Source: an uncultured bacterium
Lineage (GTDB): Bacteria; Actinomycetota; Acidimicrobiia; Acidimicrobiales; VFJN01
Reading direction: 5' to 3'
NCBI GenBank assembly: GCA_963717085.1
Contig: CAVQVM010000022.1
Coordinates: 92,620 to 156,619, forward strand
DNA: 64,000 bases
Shown: piece after piece, positions 1 to 64,000 of the stretch
Position numbering within the stretch: position 1 is the first letter of the stretch
How the letters are laid out: the number at the start of each line of letters is the position of its first letter
Notes under the pieces: generated by a model
Seen by the model: only the letters and a program-made list of their open reading frames with translations
Told to the model about the DNA's origin: nothing
Databases searched by the model: none
Translations under genes and position numbers: made by a program

Positions 1-640
1 GCTCCGCGAGGGCGAGACGCTCACACTGCACGTCTCGCTGGGCGCGCCACTCGTGCCGGTCCCGCAGGACCTCGTCGGTCTGAGCCAGGAGGACGCCGAG
101 GACCAGCTCGCCACCGCCGGTCTCCAGGCCGATGTCCAGCGGCAGCCGAGCGACGAGGTCGACGCCGGCATCGTGATGGGGCTCGGTGAGGACGTGGCGG
201 ACCAGATGCCCAGGGGTTCGTCGGTGCCGCTGATCGTGTCGTCGGGGCCCGACGAGCCCGAGATCCCCGACCTCGAGGGCGAGAACTACCGGGATGCGGT
301 GGCGGAGCTGGAGTCGCTGGGCCTCGAGGTCGAGCTCGACTTCCGGCGGGCGAGGGGCGGCCGGGATGAGGGCGAGGTCATTCGCACCGACCCCGGTGAG
401 GGCGAGGAAGTGGATCAGGGATCGACGGTGGTGGTCGTCGTCGCCGGCGGCCGGGTTACCGTGCCCGACGTCGAGGGCGCCACGCTCGAGGACGCCCGGG
501 CGACGCTCGAGGACGCGGACCTGAGCGTCGGCATGGTCTTCGGCCCCGGTGATGGTCGGGTGCAGGAAACCGTGCCGCTCATCGACACCGAGGTCGAACC
601 GGGCGCGGCCATCGACCTGGTCATGATCCCGGATGGGTGA
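1..640 (+). CDS. C-terminal part of a PASTA-repeat protein (PknB-like Ser/Thr kinase extracellular region); 5' end lies outside the window
   Basis: Frame is open from the window edge to the stop at 638-640. Contains repeated ~65-aa units with the PASTA pattern (VPD..G....A...L...GL......G.V..T.P..G). The kinase domain itself is not visible. Confidence 0.6.
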   Translation, partial: LREGETLTLHVSLGAPLVPVPQDLVGLSQEDAEDQLATAGLQADVQRQPSDEVDAGIVMGLGEDVADQMPRGSSVPLIVSSGPDEPEIPDLEGENYRDAVAELESLGLEVELDFRRARGGRDEGEVIRTDPGEGEEVDQGSTVVVVVAGGRVTVPDVEGATLEDARATLEDADLSVGMVFGPGDGRVQETVPLIDTEVEPGAAIDLVMIPDG

Positions 641-922
641 CATTCACACGAAACCGCAACGAACCAGACGAGAACTGGGCCTTGACCTGAGGCTCCGGTT
701 GGGGGACGCTTCCACTGATGGGAGCCCCCCTCCCGTCTCGGGCCGTCTATCCCCGGCTCAAGCATCGATTCAGACTTGAAGGTTTTTCTGGCTACCTTCT
801 GGTTGCCAGGCGCTAGCAGCGAGTACAATCCCAACTACAGAGCGTGCCGGGCCCGTTGGGGCGGTATGCCGGACGCGGTGTTCCCCAGCCGCCGCGATGA
901 GGCTGCCGCCCCAGCCGGCTCG

Positions 923-945
923 GCACCCTCCGTTTTCGGGGGTGC
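923..945. terminator. GC-rich hairpin just 3' of the SCP2 gene stop, between convergent genes
   Basis: GCACCCTC / GGGGGTGC 8-bp stem (one G-U) with a CGTTTTC loop. No clean U-tract follows on either strand. Confidence 0.35.
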
Positions 946-947
946 TG

Positions 948-1340
948 CTACTCGGTGATCGCCTGGATCTTGGCGGTCAGGTCAGGGTTGGGGGGACCCG
1001 ACTGGAGGGCCATGGCCTTGGTCATGTCGCCCTGGAGCTTGATCTTGCCCGCCATGAAGGCCTGCATGCCGGCCTGGGGGTTGGCGTCGACCATCATCGC
1101 CTTTGCGGTGTCGTAGTCGAGGGTGGCGGTGACGTCGGCGGCGTCGAGAAGACCCAGCTCGAGCTCGACCGAGCCGCTCGTCGTGTCCATGTGTGCCTCG
1201 ACCGTGCCCTCGCCGAACGGGACCTCGGTGATGACGAGGTTCATCTTCACGGGCTGGGGGGCGGTCGTCGGCGCGTCCACCTCTTCCCGGATCGTCCGGG
1301 CCGCGTCCACCCACTCATCCGTCAGGAACTTGTAAGGCAC
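948..1340 (-). CDS. SCP2 sterol-binding-domain protein
   Basis: 130 aa. C-terminal MQAFMAGKIKLQGDMTKAMALQ is typical of the SCP2 fold. Confidence 0.65.
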   Translation of the reverse strand: MPYKFLTDEWVDAARTIREEVDAPTTAPQPVKMNLVITEVPFGEGTVEAHMDTTSGSVELELGLLDAADVTATLDYDTAKAMMVDANPQAGMQAFMAGKIKLQGDMTKAMALQSGPPNPDLTAKIQAITE

Positions 1341-1432
1341 GAGGCGATCCTCCCTGGTCGGCTCGAAAGCTGCCGCATGCTAGCGCGGGTGTTTGCAGCG
1401 GTCGTGCAAGCGTCGGGCGCGCCAGGCGCCGC

Positions 1433-1792
1433 TCAGTTGCCGTCGGCCGCCGTGGTCGTGGTGGTCTCCGACTCGCCGTCCTGGCCCCCCGACTCCGACG
1501 CGTCGGAGCCCGGAACGGTTTCGCCGGTGCAGTCCTCGATGATGGAGTCGACGGTCGGCTTGGTGCCCGACGGGAAGTCGTCGGGGTTGTCGGCGGCGGC
1601 GAGATCGTTCATCTGGTCCTGGTCGAACGCGTTCTCGAACTGCTGCCCCATGCACTCGGCCTGGTCCCGGTCGAGTCCGGCGTCGGACATGGCGTCGACC
1701 ACGTCGCCGGCGTCGGCGTCGTTGTTGGTGCACGCCGAGAGCGACAATGCGGCGACGGCGGCGAGCGCGGCTAGGCCTCGACTACGGATCAT
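1433..1792 (-). CDS. Small acidic lipoprotein, function unknown
   Basis: N-terminal signal peptide with lipobox (AALSLSAC). Acidic mature part. Confidence 0.5.
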   Translation of the reverse strand: MIRSRGLAALAAVAALSLSACTNNDADAGDVVDAMSDAGLDRDQAECMGQQFENAFDQDQMNDLAAADNPDDFPSGTKPTVDSIIEDCTGETVPGSDASESGGQDGESETTTTTAADGN

Positions 1793-1889
1793 GGAGGGCG
1801 GGACCTCGTGCTAGCGGAATGACCGGTCAAGGCTAGCCATGGCCGCCCCGTGGGGCACATTGGCGGCGGCTTCGATCGACCGGCTTCGA

Positions 1890-2585
1890 TCAGACGGTGG
1901 CCGCCGGCGCGTCGGCACGATTGCGCAGCGCCGACAGTGATGCCCGGGCGGTCCGCTCGTCGGCCGCCAGCATCCGAGCGACGAGGCGGGCGACGTACCC
2001 CGACAGCTCGTCGAGGGAGAGCTCCACCCGGTGCGTGCGGTGGAAGTGGCCGAACTGGCCGACGGTCCCCACGACCGACAGCGCCAAGAGCTCGGCGGGG
2101 TCGTCGTCGGTCACGGTGCCGTCGCGTTGGCCGCCCACGATGAGGGCGCTCACGTCACGAACGTGCTGCTCGGTCCCCTGGCGTAGCACGTCCGACACTG
2201 TGTGCCCCTCGACCTCGAGCAGCGAGAAGAACGGTGCGTTCTCGGCCATGAAGTGGACGCTGGCCACGGATCCCTGCAGCAGCCGGGTCAGCGCCGGTGC
2301 GCTGTCGTCCATGGCCGCGGCCTGCTGGCGGCGGAGGCGGCGCCGCATCTCCGCGGCCAGCTCGCGGAACAGGGCCTCCTTGTTCTCGAAGTACCAGTAG
2401 AAGAGGCCCTTGGCAACACCCGCGGCGTCGACGATGTCGACCACGCGCGTCGAGGCGTAGCCCTGCTCGGCAAAGAGGCGGGCGGCCGCGTCGAGCAGCT
2501 GCTGCTTGCGCTCGGCGCCTTGGGTGGTGAGCTGGCGGTCGGACATCGCGAGCGACAGTGTTGCGAGCCTTGACCCAGGGGTCAA
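1890..2585 (-). CDS. TetR family transcriptional regulator
   Basis: N-terminal HTH: LLDAAARLFAEQGYASTRVVDIVDAAGVAKGLFYWYFENKEALF. The true start may be the internal Met at 2546. Confidence 0.8.
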   Translation of the reverse strand: MTPGSRLATLSLAMSDRQLTTQGAERKQQLLDAAARLFAEQGYASTRVVDIVDAAGVAKGLFYWYFENKEALFRELAAEMRRRLRRQQAAAMDDSAPALTRLLQGSVASVHFMAENAPFFSLLEVEGHTVSDVLRQGTEQHVRDVSALIVGGQRDGTVTDDDPAELLALSVVGTVGQFGHFHRTHRVELSLDELSGYVARLVARMLAADERTARASLSALRNRADAPAATV

Positions 2586-2664
2586 TCCAGCCCGACCCCA
2601 TCTGCCGCCCCCGTGACGGCGTCAGCCTGACGACCGGCGCCGTGCCGCCTTAGGGTCTGGAGCC

Positions 2665-3435
2665 ATGGCCACCATGCCGGACGGCAAGGAGATCATCCCC
2701 GGGTGCGAGCCGTGGTCGGCGTCGGGCGGACCTCACGGGGCGCTCGTCATCCACGGCTTCACCGGCAATCCGCAGTCCCTGCGGGGACTGGCGGAGGCTT
2801 TGCACGGCGCCGGGTACACGGTCGAGTTGCCGCTGCTGCCCGGGCACGGCACGTCGGTCGACGACCTGATCGACACTGGCTGGGCCGACTGGTCCGCCGC
2901 CGTCGAGGCGGCGTACGAGGGCCTGGCGGCGCGGGTGGACAAGGTGGTCGTGGCCGGCCTGTCAATGGGCGGAGGGCTCGCCCTCTGGCTGGCGGCACGT
3001 CACCCCGAGATCGTGGGCGTGGTCTGCGTCAATCCCGCCGTGGAGATCGACGCCGAGATGGTCGACGGGATCCGCCAGATGGTCGACGGCGGTGTCGACC
3101 GAATCCCCGCCATCGGCGGTGACGTGGCCGACCCGGCCGAGCGGGAGAAGGCGTACGACGCCACGCCTCTGCGCCCGCTGCTCAGCCTCGCCGACGCCGC
3201 CGCCGACACGGTCGACGACCTGGCCAAGATCACCTGTCCGGTGCTGCTCCTAACCAGCCGGCAGGACCACGTAGTCGACCCCCACAACAGCGACATCGTG
3301 GCCGAGCGGGTCTCGGGCCCCGTCGAGCGGATCAGCCTCGAACGCAGCTACCACGTCGCCACGCTCGACTACGACAAGGACCTCATCTTCGAGCGGGCGG
3401 TGGAGTTCGCAGGGCGGGTCACCGGGCCCGGCTGA
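2665..3435 (+). CDS. Alpha/beta hydrolase (carboxylesterase / lysophospholipase-like)
   Basis: HGFTGNP oxyanion region and GLSMGG nucleophile elbow; 256 aa. Confidence 0.75.
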   Translation: MATMPDGKEIIPGCEPWSASGGPHGALVIHGFTGNPQSLRGLAEALHGAGYTVELPLLPGHGTSVDDLIDTGWADWSAAVEAAYEGLAARVDKVVVAGLSMGGGLALWLAARHPEIVGVVCVNPAVEIDAEMVDGIRQMVDGGVDRIPAIGGDVADPAEREKAYDATPLRPLLSLADAAADTVDDLAKITCPVLLLTSRQDHVVDPHNSDIVAERVSGPVERISLERSYHVATLDYDKDLIFERAVEFAGRVTGPG

Positions 3436-3727
3436 AGTCCGTGTCTCGGTAGGGTTGAAACCCAACCATTTCACGACACGGAAACCGGCATGTTCGGCCG
3501 CGGGCGATCACCTCCTGGCGGGCCGCGGACGCAACGGCCCAAGCTTGGTCAGACGACGACGTCCGCCCGCCGCCGCCCCCGCCTCCGCGGCCACCCCGCA
3601 CCCCCGTTACTCGCGGACCAAGGTCTCGCCACCTGAGCCGCGGAACCCTTCACGGGTTCCGGCGGGGCCCGCCTACCATCCGCCCCTGATCGCGTCGGTC
3701 TGCGACCGACCCTCTACTCTCCTGAGC

Positions 3728-4027
3728 ATGGCGCAGATCACCCGTGACGAGGTCGCGCACGTGGCGCGGCTGGCCCGCCTGCTGCTCACCGACGAGGAGA
3801 TCGACACGTTCACCGAGCAGCTCGGCAAGGTCCTCGACCACGCCCGCGACGTCGAGGCGCTCGACGTGGCCGACGTCCCCCCGACTGCGCATCCCTACCC
3901 GCTCGTCAATGTCGTGCGCCCGGACGAGGAGCTTCCGTGCCTCGACCGCGAGGCCGTCCTGGCCGGCGCGCCCGACACCGAGGACGGCCGGTTCCGCGTC
4001 CCGCCGGTGCTGGGGGAGGCCCCATGA
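3728..4027 (+). CDS. gatC: Asp/Glu-tRNA(Asn/Gln) amidotransferase subunit C
   Basis: [25 protein letters not shown] is a typical GatC N-terminus. The stop overlaps the gatA ATG (ATGA at 4024-4027). The track ORF 3455..4027 is over-extended at its 5' end. Confidence 0.9.
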
Positions 4028-5478
4028 CCCCGCCCTTGGGCGCGGCCCTCGACATCGCGGCCACCGTCCGCGCCGGCGAGCGCCCGGCGGCCGACGTCGT
4101 CGACGAGCACCTCGCCGCCATCGGGGCCCGCGAAGGCGAGATCCATGCCTTCAACCTGGTGCTGGCCGAGGAGGCGCGCCACGCAGCAGTCGCCATCGAC
4201 CGGCGCGTGGCGGCGGGCGAGGATCCGGGACCGCTCGCGGGCGTGCCGGTTGCGCTCAAGGACAACATCTGTACCGAGGGCATCCCCACCACCTGCTCGT
4301 CGCGCATCCTCGAGGGGTGGCGGCCGCCCTACGACGCCACCGTGGTCGAGCGGCTGGCCGATGCGGGGGCCATCGTCATCGGGAAGACCAACCTCGATGA
4401 GTTCGCCATGGGCAGCTCCACCGAGAACTCGGCGTTCGGTCCTACCCGCAACCCACACGACACGGGCAGGGTCCCGGGCGGGTCATCGGGGGGCTCGGCG
4501 GCTGCGGTCGCCGCCGGCTTCGCCGGACTGGGGCTGGGGTCCGACACCGGCGGTTCGATCCGCCAGCCGGCGGCGCTGTGCGGGGTCGTGGGCATGAAGC
4601 CCACCTACGGCCGGGTGTCCCGCTACGGCCTGGTGGCGTTCGCCAGCTCGCTCGACCAGATCGGACCGCTCAGCCGCACCGTCGCCGATGCCGCCGCGCT
4701 CTACCAGGCCATCGCCGGGCACGACCCGCGCGACGCCACCTCGATCCCCGAGCCGGTGCCGGACGTGATTGCCGGCCTGGCCGAGGGTGTCGCCGGGATG
4801 CGGGTCGGAGTCGTGACCGAGCTGTGCGAGGCGGAGGGCATCCAGCCGGATGTGATTGCCCGGGTGCGGCAGGCGATCGACGCCCTGGAGGGGGCAGGGG
4901 CCAAGGTCGAGGAGGTCTCCGTGCCCGCCGTCGTCTACGGACTGACGGCCTACTACCTGATCAACCCCGCCGAGGCGTCGAGCAACCTGGCCCGGTACGA
5001 CGGGGTGCGCTACGGGCTCCGCGTGGACGCGCCCACGACCGGCGAGATGTACGACCGCACCCGCACGGCCGGCTTCGGGGCCGAGGTCGAGCGCCGCATC
5101 ATGCTCGGCACGTACGCGCTGTCTGCCGGCTACTACGACGCCTTCTATGGCAAGGCGCAGCGGGTGCGGACGCTCATCATCCGTGACCTCGATGCCGCCT
5201 ACGAGCGCTTCGACGTGCTGGTCGGTCCCACCGCGCCGTCGACCGCCTTCCCGTTCGGAGCGAAGACCGCCGACCCGTTGACCATGTACCTGAACGACGT
5301 GTGCACGATCCCCTCGAACCTCTCGGGCCACCCCGCCATCTCGATCCCGTTCGGCACCGGCGACGACGGGCTGCCGGTCGGGGTGCAGGTGATGGCGCCG
5401 GCACTGGGCGAGGCGGCGATGTTCCGCGCCGCGGCGGCGGTCGAGGCGGCGGCGCCGTGGGGGGAGGACGAGGCGTGA
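4024..5478 (+). CDS. gatA: Asp/Glu-tRNA amidotransferase subunit A
   Basis: Amidase signature [12 protein letters not shown]; the KDNI...T.CSS region; sits between gatC and gatB. Confidence 0.95.
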
Positions 5479-6926
5479 GCACCACCACCAGCACGACCGC
5501 TACCGCCACGGCGTGGGAGACCGTCATCGGGCTCGAGGTCCACGTGGAGCTCGCCACCCGGACGAAGCTGTTCTGCGGATGCCCCAACCGGTTCGGCGAC
5601 GAGCCCAACACCAACGTGTGCCCGGTGTGTCTCGGCCTCCCGGGTTCCTTGCCCGTCCTCAACGAGCAGGCGGTCACCCTGGCGATGCGGCTCGGTCGCG
5701 CCCTGCGCTGCGAGGTGCGCCGGTCGATCTTCGCCCGGAAGAACTACTTCTATCCGGACATGCCGAAGAACTACCAGATCAGCCAGTACGACCTGCCCAT
5801 CAACGTCGAAGGCCGGCTCGAGCTGCCGCGTTCCGGCTCGATCGTTGGGATCGAGCGGGCGCACATCGAGGAGGACACCGGCAAGTCCACACACGTCGGC
5901 GGCGGGGGTCGCATCCACGACGCCGGCTACAGCCTCGTCGACTACAACCGCGCCGGCGTCCCGCTGCTCGAGATCGTGTCCAAGCCCGACCTGCGCTCGG
6001 CCGAGGATGCCCGGGCCTACGTGTCCGAGCTCCGCGCCATCCTGCTCGCCACCGGCGCGTCCGACGCCAAGATGGAGGAAGGGTCCCTGCGCGTCGACGC
6101 CAACGTCTCCATCCATCGCCCCGGCGAGCCCTTCGGCACCCGCTGCGAGATCAAGAACCTCAACTCGCTCCGGTCGCTGGGCCGGGCCATCGAGTACGAG
6201 GCTCGGCGCCAGATCGAGCTCATCGAGTCCGGTGAGCCGGTCCGCCAGGAGACGCGCCATTGGAACGAGGACGAGGGCCGCACGGGCACGCTGCGCACCA
6301 AGGAGGAAGCGGAGGACTACCGCTACTTCCCGGAGCCCGACCTGGTCCCGCTCGACCCGAGCGACGAGTGGGTCGCGCGGGTCGAAGCCGAGCTGCCCGT
6401 CCTGCCCGCCGAACGCCGCACCGCGCTGGCCGGCGCGGCCGGGGTCGCGCCCAACGCTCCCGCCGTCGCCATCGCCGTCGAGCGCGGTCTCGACAGCCTC
6501 GCCCTCGCCGCCATCGCGGCGGGCGGTGACTCGGCGCGGGTGCTCACGCACGTGGAGCACAACCTCGCCGTCGAGGGGGCCGAGGCGTTGGACCCCTCCA
6601 ACCTGGCGGCGTTGGTGTCCATGGAGACCGCGGGCGAGCTCACGGCCACCCAGGCCAAGGACGTGCTGGCCGAGATGGTGGCCAGCGGTGACGATCCCGC
6701 CACCATCGCCAAGGCAAAGGGCTACGAGGCCATGGACGCCGACGTGCTCGTCGCAGCCGTCGACCAGGTCATCGCCGCCACCCCGGAGCAGTGGGCCCGC
6801 TTCGCGGAGGGCGAGGGCAAGCTCATGGGCTTCTTCGTCGGCGAGGTCATGAAGGCCACCAAGGGCCAGGCGGACGGCAAGGCAGTGACCGCCCTGCTGC
6901 GCCAGCGGGCGGAGGCTGGCGCCTGA
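5475..6926 (+). CDS. gatB: Asp/Glu-tRNA amidotransferase subunit B
   Basis: [13 protein letters not shown]...KLFCGC...[15 protein letters not shown] start overlaps the gatA stop (GTGA). C-terminal YqeY-like tail. Confidence 0.95.
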
Positions 6927-6938
6927 CGACGACGGGCT

Positions 6939-7035
6939 GAGGCGATAGCGAACGCAGCGAGGCGCGTGAGGCAATTGCGAACGGGTTCCGTTCGGCATCG
7001 CCTCTGACTTCACAGGCCGTTACCTATTGCCTCGG
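6939..7035. repeat. 97-bp four-arm palindromic element, copy 1 (family A)
   Basis: Arms: GAGGCGATAGCGAACG (6939), GAGGCAATTGCGAACGG (6968), CCGTTCGGCATCGCCTC (6988), CCGTTACCTATTGCCTCGG (7017). Same architecture and spacing as the copies at 25308 and 41309. Confidence 0.85.
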
Positions 7036-8337
7036 CATGTGCGGGCCGCACGCGCGAGTCTGCCGCTCGTGACCTGGCAGGCGAGGCTGATCGAGCCCGA
7101 CGAGCTGCAGGCCAGCATCGACCTCACCGCGCTGGCGTTCGCCGTGGGCCCGCGGGCGACCGAGAACTACCGCAGGCAGGCCGGACTGGTGACGGAGCCG
7201 GACCGGGTGTTCGTGGTCAACGACGGCGATGTGCTCGCCGGCACCGCGGCCAGCTTCTCGATGGCGGTCGCGCTCCCCGGTGGCGGGACGCTGCCGCTCG
7301 CCGGCGTGGCCGAGGTGGGCGTGTCGCCCATCTACCGGCGGCGGGGGATCCTGCGCACGCTCATGGAGGCGGTACACGATCAGGCCCTCGACCGCGGCGA
7401 GCCGATCGCCGGGCTGACGGCAAGCGAGGGCGCGATCTACCGGCGCTTCGGCTACGGCGTGGCCACGCGGTTCCAGTCGCTCTCCATCGACCGGCCCGGC
7501 GCCGCCGAGATCGAGTCGCCGGCCGCGGACGGCGCCGACCCCACGGCGGCCGACGGCGCGAGCAGGATCCGTCTGCTGTCCGACGCCGAGGCCCACCCGG
7601 TGCTGCCGGCGGTGTGGGACCGGTACTGGCGCCAGATGCCGGGCGAGGTGGCGCGACCGGCGGGCTGGTGGGACATGCTGGCGCTGGACCCCGAGGAGGA
7701 CCGTGACGGGGCCAGTGCCCGCTTCGTCGCCGTGCACGACGACGTCACCGGGGTTCCCGACGGATTCGTCACCTATCGGATCAAGCAGGGCTGGGGCAGC
7801 GGGCGTCCCCTGCCCCACGAGCTGAGCGTCGAGTCCATCGTCGCGGTCGACGACGGCATCGTGGCTGCGCTGCTGCGCTTCGTGCTGGGCGTCGATCTCG
7901 TCGGCACCGTCGAATGGTCCGCGGCGCCGCTCGACCTGCCGTTCCGCTGGGGCCTCGCCAATCCGCGGGCCGCGCGGGTGACGCGGGAGCTCGATCACCT
8001 GTGGTTGAGGCCGTTCGACGTCCAGGCGTGCCTCGCGGGCCGCCGCTATGCGGTCGAGGGCGCGTGCGTGCTGGAGGTGATCGACCCGGTCCGCCCGGCG
8101 CTGGGCGGGAGGATCCGGCTCGAGGGCGGCCCCGACGGCGCGACCTGCCGGCGCAGCGACGCAGAGCCCGACCTGGTCGTCGGTGTCGCCGATCTTGGCG
8201 CCCTCCTGCTGGGCGGCGTGTCCTGGTCCACGCTCCATCGCGCGCGCCTGGTGGACGAGCGCACGCCGGGCGCCGTGACGCGTACCGACAGCATGTTCCG
8301 CGCCGACCGGGCGCCCTACTGCTCGACCGACTTCTGA
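7027..8337 (+). CDS. Eis-like GNAT N-acetyltransferase (GNAT plus C-terminal SCP2-like region)
   Basis: Acetyl-CoA motif VSPIYRRRGILRTLM; ~400-aa Eis/UPF0256-like length. The track start (TTG 7027) lies inside repeat A1, so the GTG at 7069 (VTWQARLIEPDEL) is a more likely start. Confidence 0.7.
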   Translation: MPRHVRAARASLPLVTWQARLIEPDELQASIDLTALAFAVGPRATENYRRQAGLVTEPDRVFVVNDGDVLAGTAASFSMAVALPGGGTLPLAGVAEVGVSPIYRRRGILRTLMEAVHDQALDRGEPIAGLTASEGAIYRRFGYGVATRFQSLSIDRPGAAEIESPAADGADPTAADGASRIRLLSDAEAHPVLPAVWDRYWRQMPGEVARPAGWWDMLALDPEEDRDGASARFVAVHDDVTGVPDGFVTYRIKQGWGSGRPLPHELSVESIVAVDDGIVAALLRFVLGVDLVGTVEWSAAPLDLPFRWGLANPRAARVTRELDHLWLRPFDVQACLAGRRYAVEGACVLEVIDPVRPALGGRIRLEGGPDGATCRRSDAEPDLVVGVADLGALLLGGVSWSTLHRARLVDERTPGAVTRTDSMFRADRAPYCSTDF

Positions 8338-8352
8338 GCCGCCGACGGCTTG

Positions 8353-8488
8353 GAGCGGCGCGGATGGGCATTGTGGCCTTGAATCACCGTGGTCAGCGTC
8401 GCCGGGAGGCCGAGCTGTGCGGCCTGGGCTATCACTGCAAATGCCGTACTGTTCGGTGCCCACTTGCGGGCCTATCCGCTCGGCCTCT
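8353..8488. repeat. ~130-bp structured element, copy 1 (family B)
   Basis: 8385-8488 aligns with 29970-30072 at about 85% identity by eye (CACCGTGGTCAGCG...GAGGCCGAGC...CTGCAAAT...GTGCCCAC.TGCGGGCCTATCCGCTCGGCCTCT). The 5' terminal repeat is degenerate in this copy. Confidence 0.8.
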
Positions 8489-8796
8489 CAACCGCCGGAC
8501 ACCGCCGGCATGACCGCCACCTCGACCCCCGCGGCCAACGGCGTGTCCTGCTCGGACAGGTCGCGGACGTTGTCGTTCCCCAGGAACAGGTTGACGTGCC
8601 GCCGCAGGCGGCGTTGCTCGTCGCGAATCCGCCGCTCGAGGTCGGGGTGCGTGACCGCCAGGTGGTCGAGCAGGCCGCGGACCGTCGGCCTGTCGCCGAG
8701 CTCCGTGAGGTCGACATCGACCGCCGAGCTCCCTCCCGTGCAGCTCCGCAGGCTCGCCGGCACCCGCAGGTGCACGGCGGCATCACCCGGGGTCAC
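8488..8796 (-). CDS. MoaD/ThiS-family ubiquitin-like small protein ending in Gly-Gly
   Basis: ~100 aa ending ...VAVMPAVSGG-stop. GTG start overlaps the stop of the upstream BNR gene (GTGA). An alternative GTG start is at 8775. Confidence 0.7.
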   Translation of the reverse strand: MTPGDAAVHLRVPASLRSCTGGSSAVDVDLTELGDRPTVRGLLDHLAVTHPDLERRIRDEQRRLRRHVNLFLGNDNVRDLSEQDTPLAAGVEVAVMPAVSGG

Positions 8797-9890
8797 GGCA
8801 GCTCGGCCGCCCTCACCACCAGCACGTCGGGCAGATGGCGGACGATCGACGCCCACGACGCCCCCTCGTCGGCGCTGGCGAACACCTCCCCGGAGCGGGT
8901 CCCGAAGTACACGCCGGCGGGGTCGGCGTCGTCGGTGCACAGCGCGTCGCGCAGCACGCTCACGTAGGCGGGCTGCTGGGGCAGCCCGACGGCGAGCGGC
9001 TCCCAGCTCTCGCCGGCGTCGCTGGTGCGGAAGATGCGGCAGCGGTCCTCGGGTGGCATCCGGTGCTCGTCCTTGACCAGGGGATAGACGTACGCCGTGC
9101 CCGCCCGGTGGGGATGAGCGGCCACCGGGAAGCCGAAGTCGGCCGGCAGGTTCTCGCCGATGGCGCTCCACGTGGCGCCGAAGTCGTCGCTGCGGTAGAC
9201 CCCGCCGTGGTTCTGGAGGAACAGCTGGTCCGGCCGGTCCGGTTGGCCGTCGAACTTGTGGACGCACTGGCCGAACTCGGGATGCTGGTCGGGCGCCCGC
9301 CAGGCGTCGATCCCGGTGTTCGAGGCCTCCCACGACTTGCCGCCGTCGTCGGTGCGGTACACGCCCGCGGCCGAGACCCCGACGAGCATGCGGTCGGGGT
9401 CGGTGGCATGCGGCATGACCGTGTGCAGGCACAGGCCGCCCCCGCCCGGCATCCACCGCTCCCGGTGGGGGTGGTTCCAGAGGCTCTCCACCAGCGAGAA
9501 CGTCTCGCCGCCGTCCTCGGAACGGAACAGGGCCCCGGGCTCGACGCCCGCCCACACCAGGCCGGGCTGGTCGGCTCGGGCGGGGCGGAGCTGCCACGTC
9601 CGCACCAGGGCCTCGCCGGAGTCGACGGGAAAGCGGACTGCACCGCCCTCGGTCTCCTGCCAGGACGCGCCGAAGTCGTCGGACCGGAACACCGACGGGC
9701 CCCAGTGCTCGCTGTCCGCACCCGCCAGCAGGCGCGTCGATCCTCCCGAGGCGGCCGGCCGGGGGTCGATCGCGGCGGCGTAGACGGAGTTCATCCCGAA
9801 GTGCGGCCCGTCCAGCGACCAGGACAGGCGGTCGTCGCTGCGGGCGAGGAAGAGCCCCTTGCGCGTGCCGATCATCAGCAGCGTGGTCAT
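8793..9890 (-). CDS. BNR/Asp-box repeat protein (sialidase-fold beta-propeller-like), function unknown
   Basis: Six Asp-box motifs: SDDFGASW, SEDGGETF, TDDGGKSW, SDDFGATW, SDAGESW, ADEGASW. 365 aa counted from MTTLLMIGTRKG. The track ORF 8793..11276 is over-extended at its 5' end. Confidence 0.7.
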   Translation of the reverse strand: MTTLLMIGTRKGLFLARSDDRLSWSLDGPHFGMNSVYAAAIDPRPAASGGSTRLLAGADSEHWGPSVFRSDDFGASWQETEGGAVRFPVDSGEALVRTWQLRPARADQPGLVWAGVEPGALFRSEDGGETFSLVESLWNHPHRERWMPGGGGLCLHTVMPHATDPDRMLVGVSAAGVYRTDDGGKSWEASNTGIDAWRAPDQHPEFGQCVHKFDGQPDRPDQLFLQNHGGVYRSDDFGATWSAIGENLPADFGFPVAAHPHRAGTAYVYPLVKDEHRMPPEDRCRIFRTSDAGESWEPLAVGLPQQPAYVSVLRDALCTDDADPAGVYFGTRSGEVFASADEGASWASIVRHLPDVLVVRAAELP

Positions 9891-9955
9891 GGTCACCCCC
9901 CGGGTAGGCGCTCCCCGGAATGTAGACCTGCGGGTGCCGAGGCGTTTCCCGTTTG

Positions 9956-11296
9956 TCAGCGGCGGGCGCCGAGCACGATCCAGCGGTCGGAGGTGAACCG
10001 GGCCAGCAGCGTCGATGCCCGGGTCGCCATCAGCAGTCCCAGCGAGGCCCACAGCCACCCGATGCCGGCGTCGAGCGCGAGCACCAGCAACGCCGCCGGG
10101 ATGAACACGGCGGCGGCGACGATCATCGCCCCCGCCAGGAACCGCATGTCGCCGGCCCCGATCAACACGCCGTCGAGCACGAAGGCCACGGCGTTCACCG
10201 GCTGGAGCGCCGCCACCCACAGGAGGAGGAAGGTCGCGAGCGCCAGCACCTCCGGGTCGTCCGTGAACAGATGGGGCAGCACGGTCCGCGGGACCGCCAC
10301 CAGCACGCCGATCAGTGCCCCGAGCGCCACACCCCATTCGATCATCCGCCGCCCGGCGTCGCGGGCGCCCGGGCCGTCGCCGGCTCCCAGTGCCCGGCCG
10401 ACCATGGCCTGGCCGGCGATGGCGATGGCGTCGAGGCCCAGGGCGAGGAAGTTCCAGATCTCGAAGGCGATCACGTGGGCGGCGACGTCGACAGAGCCCA
10501 GGCGTGCTGCCACGGCGGTGGCGACCACCAACGCCGCCCGCAGCGCCGCCGTCCGCACCAGCAGGTCGCCGCCCACGCGGGCCAGCGCCGCCAGGCTGGC
10601 GGGATGGGGCGCCAGATCGGCGCCATGCCGTCGCGCCGCCCGGCCCACGCGGCGCACGTACACGGCGGCACCCCCGACCTGCGCCAGCACGGTCGCCAGT
10701 GCCGAGGCGCCGATGCCCAGGCCGAGGCCGTAGATGAGCGTGACCTCGATCACCAGGTTGGCCGCCGCGGTGCCGATCGCCACCAGCAGCGGCGTGCGGG
10801 TGTCCTGCAGGCCGCGCAGGTAGCCGGCGCCCGCCAGCACCAGCAGCATCGCGGGCACCCCGGCGAGGCTGATCCTCAGGTACACGAGGGCGTTGGTGGC
10901 GACGGCGCCCTCGGCACCCATCCAGCCGACCAGCCTGCCGCTGAGCCCCAGGCCGATCACGATCACGCCCAGCCCGATGAGCAGCGCCAGCCACATCGAC
11001 TGGACCGCCTGGTGCGCCGCCTCCGGCTCGTCGCCCGCCCCGAGCAGCCTGCTCACCGCCGCGGTCGTCCCGTAGGCCAGGAAGATGAAGACGGCGTACA
11101 GCGTCAGCAGCACGCTCGATGCCACCGCCAGCCCGGCCAGCTGGGGGGTGCCCAGGTGGCCAACGACGGCGGTGTCGGTGAGGACGTAGAGAGGCTCGGC
11201 GATGAGCGCGCCGAACGCCGGGATGGCCAACCGGGCGATCTCCCGGTCGAGCGGGCTTCGGGCCGGCCGGCGCCAAAGCGTCTGGCTGCGAGCCAC
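9956..11296 (-). CDS. MATE family efflux transporter (DinF-like)
   Basis: LDREIARLAIPAFGALIAEPLYVLTDTAVVGHLG followed by a polytopic hydrophobic profile. Start assigned to GTG 11296 so that it does not overlap the divergent peptidase gene; this start is uncertain. Confidence 0.8.
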   Translation of the reverse strand: MARSQTLWRRPARSPLDREIARLAIPAFGALIAEPLYVLTDTAVVGHLGTPQLAGLAVASSVLLTLYAVFIFLAYGTTAAVSRLLGAGDEPEAAHQAVQSMWLALLIGLGVIVIGLGLSGRLVGWMGAEGAVATNALVYLRISLAGVPAMLLVLAGAGYLRGLQDTRTPLLVAIGTAAANLVIEVTLIYGLGLGIGASALATVLAQVGGAAVYVRRVGRAARRHGADLAPHPASLAALARVGGDLLVRTAALRAALVVATAVAARLGSVDVAAHVIAFEIWNFLALGLDAIAIAGQAMVGRALGAGDGPGARDAGRRMIEWGVALGALIGVLVAVPRTVLPHLFTDDPEVLALATFLLLWVAALQPVNAVAFVLDGVLIGAGDMRFLAGAMIVAAAVFIPAALLVLALDAGIGWLWASLGLLMATRASTLLARFTSDRWIVLGARR

Positions 11297-11317
11297 CCCG
11301 CTAGTGTGCCGACGCCC

Positions 11318-12889
11318 ATGCGACCGATGGCCACGAATTGGACGCGCCGCACGTTCCTCATCGGCTCCGGCGCCACGGCGGGGGCCGTGGTCCTCGGGGG
11401 CGCCGCCTGCTCGTCGTCCGGCGGCGCTGGCGACGACGCCACCGATGATGCCCGCGACGACGCCACCGACGACGCACAAGGGGACGAGATGTCAGCCGAC
11501 GGCGTGGTGAACCTGAGCGACGTGCCCACCGAGGGGACGATCTTCGGCTGGATCAGCGAGGTCTTCGACCACGGGATCCGGCGGCCCGGCTATCCAGCCG
11601 ACGAATGGGCCGAGGGATGGATCGCCGACCGGTTCCGCAGCATCGGGCTCGACAACGTCCGGCGAGAGCCCATCACCGTCACCCGCTGGGAGCCGACCGA
11701 CTGGTCGCTCGAGGTCATCGGCCCCGGCGGCGACGCCACCAACCTCGACTGCTTCCCGGTGCCGTTCTCGGCCCCGGTCGATGGCCTCGACGTCGAGGTG
11801 GCCGCCTACGACCAGGCCAGTCCCGCCACCGTGAGGGGCAAGGCGGCACTATTCGACGTGCCCCTGATCCGCATCCCGGCGGACCTGCTGGCCACGGCCG
11901 GCAGCGCACCGGCCGACCCCACGGGGCGGATCGTCGATCCCGACGGCAGCCTGGCCGGCGCTCAGCACGTCGTACCGTTCGGTTCCCAGTTCCAGGAGGT
12001 CATGGAGCCGTCGGTCGGGGCCGGCGCGGCGGCATTCATCGGGACGCTCACCGACTACCCGGGCGACTCGTTCAACTACTTCGTGCCCTACGACGCCATC
12101 GCGCGCCCGATTCCCGGCGTGTGGGTGAACGGCACCGACGGTGCCTGGCTGCGCGAGCAACTGGCCGGCGGACGTGTGCGGGTGCGGCTCACCGTCGCTT
12201 CCTCGCGGGAGGACGTCGAGTCGCACAACGTCGTGGGCGAGCTGGAGGGTGCCGACGACGAGACGGTGATGATCGGCTCGCACCACGACGGCCCCTGGGC
12301 GTCGGCGGTCGAGGACGGCAGCGGCATCTCGCTCGTCCTGGCTCAGGCGACCTACTGGGCCGCCCAGCCGGTCGAGCGCCGGCCGCACCGGCTCGTGTTC
12401 CTGCTGCAGGGCGGGCACATGTCGGGTGGCGCCGGCCTCCGGGGGTACATCGAGGCACACCGCGCCGAGCTGGCGCAGGTGGTGCTGGAGGTCCACCTCG
12501 AGCACGCGGCCCTCGAGTTCGCTGTGCAGGACGGCGCCCTCGTCTCGACCGGGCAGCCGGTGCCGCGGTGGTTCTTCACCACCCGCATCCCGGCACTGGA
12601 GGCGGCCGTCGCCGACGCCCTCGATACCGAGGAGCTCGGCCGGTCGATGATCCTCGCACCCGACGCGTTCGGCGAGCAGCCGCCGACCGACGGTGCCTTC
12701 TACCACCGCGAGGGCGTGCCGGTGATGAACTTCCTGACCGCGCCCTTCTACCTGTTCGACGCCATGGACACTCTCGACAAGATCGATCGCGACAACCTGG
12801 CGCCGCTCACCCGGGCGACGATCCGGATCATCGAGTCCACCCGCGGCGCCACCGCCGCGGAGATGCGCGCCGGCGTGGTGACGTCCTGA
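11318..12889 (+). CDS. M28-family metallopeptidase with Tat-type signal peptide
   Basis: Twin-arginine motif TRRTFLIGSGA then GGAAC. Also HNVVGELEG...MIGSHHDG...EDGSGIS, typical of M28. 523 aa counted from MRPMATNW. Confidence 0.75.
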   Translation: MRPMATNWTRRTFLIGSGATAGAVVLGGAACSSSGGAGDDATDDARDDATDDAQGDEMSADGVVNLSDVPTEGTIFGWISEVFDHGIRRPGYPADEWAEGWIADRFRSIGLDNVRREPITVTRWEPTDWSLEVIGPGGDATNLDCFPVPFSAPVDGLDVEVAAYDQASPATVRGKAALFDVPLIRIPADLLATAGSAPADPTGRIVDPDGSLAGAQHVVPFGSQFQEVMEPSVGAGAAAFIGTLTDYPGDSFNYFVPYDAIARPIPGVWVNGTDGAWLREQLAGGRVRVRLTVASSREDVESHNVVGELEGADDETVMIGSHHDGPWASAVEDGSGISLVLAQATYWAAQPVERRPHRLVFLLQGGHMSGGAGLRGYIEAHRAELAQVVLEVHLEHAALEFAVQDGALVSTGQPVPRWFFTTRIPALEAAVADALDTEELGRSMILAPDAFGEQPPTDGAFYHREGVPVMNFLTAPFYLFDAMDTLDKIDRDNLAPLTRATIRIIESTRGATAAEMRAGVVTS

Positions 12890-12906
12890 CCCCACCCTGA
12901 TCCTGA

Positions 12907-12953
12907 AACTTGCGGCGATTGGCGCCTCATGGCAGCCCTATTCGCCGCAAGTT
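12907..12953. promoter_or_regulatory. 12-bp perfect inverted repeat upstream of ilvD
   Basis: AACTTGCGGCGA (12907-12918) and TCGCCGCAAGTT (12942-12953) are separated by 23 nt. The repeat ends 28 nt before the ilvD ATG. Confidence 0.4.
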
Positions 12954-12981
12954 CGACAGGCGACGGACCTACGCTGCGCCC

Positions 12982-14676
12982 ATGAGCGAGAGCGAGTCCC
13001 GCGTCGACATCAAGCACCGCAGCCGCGAGGTCACCGAGGGATTCGAGCGGGCGCCGGCCCGGGCCATGTTGCGGGCCATCGGCATGACCGACGACGACTG
13101 GGACAAGCCCCAGGTGGGCGTCTGCTCCTCGTGGAACGAGGTCACGCCCTGCAACCTGCCGCTCGACCGGCTGGCCAAGCGGTCCAAGGAGGGGGTCCGG
13201 GCCGCCGGCGGCTTCCCGATCGAGTTCACGACGATCGCCGTGAGCGACGGCATCTCGATGGGCCACGAGGGGATGCGGGCGTCGCTGGTGTCGCGGGAGG
13301 TCATCGCCGACTCCGTGGAGACGGTGATGCACGCCGAGCGGATGGACGCGCTCGTCACCTTCGCCGGCTGCGACAAGTCGCTGCCCGGCATGCTCATGGC
13401 GGCGGCTCGGCTCAACGTGCCGTCGGTGTTCGTCTACGGCGGGTCGATCCTGCCCGGCCATCACAACGGCCAGGCGCTCGACATCGTGAGCGTGTTCGAG
13501 GCCGTGGGGGCGCACGCCGCCGGCAGCCTCGACGATGCCGGGCTCGACGCCATCGAGCGCAACGCCTGCCCAACCGAGGGATCGTGCGCCGGAATGTTCA
13601 CCGCCAACACCATGGCGTCGGTGGCCGAGGCCCTGGGGATGTCGCTGCCGGGATCGGCATCAGCCCCCGCCGTCGACCGGCGCCGCGACGACCTGGCCTA
13701 CGCGTCGGGCCAGACGGTGGTGCGGCTGCTGGAGGCGGGCATCCGTCCCCGCCAGATCCTGACCAAGCCGGCGTTCGACAACGCCATCGCCGTGGTGATG
13801 GCGCTCGGCGGATCCACCAACGCCGTTCTCCACCTGCTCGCCATCGCCGCCGAGGCGCGGGTCGACCTGGCGCTCGACGACTTCAACCGGGTGGCGGCCC
13901 GGGTGCCACACATCGCCGACACCAAGCCCGCCGGTCGCTACCACATGAGCGACGTCGACCGGATCGGGGGCGTGCCCGTGGTCATGCGGCACCTGCTGGA
14001 GGCGGGACTGCTGGACGGCGACTGCCTCACGGTCACCGGCCGCACGGTCGCCGAGAACCTGGCGGCGATCGATCCGCCCGGGCCCGACGGCGACGTGATC
14101 CACCCCCTCGGCGATCCCATCCACGCCATCGGAGGCATCGCCGTGCTCAGCGGCTCGCTCGCCCCCAAGGGGGCGGTGGTCAAGGTGGCCGGCATCAGCG
14201 CCGACCGGTTCGAGGGCACCGCCCGTGTGTTCGACGGCGAGGACGGGGCGATGGACGCCATCCTCGCCGGGGCCATCGAGCCGGGCACGGTGGTCGTGAT
14301 CCGCTACGAGGGCCCCAAGGGTGGGCCGGGGATGCGCGAGATGCTGGCCGTCACCGGCGCGATGAAGGGCGCGGGCCGCGGGGGCGACTGCGCGCTGGTG
14401 ACCGATGGACGCTTCTCCGGCGGCACCCACGGGTTCTGCGTCGGCCACGTGGCCCCCGAGGCCACCGACGGCGGCCCCATTGCTCTGGTCGCCGACGGCG
14501 ACCGCATCGTCATCGACGTCCCCTCCAAGGCGATCGACCTGGCCGTGGATCCCGCCGAGCTGGCGCGCCGCCGCGCCGAGTGGAAGCTCCCCGAGCCCCG
14601 CTACACGTCCGGCGTCCTGGCCAAGTATGCGCGCCTCGCCTCGGGGGCGGAGCGCGGCGCCATCACCGAAGCGTGA
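12982..14676 (+). CDS. ilvD: Dihydroxy-acid dehydratase
   Basis: [50 protein letters not shown]. The true ATG is 24 codons inside the track ORF. Confidence 0.95.
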
Positions 14677-14689
14677 CGCCGGTCCTAGC

Positions 14690-14789
14690 CTTGAGGACCA
14701 AGAGCGAGCGTCCGTCGAGGGTGACGGGGAAACAAGGAGAAAGCGAGCGTGGCTTGAGCGGCACGGCCGCAGGCCAAGAGCGGAGAGCA
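14690..14789. repeat. Degenerate copies of the GAGCGG / CCAAGAGCG repeat family (family C)
   Basis: CCAAGAGCGAGCGTCCGTCGAG and GAGCGGCACGGCCGCAGGCCAAGAGCGGAGAGCA resemble the unit at 17986-18034, including a GGCC-GCA-GGCC mini-hairpin. Confidence 0.4.
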
Positions 14790-15374
14790 ATGGCGTCGAC
14801 CGAACAGCCCCGGTGGCGGGGGATCAACCACCTCGCCCTCATCACGACCGACATGGACCGGACGGTTCGCTTCTACCAGGGCGTGCTCGGCGCCAGGCTG
14901 GTCGCCACGATCGGCACGCCCGAGTTCCGGCACTACTTCTTCGAGTTCGGGCCGGAGCTGACCGTCGCCTTCTTCGAGTACCGCGACGCCGAGATCGAGC
15001 CGTTCGCGAAGCCTGCGGGCGTGCCCGACCGGCGCGCCGTCCAGTTCGACCACGTGTCCTTCAACGTGCCCGACGAGCACGCCCTCGAGGCGCTGCAGCG
15101 CCGGCTGAAGGAGCACGGGTGCGAGGTCACCGAGGTGGTTGACCATCAGATCGTGCGCTCGATCTACTTCACCGACCCGGACGGGATCGCGCTCGAGGCG
15201 TCGTGGTGGGTGGTCGACGCCACCGGGCGGGACCCCGACTACGCCGACCCGGAGCTGTTCGGTGACGCCGATCCTGTGCCGGCCCTCCGTGAGCTCGCGG
15301 CCCACGGGGAGGTCTCGACGACGCCGACGACCCGCCTGGTGGACGCCGACGAGGAGGTCCGCGACCCCGCCTAG
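14790..15374 (+). CDS. VOC (glyoxalase/bleomycin-resistance/dioxygenase) family protein
   Basis: GINHLALITTDMDRTVRFYQGVLG and FDHVSFNV...YFTDPDGIALE. 194 aa. It is only the 3' part of track ORF 13131..15374. Confidence 0.75.
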   Translation: MASTEQPRWRGINHLALITTDMDRTVRFYQGVLGARLVATIGTPEFRHYFFEFGPELTVAFFEYRDAEIEPFAKPAGVPDRRAVQFDHVSFNVPDEHALEALQRRLKEHGCEVTEVVDHQIVRSIYFTDPDGIALEASWWVVDATGRDPDYADPELFGDADPVPALRELAAHGEVSTTPTTRLVDADEEVRDPA

Positions 15375-15445
15375 TGGGGTAGCGCGGCGGGGATCGAAGG
15401 CCCGCCTTGCCCTGGATCCGTGGCTCGTGCGAAGCTGATCGGCCG

Positions 15446-15481
15446 ATGCACGCGTACCGCCTCCTCGTAATCCTCACGTAG
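15446..15481 (+). CDS. ilvB leader peptide MHAYRLLVILT (11 codons)
   Basis: ATG CAC GCG TAC CGC CTC CTC GTA ATC CTC ACG TAG. Five consecutive branched-chain codons; followed by alternative hairpins and a terminator; 110 nt upstream of ilvB. Confidence 0.6.
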   Translation: MHAYRLLVILT

Positions 15482-15544
15482 CGCACGCCGGCCCCACCGC
15501 GTGCGCTCTCACGACCTCCCATCGGGAGGTCGTTTCAGTTTTCG
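15481..15544 (+). promoter_or_regulatory. ilvBNC attenuator RNA (hairpin at the leader stop plus terminator)
   Basis: Hairpin GCGCACGC(15481-88)/GCGTGCGC(15499-506). Terminator CGACCTCCC-ATC-GGGAGGTCG (15512-15532) followed by TTTCAGTTTTCG. Confidence 0.6.
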
Positions 15545-15591
15545 TCGACTTCCGCAACCACTCGCCACACACCGGACAGGAGCACACCGCC

Positions 15592-17346
15592 ATGCAACTC
15601 AACGGCGGACAAGCGTTGATCAAGGCCCTCGAGATGGAGGGCGTGGAGGTCATGTTCGGCCTGCCGGGCGGCGCCATCCTCCCGGTCTACGACCCGATCA
15701 TCGACAGCCCCATCCGCCACATCCTCGTGCGCCACGAGCAGGGCGCCGGGCACATGGCCGAGGGATTCGCGCACGCGACGGGGCGGCCGGGCGTGTGCAT
15801 GGTGACCTCCGGGCCGGCGGCGACCAACGTCGTCACCCCCCTGTGCGACGCGTTCATGGACTCGGTCCCGATGGTGTGCATCACCGGCCAAGTGCCGTTC
15901 GCCGCCATCGGCACCGACGCCTTCCAGGAGTGCGACACGGTCGGCATCACCCGCTCGGTGACCAAGCACAACGAGCTGATCACGCAGGCACAGGACATCC
16001 CGCTCATGGTCCGGCAGGCGTTCCACCTCGCCACCACCGGGCGGCCCGGTCCCGTGCTGATCGACGTCCCCAAGGACATCGTCGACCCCCAGAACCCCCG
16101 CTCGGCGATGGAGTGGTACTGGCCCAGCGACGACGACGTCGCAGCGAGCCTGCCGGGCTACCGGCCGACCACGAAGGGCCACCCGAAGATGATCCGCCAG
16201 GCCGCCGACCTGATCGTCCAGGCCCGCCGGCCGGTCATCTACGCGGGCGGCGGCATCCTCAAGGCCCGGGCCGCCGAGGCGCTCCGGGAGCTCGCCGAGC
16301 TGTGCGACATCCATGTGGTGACCACCCTCATGGCCCGGGGCGCGTTCCCCGACGGGCACCCGCTGTGCCTGGGCATGCCGGGTATGCACGGCAATTACAC
16401 GGCGGTGACATCGATGCAGCAGACCGACCTGCTCATCGCCCTCGGCAGCCGCTTCGACGACCGTGTGACCGGCAAGGTCGACGGCTTCGCGCCCGACGCC
16501 AAGGTGATCCATGTCGACGTCGACCCCGCCGAGCTGGGCAAGGTCCGGCGGCCCGACGTCCCGATCGTGGGCGACTGCCGGCTCGTCATCGAAGAGCTGG
16601 TGACGGCGGTGCGCAGCTTGGTCGACGGTGGGGCGGCGTTCCCCGACCGCTCGGCGTGGAAGCAGACAATCTCCGGCTGGCAGGAGAACTACCCGCTCAC
16701 CTACCAGCAGTCCGAGCCGGGAGAGGCGCTCAAGCCCCAGTTCGTGCTCGAGCGGCTGCGCGAAAACACGCCCGACGACACGATCGTCGCCGCCGGCGTG
16801 GGACAGCACCAGATGTGGACGAGCCAGTACTGGCGCTTCAACCATCCCTACACCTGGGTCAACTCCGGGGGGCTCGGCACCATGGGCTTCGCGGTGCCCG
16901 CGGCCATCGGCGCCAAGGTGGGGCGTCCGGACCGCACGGTGTGGGCGGTGGACGGGGACGGCTGCTTCCAGATGACCGCCCAGGAGCTGGTGACGGCGAC
17001 CGCCGAGCGGATCCCCGTCAAGGTCGCGATCCTGAACAACGCCTACCTCGGCATGGTCCGCCAGTGGCAGGAGATGTTCTACGACGAGCGCTACAGCGAG
17101 GTGTACCTGTCGCCCGACCTGCCCGACTACAAGCTGTGGGCCGAGGCCATGGGCTGCGTGGGGATGCGGGTCGAGTCGCCCGAGGAGGTCGACGCCGCCA
17201 TCCAGAAGGCCAACGAGATCGACGACCGGCCGGTCGTGATCGACTTCCGCACTGACAGCCGCGAGAAGGTCTATCCGATGGTGCCGGCCGGGAAGACCAA
17301 CGACGACATCATCGTCGACCCCTCCCAAGGCGAAGGAGGCCGCTAA
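15592..17346 (+). CDS. ilvB: Acetolactate synthase large subunit
   Basis: ThDP-enzyme architecture; GGLGTMGFAVPAAIGAK...DGDGCFQM ThDP motif; immediately followed by ilvN. Confidence 0.95.
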   Translation: MQLNGGQALIKALEMEGVEVMFGLPGGAILPVYDPIIDSPIRHILVRHEQGAGHMAEGFAHATGRPGVCMVTSGPAATNVVTPLCDAFMDSVPMVCITGQVPFAAIGTDAFQECDTVGITRSVTKHNELITQAQDIPLMVRQAFHLATTGRPGPVLIDVPKDIVDPQNPRSAMEWYWPSDDDVAASLPGYRPTTKGHPKMIRQAADLIVQARRPVIYAGGGILKARAAEALRELAELCDIHVVTTLMARGAFPDGHPLCLGMPGMHGNYTAVTSMQQTDLLIALGSRFDDRVTGKVDGFAPDAKVIHVDVDPAELGKVRRPDVPIVGDCRLVIEELVTAVRSLVDGGAAFPDRSAWKQTISGWQENYPLTYQQSEPGEALKPQFVLERLRENTPDDTIVAAGVGQHQMWTSQYWRFNHPYTWVNSGGLGTMGFAVPAAIGAKVGRPDRTVWAVDGDGCFQMTAQELVTATAERIPVKVAILNNAYLGMVRQWQEMFYDERYSEVYLSPDLPDYKLWAEAMGCVGMRVESPEEVDAAIQKANEIDDRPVVIDFRTDSREKVYPMVPAGKTNDDIIVDPSQGEGGR

Positions 17347-17895
17347 ATGGCTTCGCCGTCGCTACCCGGCGCCGACTTCCGCCACCACACGCTGGTCGTG
17401 CTGGTGGAGAACAAGGCCGGCGTGCTGGCCCGGGTCTCGGGGCTGTTCGCCCGCCGGGGCTACAACATCTACTCGCTGGCGGTGGCGCCCACCGACGACG
17501 AACGCTTCAGCCGCATCACGATCGTTGTGGACGTCGAGTCGGCGTCGCTCGAGCAGATCACCAAGCAGCTGTTCAAGCTCGTCAACGTCGTCAAGATCTC
17601 TGAGCTCGACCCCCGCGACGCGGTCGAGCGGGAGCTGATGCTCGCCACGGTGCGGGCCGACGCCACCGGGCGCAGCCAGGTCATCGAGCTGGTGGGGCTG
17701 TTCGACGGGCGCATCGTCGACGTTGGCCACGACGAGCTGACGGTGAGCCTCGATGGCGAGCCCGGCCGTCTCGACGACCTCGAGGACCTGCTGCGCCCGC
17801 ATGGGATCGTCGAGCTCCAGCGGACCGGACGCGTGGCGCTGCCCAAGCTCGAGCACCTCGCACCCAACCTGCGCCCGGTGCGCCGCACCGCATGA
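17347..17895 (+). CDS. ilvN: Acetolactate synthase small (regulatory) subunit
   Basis: ACT domain HTLVVLVENKAGVLARVSGLFARRGYNIYSLAV. The ATG abuts the ilvB TAA. Confidence 0.95.
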   Translation: MASPSLPGADFRHHTLVVLVENKAGVLARVSGLFARRGYNIYSLAVAPTDDERFSRITIVVDVESASLEQITKQLFKLVNVVKISELDPRDAVERELMLATVRADATGRSQVIELVGLFDGRIVDVGHDELTVSLDGEPGRLDDLEDLLRPHGIVELQRTGRVALPKLEHLAPNLRPVRRTA

Positions 17896-17918
17896 GCCCG
17901 ACCGTACGGGAGGGCCCG

Positions 17919-18116
17919 GCCCGAGCGGCCGTGGAGCGGGAAGCATGCGTCGAAGCCCGAGCGGCCGTGGAGCGGGAAGCATGCGTCGAAGCCCGAGCGG
18001 CCCGGCGCGAAGCGCCAAGAGCGGGAAGCATGCGTCGAAGCCCGAGCGGCCGTGGAGCGGGAAGCATGCGTCGAAGCCCGAGCGGCCCGGCGCGAAGCGC
18101 CAAGAGAGCGGGAAGC
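17919..18116. repeat. Tandem array of 36-nt and 49-nt units (a-a-b-a-b') in the ilvN-ilvC spacer (family C)
   Basis: Unit a: GCCCGAGCGGCCGTGGAGCGGGAAGCATGCGTCGAA. Unit b: GCCCGAGCGGCCCGGCGCGAAGCGCCAAGAGCGGGAAGCATGCGTCGAA. Copies are near-identical. Confidence 0.9.
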
Positions 18117-18153
18117 AACTGATCGAGCACCCACCTGAGAGAGGAACTCCCCA

Positions 18154-19182
18154 ATGGCCAACGTCTACTACGAGAAGGACGCCGACCGGTCGCTGATCGC
18201 GGACCGCAGGGTGGCGGTGATCGGCTACGGCTCGCAGGGCCACGCCCACGCCCTCAACCTCAAGGATTCGGGTATCGACGTGCGCGTCGGCCTGCGCGAC
18301 GGCTCGTCATCGAGGGCCAAGGCCGAGGCGGCCGGGCTCACGGTCCGCTCGATCGCCGACGCCGTGGCCGAGTCCGACCTGGTGATGCTCCTCGGCCCCG
18401 ACACCGAGCACAAGGCGATCTTCTCCGAGCACATCGCGCCGCACCTCGCGGACGGCGACGCTCTGTTCGTGGCCCACGGGTTCAGCGTGCGCTTCGGCCA
18501 GGTGGAGGCGCCGTCGGGCGTCGACGTCGCCCTGGTCGCCCCCAAGGGCCCCGGCCACCTGGTACGCCGCACCTACACCGAGGGCGGCGGCGTGCCCTGC
18601 CTGATCGCCGTCGCCCAGGACGCGTCCGGCCATGCCCACGGCCTCGCGTTGGCCTACGCCGACGCCATCGGCGGCGCGCGTGCCGGCGTGCTCGAGACGA
18701 CGTTCGAGGAGGAGACCGAGACCGACCTGTTCGGCGAGCAGGTCGTGCTGTGCGGCGGGCTCACCGCCCTCGTGCAGGCGGGCTTCGAGACGCTGGTCGA
18801 GGCCGGGTACCAGCCCGAGTCCGCCTACTTCGAGTGCCTCCACGAGCTGAAGCTCATCGTCGACCTCATGTACGAGCAGGGCATCGCCGGCATGCGCTAC
18901 TCGGTGAGTGACACGGCCGAGTACGGCGACCTGACCCGCGGCCCCCGGGTGATCAACGATGCCGTACGCGCCGAGATGCGCGCCATCCTCGACGAGATCC
19001 AAACGGGCCGCTTCGCCGACGAGTGGATCGCCGAGTCCGAGTCGGGCAGGCCCAACTTCTCGGCGCTGCGCCAGGCCGGCCGGGACCACCCGATCGAGAA
19101 GGTGGGTGCCGAGCTGCGGGCGATGATGCCCTGGATCTCGGCGGGCAGGCAGCGGGTCGAGGACGCGTCGGGCGGCGCCTGA
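18154..19182 (+). CDS. ilvC: Ketol-acid reductoisomerase
   Basis: [26 protein letters not shown] motif; 342 aa; RBS GAGAGGA upstream. Confidence 0.95.
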
Positions 19183-19185
19183 CCC

Positions 19186-19620
19186 TCAGTCGGCTATGTC
19201 GCGCTCGGCGACCACGTGGGTTGGGGTCACGCGGACGAGGAGCTCACCGGGCACGGCGTTGCGGGCGCCGTACTCCTCGGCGTGGTCGGCGCCCATGTAG
19301 CGGCCGCCCAGCCGGGTGGCCCAGTATCGGAGCTGCTCGAGGTCGTCGCTCCACGTGGCGTCGCCCTCGATGGCCACGAACGAGAACGGGGGCTGGTCGT
19401 CCTGCACGCACAGCGCCACCTTGCCCGTGCGTCCGATGGCGCGGCCCTTCACGGTGGTGGCACCGGTGGTGAACACGATCCTGCCGTCATCGTCGAGGTC
19501 GTACCAGACGGGTGCCGCGTGCGGACGCCCGTCCTTCCGGGTGGTGGCCAGCACCGCCGGGCGGACCTGGGAACGCAGGAACGCCCGCCACTCGGCCTCG
19601 TCCATGCGGGCGTACGGCAT
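19186..19620 (-). CDS. PPOX-class (pyridoxamine-5'-phosphate-oxidase-like) probable F420-dependent protein
   Basis: 144 aa from MPYARMDEAEWRAFL...VLATTRKDGRPHAAPVWY, typical of the split-barrel family. The track ORF is over-extended at its 5' end. Confidence 0.7.
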   Translation of the reverse strand: MPYARMDEAEWRAFLRSQVRPAVLATTRKDGRPHAAPVWYDLDDDGRIVFTTGATTVKGRAIGRTGKVALCVQDDQPPFSFVAIEGDATWSDDLEQLRYWATRLGGRYMGADHAEEYGARNAVPGELLVRVTPTHVVAERDIAD

Positions 19621-19631
19621 GGGAACGCAGA

Positions 19632-20720
19632 CTACGAGACTGCGCGGAACGCCTCGACCATCCGGGCCCGCCACGCACGCAGCTCGGGATCGTGCGTGTC
19701 GTCGGGCGACTTCCCGAGCCGCACCACGATCAGGTCGAGCGGCGGGCAGATCATCAGCGACTGGCCCTCGTAGCCGTTGGCGGTGAAGGTGCCGAGCTCG
19801 TCGCCGACCGACCACCAGTGCGCGCCGTGCCAGCGGTCGCCCTCCTCGTCGCGGGACCGGGCGCGGCGCCCGTGGTCGACCCAGCCCTCCGGCAGCAGTC
19901 GCCGGCCTTCCCACACGCCATCGCGCAGGTACAGCAACCCGAACCGCAGGTAGTCCTGCGCCGTGGCGTACAGGAAGGACGAGCCGACGAACGTGCCGGC
20001 GTCGTCGAAGCCGGCTCGGGACGATCGCATGCCCAGCGGCTCGAACAGGCAGTCCCCGAGGAACTGCTCGTACCGCGCGCCGGCACCAACCGTGCGGGCC
20101 ACGATGCCGGACACGATGAGGGACGTGCCGGAGGAGTAGTTGAAGGAGGTGCCCGGCTCGTGGGCGAGCGGGTGGTCGGCGGCGAAGTGGGCCATGTCGG
20201 CCTGGGCGTCGCCGAACAGCATGCGGATGACGTCCGAGCCTTCGATGTCCTCATAGTCCTCGGCGAAGTCGAGGCCGTCGCGCATGGTGAGCAGGTGATC
20301 GAGCGTGATGGCGTGGCGGGGGTCGGCCGGGTCGACCCACTCCGGCACGGGTGCCGGCATGTCGACCGCCAGCCGTCCCTCGCCCACGAGGACACCCACG
20401 GCGGCGTGGAGGACCGACTTGGCCATCGACCACGACAGCAGCTGGGTCGTAGGGCCGACCGGCTCGTTGGGGCGGTCCCAGTGCTCGAGCTCGTTGCCGT
20501 AGCGCTCCGCGAGCAGCGTCCCGCCCTGGACGACGGCGACGGCGTAGGTGGATCCGAAGCGGGCGGTGTCGCCCGTGATCTCGTCGAGCAGCGCCGACAT
20601 CCGACCGGCGGTGGCGGCCGGGGGGTCGGCGGCGGGCCAGCCGTCGGTCGGCCATGGGACCCCGGCGGGCTGCGCGGGGAGCGGGACCAGGGAGGCCGGG
20701 CGGGCGGCGGGATCTGTCAT
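19632..20720 (-). CDS. Serine hydrolase (beta-lactamase / class C-like)
   Basis: S-x-x-K motif (LLSWSMAKS). 362 aa counted from MTDPAARP. The track ORF 19632..21701 is over-extended at its 5' end. Confidence 0.75.
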   Translation of the reverse strand: MTDPAARPASLVPLPAQPAGVPWPTDGWPAADPPAATAGRMSALLDEITGDTARFGSTYAVAVVQGGTLLAERYGNELEHWDRPNEPVGPTTQLLSWSMAKSVLHAAVGVLVGEGRLAVDMPAPVPEWVDPADPRHAITLDHLLTMRDGLDFAEDYEDIEGSDVIRMLFGDAQADMAHFAADHPLAHEPGTSFNYSSGTSLIVSGIVARTVGAGARYEQFLGDCLFEPLGMRSSRAGFDDAGTFVGSSFLYATAQDYLRFGLLYLRDGVWEGRRLLPEGWVDHGRRARSRDEEGDRWHGAHWWSVGDELGTFTANGYEGQSLMICPPLDLIVVRLGKSPDDTHDPELRAWRARMVEAFRAVS

Positions 20721-20750
20721 CGGGCAGTGTGTCCTAGCGACGGGTGACGG

Positions 20751-20892
20751 GTTCCGTCGTCCGGATGCGACGGCTTGCGGCGCTTCGGAACGGCGGTTGG
20801 TGTTGGACGGGGATGGACGCCGTTCCGGCGTCCGGATGCGACGGTTGGCGGTGTTTCGGAACGCAGGTTCGTGGTGGCCGGGCCCGGTCGGG
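20751..20892. repeat. Two tandem ~71-bp units (family D)
   Basis: Unit 1 at 20751 (GTTCCGTCGTCCGGATGCGACGGCTTGCGGCGCTTCGGAACG...). Unit 2 at 20822 (GTTCCGGCGTCCGGATGCGACGGTTGGCGGTGTTTCGGAACG...). Each is bracketed by GTTCCG...CGGAAC. Confidence 0.8.
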
Positions 20893-20893
20893 C

Positions 20894-22750
20894 TCACATC
20901 GTTTCGACGAAGCTGACCTCGCCCTCGCCCCGCAGCACGTTCTTGAGCAGCTTGCCGGAGGCGTTGCGGGGCAGCGGCTCGCGGCGCAGCTCCACGTGGG
21001 CTGGCACTTTGAAGTCGGCCAGCTCGGCGGCGACCCAGCGGCGCACGTGGTCGGCGGTCAGGGCCTCGCCCTCGGCACCAGGCTCCACCTGCACGACGGC
21101 CTTGACCTCCTCGCCCAGCTCGGCGTGCGCCACGCCGATGACCGCGGCGTCGGCGATGGCCGGGTGGTCGACGAGCCGGTTCTCGATCTCGACGCAGTAG
21201 ATGTTTTCGCCGCCCCGGATGATCATGTCCTTCTTGCGGTCGGTGATGGTCAGGTATCCCTCGTCGTCCAGATGGCCGATGTCCCCGGTGTGGAGGAACC
21301 CGTCGCCGTCGATGGCCTCGGCGGTCGCCTCGGGCTTGTTCCAGTACCCCTTCATGAGGATCGGGCCGCGGACGCACACCTCTCCGGTCTCGTCCGCACC
21401 CAACACCTGGCCGGCGGCGTCCATGATGCGCAGCTCCACCGTCGGCACAGGGGGGCCCACCGAGTGCGGTTTGCGCTTGGCGTCGGAACCGCTGATGACC
21501 GTCGCCACCGACGACGTCTCGGTGAGCCCGTACGCGTTGGAGGTCGAACGCACGTTGGGGAACGTCTCGGCCACCTTGCGCTGCAGCTCGTCGGCCGACG
21601 GCGAGCCACCGAACGCCACCGTCGTGACGCTGGACGTGTCGTAGTCCTGGCGGGCCGGGTGCTCGCACACCCGCCACACCATCGTGGGCACCGTGGCCCA
21701 CACCGTGACCTGGTTGGCGTCAATGAGGCGCAGCACCTGGACGGGGTCGAACCGGCCCTCGGGGATCACGAGCCTGACGCCCGCCAGCAGGCCGACGACC
21801 AGGTTGGAGTGGCAGCCCGACACGTGGAACAGCGGCGAGGTCAGCAGCGACACCGTCGGCGCGGCATTCGGCCTGTCTCCCGCTCTTGGCGCCTCCGGCG
21901 CCGGGCCGCTCGGGCTTCGACGCGCGTTCTCCGCTCTACGGCCGCTCGGGCCACGGCCTCGCTCATTCGCTCGGCCCCTGGTCGACGCCAGCGCCGATCC
22001 GGCCTCGGGGTTGGCTATCACCCCCGCCATCGTGGAGAACAGCGTGTTCTGCAGGTTGGCGATCATTGAGCGGTGCGTGGATATCGCCCCCTTGGGCTTC
22101 CCGGTGGTGCCTGACGTGTAGAAGATGACGGCCGCGTCGTCCTCCGCGATGGGCGCATCCGGGAAGTCGTCGGAGGGCTCCACGCCCAGGTCGTCGAAGC
22201 GTTGCAGCTTCACGCCCGACGCCGCCGCCACGGGGAAGTCGTCGGGGCCGGCATCGATCAGCAGCACCTGGGTGAGGTCCGGCGCCTCGGCCAGCCGGTC
22301 CGCGACGCGCTCGAACCGCTTGGCGTCGGCGACCAGCACCTTCGCCCCCGAATCCTGCAGGCCGTAGAGGATCTCGTCGGCCTTCCACCAGCCGTTGAGC
22401 CCCACGAGGATGGCACCCATCGACACCGTGGCCCAGAAGGTGAGGCACCATTCCGGGTTGTTCTGGCTGAGGACCGCTACCCGGTCGCCGGGCCCGATGC
22501 CGCAGCGGTCGGCGAGGGCGCGGGCCAGCCCGTTGGTCTGTTCGACGAAGCCCCGGAAGCCGTCGGTGCGGTCGCCATAGACGAGGAACGTGTCGTCTCC
22601 CCGACTGATGGCGGCCTCGGGGATCGCCCGCAGCGTCCTCATGCGGTCCTTGTAGACCTGCATGGGACGGCCCAGCACCTCCTCGGTGACGACCTCGAAC
22701 GGTCCTCCCGGCCCCGTGAGCTGGGCTCTGACCTCGGCCAGGTTCGGCAT
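20894..22750 (-). CDS. Acyl-CoA synthetase (AMP-forming, FadD-like) carrying an in-frame repeat-derived insert
   Basis: AMP-binding motifs IFYTSGTTGKPKGA and GDIGHLDDEGYLTITDRKKDMIIRGGENI. A low-complexity block ...STRGRANERGRGPSGRRAENARRSPSGPAPEAPRAGDR... is encoded by a family C repeat. Confidence 0.85.
   Translation of the reverse strand: MPNLAEVRAQLTGPGGPFEVVTEEVLGRPMQVYKDRMRTLRAIPEAAISRGDDTFLVYGDRTDGFRGFVEQTNGLARALADRCGIGPGDRVAVLSQNNPEWCLTFWATVSMGAILVGLNGWWKADEILYGLQDSGAKVLVADAKRFERVADRLAEAPDLTQVLLIDAGPDDFPVAAASGVKLQRFDDLGVEPSDDFPDAPIAEDDAAVIFYTSGTTGKPKGAISTHRSMIANLQNTLFSTMAGVIANPEAGSALASTRGRANERGRGPSGRRAENARRSPSGPAPEAPRAGDRPNAAPTVSLLTSPLFHVSGCHSNLVVGLLAGVRLVIPEGRFDPVQVLRLIDANQVTVWATVPTMVWRVCEHPARQDYDTSSVTTVAFGGSPSADELQRKVAETFPNVRSTSNAYGLTETSSVATVISGSDAKRKPHSVGPPVPTVELRIMDAAGQVLGADETGEVCVRGPILMKGYWNKPEATAEAIDGDGFLHTGDIGHLDDEGYLTITDRKKDMIIRGGENIYCVEIENRLVDHPAIADAAVIGVAHAELGEEVKAVVQVEPGAEGEALTADHVRRWVAAELADFKVPAHVELRREPLPRNASGKLLKNVLRGEGEVSFVETM
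21874..21977 (-). repeat. Family C repeat (a+b unit) embedded in-frame in the acyl-CoA synthetase gene
   Basis: The reverse complement of 21874-21951 reads GCCCGAGCGGCCGTAGAGCGGAGAACGCGCGTCGAAGCCCGAGCGGCCCGGCGCCGGAGGCGCCAAGAGCGGGAGACA. This is nearly collinear with 17955-18034. Confidence 0.8.
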
Positions 22751-22928
22751 CCCTCGTCTCCCTCGAAAGCCGACGGTGATCGCTCGGCGAGCATAGAGGT
22801 AGCGGTCGGCCGTCAGACCGGCGTCATCGACGTGGCCGGCGGGGCCGGGCCGGAGCGTCGGGGGTTAGGCTGGCCGGCGACCCCGGCTGGGGTTTCGCAT
22901 CACCCGATCGTCCCGGGAGGGAGCGGCT

Positions 22929-23525
22929 GTGATCGTCGTCTCCGCTGCGCTCAAGGGCGGCGTGGGCAAGACCACCACGTCCGTGTACCTGGCCGCCCTC
23001 GCGGCGGCCACCAACCGTCGCGGCGTCGCGCTCATCGACGCCGACTCGCAGGCCAGCGCCGCTGAATGGGTCGAGGAGGCCACGGACGAGCGCCTGCAGC
23101 GGCTCGACGTCGTGGAGGCGCCCACGGAACGCCTGCTGAACAAGGCGCTCGACAAGCTCGGGCCCGATGACATCGCGATCGTCGACACGCCACCCGGCCA
23201 GGAGAAGCTCACCGGCAAGGCGGTGGACCGCGCCTCCGTCGTGATCGTGCCCACGCGGGTCGGGGGGATCGAGCCGGACCGCGCGCAGGCGGTTCTCGAC
23301 ATGGTGCCCGAAGCGACGCCGGCGGGCCTCGTGATCTGCTCGGCGCGCACGTTCACCCGCGACTACCAGGAGGCGCTGGCCGATTGGGACGAGGCGGGTG
23401 CGCGGGTCTGGGGCACGGTGCCGGAACGGGTGGCGATCGCGGCCGGCCCGGAGCGCTGGCTGGCGTTCGACGGCGTCGAGGCCTACCGGGACGTCTGGCG
23501 AAAGGTGCAGCGCGCCGCCCGCTAG
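22929..23525 (+). CDS. ParA/MinD-family P-loop ATPase (orphan; no ParB seen)
   Basis: Deviant Walker A (AALKGGVGKTTT); DADSQ; VDTPPG. 198 aa; GTG start. Confidence 0.75.
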   Translation: MIVVSAALKGGVGKTTTSVYLAALAAATNRRGVALIDADSQASAAEWVEEATDERLQRLDVVEAPTERLLNKALDKLGPDDIAIVDTPPGQEKLTGKAVDRASVVIVPTRVGGIEPDRAQAVLDMVPEATPAGLVICSARTFTRDYQEALADWDEAGARVWGTVPERVAIAAGPERWLAFDGVEAYRDVWRKVQRAAR

Positions 23526-23540
23526 CGTCACTGGCGGGCG

Positions 23541-24464
23541 CTAGCGGAACGCCGGGGCCACCTCGTCGATGAACCGGTCCATCCGCTCGAGCTTCGCCGT
23601 GCCGTGGCCGAGCGACCGGTCAGGGACGATGAACTCGTCGAGACCGGCCTGGGCGTAGCCCGCGACCACGTCCCGGAGCTGCTCGACGGTCCCGCCGATC
23701 GCCGGCATGGGCGCCACCTCGACCAGCCGCTCGACCTTGGCGGTCGCGTCGGCATCGGCAGCATCGTCGGCGATGAACACCAGCGCCTGGGCCGTCCGGG
23801 CGATGAGGTCCGGTTCGCGGCCCACCCGTTCGCAGGCGCGGGTCAGGGCAGCCGAGCGCTCGGCGACGTGATCGGGCTGCCCCCAGGTGTTCCAGGCGTC
23901 CGCCCAGCGGGCCGCGATGCCCAGCGTCCGGTCGCCGCCGCCGCCCACCAGGATCGGCAACGGCTCCTGGACGGGTTTCGGCTCGGAGATGGCATCGGTG
24001 ATCTCGTAGTAGCGGCCCTTGAAGGTGGTGCGATCGCTGCGCAGCAGGCTGTGGATGACCTCGGCCGCCTCGGCGAAGCGGTCGATTCGCGCACCGGCCG
24101 GGTGCAGCTCGATGCCGTAGGCGGCGTGCTCGTTCTCCTGCCATCCGGCCCCGATGCCGAGCGTGAACCGGCCGCCACTCACGTGGTCGATGGTGACCGC
24201 CATGTTGGCCACCACGGCGGGGTGGCGGTAGGTGTTGCCGAGGACCAAGGTGCCGATTCGCATCCTTGGCACGGCGGCGGCCAGTGCGGCCACCAGGGTC
24301 CCAGCCTCGAGCGTCGGGGTCTCGAGCGCGAATGGCCCGTCGGCGTTGGGCATGAAGTGGTCGGCGATCCACGCACCGTCCCACCCCGTGGCCTCGGCGT
24401 AGCTGACGGTGGCCAGGATCTCGCTCCACGGTTGGTTGGCAGACGGCCAGATCGAGAAGCGCAT
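23541..24464 (-). CDS. LLM-class (luciferase-like) probable F420-dependent oxidoreductase
   Basis: MRFSIWPS...GWDGAWIADHF...FTLGIGAGW is typical of luciferase-like monooxygenase-fold proteins. Confidence 0.8.
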   Translation of the reverse strand: MRFSIWPSANQPWSEILATVSYAEATGWDGAWIADHFMPNADGPFALETPTLEAGTLVAALAAAVPRMRIGTLVLGNTYRHPAVVANMAVTIDHVSGGRFTLGIGAGWQENEHAAYGIELHPAGARIDRFAEAAEVIHSLLRSDRTTFKGRYYEITDAISEPKPVQEPLPILVGGGGDRTLGIAARWADAWNTWGQPDHVAERSAALTRACERVGREPDLIARTAQALVFIADDAADADATAKVERLVEVAPMPAIGGTVEQLRDVVAGYAQAGLDEFIVPDRSLGHGTAKLERMDRFIDEVAPAFR

Positions 24465-24529
24465 GGACCCAGGATGCCAGCGCGGCAGCGGGGGCGTTGG
24501 CTGTCACGCCGGGGCCGTAGGGTCCAGTC

Positions 24530-25309
24530 GTGCGCACGGCCGTGAGCCTCCCGCCCTTCACCGACGCAACGACCGTGGTCGCTCTGGCCGTCGAGGCCGA
24601 ACAGGCGGGTTGGGACGGGGTGTTCCTGTGGGATCACCTGGTCTTCGTCCGCGACCTGCGGCTCGACGTCCACGATCCCTGGGTGGTCCTTGGCGCCATC
24701 GCCCAGGCGACCGCGCGCGTGCGGTTGGGCACGCTGGTCACGCCCCTGGCGCGTCGCCGGCCCTGGATCGTCGCCAAGCATCTGACCACGCTCGACCACC
24801 TGAGCGGCGGGCGGGCGGTGCTCGGCGTCGGCCTGGGCGAACCGCCGGACGCCGACTTCGAGGCGTTCGGCGATCCCGGCGAGCGCAAGCAACGGGCGGC
24901 CATCGTCGACGAGGCGCTCGACCTGCTGGACGGCCTGCTGCGCGGCCCGGTGGCGCACGACGGTACCCACTTCCGCGTCGGCACCGAGATCCTTCCCCGG
25001 CCGGTACAGGAGCCCCGCCCACCGATCTGGGTAGCGGCCATCGTCCCCCATCGGCGCCCGATCGCGCGGGCGCAGCGGTGGGATGGCATCGTGCCGCTGG
25101 GGCCGCAGGGCTACACCAGCCCCGAGGAGCTTGCCGGCTACCTCCGCGACGTGGAGCGCCCGCCCGGGTGGGACGTGGTGGCGGGCCGCGCGCCCGGGGT
25201 GCCGGCCGACGAGTACGCCTCCGCCGGCGCCACCTGGCTCATCGACTCCGTCTGGCCCGAGGGCGACTGGGTGGCCGACATCCGCGCCCGCGTCACCGCC
25301 GGTCCCTGA
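24530..25309 (+). CDS. LLM-class flavin/F420-dependent oxidoreductase
   Basis: AEQAGWDGVFLWDHL...LGVGLGEP. 259 aa. Confidence 0.7.
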   Translation: MRTAVSLPPFTDATTVVALAVEAEQAGWDGVFLWDHLVFVRDLRLDVHDPWVVLGAIAQATARVRLGTLVTPLARRRPWIVAKHLTTLDHLSGGRAVLGVGLGEPPDADFEAFGDPGERKQRAAIVDEALDLLDGLLRGPVAHDGTHFRVGTEILPRPVQEPRPPIWVAAIVPHRRPIARAQRWDGIVPLGPQGYTSPEELAGYLRDVERPPGWDVVAGRAPGVPADEYASAGATWLIDSVWPEGDWVADIRARVTAGP

Positions 25310-25404
25310 GGCACTGACGAACGGTCCTGCGAGCCCGAGGCGATGACGAACGGTTGGCGTTCGGTATTGCCTCGCCTCCGGACCAACGTTCGCTGTTGCC
25401 TCGG
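25308..25404. repeat. 97-bp four-arm palindromic element, copy 2 (family A)
   Basis: Arms at 25308, 25337, 25357 and 25386. The first arm overlaps the TGA of the LLM gene. The element ends 9 nt before the serC stop (convergent genes). Confidence 0.85.
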
Positions 25405-25412
25405 GTGATCGC

Positions 25413-26549
<1,137 letters not shown>

Positions 26550-26583
26550 CTATCGCGGCGGTCCGAGACAAGGAGCCAGCCCG

Positions 26584-27789
26584 TTGCCGTCCACGCGCAT
26601 TTCTTCCCGGGTCGCCGCGATCACCGAGTCGGCCACGCTCGCCGTCGACGCCAAGGCCAAGGCGCTCAAGGCTGCGGGCGAGCCGGTCATCGGCTTCGGC
26701 GCCGGTGAGCCCGACTTCCCGACGCCCGCGCACATCGTCGAGGCCGCCGCCGAGGCCTGCCGCAACCCCCGTAACCACAAGTACACACCGGCGGCGGGGC
26801 TGCCCGAGCTACGCGAGGCCATCGCCGCCAAGACCAAGCGCGACTCCGGCTACGACGTGCAGGGCGCGCAGGTGCTGGTCACCAACGGCGGCAAGCACGC
26901 CGTCTACAACACCTTCGCGACCTTGCTCGATCCGGGCGACGAGGTGCTGCTGCCGGCGCCGTTCTGGACCACGTACCCCGAGCCCATCCGCCTGGCCGGG
27001 GGCGTGCCGGTGGTGCTGCCCACCGACGAGGCGACCGGCTTCCGGGTCTCGCTCGACCAGCTGGACGCGGCCGTCACCGACGGTACCAAGGCGCTCATGT
27101 TCGTCTCGCCGTCCAACCCCACTGGCGTCGTCTACCCGCCGGCCGAGGTCGAGGCCATCGGCCGCTGGGCGGTCGACCGGGGCATCTGGGTCGTCACCGA
27201 CGAGATCTACGAGCACCTGACGTACGGCGACCACGTGTTCACGTCGATGCCCACGCTGGTGCCCGACCTCGCCGAGCGGTGCGTCGTCGTCAATGGCGTC
27301 GCCAAGACCTACGCCATGACCGGCTGGCGCGTCGGCTGGATGGTCGGGCCGCTCGACGTGATCAAGGCCGCCGCCAACCTGCAGTCGCACGCCACGTCGA
27401 ACGTTGCCAACGTGTCCCAGGTGGCGGCGCTGGCGGCTGTGGGCGGCGACCTCGACGCCGCCGCCGAGATGCGCACCGCCTTCGAACGCCGGGGACGCAC
27501 CATGCACCGGCTGCTGTCCGGCATCCCCGACGTCCACGTCCTCGAACCGCAGGGCGCCTTCTACGCGTTCCCCAACCTGTCGGCCTATGTGGGGCGCAGC
27601 ATCCGGGGCCACGTCCCCCGCAGCACCGTCGAGCTGTGCGAGGTACTGCTCGACCACGCCAAGGTGGCGATGGTGCCCGGCGAGGCCTTCGACGCGCCCG
27701 GCTACGCCCGCCTGTCGTTCGCCCTCGGCGACGACGACCTCGGCGAGGGCTGCCGCCGCATCGGCGACCTGTTGGCCGACACCACGTAG
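26584..27789 (+). CDS. Aspartate/aromatic-type PLP aminotransferase (class I)
   Basis: [40 protein letters not shown]; SPSNPTG; [16 protein letters not shown]. Start set to TTG 26584 to avoid overlap with the divergent serC; this start is uncertain. Confidence 0.8.
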
Positions 27790-27840
27790 CGGTCCGCCAC
27801 GGCTGGCTCGGGCCACCGGTCCCGCGGCAAGAATCGGCTC

Positions 27841-29937
27841 ATGACGTCGTACGGCTCGTGGACCACCCCCATCACGTCGGAGCTCGTCGTCCGTGCGGCG
27901 GCGGTGCTCGGCGCCGTCGCGGTCGACGGCGACAGCGTCTGGTGGTCAGAGCTCCGCCCCGAGGAGGGGGGGCGCACGCAGGTCGTCCACAAGCTCGGCG
28001 ACGGCCCTGCCGTGGACCTGCTGCCCGCCGGGTTCAACGCCCGCACCGCCGTCCACGAGTACGGCGGCGGGGCGTGGTGGGTGCGGGGTCACAGCCTGTG
28101 GTTCGCCAACTGGGAGGACCAGCGCCTGTATCGCCTGACCGGGCGGGCGATGCCCGTTCCGGTGGTGGCCGAGCCCGACGCACCGCGAGGAGATCGCTGG
28201 GCCGACGGCGAGGTGGACGCGTCGGGTCGGTGGATCGTCGTCGTGCGCGAGCACCACGCCGGGGCGAGCGCGGCCGAGGTGGTCAACGAGCTGGTGGTGG
28301 TCGACGGCAACGGCGAGCTCGAGCCCCGTGCGCTGGTCAGCGGGCCCGACTTCGTCTCCAACTCCCGGCTCTCGCCCGACGGCGCCCGGCTGTGCTGGCT
28401 GCAGTGGAGCCACCCGGACATGCCCTGGGACGGCACCGAGCTGATGGTGGCGTCGGTCGAGTGGACCGCCACCGGCCCGCGGCTCGACAGCCCGGTGGTG
28501 GTGGCCGGGCGGCCCCACCGTGCCCCGGGCGGGACGGGCGGCGGCGAATCGGTGTTCCAGCCCCGATGGCACCCGGACGGATCGCTGTGGTTCGTTTCCG
28601 ACCGCACGGGCTGGGGCAACCTCTACCGCTGGGTCCCGGATGAGGCTGGCGGCGAGGTCGAGCCCCGGGTCCAGATGGAGGCGGAGATCGGCGCGCCTCA
28701 GTGGGTGTTCGGCCAGTCGCGCTACGCGTTCCTGGACGACGGGCGGGTCGTGTTCGCCTACCAGAGCGACGGGCTGGACCACCTGGCCGTGGAGGCGCCC
28801 AACGGTCCTGAGGCCGCGCCGGCAGGCGAGGCCGGGGCCCGAGCGGCCCGCAGCGAAGCTGCAAGAGCGGGACACGCGGCGCGCCCAGCCGGCGACCTCG
28901 ACGTGCCGTACACGGCGATCGCCTCGGTGGAGGCGGTGGGGGACGGTGTGGTGTTCATCGGGGCTTCGGCGGTAGCCGAGCCCGCCGTGGTGCGCGTGCC
29001 GCTGCTGCCGGCGGGCGACGAGCCCGGTGGGGCCAGGGCCGGAGCACCCGAGATCATTCGCCCTCCCCGCGACCTGGGCCTGGACCCGTCCTGGTTCTCC
29101 GTGCCCGAGGCCATTGACTTCCCCACCAGCGGCGGTCGCACCGCTCACGCGCTGTTCTATCCCCCGACCAACCCGGACGCCGCCGGGCGTGAAGCAGGCG
29201 GCGACCGGCCGCCGCTACTCGTCTTCATCCACGGCGGTCCGACGGGGGCAGCCAGGCCGATGCTCCAGCTCGGCATCCAGTACTGGACCAGCCGCGGCTT
29301 CGCGGTCGTCGACGTCAACTACGGCGGCTCGAGCGGTTACGGCCGCGAGTACCTTCGCCAGCTCGACGACAACTGGGGCATCATCGATCTCGACGACTGC
29401 GTGGCCGCGGCCCGGTGGCTGGCCGACCAGGGCCGGGTCGACCCCGACCGGCTGGCGATCCGCGGGGGCTCGGCCGGTGGCTACACGACCCTGGCGGCCC
29501 TGGCGTTCCGCGACACGTTCGCCGCGGGCGCCAGCCACTTCGGGGTCGCCGACCTCGAGGCCCTGGCAACCGAGACCCACAAGTTCGAGAGCCGCTACCT
29601 CGACGGCCTGATCGGGCCGTACCCGGAGCGGCGCGACCTGTACGTGGAGCGCTCGCCGATCCACCACGTCGAGGGGATCGACCGCCCGCTCATCGTGCTC
29701 CAGGGCCTGGAGGACGAGGTCGTGCCGCCCAACCAGGCCGAGATGATCGTCGACGCCCTGCGCCGCAAGGGCGTGCCGGTCGCCTACCTGACCTTCGAGG
29801 GCGAGCAACACGGGTTCCGCCAAGCGGCCAACATCCGCCGGGCGCTCGACGCCGAGCTGTCGTTCTACGGCCAGGTCTTCGGCTTCGAGCCACCCGAGGA
29901 CGAGGGCATCGAGCCCGTCACCGTCGAGAACCTCTAG
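27841..29937 (+). CDS. S9-family serine peptidase (prolyl oligopeptidase / acylaminoacyl-peptidase-like)
   Basis: N-terminal propeller-like region. C-terminal alpha/beta hydrolase with GGSAGGY nucleophile elbow, then LQGLEDEVVP and EGEQHGF (Asp/His region). Confidence 0.8.
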   Translation: MTSYGSWTTPITSELVVRAAAVLGAVAVDGDSVWWSELRPEEGGRTQVVHKLGDGPAVDLLPAGFNARTAVHEYGGGAWWVRGHSLWFANWEDQRLYRLTGRAMPVPVVAEPDAPRGDRWADGEVDASGRWIVVVREHHAGASAAEVVNELVVVDGNGELEPRALVSGPDFVSNSRLSPDGARLCWLQWSHPDMPWDGTELMVASVEWTATGPRLDSPVVVAGRPHRAPGGTGGGESVFQPRWHPDGSLWFVSDRTGWGNLYRWVPDEAGGEVEPRVQMEAEIGAPQWVFGQSRYAFLDDGRVVFAYQSDGLDHLAVEAPNGPEAAPAGEAGARAARSEAARAGHAARPAGDLDVPYTAIASVEAVGDGVVFIGASAVAEPAVVRVPLLPAGDEPGGARAGAPEIIRPPRDLGLDPSWFSVPEAIDFPTSGGRTAHALFYPPTNPDAAGREAGGDRPPLLVFIHGGPTGAARPMLQLGIQYWTSRGFAVVDVNYGGSSGYGREYLRQLDDNWGIIDLDDCVAAARWLADQGRVDPDRLAIRGGSAGGYTTLAALAFRDTFAAGASHFGVADLEALATETHKFESRYLDGLIGPYPERRDLYVERSPIHHVEGIDRPLIVLQGLEDEVVPPNQAEMIVDALRRKGVPVAYLTFEGEQHGFRQAANIRRALDAELSFYGQVFGFEPPEDEGIEPVTVENL
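28837..28874 (+). repeat. Family C b-type unit embedded in-frame in the S9 peptidase gene
   Basis: GCCCGAGCGGCCCGCAGCGAAGCTGCAAGAGCGGGACA versus the array unit GCCCGAGCGGCCCGGCGCGAAGCGCCAAGAGCGGGAAG. The hairpin stem is changed by paired substitutions. Confidence 0.65.
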
Positions 29938-29943
29938 GGACCT

Positions 29944-30072
29944 GAGCGGATAGGCACGCAGTCTTCAGTCACCGTGGTCAGCGCTACCGGAGGCCGAGCG
30001 GTGTGGCCTGGGGTCACGCTGCAAATCCCGTGCTGTTCTGTGCCCACATGCGGGCCTATCCGCTCGGCCTCT
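29944..30072. repeat. ~130-bp structured element, copy 2 (family B), with 12-bp terminal inverted repeats
   Basis: GAGCGGATAGGC (29944-55) and GCCTATCCGCTC (30054-65). Internal GAGGCCGAGCGG (29990-30001) is complementary to CCGCTCGGCCTC (30060-71). The element starts 7 nt after the S9 peptidase stop. Confidence 0.8.
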
Positions 30073-30214
30073 AACTCGACAGCCCGTAACGGCTCTGGAC
30101 TCCGGCGCGGTCTATGAGGGTACGGCTGGGATGGGCGCGCCGTCGAGGCAGCGGCTGGGGAAGATCGGCCCCGCGCCCCACGACCGGGCTGGACCGCAGG
30201 AGGACCCAATCTCC

Positions 30215-30469
30215 ATGGCAGAGCAAACCCGGCAGGAGGCAGTCGATCAGGTCGCCGACAGCCTCGCCGCCGCCGTACACCTCACCCACGACCGGTGGGA
30301 GCAGATCCAGGGTGACGAGCGGATGCGTGGCGTCGTGTTCTTCGCCCGCCACTGCCTCGAGGCGCTGGACCTCGACAACCCACCGGTCGCCGACCGGGCG
30401 CTCTCCAAGATGGATGCCGCCTGGGCGCTCATCGGCGACGGCGTGGAGGCCGAGGACGAAAAGGGCTAG
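30215..30469 (+). CDS. Small acidic hypothetical protein (84 aa)
   Basis: Balanced, non-GC-artefact composition from MAEQTRQEAVDQV. GGAGG lies ~11 nt upstream. No family recognised. Confidence 0.45.
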   Translation: MAEQTRQEAVDQVADSLAAAVHLTHDRWEQIQGDERMRGVVFFARHCLEALDLDNPPVADRALSKMDAAWALIGDGVEAEDEKG

Positions 30470-30536
30470 TGGGGCGATCCTCGTGCCCACCGCCGACTGA
30501 GGCCCTGGACAGTGCCCTGACTAGGGTGTTCCCGCT

Positions 30537-32099
30537 ATGGCGCGGATCCTCGTCACCGAGCAGATCGCCGACGGCGGGCTCCAGCAGCTGCGTGATGCCG
30601 GCCACGTCGTGGACGTCCGGCTCGGCCTGGAGCCCGACGAGTTGGCTGAGGTGCTCCCCGGCGCCGCGGCGCTGATCATCCGGTCGGCCACCCAGGTGAC
30701 CCGCAAGGTGCTCGAAGCCGGCACCGATCTCGTGGTCGTGGGCCGGGCGGGCATCGGCCTCGACAACGTCGACGTCGAGGCCGCTACCCAGCGTGGCGTC
30801 ATGGTGGTCAACGCACCGCAATCCAACGTCCTCTCGGCCGCCGAGCACACGATGGCCCTGCTCCTGGCGCAGGCCCGCAACATTCCCCAGGCCCATTGGG
30901 CGCTCAGCGAGGGGCGCTGGGAGCGCTCGAAGTGGGAGGGCGTCGAGCTCGCCGACAAGACGCTCGGCATCGTCGGGCTCGGCCGCATCGGCAAGCTGGT
31001 GGCCCAGCGGGCGCTGGCGTTCGGCATGCGGCTGGTGGCGTATGACCCGTTCGTGTCGGCCGAGCGCGCCCGCCAGCTCTCCGTGGAGCTGCTCCCCCTC
31101 GAGCGCCTCGTCCAGGTGGCCGACTTCGTGACCCTGCACGTGGCCAAGACGCCGGACACCGCCGGCATGATCGGCAAGGACCTGCTGGCGCTGGCCAAGC
31201 CGGGGATCCGCATCATCAACGTTGCCCGCGGCGGCATCGTCGACGAGGCGGCCCTGGCCGAGGCGATCCGTGCCGGTCGGGTGGCCGGGGCGGCGCTGGA
31301 CGTCTTCGCGGCCGAGCCGACCACCGAGTCGCCGCTGTTCGGCCTGCCGCAGGTGGTGGTCACGCCTCACCTCGGTGCCAGCACGCGCGAAGCGCAGGAC
31401 AAGGCCGGCGACACGATTGCCGAGCAGGTGGCGCTGGCACTGGGCGACGAGTTCGTGCCGTTCGCGGTGAACGTGAGCGCCGCCGAGGCCTCGGAGACCG
31501 TCCGGCCGTTCCTGCCCCTGGCCGAGCGCCTGGGCGAGCTCTACAGCGGCCTGGTCGAGCGCGTGCCCGAGGTCCTCGAGGTCGAGTACGCCGGCCAGCT
31601 CGCCGACTACGACACCCGCATCCTCACCCTCTCGGTGCTCAAGGGCGTGTTCGGGCGGGTGACCGACGAGCCGGTCTCCTACGTGAACGCGCCGCGCATC
31701 GCCAGCGATCGGGGGGTCGAGGTGCGGGACACGTCGACGGCTACCGCCCATGACTACGTCAACCTGGTGACCATCCGGGGCGGCGACCACGCCATCGGTG
31801 GCACCCTCGTCGGCCTGCGGACCGAGCCCCGGATCGTCATGCTGGACGGCCACACGATCGACCTGCCGCCGGCCAAGAACATGCTGGTCGTTCGCAACGA
31901 CGATCACCCCGGCATGATCGCCTTCGTGGCCGGAGTTTTGGCCGACGCCGGGGTCAACATCGACGACATGCACCTCGGGCGGTCGGACCGGGGCGAGGCG
32001 GCTCTCCAGGTGATCGCCACCGACGTCGCGGTGCCGCCCGAGGTCCAGAACGCCATCCGGGCCGGCGACGGCGTCGTCTCGGTGCACGCCCTCAGCTGA
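30537..32099 (+). CDS. serA: D-3-phosphoglycerate dehydrogenase (long form with ACT domain)
   Basis: GIVGLGRIGKLVA NAD motif; 520 aa; C-terminal ACT-like NDDHPGMIAFVAGVLADAGVNI. Confidence 0.95.
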   Translation: MARILVTEQIADGGLQQLRDAGHVVDVRLGLEPDELAEVLPGAAALIIRSATQVTRKVLEAGTDLVVVGRAGIGLDNVDVEAATQRGVMVVNAPQSNVLSAAEHTMALLLAQARNIPQAHWALSEGRWERSKWEGVELADKTLGIVGLGRIGKLVAQRALAFGMRLVAYDPFVSAERARQLSVELLPLERLVQVADFVTLHVAKTPDTAGMIGKDLLALAKPGIRIINVARGGIVDEAALAEAIRAGRVAGAALDVFAAEPTTESPLFGLPQVVVTPHLGASTREAQDKAGDTIAEQVALALGDEFVPFAVNVSAAEASETVRPFLPLAERLGELYSGLVERVPEVLEVEYAGQLADYDTRILTLSVLKGVFGRVTDEPVSYVNAPRIASDRGVEVRDTSTATAHDYVNLVTIRGGDHAIGGTLVGLRTEPRIVMLDGHTIDLPPAKNMLVVRNDDHPGMIAFVAGVLADAGVNIDDMHLGRSDRGEAALQVIATDVAVPPEVQNAIRAGDGVVSVHALS

Positions 32100-32151
32100 C
32101 GCGGCCCCTCGGCCCAGGCACCTCGGCGGAATGCCGGCTGTGGCCGGCGGG

Positions 32152-32691
32152 TCAGCTCGTGCCGCCGCTGTCGCCGTCGCTGCCGGGATCGCTGGACGGC
32201 GCCGGCGCCTTCTTGGCCGAGGGGGCCTTCTTGGTCCCCGCCTTCTTGGCCGGCGCCTTCTTTGCCGAGGCGGATGGCGGTGCCTTGCGGGCCGCGGTCT
32301 TCTTGGCCGGCGCCTTCTTGGCTGGCGCCTTGTCCGCGGCCACCTTCTTCGCCGGCGCCTTTGCCGGCGTTGCCTTCGCCGTCGTCGCGTTGGTTGCCGG
32401 TGCCTTTGTCGTCGCGGCAGTGGCGGTCGCCGTCGTAGAGGTCGCCGCGGTGGCTGCCGGCGCCTTGGGCGCCCGGGACTCCGTCGCGACGGGCGACGTC
32501 GCAGGCTCGGACTCGGATGATGATCCAGGGCGGCGCGGCGCGGGCTCAGGCGTCGACCGCTGCTGCCGCATGAACCGGAGCAGCGCCTGGACCGCGGCCC
32601 CGAGCAGTACCACCAGACCCACGCGGAACAGTCGGCGACTCACGGCTCCCGAGGCTAACCCCTCGGCGACCCCCCCTCGACTGAACCACAC
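32152..32691 (-). CDS. Membrane-anchored protein with a histone-H1/HupB-tail-like Ala/Lys/Pro repeat region
   Basis: N-terminal hydrophobic helix LFRVGLVVLLGAAVQALL, then many (P)AKKA / KAPAKK repeats. The opposite-strand ORF 32159..32857 is an Ala/Phe/Gly artefact. Confidence 0.5.
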   Translation of the reverse strand: MWFSRGGVAEGLASGAVSRRLFRVGLVVLLGAAVQALLRFMRQQRSTPEPAPRRPGSSSESEPATSPVATESRAPKAPAATAATSTTATATAATTKAPATNATTAKATPAKAPAKKVAADKAPAKKAPAKKTAARKAPPSASAKKAPAKKAGTKKAPSAKKAPAPSSDPGSDGDSGGTS

Positions 32692-32738
32692 ACGAACGCG
32701 CCGACCTGCCTTGACGTCGGGCGCCGGGCTCCGGCACC

Positions 32739-32783
32739 ATGACGTCGATGCGCCTGCACACCGCCGGCCTGCTTCTTACCTGA
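32739..32783 (+). CDS. leuA leader peptide MTSMRLHTAGLLLT (14 codons)
   Basis: Three consecutive Leu codons (CTG CTT CTT) just before the stop, plus one earlier Leu. Followed by hairpins and a terminator; 103 nt upstream of leuA. Confidence 0.6.
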   Translation: MTSMRLHTAGLLLT

Positions 32784-34568
<1,785 letters not shown>

Positions 34569-34787
34569 CGCGCCGGGCGCTCGCCGCTCCGCCCACCTAC
34601 CACTCAGCGCGCGTTCGTCACCACATTGTCACGTGTAACCGATGTCACATCCGGTTAAGGTTCGGACGCCCAAATGACCGCAGCGAACGCCGAGCAGGTG
34701 CCTCGGGCCTGGGCCGGGTACCTGTGACGGGTCCCTCCCGCCGGCGATCTCCAAGATCGTCGACGGGAGGGCGGTCGCTACCAGGCA

Positions 34788-36305
34788 GTGGGCTGCGGGC
34801 GGCGCGGATCCGGTCCGTCTCTGGCGGTGTGTCATCCTGCGGGCTGCGTGGACCGCCGCCGCCTGATCATCGCCGTCGGAGCCTCGCTGTCGATCACGGC
34901 GGTGGTGGCGGCCACGGTGATCACCGCACGGGACGGATCGACCGCGTCGTCGGCCGCCTCCACCGCCACTACGACGACCACCACCGCGGCTCCGGCCGGG
35001 CGGGCGGGGGCCGACGGCGTCGGCGACCCCTACTTTCCCGACGCCGGCAACGGCGGCTACGACGTCGACCACTACGTACTCGAGCTCACGTGGGACCCGA
35101 CCCGCCAGCACCTCGAGGGCACCACCACCATCCGCGCCGTCGCCACCGAGGCGCTGGCCAGCTTCTCCCTGGACCTGATCGGGCTGGATGTCACGGCGGT
35201 CGACGTCGACGACGGCCCGGCGCGTTGGGAGCGCCCCGACGATCACGAGCTCGTCGTGACGCCTGCCCGCACGCTGCCGGCGGAGGCGACGTTCACGACC
35301 GTGGTCCGCTACGACGGCACGCCTGCGCCCATCGCCGGTCCCGCGCCGCTCGAGCCCGGGTTCAGGACCGACGGGCGCGAGGTGTACGTGGCGTCCGAGC
35401 CCAACGGCGCCGCCACGTTCTTCCCCTCCAACGACCACCCCACCGACAAGGCCACGTACGAGATCCGCGTGACGGTCCCCGATGACCTGGACGTGGCGGC
35501 CAACGGGTTGCTGCGGGAGACGATCCCGGACGCCGGCGTCGGTACCGAGACCTGGGTCTTCGAGGCCCCGGATCTCATGGCCACCTACCTGGTGCAGGTC
35601 GTGGTCGGCAACCTCCGCGTCGAGCAGCTGACGGGCCCCGCCGGGCTCCCGATCCGCAACGTGTACGACGCTGACGCGGGGGACGGTGTGCGGGCCGCCT
35701 TCGAACCGCAGGGCGAGATGATCGGCTTCTTCGACGACCTGTTCGGACCCTTCCCCTTCGCGACGTACGGGGCCGTGGTCGTCGACGAGGACCTGGGGTT
35801 CGCCCTCGAGACCCAAACCCTGTCGCTGTTCGGGACCGACGTGGCGGGGGAGCCTGTCGTCGCCCACGAGCTGGCGCACCAGTGGTTCGGTGACCACGTC
35901 AGCGTCGCAAGCTGGGCGGACATCTGGCTCAACGAGGGGTTCGCCACCTATGCCCAGTGGCTCTGGTCCGAGCACCGGGGCGCGGGCACCGTCGACGAGA
36001 TGGCGCTGGCGTCGGCCCGCACCCCGGGGCTCGACGTGCCGCCCGCGGACCCCGGGCCAGACCAGCTGTTCCACGCCACCGTGTACCTGCGGGGCGCGCT
36101 CACCCTGCACGTGCTCCGGCACGAGTTGGGCGACGATGCTTTCTTCGAGGTGCTGCGCACCTGGGTCGACCGCTACGGCGGTGCGTCGGCCACGTCGGCC
36201 GACTTCGAGGCCCTCGCCGGAGAGGTCAGCGGCCGCGACCTGCGCCCCCTGTTCGACGCGTGGCTGCGCGCCCCGGGCCTCCCGGCCCTCGCGGACTGGC
36301 TTTGA
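34788..36305 (+). CDS. M1-family zinc aminopeptidase
   Basis: HELAHQWFG...WLNEGFATY (HEXXH-18-E). N-terminal hydrophobic anchor LIIAVGASLSITAVVAATVI. Confidence 0.85.
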   Translation: MGCGRRGSGPSLAVCHPAGCVDRRRLIIAVGASLSITAVVAATVITARDGSTASSAASTATTTTTTAAPAGRAGADGVGDPYFPDAGNGGYDVDHYVLELTWDPTRQHLEGTTTIRAVATEALASFSLDLIGLDVTAVDVDDGPARWERPDDHELVVTPARTLPAEATFTTVVRYDGTPAPIAGPAPLEPGFRTDGREVYVASEPNGAATFFPSNDHPTDKATYEIRVTVPDDLDVAANGLLRETIPDAGVGTETWVFEAPDLMATYLVQVVVGNLRVEQLTGPAGLPIRNVYDADAGDGVRAAFEPQGEMIGFFDDLFGPFPFATYGAVVVDEDLGFALETQTLSLFGTDVAGEPVVAHELAHQWFGDHVSVASWADIWLNEGFATYAQWLWSEHRGAGTVDEMALASARTPGLDVPPADPGPDQLFHATVYLRGALTLHVLRHELGDDAFFEVLRTWVDRYGGASATSADFEALAGEVSGRDLRPLFDAWLRAPGLPALADWL

Positions 36306-36386
36306 CGGCCGACGTGTGCGTGCAACGGTCCACTAGTGTCCCGGCGGGCCGGGCCAGCATCGGGTGGCTAGATCCAGGAGAGCTTC

Positions 36387-36707
36387 GTGAGTGAGCAGGC
36401 AAGCCTCGAGATCGTCGAACGGTCCGGTCGCATCGCTGCGGCCCGGCTGGCCGGGGACCTCGACATCGTGACCTCCGAGAGCGTGAAGCGCGAGCTCGCA
36501 GGGCTGGTCGACGCCGGCCACGACTCGCTGGTGCTCGACCTCTCGAATGTGGGTTTTGTCGACTCCAGCGGACTCGGCGCGCTTGTGGCCCTGCACCGGC
36601 ATGCCGAGTCCCAGGGCGGACGGTTCTCGGTCCGGGCCGTGCCCCCGCAGGTGCAGCGCCTGTTCGCCATCACCCGCCTGGATGACCTCCTCGCCGTCGA
36701 GGCCTAG
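36387..36707 (+). CDS. STAS-domain anti-sigma-factor antagonist
   Basis: LVLDLSNVGFVDSSGLGALVAL (conserved phospho-Ser context). 106 aa. Confidence 0.8.
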   Translation: MSEQASLEIVERSGRIAAARLAGDLDIVTSESVKRELAGLVDAGHDSLVLDLSNVGFVDSSGLGALVALHRHAESQGGRFSVRAVPPQVQRLFAITRLDDLLAVEA

Positions 36708-36718
36708 CCCCCCGCACT

Positions 36719-36760
36719 CTTTGAAGAAAAACGGGGTCAGAGGCCCGAAAATCTTCAAAG
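36719..36760. terminator. AT-rich inverted repeat between convergent STAS and sigma genes
   Basis: CTTTGAAGA (36719-27) and TCTTCAAAG (36752-60) flank an A-rich loop. This is the only strongly AT-rich stretch locally. Confidence 0.5.
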
Positions 36761-36768
36761 TCGTCGTG

Positions 36769-37527
36769 TCAGCGGTCGAGCACCTCGCGGAGCTCGAGCA
36801 GGCAGCGGCGGATGAGCCGCGAGACGTGCATCTGGCTGATGCCGAGGCGCTCGGCGATCTCGCTCTGGGTCAGCTCGTCGTAGAAGCGCAGGCGCACGAT
36901 CTCGGCCTCCCGCGGCGGCAGCATGTCGAGCAGCTGGCCGACCAGCAGGCGCAGCTCCACGGGCCGGCTGGGCGGCTCGGTGCCCGGTAGGCGCTCCGCG
37001 AGGGAGGTTCCCTCCTCGTCACCCGGGCGCCGGGCATCCAGGCTCGCCGCCCGATAGGCGGCCCCGGCCTCCATGGCCTCGAGCACCTCGTCCTCGGAGA
37101 TCTCCAGCTCGGTTGCCAGTTCGTTGACCGTCGGCGGCCGGCCCAGGTTCGCCGACATGGTGCCGGTGGCCCGGCGGAGGTCGAGGTGGCGCTCCTGCGT
37201 GCTGCGCGGCGGGCGGACCGCCCATGTGCGGTCGCGGAAGTAGCGCTTGATCTCCCCGTTGACGGTGCGGCTGGCGAAGGAGGAAAAAGGGATGCCCCGG
37301 TCGGGGTCGAACCGCTCGACCGCCTTGAGGATGCCCAGCATGGCGATCTGCACCAGGTCGTCGAGGTCGACGCCGCGGCCGCGGTAGTCGTTGGCGATCC
37401 GCGCCGCCAGCCCCCGGTGGGCCTCGACCAGCTCGTTCCGGACGGACCTCTCCTGGGTGTCCCGGAAGTCGCGAAAGCGCCGATCGAGAATCTCCTCGGG
37501 CTCGTCGGGCTCGCGCAGGTCGGTCAT
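36769..37527 (-). CDS. RNA polymerase sigma factor, SigB/SigF-like (group 3)
   Basis: Region 2: DDLVQIAMLGILKAVERFD. Region 4 HTH: LTQSEIAERLGISQMHVSRL. 252 aa from MTDLREPDE. Confidence 0.85.
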   Translation of the reverse strand: MTDLREPDEPEEILDRRFRDFRDTQERSVRNELVEAHRGLAARIANDYRGRGVDLDDLVQIAMLGILKAVERFDPDRGIPFSSFASRTVNGEIKRYFRDRTWAVRPPRSTQERHLDLRRATGTMSANLGRPPTVNELATELEISEDEVLEAMEAGAAYRAASLDARRPGDEEGTSLAERLPGTEPPSRPVELRLLVGQLLDMLPPREAEIVRLRFYDELTQSEIAERLGISQMHVSRLIRRCLLELREVLDR

Positions 37528-37946
37528 GCGGGGCGGGCGCGCTTCACCAGCCGGAAGCGGCGACCGGCCTGATCGGCCTCGAACGCATGGACGTCGACGA
37601 CCACGCGCAGGATCTCGAGGGCGATGTCGTCGACCGCGGGAGGGGCATTCCACCCGGGAGAGCCGGCCGCGTCGGTCGCCGCCGAGGAGGCCGGACCGGC
37701 CTCGCCGTGACCTTCCACGGTCACCTCGCCGGGCGCGCTGAGGTACGTCACCTGGATTGACAGCCCGGGGTCCTCGACGCCGTCGACCAAGAGCGCGACG
37801 AGCTCGCTGACCGCGATGCGAAGGTCTTCGGTGTCGTCGATGCTGAAGCCCGCCTCGGCACCGACACCGCTCGCCACCAGGCGGGCGAGCCGGACTGAGC
37901 TGCGCTCGGCGGGGGCGGTGAGCTGAACGGGTCGTACAGAGTTCAT
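37524..37946 (-). CDS. Putative anti-sigma factor (degenerate RsbW/HATPase-like), translationally coupled to the sigma gene
   Basis: 140 aa. The stop overlaps the sigma ATG (ATGA). Resembles RsbW-type proteins at DLRIAVSELVALLVDG but lacks the N-box Asn/His and a G-box. Confidence 0.45.
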   Translation of the reverse strand: MNSVRPVQLTAPAERSSVRLARLVASGVGAEAGFSIDDTEDLRIAVSELVALLVDGVEDPGLSIQVTYLSAPGEVTVEGHGEAGPASSAATDAAGSPGWNAPPAVDDIALEILRVVVDVHAFEADQAGRRFRLVKRARPA

Positions 37947-38103
37947 GCGCCACCTACACGCGATCGGGTCGACAAGAGCGTCCCCCGACACTACGTCGCC
38001 GTGCGTAGGCCAACGCCGAGGCACGCGCAAGGTGCACACTGAGTGGTCGTCACGACGGAACGTAGCGTTTGGCTCGTCAAGACCGGGGGTACGGCGACCG
38101 GCG

Positions 38104-38571
38104 GTGGACGTTCGGACCAGCACCAGCTTGCGGCGACAGCCGGCTGCGGTCCCGGCGGCGCGCGCCTTCGTCGGCCACGCCTTGCGGTCGGCCGACGTGC
38201 CACGAGACGTGGCCGAGAGCCTCGTGCAGGCTGTTGCCGAAGCGTGCAACAACGCCATCCTGCACGCCGCCGGCGAGACGTTCAGCGTGTCGGTCAACGT
38301 CCAGGAAACTGCCTGCACGCTGATCATCAGCGATCTCGGCCGCGGTTTCGAGCCGCCCGAGCACGCCCGGATGCCGTCTCCCGACGCCGTTGATCACCGC
38401 GGTCTGGCGCTGATGGAGGCCCTCGTCGACCATGTGAAGGTGTCCAGCACCCCGGCAGGGACCACCGTCGTGCTCGTGCACGAGACGCCCACCGCGTCGC
38501 CGAACGGTCGTCCTCCGCCGCCGGCGACGTCGTCGCTGGCTCGCTCGGAGCGATTGGTCGCCGGGAGCTAG
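38104..38571 (+). CDS. Anti-sigma regulatory factor / Ser-protein kinase (HATPase_c, RsbW/SpoIIAB-like)
   Basis: N-box EACNNAILHA and G1 box DLGRGF. Start (GTG 38104) is uncertain. Confidence 0.65.
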   Translation: MDVRTSTSLRRQPAAVPAARAFVGHALRSADVPRDVAESLVQAVAEACNNAILHAAGETFSVSVNVQETACTLIISDLGRGFEPPEHARMPSPDAVDHRGLALMEALVDHVKVSSTPAGTTVVLVHETPTASPNGRPPPPATSSLARSERLVAGS

Positions 38572-38580
38572 GGGCGCCGG

Positions 38581-39177
38581 TCAGCCGGCGGTCGGCAACC
38601 AGTCGGGCCGGCGGGCCTCGTACTCGTCGATGGCCGCCGCGTACCGCAGTGTGATCGCGATGTCATCGAGACCCTCGATGAAGCGCTCGCGGGTGGCGTC
38701 GTCGAGCGGGAAAGCGCATTCGATGTCGAGGGCGCCGGCGGCGGACAGGGTGCGGCGCTCGACATCGATGGTGAGCTCGAGCCCGGGATCGGCCTCGACG
38801 GCGCGCAGCAGCGCCTCGCCGATGTCGGGCGGGACCACAACCGGCACGAGCCCGTTCTTCGTGGCGTTGTTGCGGAAGATGTCGCCGAACCGCGGGCTCA
38901 CGACGGCGGCGAAGCCGTAGTCCATGAGGGCCCAGACGGCGTGCTCGCGGGACGACCCGGTGCCGAAGTTGGGCCCGGCCACGAGGATCGTGGCCCCGGC
39001 GTAGCGCTCGTCGTTGAGCACGAAGTTGCGGTCGTCGCGCCACGTTGCGAACAGTCCACGGCCGAACCCCGTCCGCTCGACCCGCTTCAGCCACTCGGCG
39101 GGGATGATCTGGTCGGTGTCCACGTCGGAGCGGTCGAGCGGAAGGGCCGTGCCCTGGACGATGCGGACCGGGTTCAT
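38581..39177 (-). CDS. leuD: 3-isopropylmalate dehydratase small subunit
   Basis: VDTDQIIPA...[13 protein letters not shown]. The ATG overlaps the leuC stop. Confidence 0.95.
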
Positions 39178-40607
39178 GAGGCCGCCCGAGTGTCGAGATC
39201 CTCGGGGGTGGCCAGCGTGCCCGCGATCGCGGTGGCGGCGGCGACCGCTGGGGAGACCAGGTGTGTGCGCCCGCCGCGCCCCTGGCGGCCCTCGAAGTTG
39301 CGGTTGCTGGTGGAGGCGCAGCGCTCGCCGGGTGCGAGCTTGTCGGGGTTCATGGCCAGGCACATCGAGCAACCGGGCTCGCGCCAGTCGAAGCCGGCCG
39401 CCTCCAACACCCTGTCGATGCCCTCGGCCTCGGCGTGGGCCTTGACGGCGTGGGATCCGGGCACGACGAGGGTCCGGACACCAGGGGCGACCCTGCGGCC
39501 CTCGGCGACGGCGGCGACGGCCCGCAGGTCCTCGATGCGGCTGTTGGTGCATGATCCGATGAACACGGTGTCGACGACGACGTCGGACAGGGGCGTGCCG
39601 GCCGCCAGTCCCATGTACTCGAGTGCCCGGCGGGCGGCGTCGCGCTCGGAGGGATCGGCGAAGGCGTCGGGGTCGGGCACCCGCCCGGTGATCGGCGCCA
39701 CTTGTCCGGGGTTGGTGCCCCAGGTGACGTGCGGAACGACGCCGGCGGCGTCGAGGTGCACCGCCTTGTCGAAGGCAGCCCCGTCGTCGGTGGCGAGCGT
39801 GCGCCAGTGGTCGAGTGCCCGCTCCCACGAGGCGCCGGTCGGTGCGTAGCGGCGACCCTCGAGGTAGGCGAACGTCGTTTCGTCGGGCGCCACGAGTCCC
39901 GCCTTGGCGCCGGCCTCGATGGACATGTTGCACACGGTCATCCGCCCCTCCATCGAGAGGCTGCGGATGGCGGAGCCGCGGTACTCGATGATCGAGCCGA
40001 TGCCGCCACCCGTTCCGATGCGGCCGATGATGGCGAGGATCACGTCCTTGGCCGTCGTAGCGGCCGGCAATGAGCCCTCGACGGTCACGGCCATGGTGCC
40101 GGGCCGCTGCTGCGGCAGCGTCTGCGTGGCCAGCACATGCTCGACCTCGCTGGTGCCGATCCCGAACGCCAGCGCCCCGAACGCGCCGTGGGTCGAGGTG
40201 TGGCTGTCGCCGCAAACGATGGTCATGCCGGGCTGCGTCAGTCCCTGCTCGGGGCCGATGATGTGGACGATGCCCTGCCCGGGCTCGCCAATGGCGTGGC
40301 AGGTGATGCCGAACTCGTCGCAGTTCGTGCGCAGCACCTGCATCTGCTTGGCCGAGATCGGATCGGCGATCGGTTGGTCGATGCCCTCGGTCGGCACGTT
40401 GTGGTCCATCGTGGCCACGGTGAGGTCGGGCCGCCGGACACGGCGCCCGGCCAGGCGGAGTCCGTCGAACGCCTGCGCCGAGGTGACCTCGTGCACGAGG
40501 TGGAGGTCGATGAACAGCAGGTCGGGGTCGCCCTCCGCGGACCGGACGACGTGCTGGTCCCAGACCTTCTGGCTGAGCGTGCGGGGTCCCGCTGTCGATG
40601 TCGTCAT
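39174..40607 (-). CDS. leuC: 3-isopropylmalate dehydratase large subunit
   Basis: [23 protein letters not shown]; [12 protein letters not shown]; [11 protein letters not shown] at codon 47 of the track ORF. Confidence 0.95.
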
Positions 40608-40645
40608 GGCCGTCGTCTCACATATCGGGATAGAATTCTCAGGAA

Positions 40646-41287
40646 GTGAACAGCATAAGTGGTGTCGGGGTCGTGGACAAGGCGGTCGGCGTGCTGGGCG
40701 CGCTCGAGCGTGGCCCCCAGTCGTTGGCGGAGCTGGTGGCCGCAACCGGCCTGACCCGGGCCACCGCCCACCGCCTGGCGGTCGCGCTCGAGGCCCACGG
40801 GCTCGTGCGGCGTGACGAGGACGGGCGGTTCACACTGGGGCTGCGCCTCATCGGGCTGGGCCATGCCGCCGCCGAGGCCGTCCCCGGCTGGCTCGACGCC
40901 CGCCCGGCGCTCGCCCGGCTCCAGGAGCAGACCGGCGAGTCGGTGCAGCTCTACGTACGCGACCGCGACGTGCGGGTGTGCGTCGAGTCGCTGGAGGCCC
41001 CGCACGAGCTGCGCACGATCGTGCCGGTGGGTGCCCGTCTGCCGCTCGACCGTGGGTCCGGTGGGAGGGTGCTCCGCGACGGGGCCGCGTCCGACTGGGT
41101 CGAGAGCGTGGAGGAGCGCCAGGCGGGGGTGGCGTCGGTGAGCGCCCCGGTCGTGGACCCGTCGGGCCGGGTGGTGGCCGCGGTGAGCGTCAGCGGTCCG
41201 GTGGATCGGACGACCCGCAGCCCCGGTCGCCGTTACGGAACCGCAGTGGCCGAGGCCGCCCGCCGCATCTCCCGGAGCCTCGCCTGA
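40646..41287 (+). CDS. IclR-family transcriptional regulator divergent from leuCD (LtbR-like position)
   Basis: N-terminal winged HTH ([39 protein letters not shown]). Same divergent arrangement as the IclR gene next to leuCD in corynebacteria and mycobacteria. Confidence 0.8.
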
Positions 41288-41308
41288 TCCGGCCCGGCGC
41301 CCGTCCCC

Positions 41309-41405
41309 GAGGCAGTACCGAACGGTGACGCGCGCCCGAGGCAATGACGAACGGAGACCGTTCGCTATTGCCTCGTCCGCCAGAGTCCGTTCGCCATTGC
41401 CTCGG
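41309..41405. repeat. 97-bp four-arm palindromic element, copy 3 (family A)
   Basis: Arms at 41309, 41338, 41358 and 41387. Lies between the convergent IclR and acyl-CoA synthetase genes. Confidence 0.85.
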
Positions 41406-41463
41406 GCCTGACTGGGGTTGAGCGACCCGGCGAACCCACCCGCCGAGTGGTGGCCGGCCGCGG

Positions 41464-43014
41464 TCAGTTCACCTGGCGATCGCGGCCCTCCCAGTACGGC
41501 GTCCGGAGCTTGAACTTCTGCAGCTTGCCGGTGGCCGTGCGGGGGAGCGCGTCCCGTATCTCCACCGACGTCGGGCACTTGAAGTGGGCCAGGCGTTCGC
41601 GGCAGTGAGCGATCAGCGCCACCTCGTCGACGTCGGCGTCGGGGACGGGCACCACCAGGGCCTTGACGGTCTCCCCCCACCGTTCGTCCGGCACGCCGAT
41701 CACCGCCACCTCGGCTACCGCCGGGTGCGAGTGCAGCACGTCCTCGATCTCGATGGACGACACGTTCTCGCCGCCGGAGATGATCACGTCCTTCTTCCGG
41801 TCCGAGATGGCCAGGTACCTGCCCTCGGAGTCGTCGTCGATCATGCCGCCGTCGCCGGTGTGGAACCAGCCGTCCTCCAGGGCGGCGGCGGTGGCTTCCG
41901 GTTGGTTCCAGTAGCCGTCGAACACGACGTTCGAGCGGGCCAGCACCTCGCCGTCCTCGCTGGTCTGCAGCCGGACACCGAGGGTGGGCGCACCGGCCCG
42001 CCCCAGCCGGGTCGCCCGCTCGGCGGGCGACAGGTCGTCCCACTCGACCCGGCGCCGGTTGATGGTGAGGACCGGCGACGTCTCCGTGAGGCCGTAGAGC
42101 TGGATGAACTCCCAGCCGAGCTCCGTCTCCATCCGCTCGATCGTGCGGGTGGGTGGGGGCGCACCCGCCACCACCATGCGCACGCGGTCACGGCCTGGCA
42201 CCTCGCCGTCCCACTGGGCCGCCCCGTCGAGGATCGCGGCCACCACCGCGGGTGCCCCGCACATCAGCGTCACCCCGTGCTGTTCGACCCTGCGCAGGAT
42301 CTCGGTGCCGTCGACCTTGCGCAGCACCACCTGGCTGGAGCCCATGCCGGCCAGCGCGTACGGCATCCCCCAGCCGTTGCAGTGGAACATGGGCAGGGTG
42401 TGCAGGTAGACGTCGCGGTCGTTCACCCCCGTCTGCCAGCCGAAGACGGCGGCGTTGACCCACAGGTTGCGGTGGGTCATCTGCACGCCCTTGGGCCGGG
42501 CGGTCGTGCCGCTGGTGTAGTTGATCGTGGCGGTCGCGTTCTCGTCCGGCGCGTCCCAGGGCTCGGGGTCGCCGGCGTCGGAGGGCCACAGCATGGCGTC
42601 GGTCTCGGCGCCGAGGACGTAGCGGCGCTTGCAGTCGATGCCCGCGAGGGCCTCGTCGAGCTCGGGGTCGACCAGCAGCATCGTGGCCCCGGAATGCTCG
42701 ACGATGTAGCCGATCTCCTCGGCGTTGAGGCGGAAGTTGACCGGCACCAGCACGCGGCCCCAGGCGCTCACGCCGAAGAACGACACGAGCAGCCTCGCGG
42801 CGTTGTGCGACACGATGGCCACCCGCTCGCCCCGACCCACGCCGAGTTCGTCGAGGGCCGCCGCTTGCGCCCGGGCCAACTCGGCCACGCGCCGATAGGT
42901 GAGCGACCCCCACGAGGGTGCCGGCTGGTCGGGTTCGTCCACCACTCCGATGCGATCGGGGTAGACGAGCGCGGCTCGGTCCAGGTGATCGGCGATCGTC
43001 AACGGAACCTGCAT
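41464..43014 (-). CDS. Acyl-CoA synthetase (AMP-forming)
   Basis: YTSGTTARPKGV; GDGGMIDDDSEGRYLAISDRKKDVIISGGENV. 516 aa. Confidence 0.85.
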   Translation of the reverse strand: MQVPLTIADHLDRAALVYPDRIGVVDEPDQPAPSWGSLTYRRVAELARAQAAALDELGVGRGERVAIVSHNAARLLVSFFGVSAWGRVLVPVNFRLNAEEIGYIVEHSGATMLLVDPELDEALAGIDCKRRYVLGAETDAMLWPSDAGDPEPWDAPDENATATINYTSGTTARPKGVQMTHRNLWVNAAVFGWQTGVNDRDVYLHTLPMFHCNGWGMPYALAGMGSSQVVLRKVDGTEILRRVEQHGVTLMCGAPAVVAAILDGAAQWDGEVPGRDRVRMVVAGAPPPTRTIERMETELGWEFIQLYGLTETSPVLTINRRRVEWDDLSPAERATRLGRAGAPTLGVRLQTSEDGEVLARSNVVFDGYWNQPEATAAALEDGWFHTGDGGMIDDDSEGRYLAISDRKKDVIISGGENVSSIEIEDVLHSHPAVAEVAVIGVPDERWGETVKALVVPVPDADVDEVALIAHCRERLAHFKCPTSVEIRDALPRTATGKLQKFKLRTPYWEGRDRQVN

Positions 43015-43056
43015 GGCAACCCCTAGTGCTCGGCTCTCTGCCGCCTTATTAGCGCG

Positions 43057-44007
43057 TCAGCTCCACAGCGTGACGTAGACGGGGGGTCGGAAGCGAGACA
43101 CCGGCACGCTGCCGTCGGCTCGGTGCATCGCCTGCATGGCGTGGGGCGTGTCGAGGAAGCGCCACAGCCGCGTCGCCATCGGGGAGCGCCGGTCGGCGCC
43201 CAGGGCGTTGACGTGCCACAGGACCTCGAGGGGCGTGCCGGCGACCGGCAGCATGACCAGCCGGCCGCGTTCGACGTCGCTGGCCACCAGGTGGGCGACG
43301 CCCGGCGCCACGCCCTCGCCGTCGGCGGCGGCGGCCCATGCCGCCCCCAAGCTGGGGAACACCCGGATGCGGTCGTCGGGGACGCGCAGCCGGGTCAGCA
43401 GCGTGCCGATCTCGGTGGCGGGATCGGCACCGCTCGCGTCCACGAGCCAGTCCTGGCCGGCGAGGGCGGAGAGGCCGACGTGGGCAGCCCGGGCGAGGGC
43501 GTGGCGCTTGCCGGCGACCACGACCAGGCGGTAGCGCATCATGGGCTTGGCCTCGAGGTCGATGAGCGACGGGCCCAGCCCCACGTCGGCGAGGCGTTCC
43601 GTCAGCAGGACCGGCATCTCGGTCGCGGTCGTGACCCCAAGCGTGGCCTCCACCGGGCCATGGCGCGACGTGAAGGCGTTGAGCAACGGGCGGGCCACGT
43701 ACTCGGCCACGGTGCTGGTGGCGACCACCCGCAGCAGCTCTGGCGCTCCCTGGGCCCGGCGGATCGCGTGCTCGGCCTCGACGGCCAGGTTCACCATCTG
43801 CGACGCGATGGGGACCAGGCGCTGGCCGCCGGGCGTCAGGTCCATGCCGCCGGGCGTGCGCTCGACCAGGGGGTCGCCGAGGTGCTGCCGCAGCGCCGCC
43901 AGCGCGCCCGACACCGCGGGCTCGCTGACACCCAGCACGCGGGCCGCGGCCTTCACCGACCCGAGCCGGGCGACGAGAACGAAGGCCTCGAGCTGCGTCA
44001 GCGTCAT
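43057..44007 (-). CDS. LysR-family transcriptional regulator, divergent from the cox genes
   Basis: MTLTQLEAFVLVARLGSVKAAARVLGVSEPAVSGALAALRQHLG. Confidence 0.85.
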   Translation of the reverse strand: MTLTQLEAFVLVARLGSVKAAARVLGVSEPAVSGALAALRQHLGDPLVERTPGGMDLTPGGQRLVPIASQMVNLAVEAEHAIRRAQGAPELLRVVATSTVAEYVARPLLNAFTSRHGPVEATLGVTTATEMPVLLTERLADVGLGPSLIDLEAKPMMRYRLVVVAGKRHALARAAHVGLSALAGQDWLVDASGADPATEIGTLLTRLRVPDDRIRVFPSLGAAWAAAADGEGVAPGVAHLVASDVERGRLVMLPVAGTPLEVLWHVNALGADRRSPMATRLWRFLDTPHAMQAMHRADGSVPVSRFRPPVYVTLWS

Positions 44008-44030
44008 TTGCTGCGCACCGTAGCGGGCGA

Positions 44031-44044
44031 TAAGCAATCGCTTA
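44031..44044. promoter_or_regulatory. Dyad TAAGC-AATC-GCTTA in the LysR/coxM divergent region (candidate LysR box)
   Basis: Perfect 5-bp arms. T-N-A type dyad, 24 nt from the LysR start. Confidence 0.3.
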
Positions 44045-44132
44045 GGCGCCCGTGGACAGAGCCGAGCGTGCAGAGCACACTGCGCTCCGCGGCTTCCCGG
44101 GTGCGGACCGCCGCCCGCCGGAGGGAGGAAGT

Positions 44133-45014
44133 ATGCAGACGCCTGCGCCGTTCGAGTACGAGCGGGCCGGCAGTGTCGACGACGCGCTCGCCCTGCTCGA
44201 GCGCCACGGGCCCGAAGCCCGGCTCGTCGCCGGCGGCCACAGCCTGCTGCCGATGATGAAGCTGCGCCTCGCGCGACCCGAGGTGCTCGTCGATATCAAC
44301 GACCTGACCGACCTGTCGTACATCCGTGTCGAAGGCGACACGATCGCCATCGGCGGGATGACCCGCCACGCCGAGCTGCTGGCCTCGCCGGTCCTGGGCG
44401 AGCACTACGCGATCTTCCACGACGCGGAGCGGGTCATCGCCGATCCCATCGTCCGCAACCGGGGGACCATCGGCGGCTCGTTCTGCCAGGCGGACCCGTC
44501 GGAGGACCTGGCGGCGGTGGGCTCGGCGCTCCGCGCCGAGATGGTCGTCCGCTCGACGGGCGGCGAACGGACCATCCCCGCCCGGGAGTTCCACACGGGC
44601 CCGTACGAGACCGTGCTGGAACCCGCGGAGATCCTCACCGAGGTGCGGGTGCCGATCCGGCCCGGCGCCGGCAGCGCCTACGAGAAGGTGGAGCGCCGCG
44701 TCGGGGACTGGCCCATCGCCGCCGCCGGCGCCTTCGTGACACTGGACGGCGACACGGTGAGCGACGTGGGCATCGGGCTCACGGCGCTCGGGGCATCGCA
44801 CTTCTGCGCCCCGGATGCCGAGGATGCGCTCAGGGGCCAGGACGCCACGGACCAGAACCTGGCGGCCGCCGCCGATGCCGCCGCCGGCGCGTGCAACCCG
44901 GCCGCCGACCAGCGTGGGCCGGTCGACTACAAGCGCCACCTGGCCCGGGAGCTCACCCTGCGGGCGTTGCGCCGCTCGGTGGCCCGGGCACGCGGCGAGG
45001 CCGAAGGAGGCTGA
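44133..45014 (+). CDS. coxM: CO dehydrogenase / xanthine-dehydrogenase-family FAD-binding medium subunit
   Basis: FEYERAGSVDDALALL...LVAGGHSLLPMMKLRLA. RBS GGAGGGAGG. Confidence 0.85.
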   Translation: MQTPAPFEYERAGSVDDALALLERHGPEARLVAGGHSLLPMMKLRLARPEVLVDINDLTDLSYIRVEGDTIAIGGMTRHAELLASPVLGEHYAIFHDAERVIADPIVRNRGTIGGSFCQADPSEDLAAVGSALRAEMVVRSTGGERTIPAREFHTGPYETVLEPAEILTEVRVPIRPGAGSAYEKVERRVGDWPIAAAGAFVTLDGDTVSDVGIGLTALGASHFCAPDAEDALRGQDATDQNLAAAADAAAGACNPAADQRGPVDYKRHLARELTLRALRRSVARARGEAEGG

Positions 45015-45016
45015 CC

Positions 45017-45559
45017 ATGCAGGTGACGATGACCGTCAACGGCGAGGAAGTGACCCGCGACATCGAGCCCCGGCTACTGCTGGTCCACTTCGTGCGCGAC
45101 CACCTGGGCTTGACCGGCACCCACTGGGGCTGCGACACGTCCAACTGCGGCACCTGCGTGTTGTGGATGGATGGCGAGCCGGTCAAGAGCTGCACCGTGC
45201 TCGCGGCGATGGCCGCTGGGCGCACCATCCGCACGGTCGAGGACCTCGAGCGCGATGGCGAGCTCGACCCGATCCAGCAGGGATTCATGCAGTGCCACGG
45301 CTTGCAGTGCGGCTTCTGCACTCCGGGGATGATGATGACCGCCCGCTGGCTGCTCGATCACGATCCCGATCCCACGGATGACGACATCCGGGAGGGCATC
45401 TCGGGGCAGTTCTGCCGCTGCACCGGCTACGAGAACGTCGTGCGGGCGATTCGCTGGGCGGCAGAACACCCTGACGGTCTGGGGGAGGCCGCGGAGCCCG
45501 GCGCCGCCGACGACAGTGCGGCGCCGGGCGACGCGGTTTCCGAGGAGGTGTCGGCATGA
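45017..45559 (+). CDS. coxS: [2Fe-2S] small subunit
   Basis: CDTSNCGTC and CGFCTPG...CRCTGY cluster motifs. Confidence 0.9.
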   Translation: MQVTMTVNGEEVTRDIEPRLLLVHFVRDHLGLTGTHWGCDTSNCGTCVLWMDGEPVKSCTVLAAMAAGRTIRTVEDLERDGELDPIQQGFMQCHGLQCGFCTPGMMMTARWLLDHDPDPTDDDIREGISGQFCRCTGYENVVRAIRWAAEHPDGLGEAAEPGAADDSAAPGDAVSEEVSA

Positions 45560-45707
45560 CCGCACGTCCGCCGGGGCTGCGCCCCCTGACCCCATCGTCG
45601 CCGGGCTCGCTGGCTTGTCGACCCAACTACCCGCCCGTCTCGCGGCGACGTTGCGAGCGGGCTCCAGTTGGCTCGATCGCTCCGTCGACTGATCAGGAGC
45701 TGCGCTC

Positions 45708-48115
<2,408 letters not shown>

Positions 48116-48119
<4 letters not shown>

Positions 48120-49063
48120 ACCCCGACGTCGAGGCCCGGGCCGCCGAGTTGCGGCGGGATCGGGTCTCGTTCGTGCACGCCCGGGTGGTGCGCGCCGAAC
48201 GGCCGACGTCGGCCAAGCCGGGCGACGAGGCGGTGGTCCTGCCCGACGGCACGATCGAGGGCTTCGTCGGGGGGGCGTGCGCGGAGTCGACGGTGCGGGC
48301 CCAGGGCCTGTCGTTGCTCGACTCCGGCGAGTCGCTGCTGCTGCGCATCTCGGCCTCGGGCGATGCCGGCGACGCGGGCGTGCCGGAGCCCGAGGGCACG
48401 CTGACCGTCGTCAACCCCTGCCTCTCGGGAGGGACCCTGGAGATCTTCCTGGAGCCGGTGATCCCAGCGCCCACCATCGCCGTCCACGGGGAGTCGCCGA
48501 TCGCCGCCGCCCTGGCCGCGCTCGCCGAGCGCGTCGGCTTCGAGGTCGTGGTGGGCGCGGGGGATGCAGTCGGCGGGGAGGCGAGCGCCCCGCCGGCCGC
48601 GGTGGTCGTGGCGTCCCACGGGCGAGACGAGGAGCCGGTCCTGGAGGCAGCCGTCCGCGCGGGCGTGCCGTACGTGGGCCTCGTGGCCAGCCGCAAGCGG
48701 GGCGAGGCCGTCGTGGCCGCGCTCGAGCTCGACGACGTCCAGCGGGCCTCGGTGCACACCCCTGCGGGGTTGGACATCGGTGCCCGCACGCCGCGCGAGG
48801 TGGCGCTGTCGATCCTGGCCGAGATCGTCGCCCAGCGCCCGCGCCCCTCCGGCATGGCCCAGGCGTCGCCCGGGGCCACCACGGCCGCGGGGCCGCCGAC
48901 CGCACCCGAGGTCGTCACCGACCTGGTGTGCGGGATGGCGGTGGTCGCCGACGACGTCGCACTGCACCTGGACCATGCGGGCAAGCGCTACTGGTTCTGC
49001 GGGACCGGCTGCCTGCGTGCGTTCGCCGCCGACCCGAGCGCCTACCTGCCGTCCGACGCGTGA
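48116..49063 (+). CDS. XdhC/CoxI-family maturation protein fused to a C-terminal YHS/TRASH metal-binding domain
   Basis: N-terminal XdhC_CoxI-like region (FVHARVVRAERPTSAKPGDEAVV) and a Rossmann-like middle. C-terminus VCGMAVV...GKRYWFCGTGCLRAF. GTG start overlaps the coxL stop. Confidence 0.7.
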
Positions 49064-49173
49064 CGGGCCGGCACACTGTCGACGTGGCCCGGATTCGGCC
49101 GGGCCGGGCCGCCGACGCTCCCGCCATCGCCGCCCTCGGGGCGCGCAAATCCGGGTCGACGAGCGAGGCGAGG

Positions 49174-49662
49174 ATGACCGTGACCGACCAGCTGCTGCGG
49201 AACGCCCGGCGATTCGCCGAGGGCTTCGACGAGGACGCACAGGTCACGCAGCGCCCGACTCACGTGGCGGTGGTCGCCTGCATGGACGCCCGCCTCGATC
49301 CGCAGGCCATCCTCGGGCTCGCCTCGGGCGACGCCCACGTCATCCGCAACGCCGGGGGCGTCGTCAGCGACGACGTCATCCGATCGCTGGCCATCTCGCA
49401 GCGGCTGCTCGGCACGACCGAGATCATGCTGGTCCACCACACCGACTGCGGCATGCTCACCTTCCGCGACGACGACGTGAAGGACCAGATCGCCGCCGAC
49501 ACCGGCATCCGCCCGCCGTTCGCCCTGGAGGCCTTCCCCGACCTCGACGACGACGTCCGCCAGTCGGTCGCCCGCATCCACGCCAGCCCCTTCATCCCCC
49601 ACAAGAACGTGCGGGGGTTCGTGTACGAAGTCGAGAACGGCAGGCTGCGCGAGGTGTCGTGA
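49174..49662 (+). CDS. Beta-class carbonic anhydrase
   Basis: Zn-ligand motifs CMDARL and HHTDCG. 162 aa from MTVTDQLL. Confidence 0.85.
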   Translation: MTVTDQLLRNARRFAEGFDEDAQVTQRPTHVAVVACMDARLDPQAILGLASGDAHVIRNAGGVVSDDVIRSLAISQRLLGTTEIMLVHHTDCGMLTFRDDDVKDQIAADTGIRPPFALEAFPDLDDDVRQSVARIHASPFIPHKNVRGFVYEVENGRLREVS

Positions 49663-49798
49663 GTTCCCGATCGACGACCGCGCTCGGGTGATGCGGGTCG
49701 CTTGCTCCATCCGCGGCGGGCGCTGGCTCCGAACCGAGGGTGTCAATCGCCGTCTGGTGGTGACAACCCGCACACCGTCCTACGACCGGAGATCGAAG

Positions 49799-49921
49799 AT
49801 GCGCAAGACCCTCGGACTCGTCGCCGCCGGGCTGCTCGCCGTGTTCGGAGTCGCCCTCGCCGCCGCTCCGGCCGGCGTCACCTACGCCGCCACCGCCATC
49901 GAGTACGGCCTGATCGCCTGA
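49799..49921 (+). CDS. 40-aa ORF: signal-like N-terminus plus a C-terminal Flp-pilin-like ATAIEYGLIA
   Basis: GGAG lies 7 nt upstream. Sequence: MRKTLGLVAAGLLAVFGVALAAAPAGVTYAATAIEYGLIA-stop. Confidence 0.35.
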   Translation: MRKTLGLVAAGLLAVFGVALAAAPAGVTYAATAIEYGLIA

Positions 49922-50095
49922 CGCCGGTCCGCCAGTATCGGGCTCGTGAGGTCCCTCCAACCGTTCTTGGCGCCGAGGTAGTTGCCCAGTAACCAGTTCT
50001 GCGCCGAGAAGCGTCAGTGAGGCTCGATTCCGCCGGTGGTGCGCCAGCCCGGGACATCCAACGCAGCGCGGGCATGGGATCCGCGGAATCGACCC

Positions 50096-50563
50096 TCAGT
50101 CGATCGAGACGATCTCGACCTGGAGCTCGGCGCCGGTTGGAGCCGTGAACGTCACCGAGTCGCCGGGTCCTGACCCGATGAGGGCCTCACCAAGGGGCGA
50201 CGACGGGCTGATCACCTCCAGGTCGTCGTGGCGTTCCTCGATCGAACCCACGAGGTAGCGCTCGACCTCGTCGTCGCCGGCGTAGCGGATGGCCACCACC
50301 GAGCCATGCGACACGTGCTCACCGTTGTCGGCCTGGACGATCTCGGCGTTCTCGAGCATCGCGGAGAGCTGGCGGATGCGGCCCTCCATCTTGCCTTGCT
50401 CCTCCTTGGCGGCGTGATAGTCACCGTTCTCGGAGAGGTCGCCGAGCTCCCGGGCCGCTTCGATCTTGCGAGCGATCTCGACCCGTCCGCGCGTCGTCAG
50501 GTCCTGATACTCCGCCTGGAGGCGGTCGTACGCGGCCTGCGAGAGGTGGTGGGTCTCTGCCAT
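50096..50563 (-). CDS. greA: Transcription elongation factor GreA
   Basis: LSQAAYDRLQAEYQDLTTRGR...ENGDYHAAKEEQ. 155 aa. Confidence 0.95.
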   Translation of the reverse strand: MAETHHLSQAAYDRLQAEYQDLTTRGRVEIARKIEAARELGDLSENGDYHAAKEEQGKMEGRIRQLSAMLENAEIVQADNGEHVSHGSVVAIRYAGDDEVERYLVGSIEERHDDLEVISPSSPLGEALIGSGPGDSVTFTAPTGAELQVEIVSID

Positions 50564-50668
50564 AGACGCACCAGGCTAGGACGTCGTGACGGGTCGGCCA
50601 ACGGCCAACCGACCGGCGCTCGGCATCGCGGTTGACGCCGCTTGGCGCTTCGGTGAACACTTGCCGCC

Positions 50669-50707
50669 GTGCGTCCCCTCGCCGCCTCGGTAATCATCAT
50701 CGTGTAG
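50669..50707 (+). CDS. leuB-ilvE-cimA leader peptide (V/M)RPLAASVIIIV (12 codons, GTG start)
   Basis: GTG CGT CCC CTC GCC GCC TCG GTA ATC ATC ATC GTG TAG. A Val-Ile-Ile-Ile-Val run sits directly before the stop. Followed by hairpins and a terminator. Confidence 0.5.
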   Translation: MRPLAASVIIIV

Positions 50708-50773
50708 CGCGCGTCGGCTGTCGACGTGCGCTCCCGACCGTCCACCATCGGTGGGCGGTTTGTCATTTATCGG
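50707..50773 (+). promoter_or_regulatory. leuB-operon attenuator RNA
   Basis: Imperfect hairpin AGCGCGCGTCG...TCGACGTGCGCT starts at the leader stop. Terminator ACCGTCCACC-ATC-GGTGGGCGGT (50737-50759) is followed by TTGTCATTTATCGG. Confidence 0.5.
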
Positions 50774-50860
50774 CCCGGATCCCACCCACCCCGGAGAAAC
50801 AGTGAGCGAGCGTGAGCGAGCGAACCATAAGCACAGTGCCCTACTCGCCGCGAAGCGGCG

Positions 50861-51871
50861 ATGGCTCACCTGCGTCCCGAAGGCACGCCGGTGAGCCACC
50901 GAATCGGAGTCATCGGCGGGGACGGCATCGGTCCCGAGGTCATCGCCGAGGCCCTCAAGGTCGTCGGCGCCACCGGTGTCGCGCTCGAGACGGTGGACTA
51001 CGACCTCGGCGGGGCCCGCTACCTACGCGACGGCACGATCCTGCCCGACAGCGTGCTCGACGAGTGGCGCGCCCTCGACGCGCTGCTACTCGGCGCCGTC
51101 GGCACCCCGGAGGTCCCGCCGGGCGTGATCGAGCGGGGGCTGCTGCTCAAGATGCGCTTCGATCTCGATCTCTACATCAACCAGCGGCCCTTCCTCGATC
51201 CCACCCAGGGCATCGACATCGTCGTCATCCGGGAGAACACCGAGGGCCCCTACGTCGGCGAGGGTGGGGTCCTGCGCAAGGGCACACCGCACGAGGTGGC
51301 CACTCAGGGGTCGGTCAACACGCGCATGGGCGTCGAGCGCTGCGTACGCTACGCGTTCGACCTGGCGAGCCAGCGCCCCCGCAAGCACGTCACGCTGGTC
51401 CACAAGACCAACGTGCTCACGTTCGCCGGCGACCTCTGGCAGCGTGCGTTCACCGAGGTGGCCGGCGAGCACCCGGACGTCGGCACCGCCTACAACCACG
51501 TCGACGCCGCCTGCATCTACTTCGTGCAGGAATCGGCGCGGTACGACGTGATCGTCACCGACAACCTGTTCGGCGACATCCTCACCGACCTCGCCGGGGC
51601 CGTGTCGGGCGGCATCGGGTTCGCCGCGTCCGGCAACCTCAATCCGGCGCGCACCGGTCCGTCCATGTTCGAGCCCGTGCACGGCTCGGCGCCCGACATC
51701 GCCGGGCAGGCCAAGGCCAACCCGGTGGCCGCCGTGCTGTCGGCGGCCATGATGCTCGACTTCCTGGGCGAGGCCGACGCCGCCGCCCGCATCCGCAAGG
51801 CCTGCGCCGAACCGTCGGCGCTCACCGGAACCACTCCCGAGATCGGCGACGCCATCGCCGCTCGCGTCTGA
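50861..51871 (+). CDS. leuB: 3-isopropylmalate dehydrogenase
   Basis: [13 protein letters not shown]; [12 protein letters not shown]. The start could be GTG 50891. Confidence 0.95.
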
Positions 51872-51901
51872 CCACACCCAACACGAGGGGACCCCAGCAC
51901 C

Positions 51902-52819
51902 ATGCCCATCACGCCCACCGAGAAGATCTGGTTCAACGGCGAGCTGATCCCGTGGGACGACGCCAAGATCCACGTCCTCACGCACACGCTCCACTACGGC
52001 ATGGGCGTCTTCGAGGGCATCCGCGCCTACGAGACCGACGACGGCCCGGCCGCGTTCCGCCTCACCGACCACATGCGGCGCATGGACCAGTCGGCGCGGA
52101 TCCTGATGATGCCGATGCCGTACTCGGTCGACGAGCTGGTGCAGGCGGTCAAGGACACTGTGCGCTCGACCGGGCTGCCCGCGTGCTACATCCGTCCCAT
52201 CGCCTACTACGGGTACGGCGAGATGGGCCTCAACACGCTGCCCTGCTCGGTCGACGTGGCCGTGGCGTGCTGGCCGTGGGGCGCATACCTGGGCGACGAC
52301 TCCCTCACCAAGGGCGTGCGCATGAAGATCTCGTCGTGGGCCCGCCACGACCACAACATCATGCCGCCGGCCGCGAAGACCACGGGCAACTACGCGAACA
52401 GCTCGCTGGCGAAGGTCGAGGCGCTCAAGGCCGGCTACGACGAGGCTCTGCTGCTCAACCGCGCCGGCTTCGTGTCGGAGTGCACGGGCGAGAACGTGTT
52501 CGTCGCCCGCCACGGCAAGCTCATCACCCCGCCGCTGTCGGCCGGCGCGCTCGAGGGCATCACCCAGAGCACGGTGTTCGCCATCGCCCGCGATCTCGGC
52601 TTCGACGTCGAGTTCGGCGACCTGTCGCGCAGCGACGTCTACATCGCCGAGGAGATGTTCGTGTGCGGCACCGCGGCCGAGGTGTCGTCGGTCCTCTCGG
52701 TGGACGACCGGGAGCTGCCGTGCCCGGGCCCAATGACCCTGGCGATCGGCGAGGAGTACGGCCGCGTCGTGCGCGGCCAGGTCGACAGGTACAAGGACTG
52801 GGTCGAGCATGTCCGCTGA
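51902..52819 (+). CDS. ilvE: Branched-chain amino-acid aminotransferase (class IV)
   Basis: IWFNGELIPWDDAKIHVLTHTLHYGMGVFEGIRAY...NYANSSLAK. Confidence 0.9.
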   Translation: MPITPTEKIWFNGELIPWDDAKIHVLTHTLHYGMGVFEGIRAYETDDGPAAFRLTDHMRRMDQSARILMMPMPYSVDELVQAVKDTVRSTGLPACYIRPIAYYGYGEMGLNTLPCSVDVAVACWPWGAYLGDDSLTKGVRMKISSWARHDHNIMPPAAKTTGNYANSSLAKVEALKAGYDEALLLNRAGFVSECTGENVFVARHGKLITPPLSAGALEGITQSTVFAIARDLGFDVEFGDLSRSDVYIAEEMFVCGTAAEVSSVLSVDDRELPCPGPMTLAIGEEYGRVVRGQVDRYKDWVEHVR

Positions 52820-54476
52820 CGTACCGAGCCCGGGCGCGGCCACGGACACGCCCGCCGTCGACATCTTCGACACGACCCTGCGGGACGGTGCCCAGTTCGA
52901 GGGGATCTCGCTGTCCGTGGAGGACAAGCTGCGGGTGGCCGAGCAGCTCGACTGGCTGGGGGTCCGCTGGATCGAGGGCGGCTACCCGCAGGCCAATCCC
53001 CGGGACGCCGAGTTCTTCCGCCGTGCGCCGCGCGACCTGCACCTCGACACGGCCACACTGGTGGCCTTCGGGTCGACCCGCCGCCCTGCGGGGCGGGTGG
53101 ACGTTGACCCGACCCTGGCGGCGCTGGTCGGGAGCGGCGTGTCCACCGCCTGCATCGTGGGCAAGAGCTGGGACTTTCACGTGACCGAGGCGCTCGGCAC
53201 CAGCCTCGACGAGGGTGTCGCCATGGTGGGCGACTCGGTGCGGTTCCTGCGCGCCCAGGGCCTGCGGGTGTTCTTCGACGCCGAACACTTCTTCGACGGC
53301 TACAAGGCCAACCCCGAGTACGGGTTGCGGGTGTTGGAGGCGGCGGCCACGGAGGGGGCCGAGGTGCTCGTGCTGTGCGACACGAACGGCGGTTCGCTGC
53401 CGCACGAGGTGCAACGCATCGTGGCCGAGGTGGTGGCCTACTTCGGCGCCGAGCAGCAGATCGGGATCCACACGCAGAACGACAGCGGCTGTGCGGTCGC
53501 CAATTCCGTGGCCGCGGTCGTGGCCGGGGCGACCCACCTGCAGGGGACGGTCAACGGCTACGGCGAGCGGACCGGCAACGCCAACCTCATGACCTGCATC
53601 CCCAACCTGCAGCTCAAGATGGGCGTGCGCTGCCTGCCGGCGTCCCGCCTCGACCGGCTCACGGCGGTCAGCCGGCACGTTGCCGAGCTCGTCAACCTGC
53701 CGCCGCACTCGGCCGATCCCTACGTCGGTGCCTCGGCGTTCGCCCACAAGGGCGGGCTGCACACGTCGGCCCTGGGCAAGGTCGGTGGTGCCAGCTACGA
53801 GCACGTCGATCCCGCGCTCGTCGGCAACCACACCCGGGTGCTGGTGTCCGACCTCGGCGGGCGATCGGGCATGGCGCTCAAGGCCAAGGAGTTCGGCGTC
53901 GGGCTCGACGGGCGGGCGGCGGCCGAGCTGTCCGACCGCCTCAAGCACCTCGAGGCCGACGGCTATCAGTTCGAGGCCGCCGACGCCTCCCTCGAACTGC
54001 TCATGCTGGAGGCCGGGGGATGGCGCCAGCCCTACTTCCAGCTCGAGGGCTACCGCGTCACCACGTACCACCGCAACGCCGTGCGGGGTGGTGCACCCAT
54101 CGAGGACGGCGAGTCGATGATCGACACCGAGGCCACGGTCAAGGTGTGGGTGGGCGACGAGCGGCTGGTGGCCGTGGGCGAGGGCAACGGACCGGTCAAC
54201 GCGCTGGACGCCGCTCTGCGGTCCGTGCTCACCGACCGCTACCCGCAGCTGGACCGGATCCACCTCACGGACTTCAAGGTGCGCGTGCTCGAGGGCGCAG
54301 CGGCCACCGGTGCGGTCGTGCGCGTGCTCATCGACTCGGCAGACGGCGATCGCACGTGGTCGACCATCGGGGTCAGCGAGAACGTCATCGAGGCGTCCTG
54401 GCAGGCGCTCGTCGACTCACTGGTCTACGGCCTGCTCAAGGGGTCGGACGGCTCCCACGCCGCCGATGCTGGATGA
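52809..54476 (+). CDS. cimA: Citramalate synthase (LeuA-family, CimA-like)
   Basis: IFDTTLRDGAQFEGISLSVEDKL; HTQNDSGCAVAN; C-terminal LeuA-dimer-type domain. Distinct from the long LeuA at 32886. Assignment rests on family resemblance, not assay. Confidence 0.7.
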   Translation: MSADVPSPGAATDTPAVDIFDTTLRDGAQFEGISLSVEDKLRVAEQLDWLGVRWIEGGYPQANPRDAEFFRRAPRDLHLDTATLVAFGSTRRPAGRVDVDPTLAALVGSGVSTACIVGKSWDFHVTEALGTSLDEGVAMVGDSVRFLRAQGLRVFFDAEHFFDGYKANPEYGLRVLEAAATEGAEVLVLCDTNGGSLPHEVQRIVAEVVAYFGAEQQIGIHTQNDSGCAVANSVAAVVAGATHLQGTVNGYGERTGNANLMTCIPNLQLKMGVRCLPASRLDRLTAVSRHVAELVNLPPHSADPYVGASAFAHKGGLHTSALGKVGGASYEHVDPALVGNHTRVLVSDLGGRSGMALKAKEFGVGLDGRAAAELSDRLKHLEADGYQFEAADASLELLMLEAGGWRQPYFQLEGYRVTTYHRNAVRGGAPIEDGESMIDTEATVKVWVGDERLVAVGEGNGPVNALDAALRSVLTDRYPQLDRIHLTDFKVRVLEGAAATGAVVRVLIDSADGDRTWSTIGVSENVIEASWQALVDSLVYGLLKGSDGSHAADAG

Positions 54477-54503
54477 GTCGGGTCGGAAGTATCGTTCGCG
54501 CCC

Positions 54504-55022
54504 GTGGCCGCGCCTGAGTATGTCCCCGAGCCTGCGATCAGGCGCGTCCGGAACTACGAGTCGAACCCGTGGCGACCGGAGTCGTGGCGACCGGTGCGAC
54601 CCGGTGACGAGCCCTGGCACCAGCCCACGGGGGAGCGGCTGGGTTCCCCCGGCCCCGACCAGGGCTACGTCTACGTGTTGGCGCGATGGTTCGAGGGGCA
54701 CCTGCAGCTCGCGCACGACGAGAACGAGCCGGACGCACTGGTCGGCTGCATCGGGGTCGCGCTCAAGCGCGCGTCCCTGTTCGGGCGGGCTCCGGTGGTG
54801 CACGACCTCACCGCGGCGCTGACCATCTGGGGGTTCCTGGGGGACGCGCCGCCCGACCTGATCGCCTACCGCCAGCCGCTGTTCGCCGAGGTCGCGAACC
54901 CCCAGCACTATGCCGAGCAGCGCCGCATCGTCGACCTCGTGCCCGAGGACGTGCTGCGGCTCACCCCGGACGAGATCGCCGAACGGCATCGGGCCGACTG
55001 GCGATCGCTCCTCGCCGTGTAG
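54504..55022 (+). CDS. Conserved-looking hypothetical protein (172 aa)
   Basis: Normal amino-acid composition. The stop abuts the next gene's GTG. No motif recognised. Confidence 0.5.
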   Translation: MAAPEYVPEPAIRRVRNYESNPWRPESWRPVRPGDEPWHQPTGERLGSPGPDQGYVYVLARWFEGHLQLAHDENEPDALVGCIGVALKRASLFGRAPVVHDLTAALTIWGFLGDAPPDLIAYRQPLFAEVANPQHYAEQRRIVDLVPEDVLRLTPDEIAERHRADWRSLLAV

Positions 55023-56129
55023 GTGACGCCCGTCGCCACCGTGCCGCCGGACGAGCTGAGAGCCGTCTTCGGCGACGCCTGGGACAGGCCCATCACGATC
55101 GAGCCGCTGCCGCACGCGGCGGTGGCGTCGGCAACGGCGGGGCTGTGGCGCGTCCGGATCGCCGACCACTCCGCAGTCGTGAAGCTGCTTGCCCACGCGC
55201 CGGGGGGCGGCAGCCCCAACTGGCGGTCGGGGGAGGAGGAGTCGCACTGGTACTACTGGCGCCGCGAGGCCGAGGCCTACCGGTCCGGTCTGCTCGCGGG
55301 GCTCGGGGGTGGGCTCCGGGCGCCAGTCTGCGAACTGGTCGCAGTCCGCGGCGACGGCTCGGTTGCGCTCTGGCTCGAGGACCTGCGGGGCGATCCGGCG
55401 TCGTCGTGGTCCCTCGACCGCTACTACCGGGCAGCCCGTCACCTGGGCGAAGCGCAGGGCGAGTACATCGCCGGGCGCCCGCTCTCGGATGAACCGTGGC
55501 TCAGCCGCGGGTGGTTGCGCAGCTACCTCGACCAGCCACTCCGCCGGCTGACGGTCCCCATCGATCGGGCGCTGTGGCGACGCCCGCTTCTCGCCGACTG
55601 GTTCCCGGCGCCGCCGATCGCCGCTCTCCAGGCCATGCGCGCCGATCGCGGGCGCTTCCTCGCCGTGCTCGACCGCATGCCGAAAACGCTCTGCCACCTC
55701 GACTTCCATCCCGCCAACCTGTTCGACGGCGGGCATGGCACCACGGCGGCGATCGACTGGTCGTTCGTGGGCATCGGGGCCCTCGGCGAGGATGCCGGCA
55801 ACCTCGTGCCTGACGCCGTGCTCGACTTCCACGTCGGCGCGGAGGACCTTGAGTCGCTGTACGAGGCGGTCGCCGGCGGCTACGCAGCCGGCCTGCGGGA
55901 TGCCGGCTGGTCCGGATCGGACGCCATCGTGCGGCTGGCGATGTCGGCCACCATGGCGGCCAAGTACGCGTGGATCGGTCCGGCACTGGCACAGGCGGTG
56001 GTCGAGGGACGCGAGCTCCTCAACGGGCGGCCGATCAACGAGGCGGTGTCGTGGTGGGTTCCGACCGTCGGCTTCCTACTCGACCGCGCCCGCGAGGCCC
56101 GCGAGCTGGACGCCCAGGCGCAAGGATGA
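55023..56129 (+). CDS. Phosphotransferase (APH / choline-kinase-like) family protein
   Basis: Brenner-type motif LCHLDFHPANL and IDWSFVGIGALGEDAGN. Confidence 0.7.
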   Translation: MTPVATVPPDELRAVFGDAWDRPITIEPLPHAAVASATAGLWRVRIADHSAVVKLLAHAPGGGSPNWRSGEEESHWYYWRREAEAYRSGLLAGLGGGLRAPVCELVAVRGDGSVALWLEDLRGDPASSWSLDRYYRAARHLGEAQGEYIAGRPLSDEPWLSRGWLRSYLDQPLRRLTVPIDRALWRRPLLADWFPAPPIAALQAMRADRGRFLAVLDRMPKTLCHLDFHPANLFDGGHGTTAAIDWSFVGIGALGEDAGNLVPDAVLDFHVGAEDLESLYEAVAGGYAAGLRDAGWSGSDAIVRLAMSATMAAKYAWIGPALAQAVVEGRELLNGRPINEAVSWWVPTVGFLLDRAREARELDAQAQG

Positions 56130-56133
56130 GCGG

Positions 56134-57003
56134 ATGGCGATCGACATGACCGAGATCGCCGTCGGCGCGCTCACCTTCGACGCCCTCGCCGACGGCCCCG
56201 AGGATGCCGAGCTCGTGCTGTTGCTGCACGGCTTCCCGCAGACGTCGGCGTCGTGGCGCGACCAGGTCACGGCGCTGGCCGCCGCCGGGTACCGGGCGGT
56301 CGCCCCCGACCAGCGGGGCTACTCGCCCCGGGCGCGGCCAACCGAGCTCGCCGCCTACGCCATGCCCGAGCTGGTGGGCGACGTCATCGGGTTCGCCGAC
56401 GCGCTCGGGGCCGCGCGGTTCCACCTCGTCGGCCACGACTGGGGTGGGGCGGTTGCGTGGCACGTCGCCGCCCGCCATCCCGATCGGTTGCACACGCTGG
56501 CCGTGGTGTCGACCCCCCATCCCGCGGCGCTGCGGCGGGCCTATAGCGGCGACCTCGGGGGCGACCAGGCCGAGCGGTCCGGGTACATGGCGTTCTTCCG
56601 CCAGCCCGACTCGCAGGACCGCATGCTGGAGAACGACGCCGCCGTCTTCCGCCTGCTCTTCGCCGGGAGCGGCATGCCGGAGGGCCGGGAACGGCCCTAC
56701 CTCGAGGCGCTGGGCACCCCGCAGGCGTTGGGTGCTGCGCTCAACTGGTACCGCGCGGCCTCGGTGGCCGATGCCGAGGGCCTCGGCCCGATCACGACCC
56801 CAACCCTGTACGTGTGGTCGACCGAAGACGTGGCGCTCGGCACCGAGGCCGCCGAGGCCACTGCGCAGTGCGTCGAGGGGCCCTACCACTTCGCCGTCAT
56901 CGAGGGCGTCAGCCACTGGATCGCGGAGCAGGCGCCCGATCGGCTCAACCAGCTGCTGCTCGATCACATCTCGGCGTTCGGCGCATCCTCCGCGGCTCCC
57001 TGA
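56134..57003 (+). CDS. Alpha/beta hydrolase (epoxide-hydrolase / haloalkane-dehalogenase-like)
   Basis: LLHGFPQTS and HLVGHDWGG nucleophile region. 289 aa from MAIDMTEI. Confidence 0.8.
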   Translation: MAIDMTEIAVGALTFDALADGPEDAELVLLLHGFPQTSASWRDQVTALAAAGYRAVAPDQRGYSPRARPTELAAYAMPELVGDVIGFADALGAARFHLVGHDWGGAVAWHVAARHPDRLHTLAVVSTPHPAALRRAYSGDLGGDQAERSGYMAFFRQPDSQDRMLENDAAVFRLLFAGSGMPEGRERPYLEALGTPQALGAALNWYRAASVADAEGLGPITTPTLYVWSTEDVALGTEAAEATAQCVEGPYHFAVIEGVSHWIAEQAPDRLNQLLLDHISAFGASSAAP

Positions 57004-57066
57004 CCACGTCTCGCGGCGCCGCCGCGCCGCGACCGCCATCCCACCGGCCGGTAGCCTGGGCGGCCA

Positions 57067-58482
57067 ATGTCGCCAACGCCACGTCTCCGGTTCGCGCCCT
57101 CACCCACGGGCTACCTGCACGTGGGCGGCGCGCGCGCGGCGCTGTTCAACTGGCTCGTCGCCCGCCGCGAGGGCGGCGTGATGTTGCTCCGCCTCGAGGA
57201 CACCGACGTCGAGCGCAACCGCCCCGAGCTCACCGACAACATCTTCGAGATGATCGAATGGCTCGGCCTGGGGTGGGACGGGGACCCAGTTCGCCAGTCC
57301 GAGCGCTTCGACATGTACACGGCGGCAGCCGAGAAGCTCCTGGCCGAAGGGCGGGCCTATTGGTGCGACTGCACCCCCGAGCAGGTGCAGGCGAGGGCTC
57401 GCGAGCGGGGTGGGCCGCCCGGCTACGACGGATTCTGCCGTGACCGGGGGCTCGAGCGGGGACCCTCGACGGCACTCCGGTTCCGCACGCCCGACGAGGG
57501 GGCCACCGGCTTCGACGACCTCGTGCGCGGCCAGGTCACGTTCGAGAATGCCAAGCTCGAGGACTTCGTGCTGTTGCGGTCGAACGGCACCCCCACCTTC
57601 CTGCTCGCCAACATCGTTGACGACGCCGACATGGGCATCACCCACGTGGTGCGGGGCGAGGAGCACGTCAACGGCACGCCCAAGTACCTACTGATCGCCG
57701 AGGCGCTGGGCCTGGGATACCGCCCCGTGTTCGCCCACCTTCCGGTCCTGGTCAACGAGCAGCGCAAGAAGCTGTCCAAGCGGCGCGACTCGGTGTCGGT
57801 GGCCGAGTTCCGTGACGAGGGGTACCTGCCCGAGGCGATGGTCAACTACCTCGCCACCCTGGGCTGGGGGCCGCCGGACGGCGTGGAGATCCGGCCGCTG
57901 GCCGAGATCGTCGAGCTGTTTCGCCTGTCCGACGTGACGCAGTCGCCGGCGTTCTTCGACATTCGCAAGCTGCAGCACTTCAACGCCGAGTACATCCGCG
58001 CGCTCGACGGCGAGGCCTTCGTGGCCCGGGCCCGGCCGTTCTTCGTCCACGGTGATGCCACGGAGCAGGTCCTGCGACCGATCGCCCCGTTGGTGCAGGA
58101 GCGGGTGCGGCTGCTGACGGAGGTAGAGCCGATGGTGGACTTTCTCCGGCTCGAGTCGATCGACGACGCCATCGACGAGGCATCGTGGGAGAAGGGCGTC
58201 GTGAAGCTGGGGGAGCGGGCGGCGGCCATGCTCGATGCCGCCTTCACCGAGCTGTCGCCGTGCGAGTGGAATGCCGCTGCGATCGAGGCGGCGCTGGACG
58301 CCGCGGCCCGGTCCGCCGGCTTCGTCAAGCCCGATGGCTCTGTCGACATGCGCCGGGCCCAGGCTCCGGTGCGAGTGGCGGTCACGGGCCGATCGGTCGG
58401 CCCACCCTTGTACGAGTCGCTGGCGGTGCTGGGGCGTGAGCGCACCCTCGACCGGCTCCGAGCGGCGCGGGGGAAGCTCTGA
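57067..58482 (+). CDS. gltX: Glutamyl-tRNA synthetase
   Basis: FAPSPTGYLHVGGARAALFN (HIGH) and KLSKR (KMSKS). Confidence 0.95.
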   Translation: MSPTPRLRFAPSPTGYLHVGGARAALFNWLVARREGGVMLLRLEDTDVERNRPELTDNIFEMIEWLGLGWDGDPVRQSERFDMYTAAAEKLLAEGRAYWCDCTPEQVQARARERGGPPGYDGFCRDRGLERGPSTALRFRTPDEGATGFDDLVRGQVTFENAKLEDFVLLRSNGTPTFLLANIVDDADMGITHVVRGEEHVNGTPKYLLIAEALGLGYRPVFAHLPVLVNEQRKKLSKRRDSVSVAEFRDEGYLPEAMVNYLATLGWGPPDGVEIRPLAEIVELFRLSDVTQSPAFFDIRKLQHFNAEYIRALDGEAFVARARPFFVHGDATEQVLRPIAPLVQERVRLLTEVEPMVDFLRLESIDDAIDEASWEKGVVKLGERAAAMLDAAFTELSPCEWNAAAIEAALDAAARSAGFVKPDGSVDMRRAQAPVRVAVTGRSVGPPLYESLAVLGRERTLDRLRAARGKL

Positions 58483-58486
58483 TCCC

Positions 58487-59158
58487 GTGACATTCACGCT
58501 CCGGGCGCGCGAGGGGAAGCGCGCCGGGAACCGCCCCACCGGGCGTTCGCGCCGCCGGCGTTATCTGTGGCGGGGCCTGCTCCTGGTCGGCGCGCTGCTC
58601 GTCGCCTACGTCGGGGTGACGTTCGTCCAGGTGTGGCTGGCGAGCCGGCGCGACGGCGCCCGGTCGGCCGAGGCCATCGTGGTGCTGGGGGCGGCGCAGT
58701 ACGACTGCCGGCCGTCGCCCGTTCTGGAGGAGCGTCTTGACCACGCGCTCGAGCTCTACGAAGGGGGCACCGCCGGAACCATCGTCGTGACCGGGGGCAA
58801 GCAGGAGGGCGACCGCTGCACCGAGGCCAGCGCGAGCGCCGACTACCTGCTGCAGGCGGGTGTCCCCGACGCCGACGTGCTGCGCGAGGTCCAGGGCACC
58901 AGCACGTGGGAGTCGCTGGCGGCGTCGGCCCGCATCCTGCGCGACCAGGGGATGACCGATGTCGTGCTCGTCACCGACGGCTACCACGCCCTCCGGGTCA
59001 AGGCCATCGCCGACGAGTTGGGCCTCGACGCCTCGGTGTCGCCGAGCGGCAACCGCGGGTCCGTGCGCGACTACGCCGAGGAGACGGCCGCCGTAGCCGT
59101 GGGACGCATCATCGGCTTCCGGCGCCTGGTCGACCTCGAGCCGCAGGCCCCGGACTGA
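58487..59158 (+). CDS. DUF218 / YdcF(ElyC/SanA)-family membrane-anchored protein
   Basis: TM segment LLLVGALLVAYVGVTFV, then IVVLGAAQ...VVTGG...VTDGYHALR. GTG start placed after the gltX stop. Confidence 0.7.
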   Translation: MTFTLRAREGKRAGNRPTGRSRRRRYLWRGLLLVGALLVAYVGVTFVQVWLASRRDGARSAEAIVVLGAAQYDCRPSPVLEERLDHALELYEGGTAGTIVVTGGKQEGDRCTEASASADYLLQAGVPDADVLREVQGTSTWESLAASARILRDQGMTDVVLVTDGYHALRVKAIADELGLDASVSPSGNRGSVRDYAEETAAVAVGRIIGFRRLVDLEPQAPD

Positions 59159-59170
59159 CGGCGCCCGGGG

Positions 59171-59644
59171 TCAGGCAGCGTCATAGGCCGCCTGCAGCTC
59201 GGCGACGACGAGCTTGCGCATGCCGAGCATCGCCTTGATGACGGCCTGAGACTTGGCGGGGTCGGGATCGCTGGCGAGCTCGCCGAGGGCGGCCGGAACG
59301 ACCTGCCAGGACAGCCCGAAGCGGTCCTTGAGCCAACCGCACGGGCCTTCCTCGCCGCCCTCGCTCAGCCTGGTCCAGTAGTGGTCGACCTCGTCCTGGT
59401 CGGCGCAGTCGACGACGAAGGAGACCGCCTCGTTGAACGTGAACTCCGGGCCGCCGTTGAGCGCCATGAACGGGTGCCCGTCCAGCTCGAAGTCGACGGT
59501 CATGACCGAGCCCGCGGGTCGCGGGCCGGCGTCCCCGTAGCGGGACACGTTGACGATGCGGGAGTTGGGGAAGACCGAGACGTAGAAGTTGGCGGCGTCC
59601 TCGCCTTCGGTGTCGAACCAGAGGCAGGAGGTGAGTTTCGGCAT
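59171..59644 (-). CDS. VOC-superfamily protein of the PhnB / 3-demethylubiquinone-methyltransferase-domain type
   Basis: MPKLTSCLWFD...AANFYVSVFP...CGWLKDRFGLSWQV. Confidence 0.7.
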   Translation of the reverse strand: MPKLTSCLWFDTEGEDAANFYVSVFPNSRIVNVSRYGDAGPRPAGSVMTVDFELDGHPFMALNGGPEFTFNEAVSFVVDCADQDEVDHYWTRLSEGGEEGPCGWLKDRFGLSWQVVPAALGELASDPDPAKSQAVIKAMLGMRKLVVAELQAAYDAA

Positions 59645-59816
59645 CGGGTGCACCGTCCCTTCGGCGTGGGTGATTTGGCAGACGTCACATATGACGACGC
59701 GAGCCGCCGCGACTCATCGGCGCCCCGGACCCAGTCTCGGGTCGCGACGACGTGTCGGTGGCGGGCGATCGCTGGTGCGATCGTCCGCGCTGGCCGGGTA
59801 GGGTGTCGGTCCGCCT

Positions 59817-59888
59817 TCGGGGGTGGTGTAATCGGTAACACAGCAGGTTCTGGCCCTGTCATTGGGGGTTCGAGTCCTCCCCCCCGAG
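59817..59888 (+). tRNA. tRNA-Gln (anticodon CTG)
   Basis: Hand-folded cloverleaf. Acceptor TCGGGGG/CCCCCGA. D-arm GTGT-AATCGGTAA-ACAC. Anticodon arm GCAGG-TTCTGGC-CCTGT. T-arm GGGGG-TTCGAGT-CCTCC. No encoded CCA. Confidence 0.85.
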
Positions 59889-59902
59889 CTCACGCTTGAT
59901 GA

Positions 59903-59942
59903 AGAAATCGCAGGTCAGCGCTCTGCGCGGCCTGCGATTTCT
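59903..59942. repeat. 12-bp perfect inverted repeat 15 nt after the tRNA
   Basis: AGAAATCGCAGG (59903-14) and CCTGCGATTTCT (59931-42). Followed by GGTCAC direct repeats at 59971 and 59982. Confidence 0.6.
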
Positions 59943-60019
59943 GCGTGACAGGGGCCGACATTCCGTCCGTGGTCACACTTTGGTCACGGAAAATCGCGAA
60001 CCGTTGCGCGCGGCGTGCG

Positions 60020-60181
60020 CTACTGCGGCGTCGGCGCGTGTCGGCGCTGGAACTCCTCCAGCGCCTCCGCCGTGACGTACACGAGGCCGTCATCACCCTT
60101 TGCGGCAGGCAGCTCGCCGTCGAGGATCAGCCCGTAGACCTCTGCGCCGTCCACTCCGAGGCGGCGGGCGACCTCGGGCAC
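60020..60181 (-). CDS. Excisionase-like HTH (MerR/HTH_17-type) small protein, ~53 aa
   Basis: VPEVARRLGVDGAEVYGLILDGELPAAKGDDGLVYVTAEALEEFQRR fits the Xis-type pattern (..A..LGV....VY.LI..G.LPA.......I....L..F). Below the track length cutoff; GTG start uncertain. Confidence 0.45.
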   Translation of the reverse strand: MPEVARRLGVDGAEVYGLILDGELPAAKGDDGLVYVTAEALEEFQRRHAPTPQ

Positions 60182-60220
60182 CCGAAGGGCGCGTGCGGGA
60201 TCGACATCACGGTACCCCCG

Positions 60221-60394
60221 TCACAGGTCCGGAAGGTCGGGCAAGAGCTTCTCCACGATGATGCGAGCCGCTTCCTCGATGCGGGCTCTGACCGCGTCGG
60301 CCGCGTCCTCCATCGCCGGGTCCAAGGCGACTTTCGCCTCGTCGCGGCTGAGGCTGATCTTGTCGGGGATCGACCCGCCGAAGGGCTCGCTCAC
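60221..60394 (-). CDS. Small hypothetical protein (57 aa) coupled to the integrase gene
   Basis: GTG overlaps the integrase stop (GTGA). Helical, charged sequence SIPDKISLSRDEAKVALDPAMEDAADAVRARIEEAARIIVEKL. Confidence 0.35.
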   Translation of the reverse strand: MSEPFGGSIPDKISLSRDEAKVALDPAMEDAADAVRARIEEAARIIVEKLLPDLPDL

Positions 60395-61632
60395 GCCGGG
60401 CCGAAGATGAGAGCCGCCACCTTCTCCGCGGCATCTGACTGCATCCCCTTGATGACGTGCTGGTAGGTCTGCCAGGTGATCAGCGGGCTCGAGTGCCCTA
60501 GCCGCTCCGAGACGATGCGGACGTCGACGCCGGCCACGAGAGCGAGCGTTGCCCACGTGTGCCGTAGGTCGTGGAGCCGGATACGGGGAAGCTCGTCGCG
60601 GTATGGCAATCGTGCGAGCGTCCGGTCGAACATCTTCGAGAAGTACTCGGGCTGGTACGGCCGGCCGTCAGGTCGGCAGAACACGAGGTCGTTGTCTTCG
60701 TACGCGGATCCGACGAGGAGGCGCTCTTCGGCCTGGTGGGCCCGCCACGTTCGCAGCGCGGCGAGGGTCTGCCGGTCGAGCTCGATCACCCGGGCCCGAC
60801 CCGTCTTCGTCCACGGCTTGATCCGGGCTTCCCGACCGTGCCCGTCGGCCTTTCGGAGCGGCACGACGGTCTGACGGATCGCCGCTGTCGCTTCGTCGAA
60901 GGAGATGTCGCGCCAGCGGAGGCCGAGCGCTTCGCCCCGCCGACAGCCGCTCGTCGCCAGGAACAGCCAGACGAAGTGGAACCGGTGGCGGGCGCGCGTG
61001 AACTCGGGCTCGGGGCCATCCGGTCCGCCGTCGCGCTCGCTCAGCTCGAGGAACCGCCGCAGCTGTTCCCGCGACCACACGGTCATCTCGGGCGCCTTCG
61101 CTGAACGTGCCGACGGCGGATTCGCCTGATCAGCCGGGTTGACCGGGATGCGCCGCCACTTGACCGCATCGTCGAGGGCGCCGTGGAGGATGGCGTGGAT
61201 GTAGCGCACGGTTCGGGGCGACAGCCCGCCGGGTCGGCCGTCCCGTCGGCCTCCGGCGAGGAGGTTCGCGTAGAGCCTGTTGAGCGAGCCGGCGTCGATG
61301 GTCTGGAGCTGAGCGCCACCCAGGTACGGGACGACATGAAGGCGGACCTTCCGCTCGTAGTCCTCCCACGTCGACTCCTCGAGCTCCCTCCTCATCGCCG
61401 GCAACCAGTCGTCGACAAGGAAGGCGCGGAACGTCTGGCGCTGCGGCGCGACGAAGGTCCCTCTCCGCGCCGCGCTCCGCAGCTCGTCCAGCGCCTCGAG
61501 CGCCGCCTTCTTCGTGGGAAACCCACGGCGCTTGGCCTGACGGCGCCTCCCGCGCACATCCGGTGGCAGATCGACAACGAACCACCACGTCCCCGTCTTC
61601 GGGTCCTTCCTCGGCGCTGCGGTCGTCGACAC
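60391..61632 (-). CDS. Tyrosine-type site-specific integrase
   Basis: C-terminal catalytic region RRGEALGLRW...LHDLRHTWATLALVAGVDVRIVSERLGHSSPLITWQTYQHV (R...HxxR...H...Y). N-terminal SAM-like/AP2-like DNA-binding part. Confidence 0.9.
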   Translation of the reverse strand: MSTTAAPRKDPKTGTWWFVVDLPPDVRGRRRQAKRRGFPTKKAALEALDELRSAARRGTFVAPQRQTFRAFLVDDWLPAMRRELEESTWEDYERKVRLHVVPYLGGAQLQTIDAGSLNRLYANLLAGGRRDGRPGGLSPRTVRYIHAILHGALDDAVKWRRIPVNPADQANPPSARSAKAPEMTVWSREQLRRFLELSERDGGPDGPEPEFTRARHRFHFVWLFLATSGCRRGEALGLRWRDISFDEATAAIRQTVVPLRKADGHGREARIKPWTKTGRARVIELDRQTLAALRTWRAHQAEERLLVGSAYEDNDLVFCRPDGRPYQPEYFSKMFDRTLARLPYRDELPRIRLHDLRHTWATLALVAGVDVRIVSERLGHSSPLITWQTYQHVIKGMQSDAAEKVAALIFGPA

Positions 61633-61635
61633 CGC

Positions 61636-62397
61636 TTACCCCCGCTTGGTCTTTCGTCGGCTGGCGGGCGGTGTCGTGCCGTCCGCGATGTCGGCCCGTG
61701 CCGCTTCGTCCATCGTGCCGGCTGATGCCGTCTCGTCCGCCGCCGAGCGGTGCTCGGGTGATGTGACGAAGTCCTCGTCGTGGGTGTGCTCGGCGACAAA
61801 GCCGCGGATGCCGACCTGGCGGAGGTGGTCGACGAGCCGGCCGAGTTCGTCGACGGCGGTGTCGAAGCTGTCGGCGTGCTCGTCGAGCAGCGCGAGGAGC
61901 AGCTCCTTGCGGCGTTCGCGGTAGCTCCACTGGCGGGCCCGGCTGGGGGTGCCGGTGATGCGTTCGACGGCTTCGTCGGCTGAGCTCGGCTCGGTGATGC
62001 CGTGCTCGCGGAGCCGTGCGTAGACGGGCTCGAGCTGGTCGGGGCGCCCGAGCAGCCAGCTGTAGAGCTCGTCCACTTGGCGGGTGGTGCCGCGCATCAG
62101 CCGGTGGTCGCCGGGAGGCGGGAGCAGGAACCACAGCATCGGCAGGTCGAAAACCATGGCGAAGACGAGGAGCTCGTGGGCGTCGAACTCGCGGCGGCGT
62201 TCGCCGTCCCAGGCGCGTTCGATGGCCGAGACGCTGGCCTGAGTTAGCCGCTGGCCGAGGTAGGGCTCCATGCGGGCGGCGAACTGCTCCTGGGTCCAGC
62301 CCCGCAGCTCGCGGGCGGCGCGCACGTTGTAGGCCACGACCTGGTTGAGGTCGACCTCAGGCAGAGGAGGCGGCTCTGGTGCGCGGCGTCGGGGCAC
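61636..62397 (-). CDS. XRE-family HTH protein with extended C-terminal domain
   Basis: VVAYNVRAARELRGWTQEQFAARME...QASVSAIERA. The stop lies 3 nt before the integrase start. Confidence 0.7.
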   Translation of the reverse strand: MPRRRAPEPPPLPEVDLNQVVAYNVRAARELRGWTQEQFAARMEPYLGQRLTQASVSAIERAWDGERRREFDAHELLVFAMVFDLPMLWFLLPPPGDHRLMRGTTRQVDELYSWLLGRPDQLEPVYARLREHGITEPSSADEAVERITGTPSRARQWSYRERRKELLLALLDEHADSFDTAVDELGRLVDHLRQVGIRGFVAEHTHDEDFVTSPEHRSAADETASAGTMDEAARADIADGTTPPASRRKTKRG

Positions 62398-62487
62398 GCG
62401 CCAGAGAGTACATCACTTACAGACCGTGCTGATACTTCCTCCGAGCATTGTCACCCTGGTACTATCTGCTGCCAGTCCTCGCAACGT

Positions 62488-62883
62488 TTGGAGGTTGTGG
62501 AGATGTGCGAGCAGGTCCCGGCTCTGCTGACCGTCGAAGAGGCGGCTGTCCTGCTCCGCGTCGGACGCACGAAGGCGTACGCAATGACGCAGGAGTGGCG
62601 CGCGTCCGGTGCGCGCTCCGGCCTGCCCGTCGTCGACTTCGGCAACGTGCTGCGCGTGCCGAGGCAAGCGCTGGAGGAGCTGCTGGGTGTCGACCTGACA
62701 ACCGTCGGGGAGGTCCAAGCACAGGTGGCCCGAGCGCCCGCCGTAGAGCGCGCTGGCGCCGCTGCTGCCGACGGGAGCGCCCGAGGCGTTCAGGACTCGG
62801 CCCCAGTGGCCGCTTCGGTGGCGAAGCACAAGAGGGGGGCGCGGCGCGTTCCCCCGGCGCAGGCAGCGCTGTTCGACGCATGA
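62488..62883 (+). CDS. Excisionase-family / HTH_17 DNA-binding protein
   Basis: LLTVEEAAVLLRVGRTKAYAMTQEW...VVDFGNVLRVPRQALEELL. The start may be Met-6 (62503). Confidence 0.65.
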   Translation: MEVVEMCEQVPALLTVEEAAVLLRVGRTKAYAMTQEWRASGARSGLPVVDFGNVLRVPRQALEELLGVDLTTVGEVQAQVARAPAVERAGAAAADGSARGVQDSAPVAASVAKHKRGARRVPPAQAALFDA

Positions 62884-63023
62884 GCGCGGGCCGTCGGTGA
62901 CGCGTCGATCCCCCGGCGTGGAGGCCACCGTGACGCCGTCGCGAACGGAGTCCGCCCATCGCGCGTGCGCCAACGGCCACCCGGCAGACTCATGCAACGC
63001 GACGAACCGGCACGCATCCAAGC

Positions 63024-63150
63024 GCCGGAACCCGCGAAGCCGAGCAGCGCGCAACCGGCGAAGGCCGGAACCCGCAAAGCCGAGCAGACCCGAACCCGCG
63101 AGACCGAGGAACCCGGAAGTCCGGAACACGGAGCGCCGGAACGCCGAGCC
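63024..63150. repeat. Direct repeats GCCGGAACCCGC(G/A)AAGCCGAGCAG (x2, 40-nt period) plus degenerate CCGGAAC repeats upstream of the relaxase
   Basis: Copies at 63024-63047 and 63064-63087. Further CCGGAAC / GGAACCCGG motifs at ~63109, 63121 and 63135. Confidence 0.7.
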
Positions 63151-63237
63151 CGAGGATCGGCGCAGACATTGGCACCCTGCGGTGCCGGGATCTCGGGCCG
63201 CCGTCCCGGCGGCCCGCCGCCTCGTCGGTGGTGGCCG

Positions 63238-64000
63238 ATGCTGAGCCGGGGGAAGGTGACCCCTGCGACCGTGTCTTACTACACGGACACGGTCGCGCGC
63301 GGGCTGGATGACTACTACGCGGGCCGAGGCGAAGCTCCGGGCGGTGGGTCGGCCGCGGCTCGGCCGCAGCCGGCCTGAGCGGGGAGGTCGCAGCGGAGGA
63401 GCTGGTGCGCCTGTTCGACGGCGTCCACCCGCGGACGGGGGAGTCCCTGGGCGAGGCGTATCGGGTGCGGGACGGCGCGGATCGGGTGACCGGGTGGGAC
63501 CTGACGTTCTCGGCGCCGAAGTCCGTGTCGGCGTTGTGGGCCACGGTCGGCGGCGAGGTCGGCATGGAGGTGCGCGACGCCCACGACGCCGCGGTGGCCG
63601 CGGCGCTCGACTATCTGGAGGACCACGCCGCCTTCAGCCGCCAGGGCAAGGCGGGAGTGCGCCAGGTCGACAGCGAGGGACTTCTCGCGGCGGCGTTCGT
63701 GCATCGTTCGTCGCGGGCCGGTGACCCGCAGCTGCACACCCATGTCCTGGTTTCCGGACGGGTGCGCTGCGCCGACGGGGTGTGGCGGGCGCTTGACTCG
63801 CGGGCGCTGCACCGCGAGCTGAAGACCGCCGGCATGGTGTACCAGGCGGGGCTGCGGGTGGAGCTCGCGAACCGGCTCGGCGTGGCGTGGACGCCGGTGG
63901 ACCGCCACGGTCAGGCGGAGGTCGTCGGTGTCCCGAACGAGCTGCGTGCCCTGTTCTCGAAGCGGGCAACCGCGGTGGAGGCGCGGGCTCGGGAGCTGAT
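63238..64000 (+). pseudogene. MOBF (TrwC-type) relaxase, N-terminal part, apparently frameshifted at ~63340-63345; 3' end outside window
   Basis: Frame 1 reads MLSRGKVTPATVSYYTDTVARGLDDYYAGRGEAPG, then runs to a stop at 63376. The -1 frame continues RWVGRGSAAAGLSGEV...WDLTFSAPKSVS...FVHRSSRAGDPQLHTHVLV (His-triad motif) open to the window edge. Confidence 0.75.

Follow-up and report, generated by a model that had tools for sequence, protein, structure and literature searches.

A putative REP/REPIN-like family of extragenic palindromes at gene 3' ends in Acidimicrobiales

Three four-arm elements and their neighbouring genes

The window, by which we mean the whole 64,000-nucleotide stretch of DNA analysed here, contains three copies of a 97-nt element to which no strand is assigned. 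They are 16-18 kb apart and lie among housekeeping genes that are syntenic with those of a related species. Copy 1 (6939..7035) follows gatB (5427..6926, plus strand; gene call and Pfam GatB_N and GatB_Yqey), the stop codon of which ends 12 nt before the element, and precedes a gene for an Eis-like GNAT acetyltransferase (7039..8337, plus strand; Pfam Acetyltransf_9/17 and SCP2_2). Copy 2 (25308..25404) is located between two convergent genes identified by Pfam and gene calls, a luciferase-like monooxygenase gene (24521..25309, plus strand) and a class-V aminotransferase gene (25413..26549, minus strand). The first two bases of its arm 1 complete the TGA stop codon (25307-25309) of the former, and the 3' end of the latter is 10 nt from arm 4. 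Copy 3 (41309..41405) likewise separates convergent genes, again recognized by Pfam and gene calls: an IclR-family regulator gene (40634..41287, plus strand) with its stop 21 nt before the element, and an AMP-binding, acyl-CoA synthetase-like gene (41464..43056, minus strand) with its 3' end at a distance of 60 nt. The Pfam assignments agree with the original prediction, which had placed copy 1 after gatB, copy 2 over a stop codon, and copies 2 and 3 between convergent genes. One detail of that description is probably an artefact of the open reading frame track, namely an overlap of the last arm of copy 1 with a TTG start of the Eis-like gene. This reading frame offers in-frame GTG codons at 7039 and 7069, both outside copy 1, and counted from TTG the GNAT domain does not begin before codon 19. 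The gene thus probably starts at one of the two GTG codons and not at TTG 7027, in which case it would not overlap the element.

Each copy comprises four 17-nt arms. Those of copy 1 are located at 6939-6955 and 6968-6984 in forward and at 6988-7004 and 7017-7033 in reverse orientation, with spacers of 12 nt and a 3-nt loop (6985-6987). The arms of copy 2 occupy 25308-25324, 25337-25353, 25357-25373 and 25386-25402, those of copy 3 occupy 41309-41325, 41338-41354, 41358-41374 and 41387-41403. When the 64-kb window was scanned with the arm motif GAGGCNNTNNCGAACGG, allowing up to two mismatches, 12 matches fell within the three elements, in clusters starting at 6939, 25308 and 41309, each in the order + + - - and with offsets of 0/29/49/78. 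Four isolated matches were found elsewhere (three with two mismatches, one with a single mismatch), and shuffled versions of the window yielded a mean of 4.4 matches and never 16. The three copies aligned gap-free in MAFFT, and a search of the window with a 30-copy profile (nhmmer) returned exactly these three sites with E-values of 1e-22 to 1e-27 and no other at E<=1. Motif scan, alignment and profile search thus confirm three 97-bp copies with arm starts at +0, +29, +49 and +78, and the automated alignment of 30 copies described below agrees with the initial count of the spacing.

Copy 3 is the best preserved copy of the window, with no mismatch in any of its arms; arm 4 of copy 1 and arm 4 of copy 2 carry two mismatches each. 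The blocks GAGGC and CGAACGG, at first regarded as invariant, are therefore nearly but not strictly so. The core of the family is the palindrome GAGGC-RAT-RR-CGAACGG / loop / CCGTTCG-YY-ATY-GCCTC, and the four-arm unit consists of this core and a second, outer arm pair one 29-nt period away. As had been anticipated, folding of either strand of the window copies gives an extended hairpin with two helices (-47 to -70 kcal/mol, z -3.7 to -9.8). Neither the 15 nt after arm 4 nor, on the opposite strand, the 15 nt after arm 1 contain a T run in the window copies. The element therefore has the GC-rich hairpin of an intrinsic terminator but lacks the U-tract after it, which makes it unlikely that the hairpin alone suffices to terminate transcription.

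Two further features of the window are mentioned for completeness. A separate inverted repeat at 45484-45541 (24-nt arms, 83% complementary, 10-nt loop) is unrelated in sequence to the family, and a tRNA gene (59817-59888, plus strand) is the sole Rfam match in the window at gathering thresholds.

Four-arm and two-arm forms in related genomes

The inner hairpin GAGGCNNTNNCGAACG-N5-CGTTCGNNANNGCCTC was searched for in 185,579 species genomes. The possibility, considered at the outset, that only the three window copies exist did not hold: the matches listed, at least 115 DNA stretches, all come from eight MAGs of Acidimicrobiales, labelled as Acidimicrobiales, Actinomycetota or uncultured bacterium. 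The copy numbers and the taxonomic range of the family are lower bounds.

In the window and in seven of the MAGs nearly every match belongs to the four-arm form. The alignment of 30 such copies (A2) retains the offsets 0/29/49/78 and contains two indels of 1 nt each, both in outer arms (arm 4 of L079; arm 1 of L010, by eye), and none in the spacers. The window has a GC content of 71%, and its greatest similarity is to the MAG DASSDL01, with 86-88% nucleotide identity and synteny. Both syntenic blocks examined in that genome contain an orthologue of a window copy. The orthologue of copy 2 (L088:1607-1701) has a decayed arm 1, and that of copy 3 (L091:5481-5575) shows 3 differences in 97 nt. A four-arm copy is also common to all members of a second orthologous trio (L050, L070 and L010), which are 88-92% identical. 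Being retained at orthologous sites, the four-arm copies are older than those species splits and are vertically inherited. The same arm sequence recurs in MAGs that are no more than about 68-78% identical in the genes they have in common.

At L112:496-619 a fifth arm is present as a tandem duplication of the 29-nt arm-plus-spacer unit, an example of how additional arms can originate. At L096:4724-4864 a further forward match resembling an arm is situated 46 nt upstream, and at L018:2209-2362 one more reverse arm follows at 137 nt from the start. These loci suggest that arms multiply in 29-nt steps.

The MAG CAZWDB01 harbours a two-arm form, with at least 156 units in sampled blocks that total about 600 kb and, in places (L084, L045), almost one element per gene. 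The unit is a 51-bp near-perfect palindrome, CGAACTTGAGGCAATAACGAACGG-AWT-CCGTTCGTTATTGCCTCAAGTTCG. Among 150 copies scored against their own consensus, 43-51 of the 51 positions were identical, mostly 47-51, and 143 copies aligned gap-free in MAFFT. The more than 150 nearly identical copies indicate, as far as sequence can tell, a recent amplification. The 7 nt that flank the two-arm core (CGAACTT) are similar to the inner portion of the four-arm spacer (CGAGCCC), which is semi-conserved. In the main variant both arms carry CGATCG, which replaces CGAACG/CGTTCG; this was observed in 21 copies, as opposed to about 8 mixed ones. The double change (columns 25-26 and 36-37 of alignment A3) keeps the pair, and three further copies carry CGCACG/CGTGCG. 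The level of pairing and covariation observed in CAZWDB01 was reached in none of 500 shuffles. The double mutants may form one inherited subfamily.

The flanks of the two-arm units (122-copy profile; e.g. L011:5826-5930, L012:3562-3660 and L024:960-1090) are not conserved, yet they show a strong skew in composition. A C-rich stretch of about 50 nt on the 5' side (GC skew -0.17 to -0.43) and a G-rich stretch of about 30 nt on the 3' side (GC skew +0.22 to +0.45; on average about 1.6 runs of at least G3 per flank) enclose the palindrome, and the pattern is symmetric on both strands. Such flanks, which the four-arm copies lack, resemble a rut-like, C-rich tract with a pause hairpin after it. A copy-specific complementarity of the C-rich and G-rich sides was not detected in CAZWDB01, as native pairs matched no better than chimeric ones.

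At one pair of homologous junctions an element is present in CAZWDB01 (L055:7856-7906) and none in the window (14676-14720). The L055 element lies 10 nt past the stop of a gene that matches the window gene ending at 14676 (GC3-based gene call), and the window junction contains only a short hairpin, GGTCCTAGCCTTGAGGACC, which includes CTTGAGG and may be a relic or a coincidence. The CAZWDB01 junction orthologous to that of copy 3 (L099:175-235) bears an unrelated palindrome with a 22-bp stem, GTTGCTTTGCGGCCTGAACCAC...GTGGTTCGGGCCGCAAAGCAAC, followed by a G-rich tract; this palindrome occurred once among the loci examined.

Stop codons, arm sequence and spacing

Genes were called with a GC3-based caller, and Pfam supported 15 of 16 open reading frames tested. 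Elements were found at 52 convergent, 56 tandem and 15 divergent junctions, compared with 92, 274 and 93 among all gene junctions. At tandem junctions the element abuts the stop codon of the upstream gene. Overall, the copies are mostly intergenic and biased towards 3' ends, and they often lie 0-25 nt after a stop codon or supply it. The distance from stop codon to first arm peaks at -10, at -2 and at +3 to +35 nt. In CAZWDB01, 74 of 139 adjacent gene 3' ends (53%) stop inside the element, with the TGA of cTTGAGGC as stop codon in 47 cases and the TAA of GGCAATAAC in 27, and most of the remaining adjacent reading frames end 3-35 nt upstream of it. The same -10 and -2 classes occur among the four-arm copies, and copy 2 of the window is a -2 case. 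Reading frames that stop within a CAZWDB01 element have their last 2-4 codons encoded by it; the third frame, which reads through the entire palindrome, is rare.

Because the copies follow stop codons so closely or provide them, adjacent transcripts of either direction would carry a highly stable hairpin at their end. This structure could shield the 3' end or cause RNA polymerase and ribosomes to pause. One explanation would reduce the element to this RNA-level effect, as a factor-independent bidirectional terminator or a 3'-stabilizing hairpin selected for its structure. The very stable hairpins on both strands, the strong preference for 3' ends and convergent junctions and the narrow distance to stop codons would fit, and the different palindrome with a 22-bp stem at the orthologous AMP-binding junction of CAZWDB01 suggests that a hairpin is wanted there. 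We nevertheless regard this explanation as quite improbable. A U-tract follows the hairpin on neither strand, and a study on mycobacterial RNA polymerase reports such a tract as a requirement of this enzyme at intrinsic terminators (PMC3993855). A close analogue in behaviour is the mycobacterial motif TRIT ('Tuberculosis Rho-independent terminator'), of which 147 palindromic copies are positioned around -8 of the stop codon in one genus and for which a binding factor is suspected (PMC3152330); its predicted sites coincide with few of the mapped termini (bioRxiv 10.1101/2022.06.01.494293). Moreover, no preference for one RNA strand was found, with 12 G-U and 13 A-C mismatches on the sense strand, and the asymmetric base of the loop bears no relation to gene direction. 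The conservation of the primary sequence across genera is not required by structure alone, and stems and spacers of the four-arm form do not covary, as set out in the following.

In the 30-copy alignment, 78.7% of the cells of the nested hairpin are paired, compared with 78.3% after partners were shuffled among copies. The corresponding values are 53.3% and 52.4% for the spacers and 71.3% and 72.2% for the N positions, so that the lack of covariation at paired N positions noted for the window copies extends to all 30. Since the proportion of paired cells equals the shuffled level, the palindromy of the four-arm form is a property of the conserved arm sequence, and the pairing of variable positions is not constrained. 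Among 26 non-orthologous four-arm copies the outer GAGGC is 96% and the outer CGAACG 82% identical; these values are unbiased, as the search had been made with the inner hairpin alone. The two spacer halves of the same copies are 35% and 45% identical, close to the 31% of unrelated flanks, in line with the poor conservation of the spacers described originally. Spacers are common to orthologues only, and other pairs average 41%. Given this near-background similarity and the absence of any spacer indel in 30 copies, the length of the spacer is, to judge from the alignments, under selection. Between orthologues, 4.6% of positions differ in the arm blocks, a value biased low by the ascertainment of the inner arms through the search, as compared to 24% at N positions, 17% in spacers, 47% in loops and 12-15% in flanks. 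At each locus, then, the four-arm form keeps its arm sequence and its spacing, but not the pairing of its variable positions.

This pattern strengthens the fit to protein-binding half-sites that had been proposed for the window copies, and the arms may be recognition sequences of a sequence-specific protein. Such a protein could belong to the host. In that case the arms would be half-sites on duplex DNA for a dedicated factor, for example a dimer of dimers, that acts at gene ends as a roadblock terminator, an insulator or a topological site, and the element would be kept for this role and would not be mobile in this lineage. Conserved arms with exact spacing at old inherited loci, spacers near background and the lack of covariation are in favour of such an array, as are arm blocks that change about three times more slowly between orthologues than spacers and flanks (4.6% versus 12-17%, with the ascertainment of the inner arms biasing the comparison), the persistence of the arm sequence among MAGs with about 68-78% identity in shared genes, and the lack of a strand or orientation signature of an RNA role. 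However, the more than 150 near-identical copies of CAZWDB01 look like amplification and not like independent evolution of sites, copies overlap or replace stop codons as insertions do, and the double-mutant subfamily keeps pairing rather than sequence. No candidate for the factor was found. Taken together, we consider a host DNA-binding-protein array unlikely as the explanation of the family.

The old four-arm copies do not stem from ongoing copying, because their spacers are unrelated. The conservation of their arms would thus require either selection at each locus, with the bound protein or the hairpin serving the host, or a process that homogenizes the arms only. Following the first of these options, the four-arm module might be more than selfish DNA and serve as a factor-dependent gene-end signal, a speculative proposal that we would not expect to hold. 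A dedicated, conserved protein of Acidimicrobiales would then read the GAGGC-N5-CGAACG arms in their fixed 29/20/29 geometry, either as a DNA duplex or in the folded hairpin, directly after stop codons. Transcripts would thereby be terminated, insulated or processed in a high-GC lineage that does without U-tract terminators, and purifying selection would act at each old locus on sequence and spacing, not on pairing.

Comparison with described repeat families

The sequence had not been recognized as a member of a described family, and our searches point in the same direction. Rfam gave no match at the element at gathering thresholds; with a relaxed E-value, nothing but sub-threshold noise from miRNA hairpins appeared. 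A full-text literature search for the arm sequences and for palindromic repeats of Acidimicrobiia was likewise negative, and no similarity was found in plasmid and phage collections (blastn) or in viral contigs. Two operators were also considered. The LexA consensus reads CGAAC-N4-GTTCG and that of HspR/HAIR CTTGAGT-N7-ACTCAAG. Both were rejected, since the corresponding spacings in the element are N7 and N27-29, respectively, and its sites are located at 3' ends.

The original prediction had described the behaviour of the element as REP/BIME- or MITE-like. The first part fits an extragenic, multi-copy, palindromic and 3'-biased element of one lineage. The second would imply a derivative of a DDE-type insertion sequence with arms as terminal inverted repeats, mobilized in trans. 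Palindromic ends and small size agree with such an origin, but we consider it very improbable. In 139 copies matches indicative of a target-site duplication of 2-8 nt did not exceed the control at any boundary, no repeated sequence of insertion-sequence length occurred in 850 kb of loci, and neither the loci nor the plasmids and phages yielded a parent element. An internal region is missing too, the 51-bp form being a palindrome and nothing else. By eye, the spacers showed no direct repeat that would betray a nested insertion with duplicated loop bases.

Integron attC sites also have four boxes at gene 3' ends, in the order R''-L''...L'-R', which is likewise forward-forward-reverse-reverse, and they are recognized in folded, single-stranded form. 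The near one-to-one ratio of elements to genes at L084 and L045 is reminiscent of cassettes. Still, a relationship of the elements to attC-like recombination sites is extremely improbable. Sites of this type conserve structure and not sequence, the opposite of what is seen here, and they form cassette arrays beside intI and contain a GTTRRRY core, none of which applies to the element. The window copies are instead dispersed at intervals of 16-18 kb among syntenic housekeeping genes, and the genes enclosed by closely spaced elements are unremarkable and point in both directions. Pfam assigned ten genes between closely spaced elements to common enzymes and regulators only, including APS kinase, DUF520, TetR, P5C reductase, TauE, HIT, methyltransferase, SLT and a luciferase-like enzyme. 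Clustering of the genes beside elements across genomes revealed no recurrent partner gene, but only syntenic orthologues and members of large enzyme families. The shared luciferase-like neighbour was rejected as a partner since the genes are not orthologous.

Besides TRIT, the strongest likeness is to the REP/REPIN-RAYT systems of Pseudomonas and Enterobacteria (PMC3116915, PMC3337134), which are dispersed, extragenic, multi-copy and imperfectly palindromic. REPINs have conserved ends in inverted orientation and between them a spacer that is less conserved but constant in length, and they form a hairpin (PMC3116915). The family described here combines conserved inverted ends (82-96%) with fixed-length spacers of lower conservation (35-45%) and can form a long hairpin in single-stranded DNA or mRNA. 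Like REPINs it lacks target-site duplications, is inherited vertically, persists at orthologous sites and has one lineage with a large, homogeneous population, here CAZWDB01. It is no REPIN in the strict sense, however, as each half is built from a pair of direct 17-nt arms with a period of 29 nt and not from a small palindromic REP. The four-arm spacers also lack compensatory changes, and a conserved GTAG-type tail outside the arms is absent, in contrast to the 5' GTAG/GGAG tetranucleotide of classical REPs. Its host belongs to the Actinomycetota (Acidimicrobiales), and Actinobacteria were not mentioned in the REP/RAYT literature searched. In REP/REPIN systems the repeats flank a single-copy RAYT gene (Y1 HUH transposase, PF01797) of the same genome. 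Here, no RAYT/Y1-like reading frame was detected below E=20 in 914 kb of element-bearing DNA, which represents fractions of the genomes; the queries were E. coli RayT and an HMM of 120 homologues, all of them close enterobacterial proteins, which limits the sensitivity of this search.

BIMEs of E. coli are mosaics of REPs that are bound by IHF, gyrase and Pol I. With them the element shares composite palindromic units of defined spacing at the ends of transcription units. BIMEs differ in alternating REP orientations (Y/Z), named linker motifs and a variable number of units, whereas here one fixed nested geometry with non-conserved linkers is found. TRIT of Mycobacterium (PMC3152330) resembles the family in being an actinobacterial, clade-restricted palindrome with conserved sequence and about 150 copies, bidirectional and narrowly placed at or over stop codons (here with peaks at -10, -2 and +3 to +35 nt). 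In both, the canonical logic of a U-tract does not apply and a factor that binds the motif is suspected. TRIT belongs to another clade and has apparently another sequence (Rfam gave no match at the element), and it is a single hairpin as opposed to a nested four-arm module. It is thus at most an analogue.

On balance, we interpret the window elements as members of a previously undescribed, lineage-restricted REP/REPIN-like (TRIT-like) family of extragenic palindromes of Acidimicrobiales, a reading to which we give slightly better than an even chance. If REP/REPIN-like, the family would be mobilized by an enzyme that recognizes the arms, the most economical candidate being one that acts on the DNA hairpin in the manner of HUH/Y1 (RAYT-type) transposases. 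A mechanism of this kind would explain both the missing target-site duplications and the palindromic double-mutant subfamily of CAZWDB01.

To our knowledge, almost nothing has been described of the non-coding or mobile-element biology of Acidimicrobiales, an order that is abundant in soil and water and largely uncultured. Novel here is the rigid nested architecture of four arms; elements of the REP/REPIN and TRIT kinds are already known. The family marks gene ends in several genomes of the order. In CAZWDB01 about half of the genes next to an element take their stop codon from it, which affects gene calling in MAGs and the C-terminal sequences of the encoded proteins. Should the module indeed prove to be a factor-dependent gene-end signal, the family would offer an accessible case of the kind that TRIT had been suspected to represent. 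Its arm motif is a defined bait for finding the putative protein that recognizes it. Within one family, a recently amplified, perfectly palindromic population that preserves pairing stands against an old, immobile one that keeps arm sequence and spacing but not pairing. This contrast could help to separate 'replicator' from host-level selection in REP-type elements.

Follow-up and report, generated by a model that had tools for sequence, protein, structure and literature searches.

Rickettsia palindromic elements (RPEs) are the paradigm of selfish DNA within protein-coding genes, a phenomenon first described in Rickettsia (PMC10969869). The repeat family described here, found in Acidimicrobiia, resembles them in that short palindromic interspersed repeats lie in-frame in unrelated housekeeping genes as well as between genes, and in that the host genes appear to remain functional and the protein fold seems to accommodate the insertions. 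All five features of an in-frame intragenic (RPE-like) repeat were found: occurrence at several loci, in-frame copies that are absent from orthologues, a host gene judged functional from its sequence, a predicted loop location, and recurrence. Unlike RPEs, the Acidimicrobiia family belongs to the Actinomycetota, is extremely GC-rich and can be likened to RPEs by behaviour rather than by sequence; it is built of modular 30–50-nt units whose number varies VNTR-like inside an ORF, it uses all three reading frames with no conserved peptide, and most copies are intergenic, roughly 5–10% of those sampled being intragenic as against nearly half reported for RPEs.

REP and REPIN elements are mobilised by RAYT (IS200/IS605-like Y1) transposases. 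Like them, the Acidimicrobiia repeats are short, GC-rich, imperfect palindromes, mostly extragenic and often placed after stop codons or between cistrons, with a strand bias and without target-site duplications; however, their units stand in direct tandem rather than as inverted doublets, their core is conserved across many genera where REPs are usually species-specific, and they have in-frame intragenic copies, which are atypical for REPs. Hairpins and the lack of target-site duplications are shared with IS200/IS605-type elements as well; no common target is seen at three junctions. The mycobacterial interspersed repetitive units (MIRU-VNTR), likewise actinobacterial, offer a parallel in layout, with direct tandem units of 40–100 bp between operon genes, a strain-polymorphic copy number and small ORFs through the units; this layout is found in the ilvN-ilvC array (5/2/0 units) and in a 36-nt loss inside the synthetase gene described below, whereas hairpin content, the conserved core, dispersal as arm plus unit and in-frame intragenic copies set the family apart. 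Intragenic ERIC, Correia and cyanobacterial MITEs, which give rise to in-frame fusions, are likewise non-autonomous repeats that sometimes lie inside ORFs without disruption (PMC10969869), but they have clear TIRs and TSDs, neither of which is seen at three Acidimicrobiia filled/empty pairs.

An in-frame repeat insertion in an acyl-CoA synthetase gene

The stretch of DNA analysed (the window, 64,000 nt) encodes on its minus strand, at 20894..22750, a FadD/CasG-like class I adenylate-forming acyl-CoA synthetase of 618 aa, assigned from the ORF and its Pfam matches. Both domains, PF00501 and PF13193, are intact; the top NCBIfam match is steroid-24-oyl-CoA synthetase, with a score under the family cutoff. 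An earlier note had claimed that this gene carries, in-frame, a repeat element collinear with the a+b unit of an array between ilvN and ilvC, and sequence, similarity search and the open ORF bear this out. The 12-mer core GCCCGAGCGGCC occurs eight times in the window against 0.17 expected: five times in the ilvN-ilvC intercistronic array (17905..18115, plus strand; five units in the order a a b a b), twice in the synthetase gene and once at 28837. The similarity test was kept non-circular by taking the query from the array only and masking the array in the target; the a+b composite (17955-18039) then matched 21951-21878 on the minus strand at 87.8% across 74 nt and with a single gap (E = 4e-15 to 1e-21). 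By Smith-Waterman the match scores 106, the codon-shuffled gene 23 ± 3 (maximum 42), and the similarity thus survives the alignment statistics under which it might have disappeared.

Alignment at the DNA level with the empty synthetase alleles L003, L122 and L123 shows that the block is larger than the 21874-21977 first proposed: the insert spans 21866..21979 (minus strand), 114 nt or 38 codons (R258-N295), with codon boundaries at both ends. The empty site reads GTCGAGC/GGCGCGCC and the filled one GTCGACC/AGGGGCC...CCGAAT/GCCGCGCC, slashes marking the junctions. In coding direction, the insert begins with the 28-nt 5' arm (21952..21979), which matches the canonical family 5' terminus AGAGGCCGAGC...GCGAGGCCGTG and holds hairpin 1 (GGCCGAGCG-aatg-AGCGAGGCC, at about 21955-21976), whose stem includes a tandem G.A and covaries across loci. 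There follow a 36-nt “a” unit (21916..21951), GCCCGAGCGGCC-GTA-GAGCGGAGAACGCGCGTCGAA, and a “b” unit with tail (21866..21915) composed of GCCCGAGCGGCC, hairpin 2, AAGAGCGGGA and then gacaggccgaat; hairpin 2 (GGCGCC-GGA-GGCGCC, 21888-21902) has a 6-bp stem and lies within the b unit. The same arm+a+b composite is present at unrelated intergenic loci, and the subfamily matched by the arm and 6-bp hairpin of the insert is found at intergenic loci such as L131, L136, L145, L146 and L166.

The ORF is open throughout, with no stop within the repeat block, and Pfam AMP-binding matches flank the block on either side, in agreement with the repeat-derived loop of about 40 residues that had been placed between two conserved AMP-binding regions. 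The 38 added residues are Arg/Gly/Pro/Ala-rich and strongly hydrophilic; sense-frame repeat peptides have a GRAVY of −1.5 to −1.9, and antisense peptides are not hydrophilic. A usable AF2 model was obtained from an alignment of 104 sequences (20 close orthologues alone gave a pLDDT of 42) and has the ANL fold, with a TM of up to 0.81. In this model residues 255-295 form a coil with a pLDDT of about 30 between H226-246 and E300-303, the sole long low-pLDDT coil of an otherwise confident structure, placed after the post-P-loop helix and before the FHVSG (A4) strand; the insert lies some 5 residues upstream of that strand, whose motif borders the acyl pocket in ANL enzymes. The equivalent connection in FadD5 (8r2q) is about 2 residues long. 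The insert is therefore predicted to be a disordered, fold-compatible loop excursion, in a region that is low-confidence by nature.

The earlier note had left a choice between an insertion tolerated or exapted and a dead gene with its frame preserved by chance. Synthetase dN/dS is 0.15-0.19 even in filled-filled allele pairs; purifying selection has been maintained, and on this sequence evidence the gene is functional and the insert tolerated, so that the second branch falls away.

Filled and empty alleles

Loop length is bimodal across the 104 homologues, with 10-14 residues in 100 of them and 39 or 51 in the remaining four, the window having 51. The insert is lineage-specific, with clean borders in the DNA alignments, and the notion of an ordinary variable loop carried by orthologues at large does not hold, as about 100 of them are without it. 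Presence and absence also alternate among close relatives. The nearest relative of the window synthetase (dS 0.04) is insert-free, as are L003, L122 and L123, and the closest relative of every filled allele is an empty one; the empty L122 has as its nearest relative L121, which is filled and belongs to the same sublineage. Insert-bearing alleles were found in four independent assemblies. One of them, L001 (P0002, a cluster of 21 member sequences), has exactly one 36-nt unit fewer, the a unit, and is 12 residues shorter. In a more distant synthetase orthologue, this loop holds another member of the family, read in a different frame.

The window and L121 inserts differ at 5 of 113 nt, while the host genes stand at dS 0.23; four of the five differences are non-synonymous, and they fall outside the cores and hairpin 2. 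So low a divergence is harder to reconcile with a purely neutral passenger than with nucleotide-level constraint or recent transfer. A sliding-window search of the filled alleles detected neither a recombination tract nor SNPs common to their flanks, the sole shared change being in the adjacent codon, AGC to ACC. An origin of the empty alleles by seamless excision is disfavoured, as they keep the ancestral AGC codon that is changed in filled alleles. No target-site duplication was seen at the filled/empty junctions of the synthetase, the peptidase described below and ilvN-ilvC (3 loci), nor any target motif common to the three pairs (flanks ending ...TCGAGC, ...GGTCCT and ...GACCG).

An interspersed repeat family in Acidimicrobiia

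Two further members lie in the window. A second in-frame insertion, of 78 nt (26 aa, PEAAPAGEAGARAARSEAARAGHAARPA), occupies 28810..28887 (plus strand, borders ± 1-2 nt) in an S9 peptidase gene (27841-29937); it consists of the 5' arm and a b unit with the hairpin GCAGC-GAA-GCTGC, and is present in L122 and absent from L003. A diverged intergenic member at 14690..14789 (plus strand), with core GCTTGAGCGGCA, hairpin GGCC-GCA-GGCC and GAGCGGAGAGCA, runs right up to the ATG of the next gene (14790), and in L003 the orthologous position is likewise occupied by a copy. The ilvN-ilvC array, open in all six frames, has five units in the window, two in L123 and L151 and none in L003 and L122. The family counts four loci in the window, >117 in genomes (about 60 MAGs of Acidimicrobiia) and about 30 in metagenomes.

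The general unit plan begins with a 9-bp hairpin arm, GTG and GCCCGAGCGGCC; there follow a hairpin of 5-6 bp closed by a G-N-A loop, AA, GAGCGGGA and a tail, and the 36-nt hairpin-less a unit is an optional module. Both hairpins covary across genera, including G-C to A-U swaps and tandem G.A pairs; for hairpin 2, canonical pairs make up 92% against 65% in shuffles, a value reached by 0 of 1000 shuffles. Single repeat units show no folding stability beyond shuffles, and the structural evidence accordingly comes from covariation, not from folding energy. A long form of about 118 nt, in Ca. Aldehydirespirator, has the ends ggataggcgag...ctcgcctatcc and a fold z of −3.9; the window's subfamily has weak end complementarity and no long terminal inverted repeat. 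Hairpin loops are of the GNA/GNNA type, equally a mark of stable DNA mini-hairpins (PMC13037366, PMC3201870). With respect to genes, about 37 intergenic copies follow a stop codon on the same strand at a distance of ≤120 nt, whereas 11 show the opposite arrangement; the 5' ends of the family fall on stop codons, and a start codon often comes directly after the 3' end (GAGCGGGAAGCA).

Rfam 15 gave no match over 17-30 kb of the window (E ≤ 1) or at 10 representative loci (gathering score), miRNA and PYLIS hits being spurious, and nothing relevant was found in the literature on the motif or on Acidimicrobiia repeats. Judged from these comparisons, this appears to be a previously undescribed family of interspersed repeats, modular and hairpin-bearing, with a wide distribution in Acidimicrobiia.

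That intragenic insertions of this kind are rarely documented, as the earlier note put it, is fair in general; within this family they recur, in at least seven host genes. In-frame copies were found in at least six genes besides the synthetase (S9 peptidase, P-type ATPase, MurC, PriA, alpha/beta-hydrolase and HrpB-like helicase), all but the peptidase in related genomes outside the window. Intragenic calls were made by a two-flank test plus Pfam; the GC3 gene caller, which works on stop-to-stop ORFs, overcounts copies “inside” genes. L014 and L049 were dropped as not convincing. The element is in sense orientation in all seven intragenic hosts, and the copies together use three frames (ARAAR, PSG and PERP), more than one even within a single insert, so that no peptide is conserved. 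A phmmer search with the 33-aa peptide of the peptidase insert against 1.84 billion representatives gave 0 hits, a short low-complexity query of this kind having no power. Some intragenic hairpins have decayed (L001, L122).

Origin and maintenance of the insert

Given these observations, the insert is probably a tolerated passenger copy of a REP/MITE-like repeat family. The 114-nt arm+a+b composite would have inserted once, in sense orientation and at a codon boundary, into an already variable loop; because its length is a multiple of three and its frame stop-free, the enzyme would have gained 38 residues. Conservation lies in the nucleotide cores and hairpins and not in the peptide, since the DNA is read in different frames in other hosts. 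The 12-nt direct repeats may allow unit number to shift by slippage or unequal recombination, which would account for both the allele with the 36-nt deletion and the arrays of 5, 2 or 0 units, and the filled allele may have been kept as a polymorphism and moved onto different backgrounds by homologous recombination. Mobilisation would most likely have followed a single-strand, hairpin-recognising route, REP/RAYT-like or IS200/IS605-like, as suggested by the lack of target-site duplications and, in this subfamily, of a long TIR, the GNA/GNNA loops and the strand bias.

Several other explanations have to be set against this one. The array lies only 3.8 kb away, array and insert are built on a common plan of a and b units, and there is microhomology between the empty site (GCGTCGAGCGGC) and the unit junction GCGTCGAAGCCCGAGCGGC, as might be expected if the insert were a local copy templated from the array by template switching or gene conversion. 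This is nevertheless largely refuted and very improbable: the array, whose own 5' arm (TGAGCCCGACCG...) differs, is without the 28-nt arm and 6-bp hairpin of the insert, which (AGRGGCCGAGC...GCGAGGCC for the arm) match a subfamily of AGAGGCCGAGC type that other genomes carry at unrelated loci, and L122, whose nearest relative is the filled L121, has no ilvN-ilvC array. The insert thus belongs to the family of the array, as had been proposed, but to a sister subfamily, and the array is not its source. Less credible still is a pseudogene, an ordinary variable loop or a chance similarity; high-GC genomes do keep long stop-free frames by chance, and the array itself is open in every frame, but the low dN/dS, the two intact Pfam domains, a similarity with E about 1e-15 or lower and the bimodal loop length refute all of these.

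Exaptation, in which the Arg-rich loop is kept because it now serves the enzyme (for instance in substrate gating near the A4 motif, or in partner or membrane binding), draws on the proximity to the FHVSG strand, on the persistence of the filled allele on three haplotype backgrounds and on the fact that this loop was hit twice by independent insertions. We consider it improbable, as the nearest relatives and about 96% of orthologues do without the insert, L001 dispenses with 12 of its residues, most window-L121 differences alter the peptide, translation of this DNA uses different frames in other hosts, and the loop is predicted to be disordered. Somewhat better placed, though still unlikely, is a role in the mRNA, with the intragenic hairpins acting as exonuclease barriers, RNase sites, or ribosome pause or internal ribosome-binding modules: the covariation of both hairpins across genera, the uniform sense orientation, the bias towards positions past same-strand stops, the 3' ends at start codons and the sparing of cores and hairpin 2 between the window and L121 are all consistent with it. 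However, Rfam has no match, single units fold no better than shuffles, the loops equally fit DNA mini-hairpins, the hairpins in L001 and L122 have decayed, hydrophilic sense peptides could also explain the orientation, and most orthologues work without the insert.

Beyond a tolerated passenger, the family might be a structured nucleic-acid module conserved class-wide, with a dedicated putative trans-acting partner, and not just selfish DNA, which we regard as unlikely. This reading starts from the invariant GCCCGAGCGGCC...GAGCGGGA core with a covarying hairpin on either side and from the ends at stop and start codons. If true, insertion and unit-number change would time and again create disordered loops in housekeeping and essential enzymes (MurC, PriA, FadD-like, P-type ATPase), and inserts would diverge so little between lineages because selection acts on their nucleotide sequence.

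The tolerated passenger copy that we favour adds the free-living, high-GC Acidimicrobiia to Rickettsia and the few other lineages with in-frame repeat insertion in protein-coding genes. Filled/empty allele pairs at three or more loci, together with unit-number variants inside an ORF, make this a tractable system for asking how non-coding repeats give rise to disordered protein loops and how the repeats themselves move. Acidimicrobiia protein families can in practice be expected to show length heterogeneity and apparent “novel insertions”, and tandem arrays of the family may break assemblies.

A repeat-derived loop in the acyl-CoA synthetase

The repeat sequence that the earlier note quoted from an acyl-CoA synthetase gene is present, inside the ORF at 20894-22750 (-). 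The 618-aa product has the Pfam domains AMP-binding (PF00501) and AMP-binding_C (PF13193); its top NCBIfam match, a steroid-24-oyl-CoA synthetase model, scores under that model's cutoff. The 12-mer GCCCGAGCGGCC occurs in 8 copies in the 64-kb window versus 0.17 expected. In a non-circular test, a single composite of adjoining "a" and "b" units from the tandem ilvN-ilvC array was compared with the window, the array being masked; it matched a stretch of 74 nt, 21951-21878 (-), with 87.8% identity (E 4e-15 to 1e-21), and its Smith-Waterman score was 106 versus 23 ± 3 in the codon-shuffled synthetase gene. The similarity proposed by the note thus holds under proper alignment statistics.

A database search for orthologues returned 120 sequences (identity 73-93%), 104 of which were aligned and their loop measured between the invariant residues P248 and V300. 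This loop has 10-14 residues in 100/104, 39 in two (orthologue clusters P0002 and P0047) and 51 in two (the window and P0001); the segment is therefore lineage-specific, as had been suggested, and not an ordinary variable loop shared by orthologues. Comparison of the locus with DNA from six relatives (borders marked by slashes) gave GTCGAGC/GGCGCGCC for alleles without the insert ("empty") and GTCGACC/AGGGGCCGAGCG...GGCCGAAT/GCCGCGCC for the "filled" allele of the window. The simplest parse of these sequences is a 114-nt insertion at 21979-21866 (-) that would run from codon boundary to codon boundary (R258-N295), in frame as claimed. No target-site duplication is seen in the alignment of filled and empty DNA, and in 3/3 filled alleles the adjoining codon reads ACC in place of AGC. 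On the minus strand the insert comprises a 5' arm of 28 nt forming hairpin 1, an "a" unit of 36 nt, and a "b" unit with tail (50 nt) holding hairpin 2, GGCGCC-GGA-GGCGCC. The allele of locus L001 (P0002, a cluster of 21 member sequences) lacks exactly one 36-nt "a" unit. In L002 (P0047, 81% identity) the same loop is occupied by a different family member, arm plus "c" unit, which occurs also in L126 and L141; there the insert is translated in another frame than in the window (PWPERPAASRVTGQQRK).

Pairs of filled alleles have dN/dS of 0.15-0.19 (Nei-Gojobori, 576 shared codons), and other pairs are similar. The AF2 model built from the 104-sequence alignment (pLDDT 75.9, pTM 0.74) has the ANL fold and resembles solved adenylate-forming enzymes with TM up to 0.81. 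Residues 255-295, corresponding to the insert, are its sole long low-confidence coil, between helix 226-246 and strand 300-303; FadD5 (8r2q), the nearest homologue with a solved structure, has about 2 residues at the equivalent connection. Judged from sequence and model, the gene is not dead and its insert forms a loop, directly N-terminal to the strand with FHVSG (motif A4) and presumably near the acyl pocket. The spacer that directly follows the synthetase stop codon contains, at 20751-20882, an unrelated tandem repeat (71 bp x 1.9) bearing the internal inverted repeats GTTCCG...CGGAAC; this spacer is occupied by a Vgb_lyase-like gene in L003 and L121.

An undescribed repeat family with in-frame members

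Scanning one genome per species with the pattern GCCCGAGCGGCC-N(3-20)-GAGCGGGA gave at least 117 loci, almost all in Acidimicrobiia MAGs among the matches listed, with Ca. Aldehydirespirator, Ca. Poriferisodalis, Microthrixaceae and others as carriers. Matches in Gordonia, Novosphingobium, Caulobacterales and Stellaceae seem fortuitous. Copies that look genuine, having both the 5' arm and a hairpin GCCGC-GAA-GCGGC, were seen in MAGs assigned outside Actinomycetota, labelled Acidobacteria (L011) and Kiloniellales (L062), and reflect either binning contamination or horizontal spread. No Rfam family matches the element and its motif was not found in the searchable literature; the family is undescribed so far.

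The core spacer is mostly 16 or 18 nt and hairpin-forming. The 21 distinct 16-nt spacers have 92% canonical stem pairs versus 65% in column shuffles (0/1000 shuffles attain the observed value), with as many as four pair types per position; 18-nt spacers have six Watson-Crick pairs, or four and a tandem G.A/A.G, with G-C to A-T swaps in both directions. Their loops are G-N-A. The 5' arm forms another hairpin that covaries, of 9 bp and with mostly G-N-N-A loops. Such loops mark very stable DNA mini-hairpins (PMC13037366, PMC3201870), and would equally suit RNA. In Ca. Aldehydirespirator (L100, L034, L087, L098 and others) the core lies within a longer element of ~118 nt, which has terminal inverted repeats (ggataggcgag...ctcgcctatcc), folds into multiple stems (z = -3.9) and matches nothing in Rfam. 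Units also form pure tandem arrays, of six 43-nt units in L023 (OZ244866.1) and of hairpin-less 30-nt mini-units with a 4-nt spacer in L014, L112 and L115.

Roughly 5-10% of sampled copies are intragenic. A second in-frame copy in the window, at 28810-28887 (+) (78 nt, 26 aa), lies in an S9 prolyl-oligopeptidase-family gene (27841-29937); its peptide nearly matches PEAEPAGEAVARAARSEAARAG, inserted in a heavy-metal P-type ATPase of another MAG (L073). Outside the window, copies accepted on in-frame position, coding-signature flanks and Pfam confirmation lie in five more genes: this ATPase, MurC (L112, two 30-nt mini-units), PriA (L057), an alpha/beta-hydrolase (L129) and, at the same site with different composites, an HrpB-like helicase (L140 and L126). 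The core is translated as ARAAR, PSG or PERP depending on the host, and in two frames within the single insert of L129, so that conservation is of the DNA and not of a peptide. Orientation is sense in 7/7 host genes; peptides read from the sense strand are strongly hydrophilic (GRAVY -1.5 to -1.9) and antisense ones are not, which offers a simple selective filter for orientation. The phenomenon works as it does in Rickettsia palindromic elements (PMC10969869); new here are the phylum and the repeat family. Some features are shared with REP elements and MIRU-type VNTRs, whereas the target-site duplication of a MITE and the inverted doublet of a REPIN are lacking.

Insertion polymorphism and the origin of the insert

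Presence and absence among close relatives vary independently at the synthetase, peptidase and array loci. The synthetase insert is present in the window, L121 and L001 and missing from L123, L122 and L003; the peptidase insert is present in the window and L122 and missing from the syntenic contig L003; and the unit count of the array is 5 in the window, 2 in L123 and L151, and 0 in L003 and L122. The three filled synthetase alleles stem from a single insertion event, since their inserts have the same junctions, tail truncation and derived variants of the units, yet each is nearest to an empty one (dS 0.04, 0.10 and 0.06, versus 0.15-0.29 between filled alleles). The retained ancestral AGC codon speaks against empty alleles as excision products. 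The most economical history would be that homologous recombination has reshuffled an insertion polymorphism of some age; the flanks of the filled alleles show no recombination tract. Between the window and L121 the insert has only 5 differences in 113 nt, 4 of them non-synonymous and all outside the cores and hairpin 2. This is much less than the dS of 0.23 in the flanks and suggests constraint at the nucleotide level or a recent transfer.

The evidence best supports a tolerated passenger: a REP/MITE-like repeat would have entered a permissive loop of the synthetase, and its unit number would then have changed via slippage between 12-nt direct repeats. A single-strand mobilisation route that recognises hairpins is plausible, given the lack of a target-site duplication, the hairpins at the ends and the strand bias; neither a mobilising enzyme nor a target motif was found in this analysis. 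Action of the hairpins at the mRNA level is unlikely. The earlier note had left the choice between a tolerated or exapted insertion and a dead gene: toleration stands, exaptation of the Arg-rich loop is improbable, and a pseudogene, like chance similarity, is refuted by the dN/dS and alignment values. The note also treated the insert as a unit of the ilvN-ilvC array. The two are relatives, but local copying is most improbable, being contradicted by the insert's arm and hairpin type: the array is of a sister subfamily with another arm (TGAGCCCGACCG...), common to L132, L139, L148 and L149, and scanning metagenomes for the junction between units gave the exact synthetase composite, arm + a + b with 6-bp hairpin, at unrelated, mostly intergenic loci (L131, L136, L145, L146, L159 and L166).

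The ilvN-ilvC array and gene ends

All six frames are open across the array (17905-18115, +). Within its units, ATG-initiated small ORFs start at 18030 and 18066 and end at TGA 18120-18122; the ilvC start follows 31 nt further on, at 18154. This arrangement recalls the translational coupling proposed for MIRUs. A diverged intergenic member at 14690-14789 (+) has a 3' end, GAGCGGAGAGCA, that runs straight into ATG 14790, and many copies elsewhere stop 3-5 nt short of a start codon, so that the element may contribute the region for ribosome binding or overlap with it. Many sampled copies begin at the upstream gene's stop codon or end at the next gene's start codon. The 5' end coincides with the upstream stop at L040, L047, L054, L079, L090, L114, L145, L162 and others, and in the window at 17893-17905, with junctions of the forms cTAGaggc, cTGAgaggc, TAAgaggc and TGAgcccgaccg. 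Either the element brings a one-frame stop codon, so that its insertion truncates C-termini, or stop codons are its target.

A candidate decayed a-like copy, GTGGCCCGAGCGCCCGCCGTAGAGCGCG, with one core mismatch, lies at 62728-62760 (+) inside the C-terminal tail (...VARAPAVERAG...) of a small HTH/excisionase-like ORF (62488-62883). TRF also reports a 15-bp x 10.7 tandem repeat, GCCGGCGCCTTCTTG, at 32201-32361.

Follow-up and report, generated by a model that had tools for sequence, protein, structure and literature searches.

We describe here a putative ribosome-mediated transcription attenuator that precedes the leuB-ilvE-cimA operon of a genome from the Acidimicrobiales (Actinomycetota), found in a 64,000-nt stretch of DNA (hereafter, the window). 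Most probably, the expression of leuB-ilvE-cimA depends on the supply of charged tRNA-Ile and perhaps, by way of a rare GTA codon, on that of tRNA-Val. The element is compact (approximately 100 nt); testing it, or redeploying it in engineered systems, would be straightforward.

Leader ORF and its promoter

The preliminary description of this DNA reported a 12-codon, GTG-initiated ORF ending in Val-Ile-Ile-Ile-Val, and such an ORF is indeed present on the plus strand at positions 50669-50707 (MRPLAASVIIIV followed by TAG at 50705-50707; peptide M/V-RPLAASVIIIV). It is a short ORF with an end-product codon run located before a biosynthetic operon. The candidate regulatory codons within it are GTA (50690-50692), ATC ATC ATC (50693-50701) and GTG (50702-50704), i.e., the window leader has only three Ile codons, with a Val codon on each side. 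As the first Val of this V-I-I-I-V run uses the rare GTA, Val may add to the sensing by the window leader.

A promoter can be read from the sequence on the same strand at 50632-50661. It consists of a -35 TTGACG (50632-50637), an 18-nt spacer and a -10-like AACACT (50656-50661), the end of which lies 7 nt from the leader GTG 50669. Because the promoter ends so close to the start codon, translation of the leader ORF (50669-50707) is probably leaderless. All 61 genome-derived leaders have a TTGAC-like -35 and a -10-like hexamer before the start codon; the end of the hexamer is 6-10 nt (mode 7-8) upstream in 61/61, and a Shine-Dalgarno sequence is absent before the start codon. The GTG start and weak ribosome-binding site, previously regarded as a weakness of the proposal, do not count against it, since the hexamer-to-start distance in these leaders fits a leaderless ORF. 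In Streptomyces, leader peptides are leaderless as a rule (PMC8079986), and approximately one quarter of mycobacterial mRNAs begin with AUG or GUG at the 5′ end (bioRxiv 10.1101/834739).

Genes downstream of the leader

As proposed earlier, the leader is followed in one direction by leuB, ilvE and a CimA-like LeuA paralogue, and profile scores confirmed these assignments. All three genes are on the plus strand: leuB, encoding 3-isopropylmalate dehydrogenase (50891-51871; NF002898, 485 bits vs. a cutoff of 393), ilvE, encoding a class I branched-chain aminotransferase (51902-52819; TIGR01122, 378 bits vs. a cutoff of 246), and cimA of the citramalate synthase family, which overlaps the ilvE stop (52809-54476; TIGR00977, 672 bits vs. 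a cutoff of 450). The 52809-54476 product thus scores above the cutoff of the TIGR00977 equivalog model and higher than with the LeuA and homocitrate synthase models; all LeuA models remained below their own cutoffs, the best giving 231 bits vs. a cutoff of 517. A separate, true leuA is located at 32802-34568 (TIGR00970, 823 bits). The PDB sequence search with CimA returned distant LeuA and homocitrate synthases only (best match, isopropylmalate synthase, E = 1e-35) and, as all of these matches are distant, it does not settle the substrate specificity of the enzyme. A preference for pyruvate over 2-oxoisovalerate is suggested by the HMM family only, and the Ile-only leader before detached cimA genes (see below) lends it independent, circumstantial support. 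The earlier observation that no ilvA is seen in the window holds for the window ORFs tested.

Conservation of the leader across relatives

The genome-derived set of 61 leaders comprises the window and 60 loci from species-level genomes, and approximately 80 further loci with the leader design were collected from metagenomes. In the genomes, the leader was found before leuB in 24 loci and before cimA in 37-39. The N-terminus of the peptide is variable. Counting back from the stop codon, Ile occupies position -2 in 60/61, -3 in 53/61 and -4 in 55/61 leaders, and at position -5 there are 36 leaders with Ile and 19 with Val. Comparison across relatives, which the preliminary description suggested for the leuB upstream regions, revealed a conserved Ile run, with Ile at -4 to -2 in 87-98% of the 61 leaders. 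Exactly one codon separates the Ile run from the stop codon in the conserved leaders. Leader detection accepted any stop codon, and under this stop-agnostic procedure the stop was TAG in 61/61.

The regulatory positions show an excess of rare codons: of the Ile codons there, 106/297 are ATT vs. 6/277 in window genes, and of the Val codons 53/92 are GTA vs. 8/610. ATC and ATT swap synonymously at the leader Ile positions. We conclude from these alignments that the leader ORF is selected as a peptide-coding sensor; its translation we infer from frame conservation and synonymous variation.

A minus-strand promoter-like match (50724-50696) was also considered as a cause of the conservation. Its GATGAT box is the complement of the Ile codons, and it was rejected because the ATC/ATT run is conserved before cimA also where greA is not adjacent.

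Hairpins A and T

An imperfect hairpin at the leader stop codon and an ATC-loop stem near 50737-50759 had been noted previously, and both could be located on the plus strand. Hairpin A (50706-50732) has a 12-pair stem with two G-U pairs, the base of which is formed by the A and G of the TAG stop. A 3-nt spacer, CCC (50733-50735), separates it from hairpin T (50736-50760), which by our count has 11 pairs closed by the ATC loop. Directly 3′ of hairpin T lies TGTCATTTAT; hairpin T and its interrupted U-tract TTTGTCATTTAT together make up an intrinsic-terminator-like element at 50736-50770, with the U-tract broken as TTTGTCATTT. The stretch from the leader ORF to leuB thus contains a GC-rich 11-pair hairpin with a U-rich tail, as expected of a terminator at the sequence level, and hairpin T is predicted to end transcription. 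By its position, hairpin A is the equivalent of an antiterminator, and it may also act as a pause hairpin.

The single-sequence terminator scan gave 1 site in 6 kb, with 1.2 in shuffles, and the fold z-score of the window sequence alone is only -2.3. As the features of a single sequence do not go beyond chance, the case rests on conservation. In hairpin A both sides change with pairing kept in 9/12 pairs; in hairpin T both sides change in 5/11 pairs, and 4 pairs are invariant. The observed covariation values for A and T together (14 pairs changed on both sides) were reached by 0/500 shuffles, and 91.5% of the cells in A and T are paired vs. 31-50% with the partners slid. The RNAalifold consensus contains exactly two helices, A and T, which are independent of each other. 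In 53/58 leaders the start of hairpin A lies at +1 or +2 relative to the U of UAG. Across these 58 leaders A is about as stable as T (median dG of -18.9 kcal/mol for A and -18.3 kcal/mol for T), the spacer between them measures 0-6 nt (median 2), and the median number of U in the 10 nt after T is 6.

Linkage of the leader to cimA and exchange of codons before ilvB

Among the 66 genome loci with cimA in view, cimA is detached from ilvE by at least 190 nt in 39. An Ile-run leader (xIIIIx) is located directly upstream of the detached cimA in 39/39 of these and upstream of leuB in none. In the leuB(-ilvE)-cimA clusters (27/66) the leader is found upstream of leuB in 23/27; it is missing from four leuB-ilvE-cimA clusters (L022, L056, L061 and L065). 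Metagenome leaders were found before leuB (52), cimA (17) and ilvE-cimA (2), and all metagenome leuB-type loci with enough downstream sequence are leuB-ilvE-cimA or leuB-cimA. The comparison shows that the leader tracks cimA across relatives, and Ile control of the cimA transcription unit, implied in the preliminary description, is strongly supported by comparative genomics.

In the window the attenuator design occurs in two copies only, before leuB and before ilvBNC. The ilvBNC copy (15447-15545, plus strand) comprises the leader MHAYRLLVILT, a TAG stop and hairpin A (GCGCACGCCGG..CCGCGTGCGC), and its terminator-like hairpin is GACCTCCC-ATC-GGGAGGTC, followed by TTTCAGTTTT. Copies of the ilvB type, with Leu/Val codons, numbered eleven in the metagenomes. 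At position -2, leaders of this type carry Val in 10/10, vs. Ile in 122/123 for the leuB and cimA types. Judged from these alignments, the regulatory codons exchange with the type of operon on one RNA scaffold. The earlier proposal that control is partitioned among three leaders is supported for ilvB, where Leu/Val codons stand on the common design. A leuA leader, MRLHTAGLLLT, is present in the window. The attenuator design was not found before leuCD, where the gap between leuC and a divergent IclR-type gene is 40 nt.

Probable signal sensed by the leader

It might be asked whether the leader, instead of being specific for Ile, senses the general branched-chain supply of Val, Ile and Leu. Such a reading seems somewhat unlikely to us, although several features agree with it: the window leader V-I-I-I-V carries the rare GTA Val codon, position -5 of the leuB-type leaders is Val in 48/72 (18/24 in genomes and 30/48 in metagenomes), some leuB-type leaders contain Leu (e.g., VILIP and VILIS), and leuB and ilvE serve also Leu and Val synthesis. 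Against this, leaders that control cimA alone are pure IIII, position -2 is Ile throughout the leuB and cimA types with the single exception counted above, and the ilvB copy shows what form a multivalent version takes. It is far less probable, indeed very hard to maintain, that an untranslated RNA binds a protein, tRNA or metabolite in a T-box-like or riboswitch-like manner and that the small ORF is incidental. A bound factor could be reflected in the invariant T core CCG.C/G.CGG and in the base of A, which varies little. However, the reading frame is conserved, the start codon is at a fixed distance from the -10 hexamer with in-frame stops absent, and the stop lies exactly one codon after an Ile run in which codons change synonymously; moreover, these codons become Leu/Val before ilvB on the same RNA scaffold. 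Nor did the Rfam searches point to a known RNA. At the gathering threshold no family matched in the whole window, and at E-value ≤10 only chance-level matches to Hrs13 (15 bits vs. a gathering score of 52) and mir-9168 were obtained in 50560-50900 and nothing in the region of the ilvB copy. There was no Rfam match to the T-box riboswitch (RF00230), which is characterised by a specifier loop, T-box sequence and antiterminator bulge, and no covariance-model match to the amino-acid leader families (Leu, Thr, His, Trp and others).

Search for an overlapping antiterminator

No antiterminator sharing nucleotides with T, and thus mutually exclusive with it, was found by ribosome-masked folding, arm duplex energies or RNAalifold. 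For 8 diverse leaders and three ribosome positions, T was the minimum-free-energy structure in every ribosome-mask state modelled. Duplexes between the arms of the two hairpins (A3:T5, A3:T3, A5:T5 and A5:T3) or between the leader and the 3′ arm of T (leader:T3) were no better than in shuffles, with mean z from -0.5 to +0.7 in 57 leaders. Pairing of the leader GCCGCC with the 3′ arm of T was rejected as well, since at z = -0.5 it does not exceed the expectation from base composition. The predicted arrangement is thus a departure from the classical model, with A and T being independent and only 0-6 nt apart.

Proposed mechanism

In the mechanism that we propose, the transcript would begin at or next to GTG 50669, and a 70S ribosome would translate the 12-codon ORF without a 5′ leader. 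With Ile plentiful the ribosome would reach UAG, and placing UAG in the A site would require unwinding of the base of hairpin A. With A open, T would close ahead of its U-tract and transcription would end before leuB. When Ile-tRNA is scarce, the ribosome would wait on the Ile codons, which end exactly one codon before the stop, leaving hairpin A folded at the mRNA entrance. Backed by the ribosome and 0-6 nt from T, the folded A would block the basal pairs of T inside RNA polymerase, and with T blocked the polymerase would continue into leuB-ilvE-cimA. Stalling is thus predicted to relieve termination, and hairpin A would act by steric proximity, not by base-pair competition. As no antiterminator was found and arm complementarity is no better than in shuffles, the step from stalling to read-through is a steric argument without direct precedent.

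A non-overlapping antiterminator of this kind, in which A is a distance switch that stops the basal pairs of T from closing in the RNA exit channel and the codons are exchangeable on the scaffold, is a possibility that we put forward tentatively. Two further translocation steps would bring the ribosome to UAG with A unzipped; the compact hairpin of approximately 27 nt would then be released as slack, and T could close. On this scaffold, cimA would have Ile codons, leuB-ilvE-cimA Val/Ile codons and ilvBNC Leu/Val codons. In E. coli, a ribosome positioned 5 nt from a terminator cuts termination from approximately 90% to less than 10% (PMC4824070). The strict geometry and the lack of an overlapping antiterminator suggest a non-textbook coupling of ribosome position to termination.

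Two other ways of coupling the hairpins to the ribosome were weighed. A and T could form a two-hairpin cluster terminator, in which a ribosome stalled on the last Ile codon stops A from folding and weakens termination, while normal release at UAG lets both hairpins fold and terminate; we regard this scheme as unlikely. It predicts the direction of regulation correctly, and at 0-6 nt the distance between A and T falls within the <15 nt at which hairpins act as joint termination units according to a computational and RNA-seq survey (PMC8355165). On the other hand, T has a strong stem and a U-tract of its own. Further, whichever of the four regulatory codons occupies the A site, the unwinding point would extend no further than the first one or two pairs of A, given the 7-8 nt from the last Ile codon to the base of A and the position of the ribosomal helicase, and so A should stay folded during the stall. 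A classical four-segment attenuator with an overlooked overlapping antiterminator, which might rely on a pseudoknot, on non-canonical contacts or on sequence 5′ of the Ile codons, appears to us slightly more doubtful still. Mutually exclusive hairpins are present in nearly all characterised leader-peptide attenuators, including the model for M. tuberculosis ilvB1, and in our case the leader GCC-GCC codons can form 6 pairs with GGGCGG in the 3′ arm of T. Yet T forms in all ribosome-mask states of the 8 diverse loci, the arm duplexes match shuffles in the 57 leaders and RNAalifold yields only A and T; the region 5′ of the Ile codons is unconserved and would be covered by the stalled ribosome.

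Comparison with known systems

We found no paper on a leader peptide for cimA or leuB and nothing relevant on citramalate in Acidimicrobiia. The attenuators of enterobacteria (ilvL of ilvGMEDA, ivbL, leuL, thrL, trpL and hisL) have a peptide rich in the end product upstream of a biosynthetic operon and an intrinsic terminator before the first gene, with rare codons at the sensing positions (e.g., in leuL). End-product codons, a terminator-like hairpin before the first gene and rare sensing codons are found also here. Enterobacterial leaders have a ribosome-binding site, regulatory codons in segment 1 of a 1:2/2:3/3:4 system and an overlapping antiterminator, whereas in the present, apparently leaderless case a single codon lies between the regulatory codons and a stop inside A, and no overlapping antiterminator was detected. 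In E. coli pyrBI and pyrE, closeness of the ribosome to the terminator hairpin prevents termination without an RNA antiterminator. Physical closeness instead of an RNA antiterminator is proposed here too, in common with these operons and with ribosome occlusion (PMC4824070). In those cases the ribosome covers or nears the 5′ arm of the terminator linearly, and the signal is polymerase speed (UTP); in our model the stall site is approximately 36 nt upstream, only a folded hairpin A would bring it near, and tRNA charging is the signal.

The M. tuberculosis ilvB1 leader contains LVVI codons including GUA, and an LVVI to AAAA replacement abolishes induction; its anti-terminator forms on ribosome stalling and is masked once the ribosome occupies the stop codon (PMC13236596, 2026). 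Both elements are actinobacterial and share a short upstream ORF with a branched-chain codon run including the rare GUA, followed by a hairpin after the stop codon and then a Rho-independent terminator, putative in our case. A response of the hairpin to the ribosome stalled or at the stop is also common to both, being described for M. tuberculosis ilvB1NC and proposed here. The two differ in that the M. tuberculosis element controls ilvB1NC with multivalent LVVI and a UGA stop, and the present one would control cimA in an Ile-specific manner with UAG; moreover, the M. tuberculosis anti-terminator and terminator are, according to the authors, mutually exclusive folds, whereas A and T have no nucleotides in common and can form side by side. 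Leaderless leader peptides with the ORF at the 5′ end of the transcript are known from Streptomyces and Corynebacterium (ilvL, leuL and trpL; PMC8079986, PMC1262725). They likewise have branched-chain codons followed by a hairpin and a U-rich stretch, in their case upstream of ilvB. The targets given are ilvB, leuA, leuS, trpE and trpS, and leuB and cimA are not mentioned in PMC8079986 and PMC1262725. The regulatory codons of the S. lividans ilvL peptide, MRTRILVLGKRVG, are in the middle of the ORF, not next to the stop as here. Mycobacterial polycysteine short ORFs are leaderless, have an end-product codon run near the 3′ end and regulate by ribosome occupancy (bioRxiv 10.1101/834739), features paralleled by our leader, for which leaderless translation and occupancy-dependent regulation are proposed. 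That system lacks a terminator and works at the level of translation, the Shine-Dalgarno sequence of the following gene being sequestered in a duplex; in our case the Shine-Dalgarno sequence is exposed and is preceded by a terminator-like hairpin and a U-tract.

Implications for the citramalate route

The leader constitutes regulatory evidence, independent of sequence similarity, for a role of the Acidimicrobiia TIGR00977-type LeuA paralogue in isoleucine synthesis, and implies that the committed step of the citramalate route, and the one placed under Ile control, is for the cell the citramalate synthase reaction. Acidimicrobiia are abundant, mostly uncultured Actinomycetota of soil and freshwater, and this enzyme clade is unstudied. 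With cimA and leuB, leader-peptide attenuation as a known kind of control would gain a new target. The natural codon swap, with different codons on one scaffold before ilvB, leuB-ilvE-cimA and cimA, provides unusually clean comparative evidence for codon-specific sensing.

An insertion upstream of leuB

Alignment with L001, L004 and L009, in which GGAGAAGCA-GTG-AGC-CAC-CGA begins LeuB directly, identified an ancestral leuB Shine-Dalgarno sequence, GGAG (50793-50796), and an ancestral start, GTG (50802-50804), on the plus strand at 50793-50804. In the window these are parted from leuB by an 89-nt insertion (50808-50896, plus strand), which is shared only with L002 and has a direct repeat, GTGAGC, on either side (50802-50807 and 50891-50896). 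It was rejected as a repeated mobile element, as no further copy is present in the window or in 80 loci. An alternative leuB start, ATG 50861, falls inside the insertion, and the native start is probably GTG 50891. The insertion makes a 30-codon uORF (50802-50894), the TGA of which overlaps this native GTG.

Leader element and downstream genes

As proposed in the preliminary description, a short leader ORF, a hairpin (A) and a terminator-like hairpin (T) lie in the 297 nt that separate leuB from the minus-strand gene greA (50096-50563), and all three could be read from the sequence exactly as described. The ORF runs on the plus strand from GTG 50669 to TAG 50705-50707 and encodes MRPLAASVIIIV. 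Hairpin A (50706-50732, plus strand) has the stop codon's A and G in its base, and hairpin T (50736-50760, plus strand), 3 nt further on, has 11 pairs and an ATC loop and is followed by TTTGTCATTTAT. Downstream lie, in order, leuB, a class-I ilvE and a LeuA paralogue (cimA); the window LeuB shows 74-93% identity to its counterparts in Acidimicrobiales/Acidimicrobiia genomes. The paralogue, earlier called CimA-like, reached 672 bits with the citramalate synthase model TIGR00977 (cutoff 450) and stayed under the cutoff of every LeuA model, which bears out this identity at the family level; the true leuA is a separate gene (32802-34568). From the HMM equivalog and the regulatory context we infer citramalate synthase activity for the cimA product, whose nearest solved structures are distant ones. 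The scanned ORFs of the window include no ilvA-like gene, in agreement with its absence from the window as noted earlier. A gene for a 172-aa protein without a Pfam match (54504-55022) follows cimA; in most loci, from genomes and metagenomes alike, the gap is ~30-60 nt, and the Ile-controlled unit may thus include this gene as a conserved fourth member.

In the window sequence (71% G+C) taken alone, the leader features are statistically unremarkable: the terminator scan gave 1 terminator-like site in 6 kb vs. 1.2 in shuffles, and the fold z-score is -2.3. The case for the element therefore rests on comparison with relatives.

Conservation of the leader and its association with cimA

A LeuB scan with one genome per species yielded 80 Acidimicrobiia loci, and in 24 of them the same design was present upstream of leuB: a short ORF, TAG, hairpin A, a spacer of a few nt, hairpin T and finally a U-rich tract. 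leuB lacks a leader in about half of the loci, most of them from Ilumatobacteraceae; there, a homologous leader was found 2-4 kb downstream of leuB, directly before cimA, typically with xIIIIR or xIIIIP in front of TAG, and then hairpin A and a terminator. Among the 66 genome loci with cimA in view, cimA lies at least 190 nt from ilvE in 39, and the leader is immediately 5′ of cimA in 39/39 of these and upstream of leuB in 0/39 (one, L057, has a degenerate AIMLIP tail). In the remaining 27 loci, with a leuB(-ilvE)-cimA cluster, the leader precedes leuB in 23, the exceptions being L022, L056, L061 and L065.

The association was also seen in metagenomes, which were scanned with the conserved RNA scaffold (TAGCGCACG..CGTGCGC..CCGYCC) and the codons before the stop left unconstrained. 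There were at least 120 matches; among the 120 listed, at least 52 precede leuB, at least 17 cimA, at least 2 ilvE-cimA and at least 11 ilvB. All listed leuB-type leaders with enough 3′ sequence are followed by leuB-ilvE-cimA or leuB-cimA. In 17 of the listed matches the contig end is too near for the downstream gene to be read, and 21 have no such gene downstream and are chance matches.

Regulatory codons

In the genome-derived set (n = 61; the window and 60 of the 80 loci) the N-terminus of the leader ORF varies, and the C-terminal run of Ile codons, followed by one more codon before the stop, is kept. Counting codons back from the stop, Ile occupies position -2 in 60/61 leaders, -3 in 53/61 and -4 in 55/61; at position -5, 36 leaders have Ile and 19 have Val. 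The stop is TAG in 61/61, whereas TGA is the usual stop in window genes. Detection in the genomes allowed any stop codon, so this count is independent; the metagenome pattern itself contained TAGCGCACG, and its TAG stops are not.

The codons change with the operon type. Among the leaders listed, positions -6 to -2 are 76% Ile in the cimA type; in the leuB type Ile accounts for 44-53% and Val for 22-23%, and Leu occurs now and then; in listed ilvB-type matches Val accounts for 48%, Leu for 30% and Ile for 14%. At position -2, 122/123 listed leuB- and cimA-type leaders have Ile, and 10/10 listed ilvB-type matches have Val. The best evidence for translation of the ORF, and for its codons being the sensor, is this natural exchange of codons while the scaffold stays the same. 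The sensing positions are also enriched in rare codons, with ATT making up 106/297 Ile codons (6/277 in window genes) and GTA 53/92 Val codons (8/610).

Promoter and probable leaderless start

Every leader examined has a TTGAC-type -35 and a -10-like hexamer ending 6-10 nt (mode 7-8) 5′ of the start codon, and because of this spacing the ORF most likely lies at the transcript 5′ end. Such a leaderless start would remove the doubt raised earlier over a GTG start with no ribosome-binding site. Streptomyces leader peptides have been reported as leaderless (PMC8079986), and leaderless mycobacterial mRNAs begin with 5′-AUG or GUG (bioRxiv 10.1101/834739).

RNA structure and putative mechanism

In the alignment of the 61 leaders, 91.5% of helix cells are standard pairs vs. 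31-50% with slid partners, and both sides change in 14 of the 23 pairs of the two helices; none of 500 shuffles attained the observed pairing or covariation values. RNAalifold returned the same two helices and nothing else. Counted from the U of UAG, hairpin A starts at +1 or +2 in 53/58 leaders, the A-T spacer is 0-6 nt (median 2), and median stabilities are about equal (A, -18.9 kcal/mol; T, -18.3 kcal/mol).

The T core CCG.C/G.CGG has four pairs invariant in all 61 leaders (alignment columns 58-60 and 62 with 77 and 79-81; window 50738-50740 and 50742 with 50754 and 50756-50758), while A covaries freely. Base pairing alone does not account for this core or for the constancy of TAG; candidate causes are pausing of the polymerase at the unvarying C-G step, which lies 8-10 nt past A, or an RF1 requirement. 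In one cimA-type subfamily (L019, leader 4664-4760, and likewise L028 and L044) A has a 10-nt loop, GGUUCGUUCU, complementary to GGAAUGAACC just 3′ of the terminator U-tract, with 10 pairs in L019 and 7 in the other two. This pairing is a possible pseudoknot that could form in read-through transcripts only.

Judged by sequence, the element bears three hallmarks of a leader-peptide attenuator and lacks one, an overlapping antiterminator. Neither ribosome-mask folds nor duplex energies revealed an antiterminator sharing nucleotides with T: T belonged to the minimum-free-energy fold for each of three mask positions (Ile codons, one codon further on, stop codon), and duplexes of the A arms or the leader 5′ part with T were no better than shuffles (mean z -0.5 to +0.7). 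The ribosomal helicase is placed ~11 nt downstream of the nucleotide that opens the P site. Since the last Ile codon starts 6 nt before the stop and A starts 1-2 nt into it, a ribosome stalled at any of the four regulatory codons would leave A folded. While awaiting Ile-tRNA it would touch at most the base of A, and with UAG in the A site it would have to open 6-8 pairs.

As A cannot compete with T for bases, the stall would be passed on sterically. Folded A, joined to T by a spacer of 0-6 nt and with the stalled ribosome behind it, would hinder closing of T's basal pairs in the RNA exit channel; melting of A would give ~27 nt of slack and leave T free to close. In E. coli, termination requires the last 2-3 pairs to close, and a ribosome 5 nt from the terminator lowers termination from ~90% to under 10% (PMC4824070), which makes such a mechanism plausible, though unproven. 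In the main alternative, A and T would work together as one terminator unit of two hairpins, of a kind described in PMC8355165, which a stalled ribosome weakens by blocking A folding; it fits the geometry less well than steric hindrance, and the two make opposite predictions for A-destabilising mutations.

The same stall/stop logic underlies a model for the M. tuberculosis ilvB1 leader that mutations support: an anti-terminator forms on the LVVI stall, and a ribosome that has reached the stop codon masks it (PMC13236596). The cimA/leuB leader differs in that A is unable to compete with T for bases. For Actinobacteria, leader peptides plus terminators have been described before ilvB, and LEU elements before leuA (PMC1262725). 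Neither that study nor the S. lividans re-annotation (PMC8079986) mentions leuB or cimA, literature searches turned up no leader peptide described for citramalate synthase, and no Rfam family matches the element. cimA and the citramalate route would therefore be a new target for this type of control, on a scaffold that is new and specific to the lineage, and the stall may reach the terminator in a new way.

Other leaders and an insertion before leuB

An 89-nt insertion (region 50802-50896) with a GTGAGC direct repeat on both sides lies between the ancestral Shine-Dalgarno and GTG of leuB (50793-50804) and its probable native start, GTG 50891. Only L002 shares it, and no further copy was found. 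The insertion gives rise to a uORF of 30 codons (50802-50894), whose TGA overlaps the native GTG (as GTGA), and to an in-frame ATG at 50861; translation of leuB may thus rely on termination-reinitiation or on a new start.

The leuA leader (32711-32815) has a TTGACG promoter and an ORF, probably leaderless, from ATG 32748 to TGA 32783 (MRLHTAGLLLT, with rare CTT codons). In the hairpin after it, GACGAGCACC..GGTGCTCGTC, the 3′ arm covers the region of the leuA start (GTG 32802) and is not followed by a U-tract, which suggests control of translation, as in the actinobacterial LEU element, rather than termination. Between serA and leuA, a minus-strand ORF (32152-32691) encodes a 179-aa protein with a hydrophobic segment at the N-terminus and a long tail rich in Ala, Lys and Pro, made of AKKAPAKK-like repeats. 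leuD (38581-39177) and leuC (39174-40606), also on the minus strand, are separated by about 40 nt from a divergent gene for an IclR-family regulator (40646-41287). They lack a leader peptide, so control of the dehydratase that serves both the Leu and the citramalate routes is of another kind.

The ilvBNC leader (15447-15545; ORF 15447-15482, MHAYRLLVILT, then TAG) is built on the leuB leader's scaffold: the TAG-CGCACG..CGTGCGC hairpin, here with a 5-nt spacer, and a terminator with an ATC loop. The pair look like paralogues in which the regulatory codons have been exchanged. The design occurs twice in the window, before leuB and before ilvBNC.
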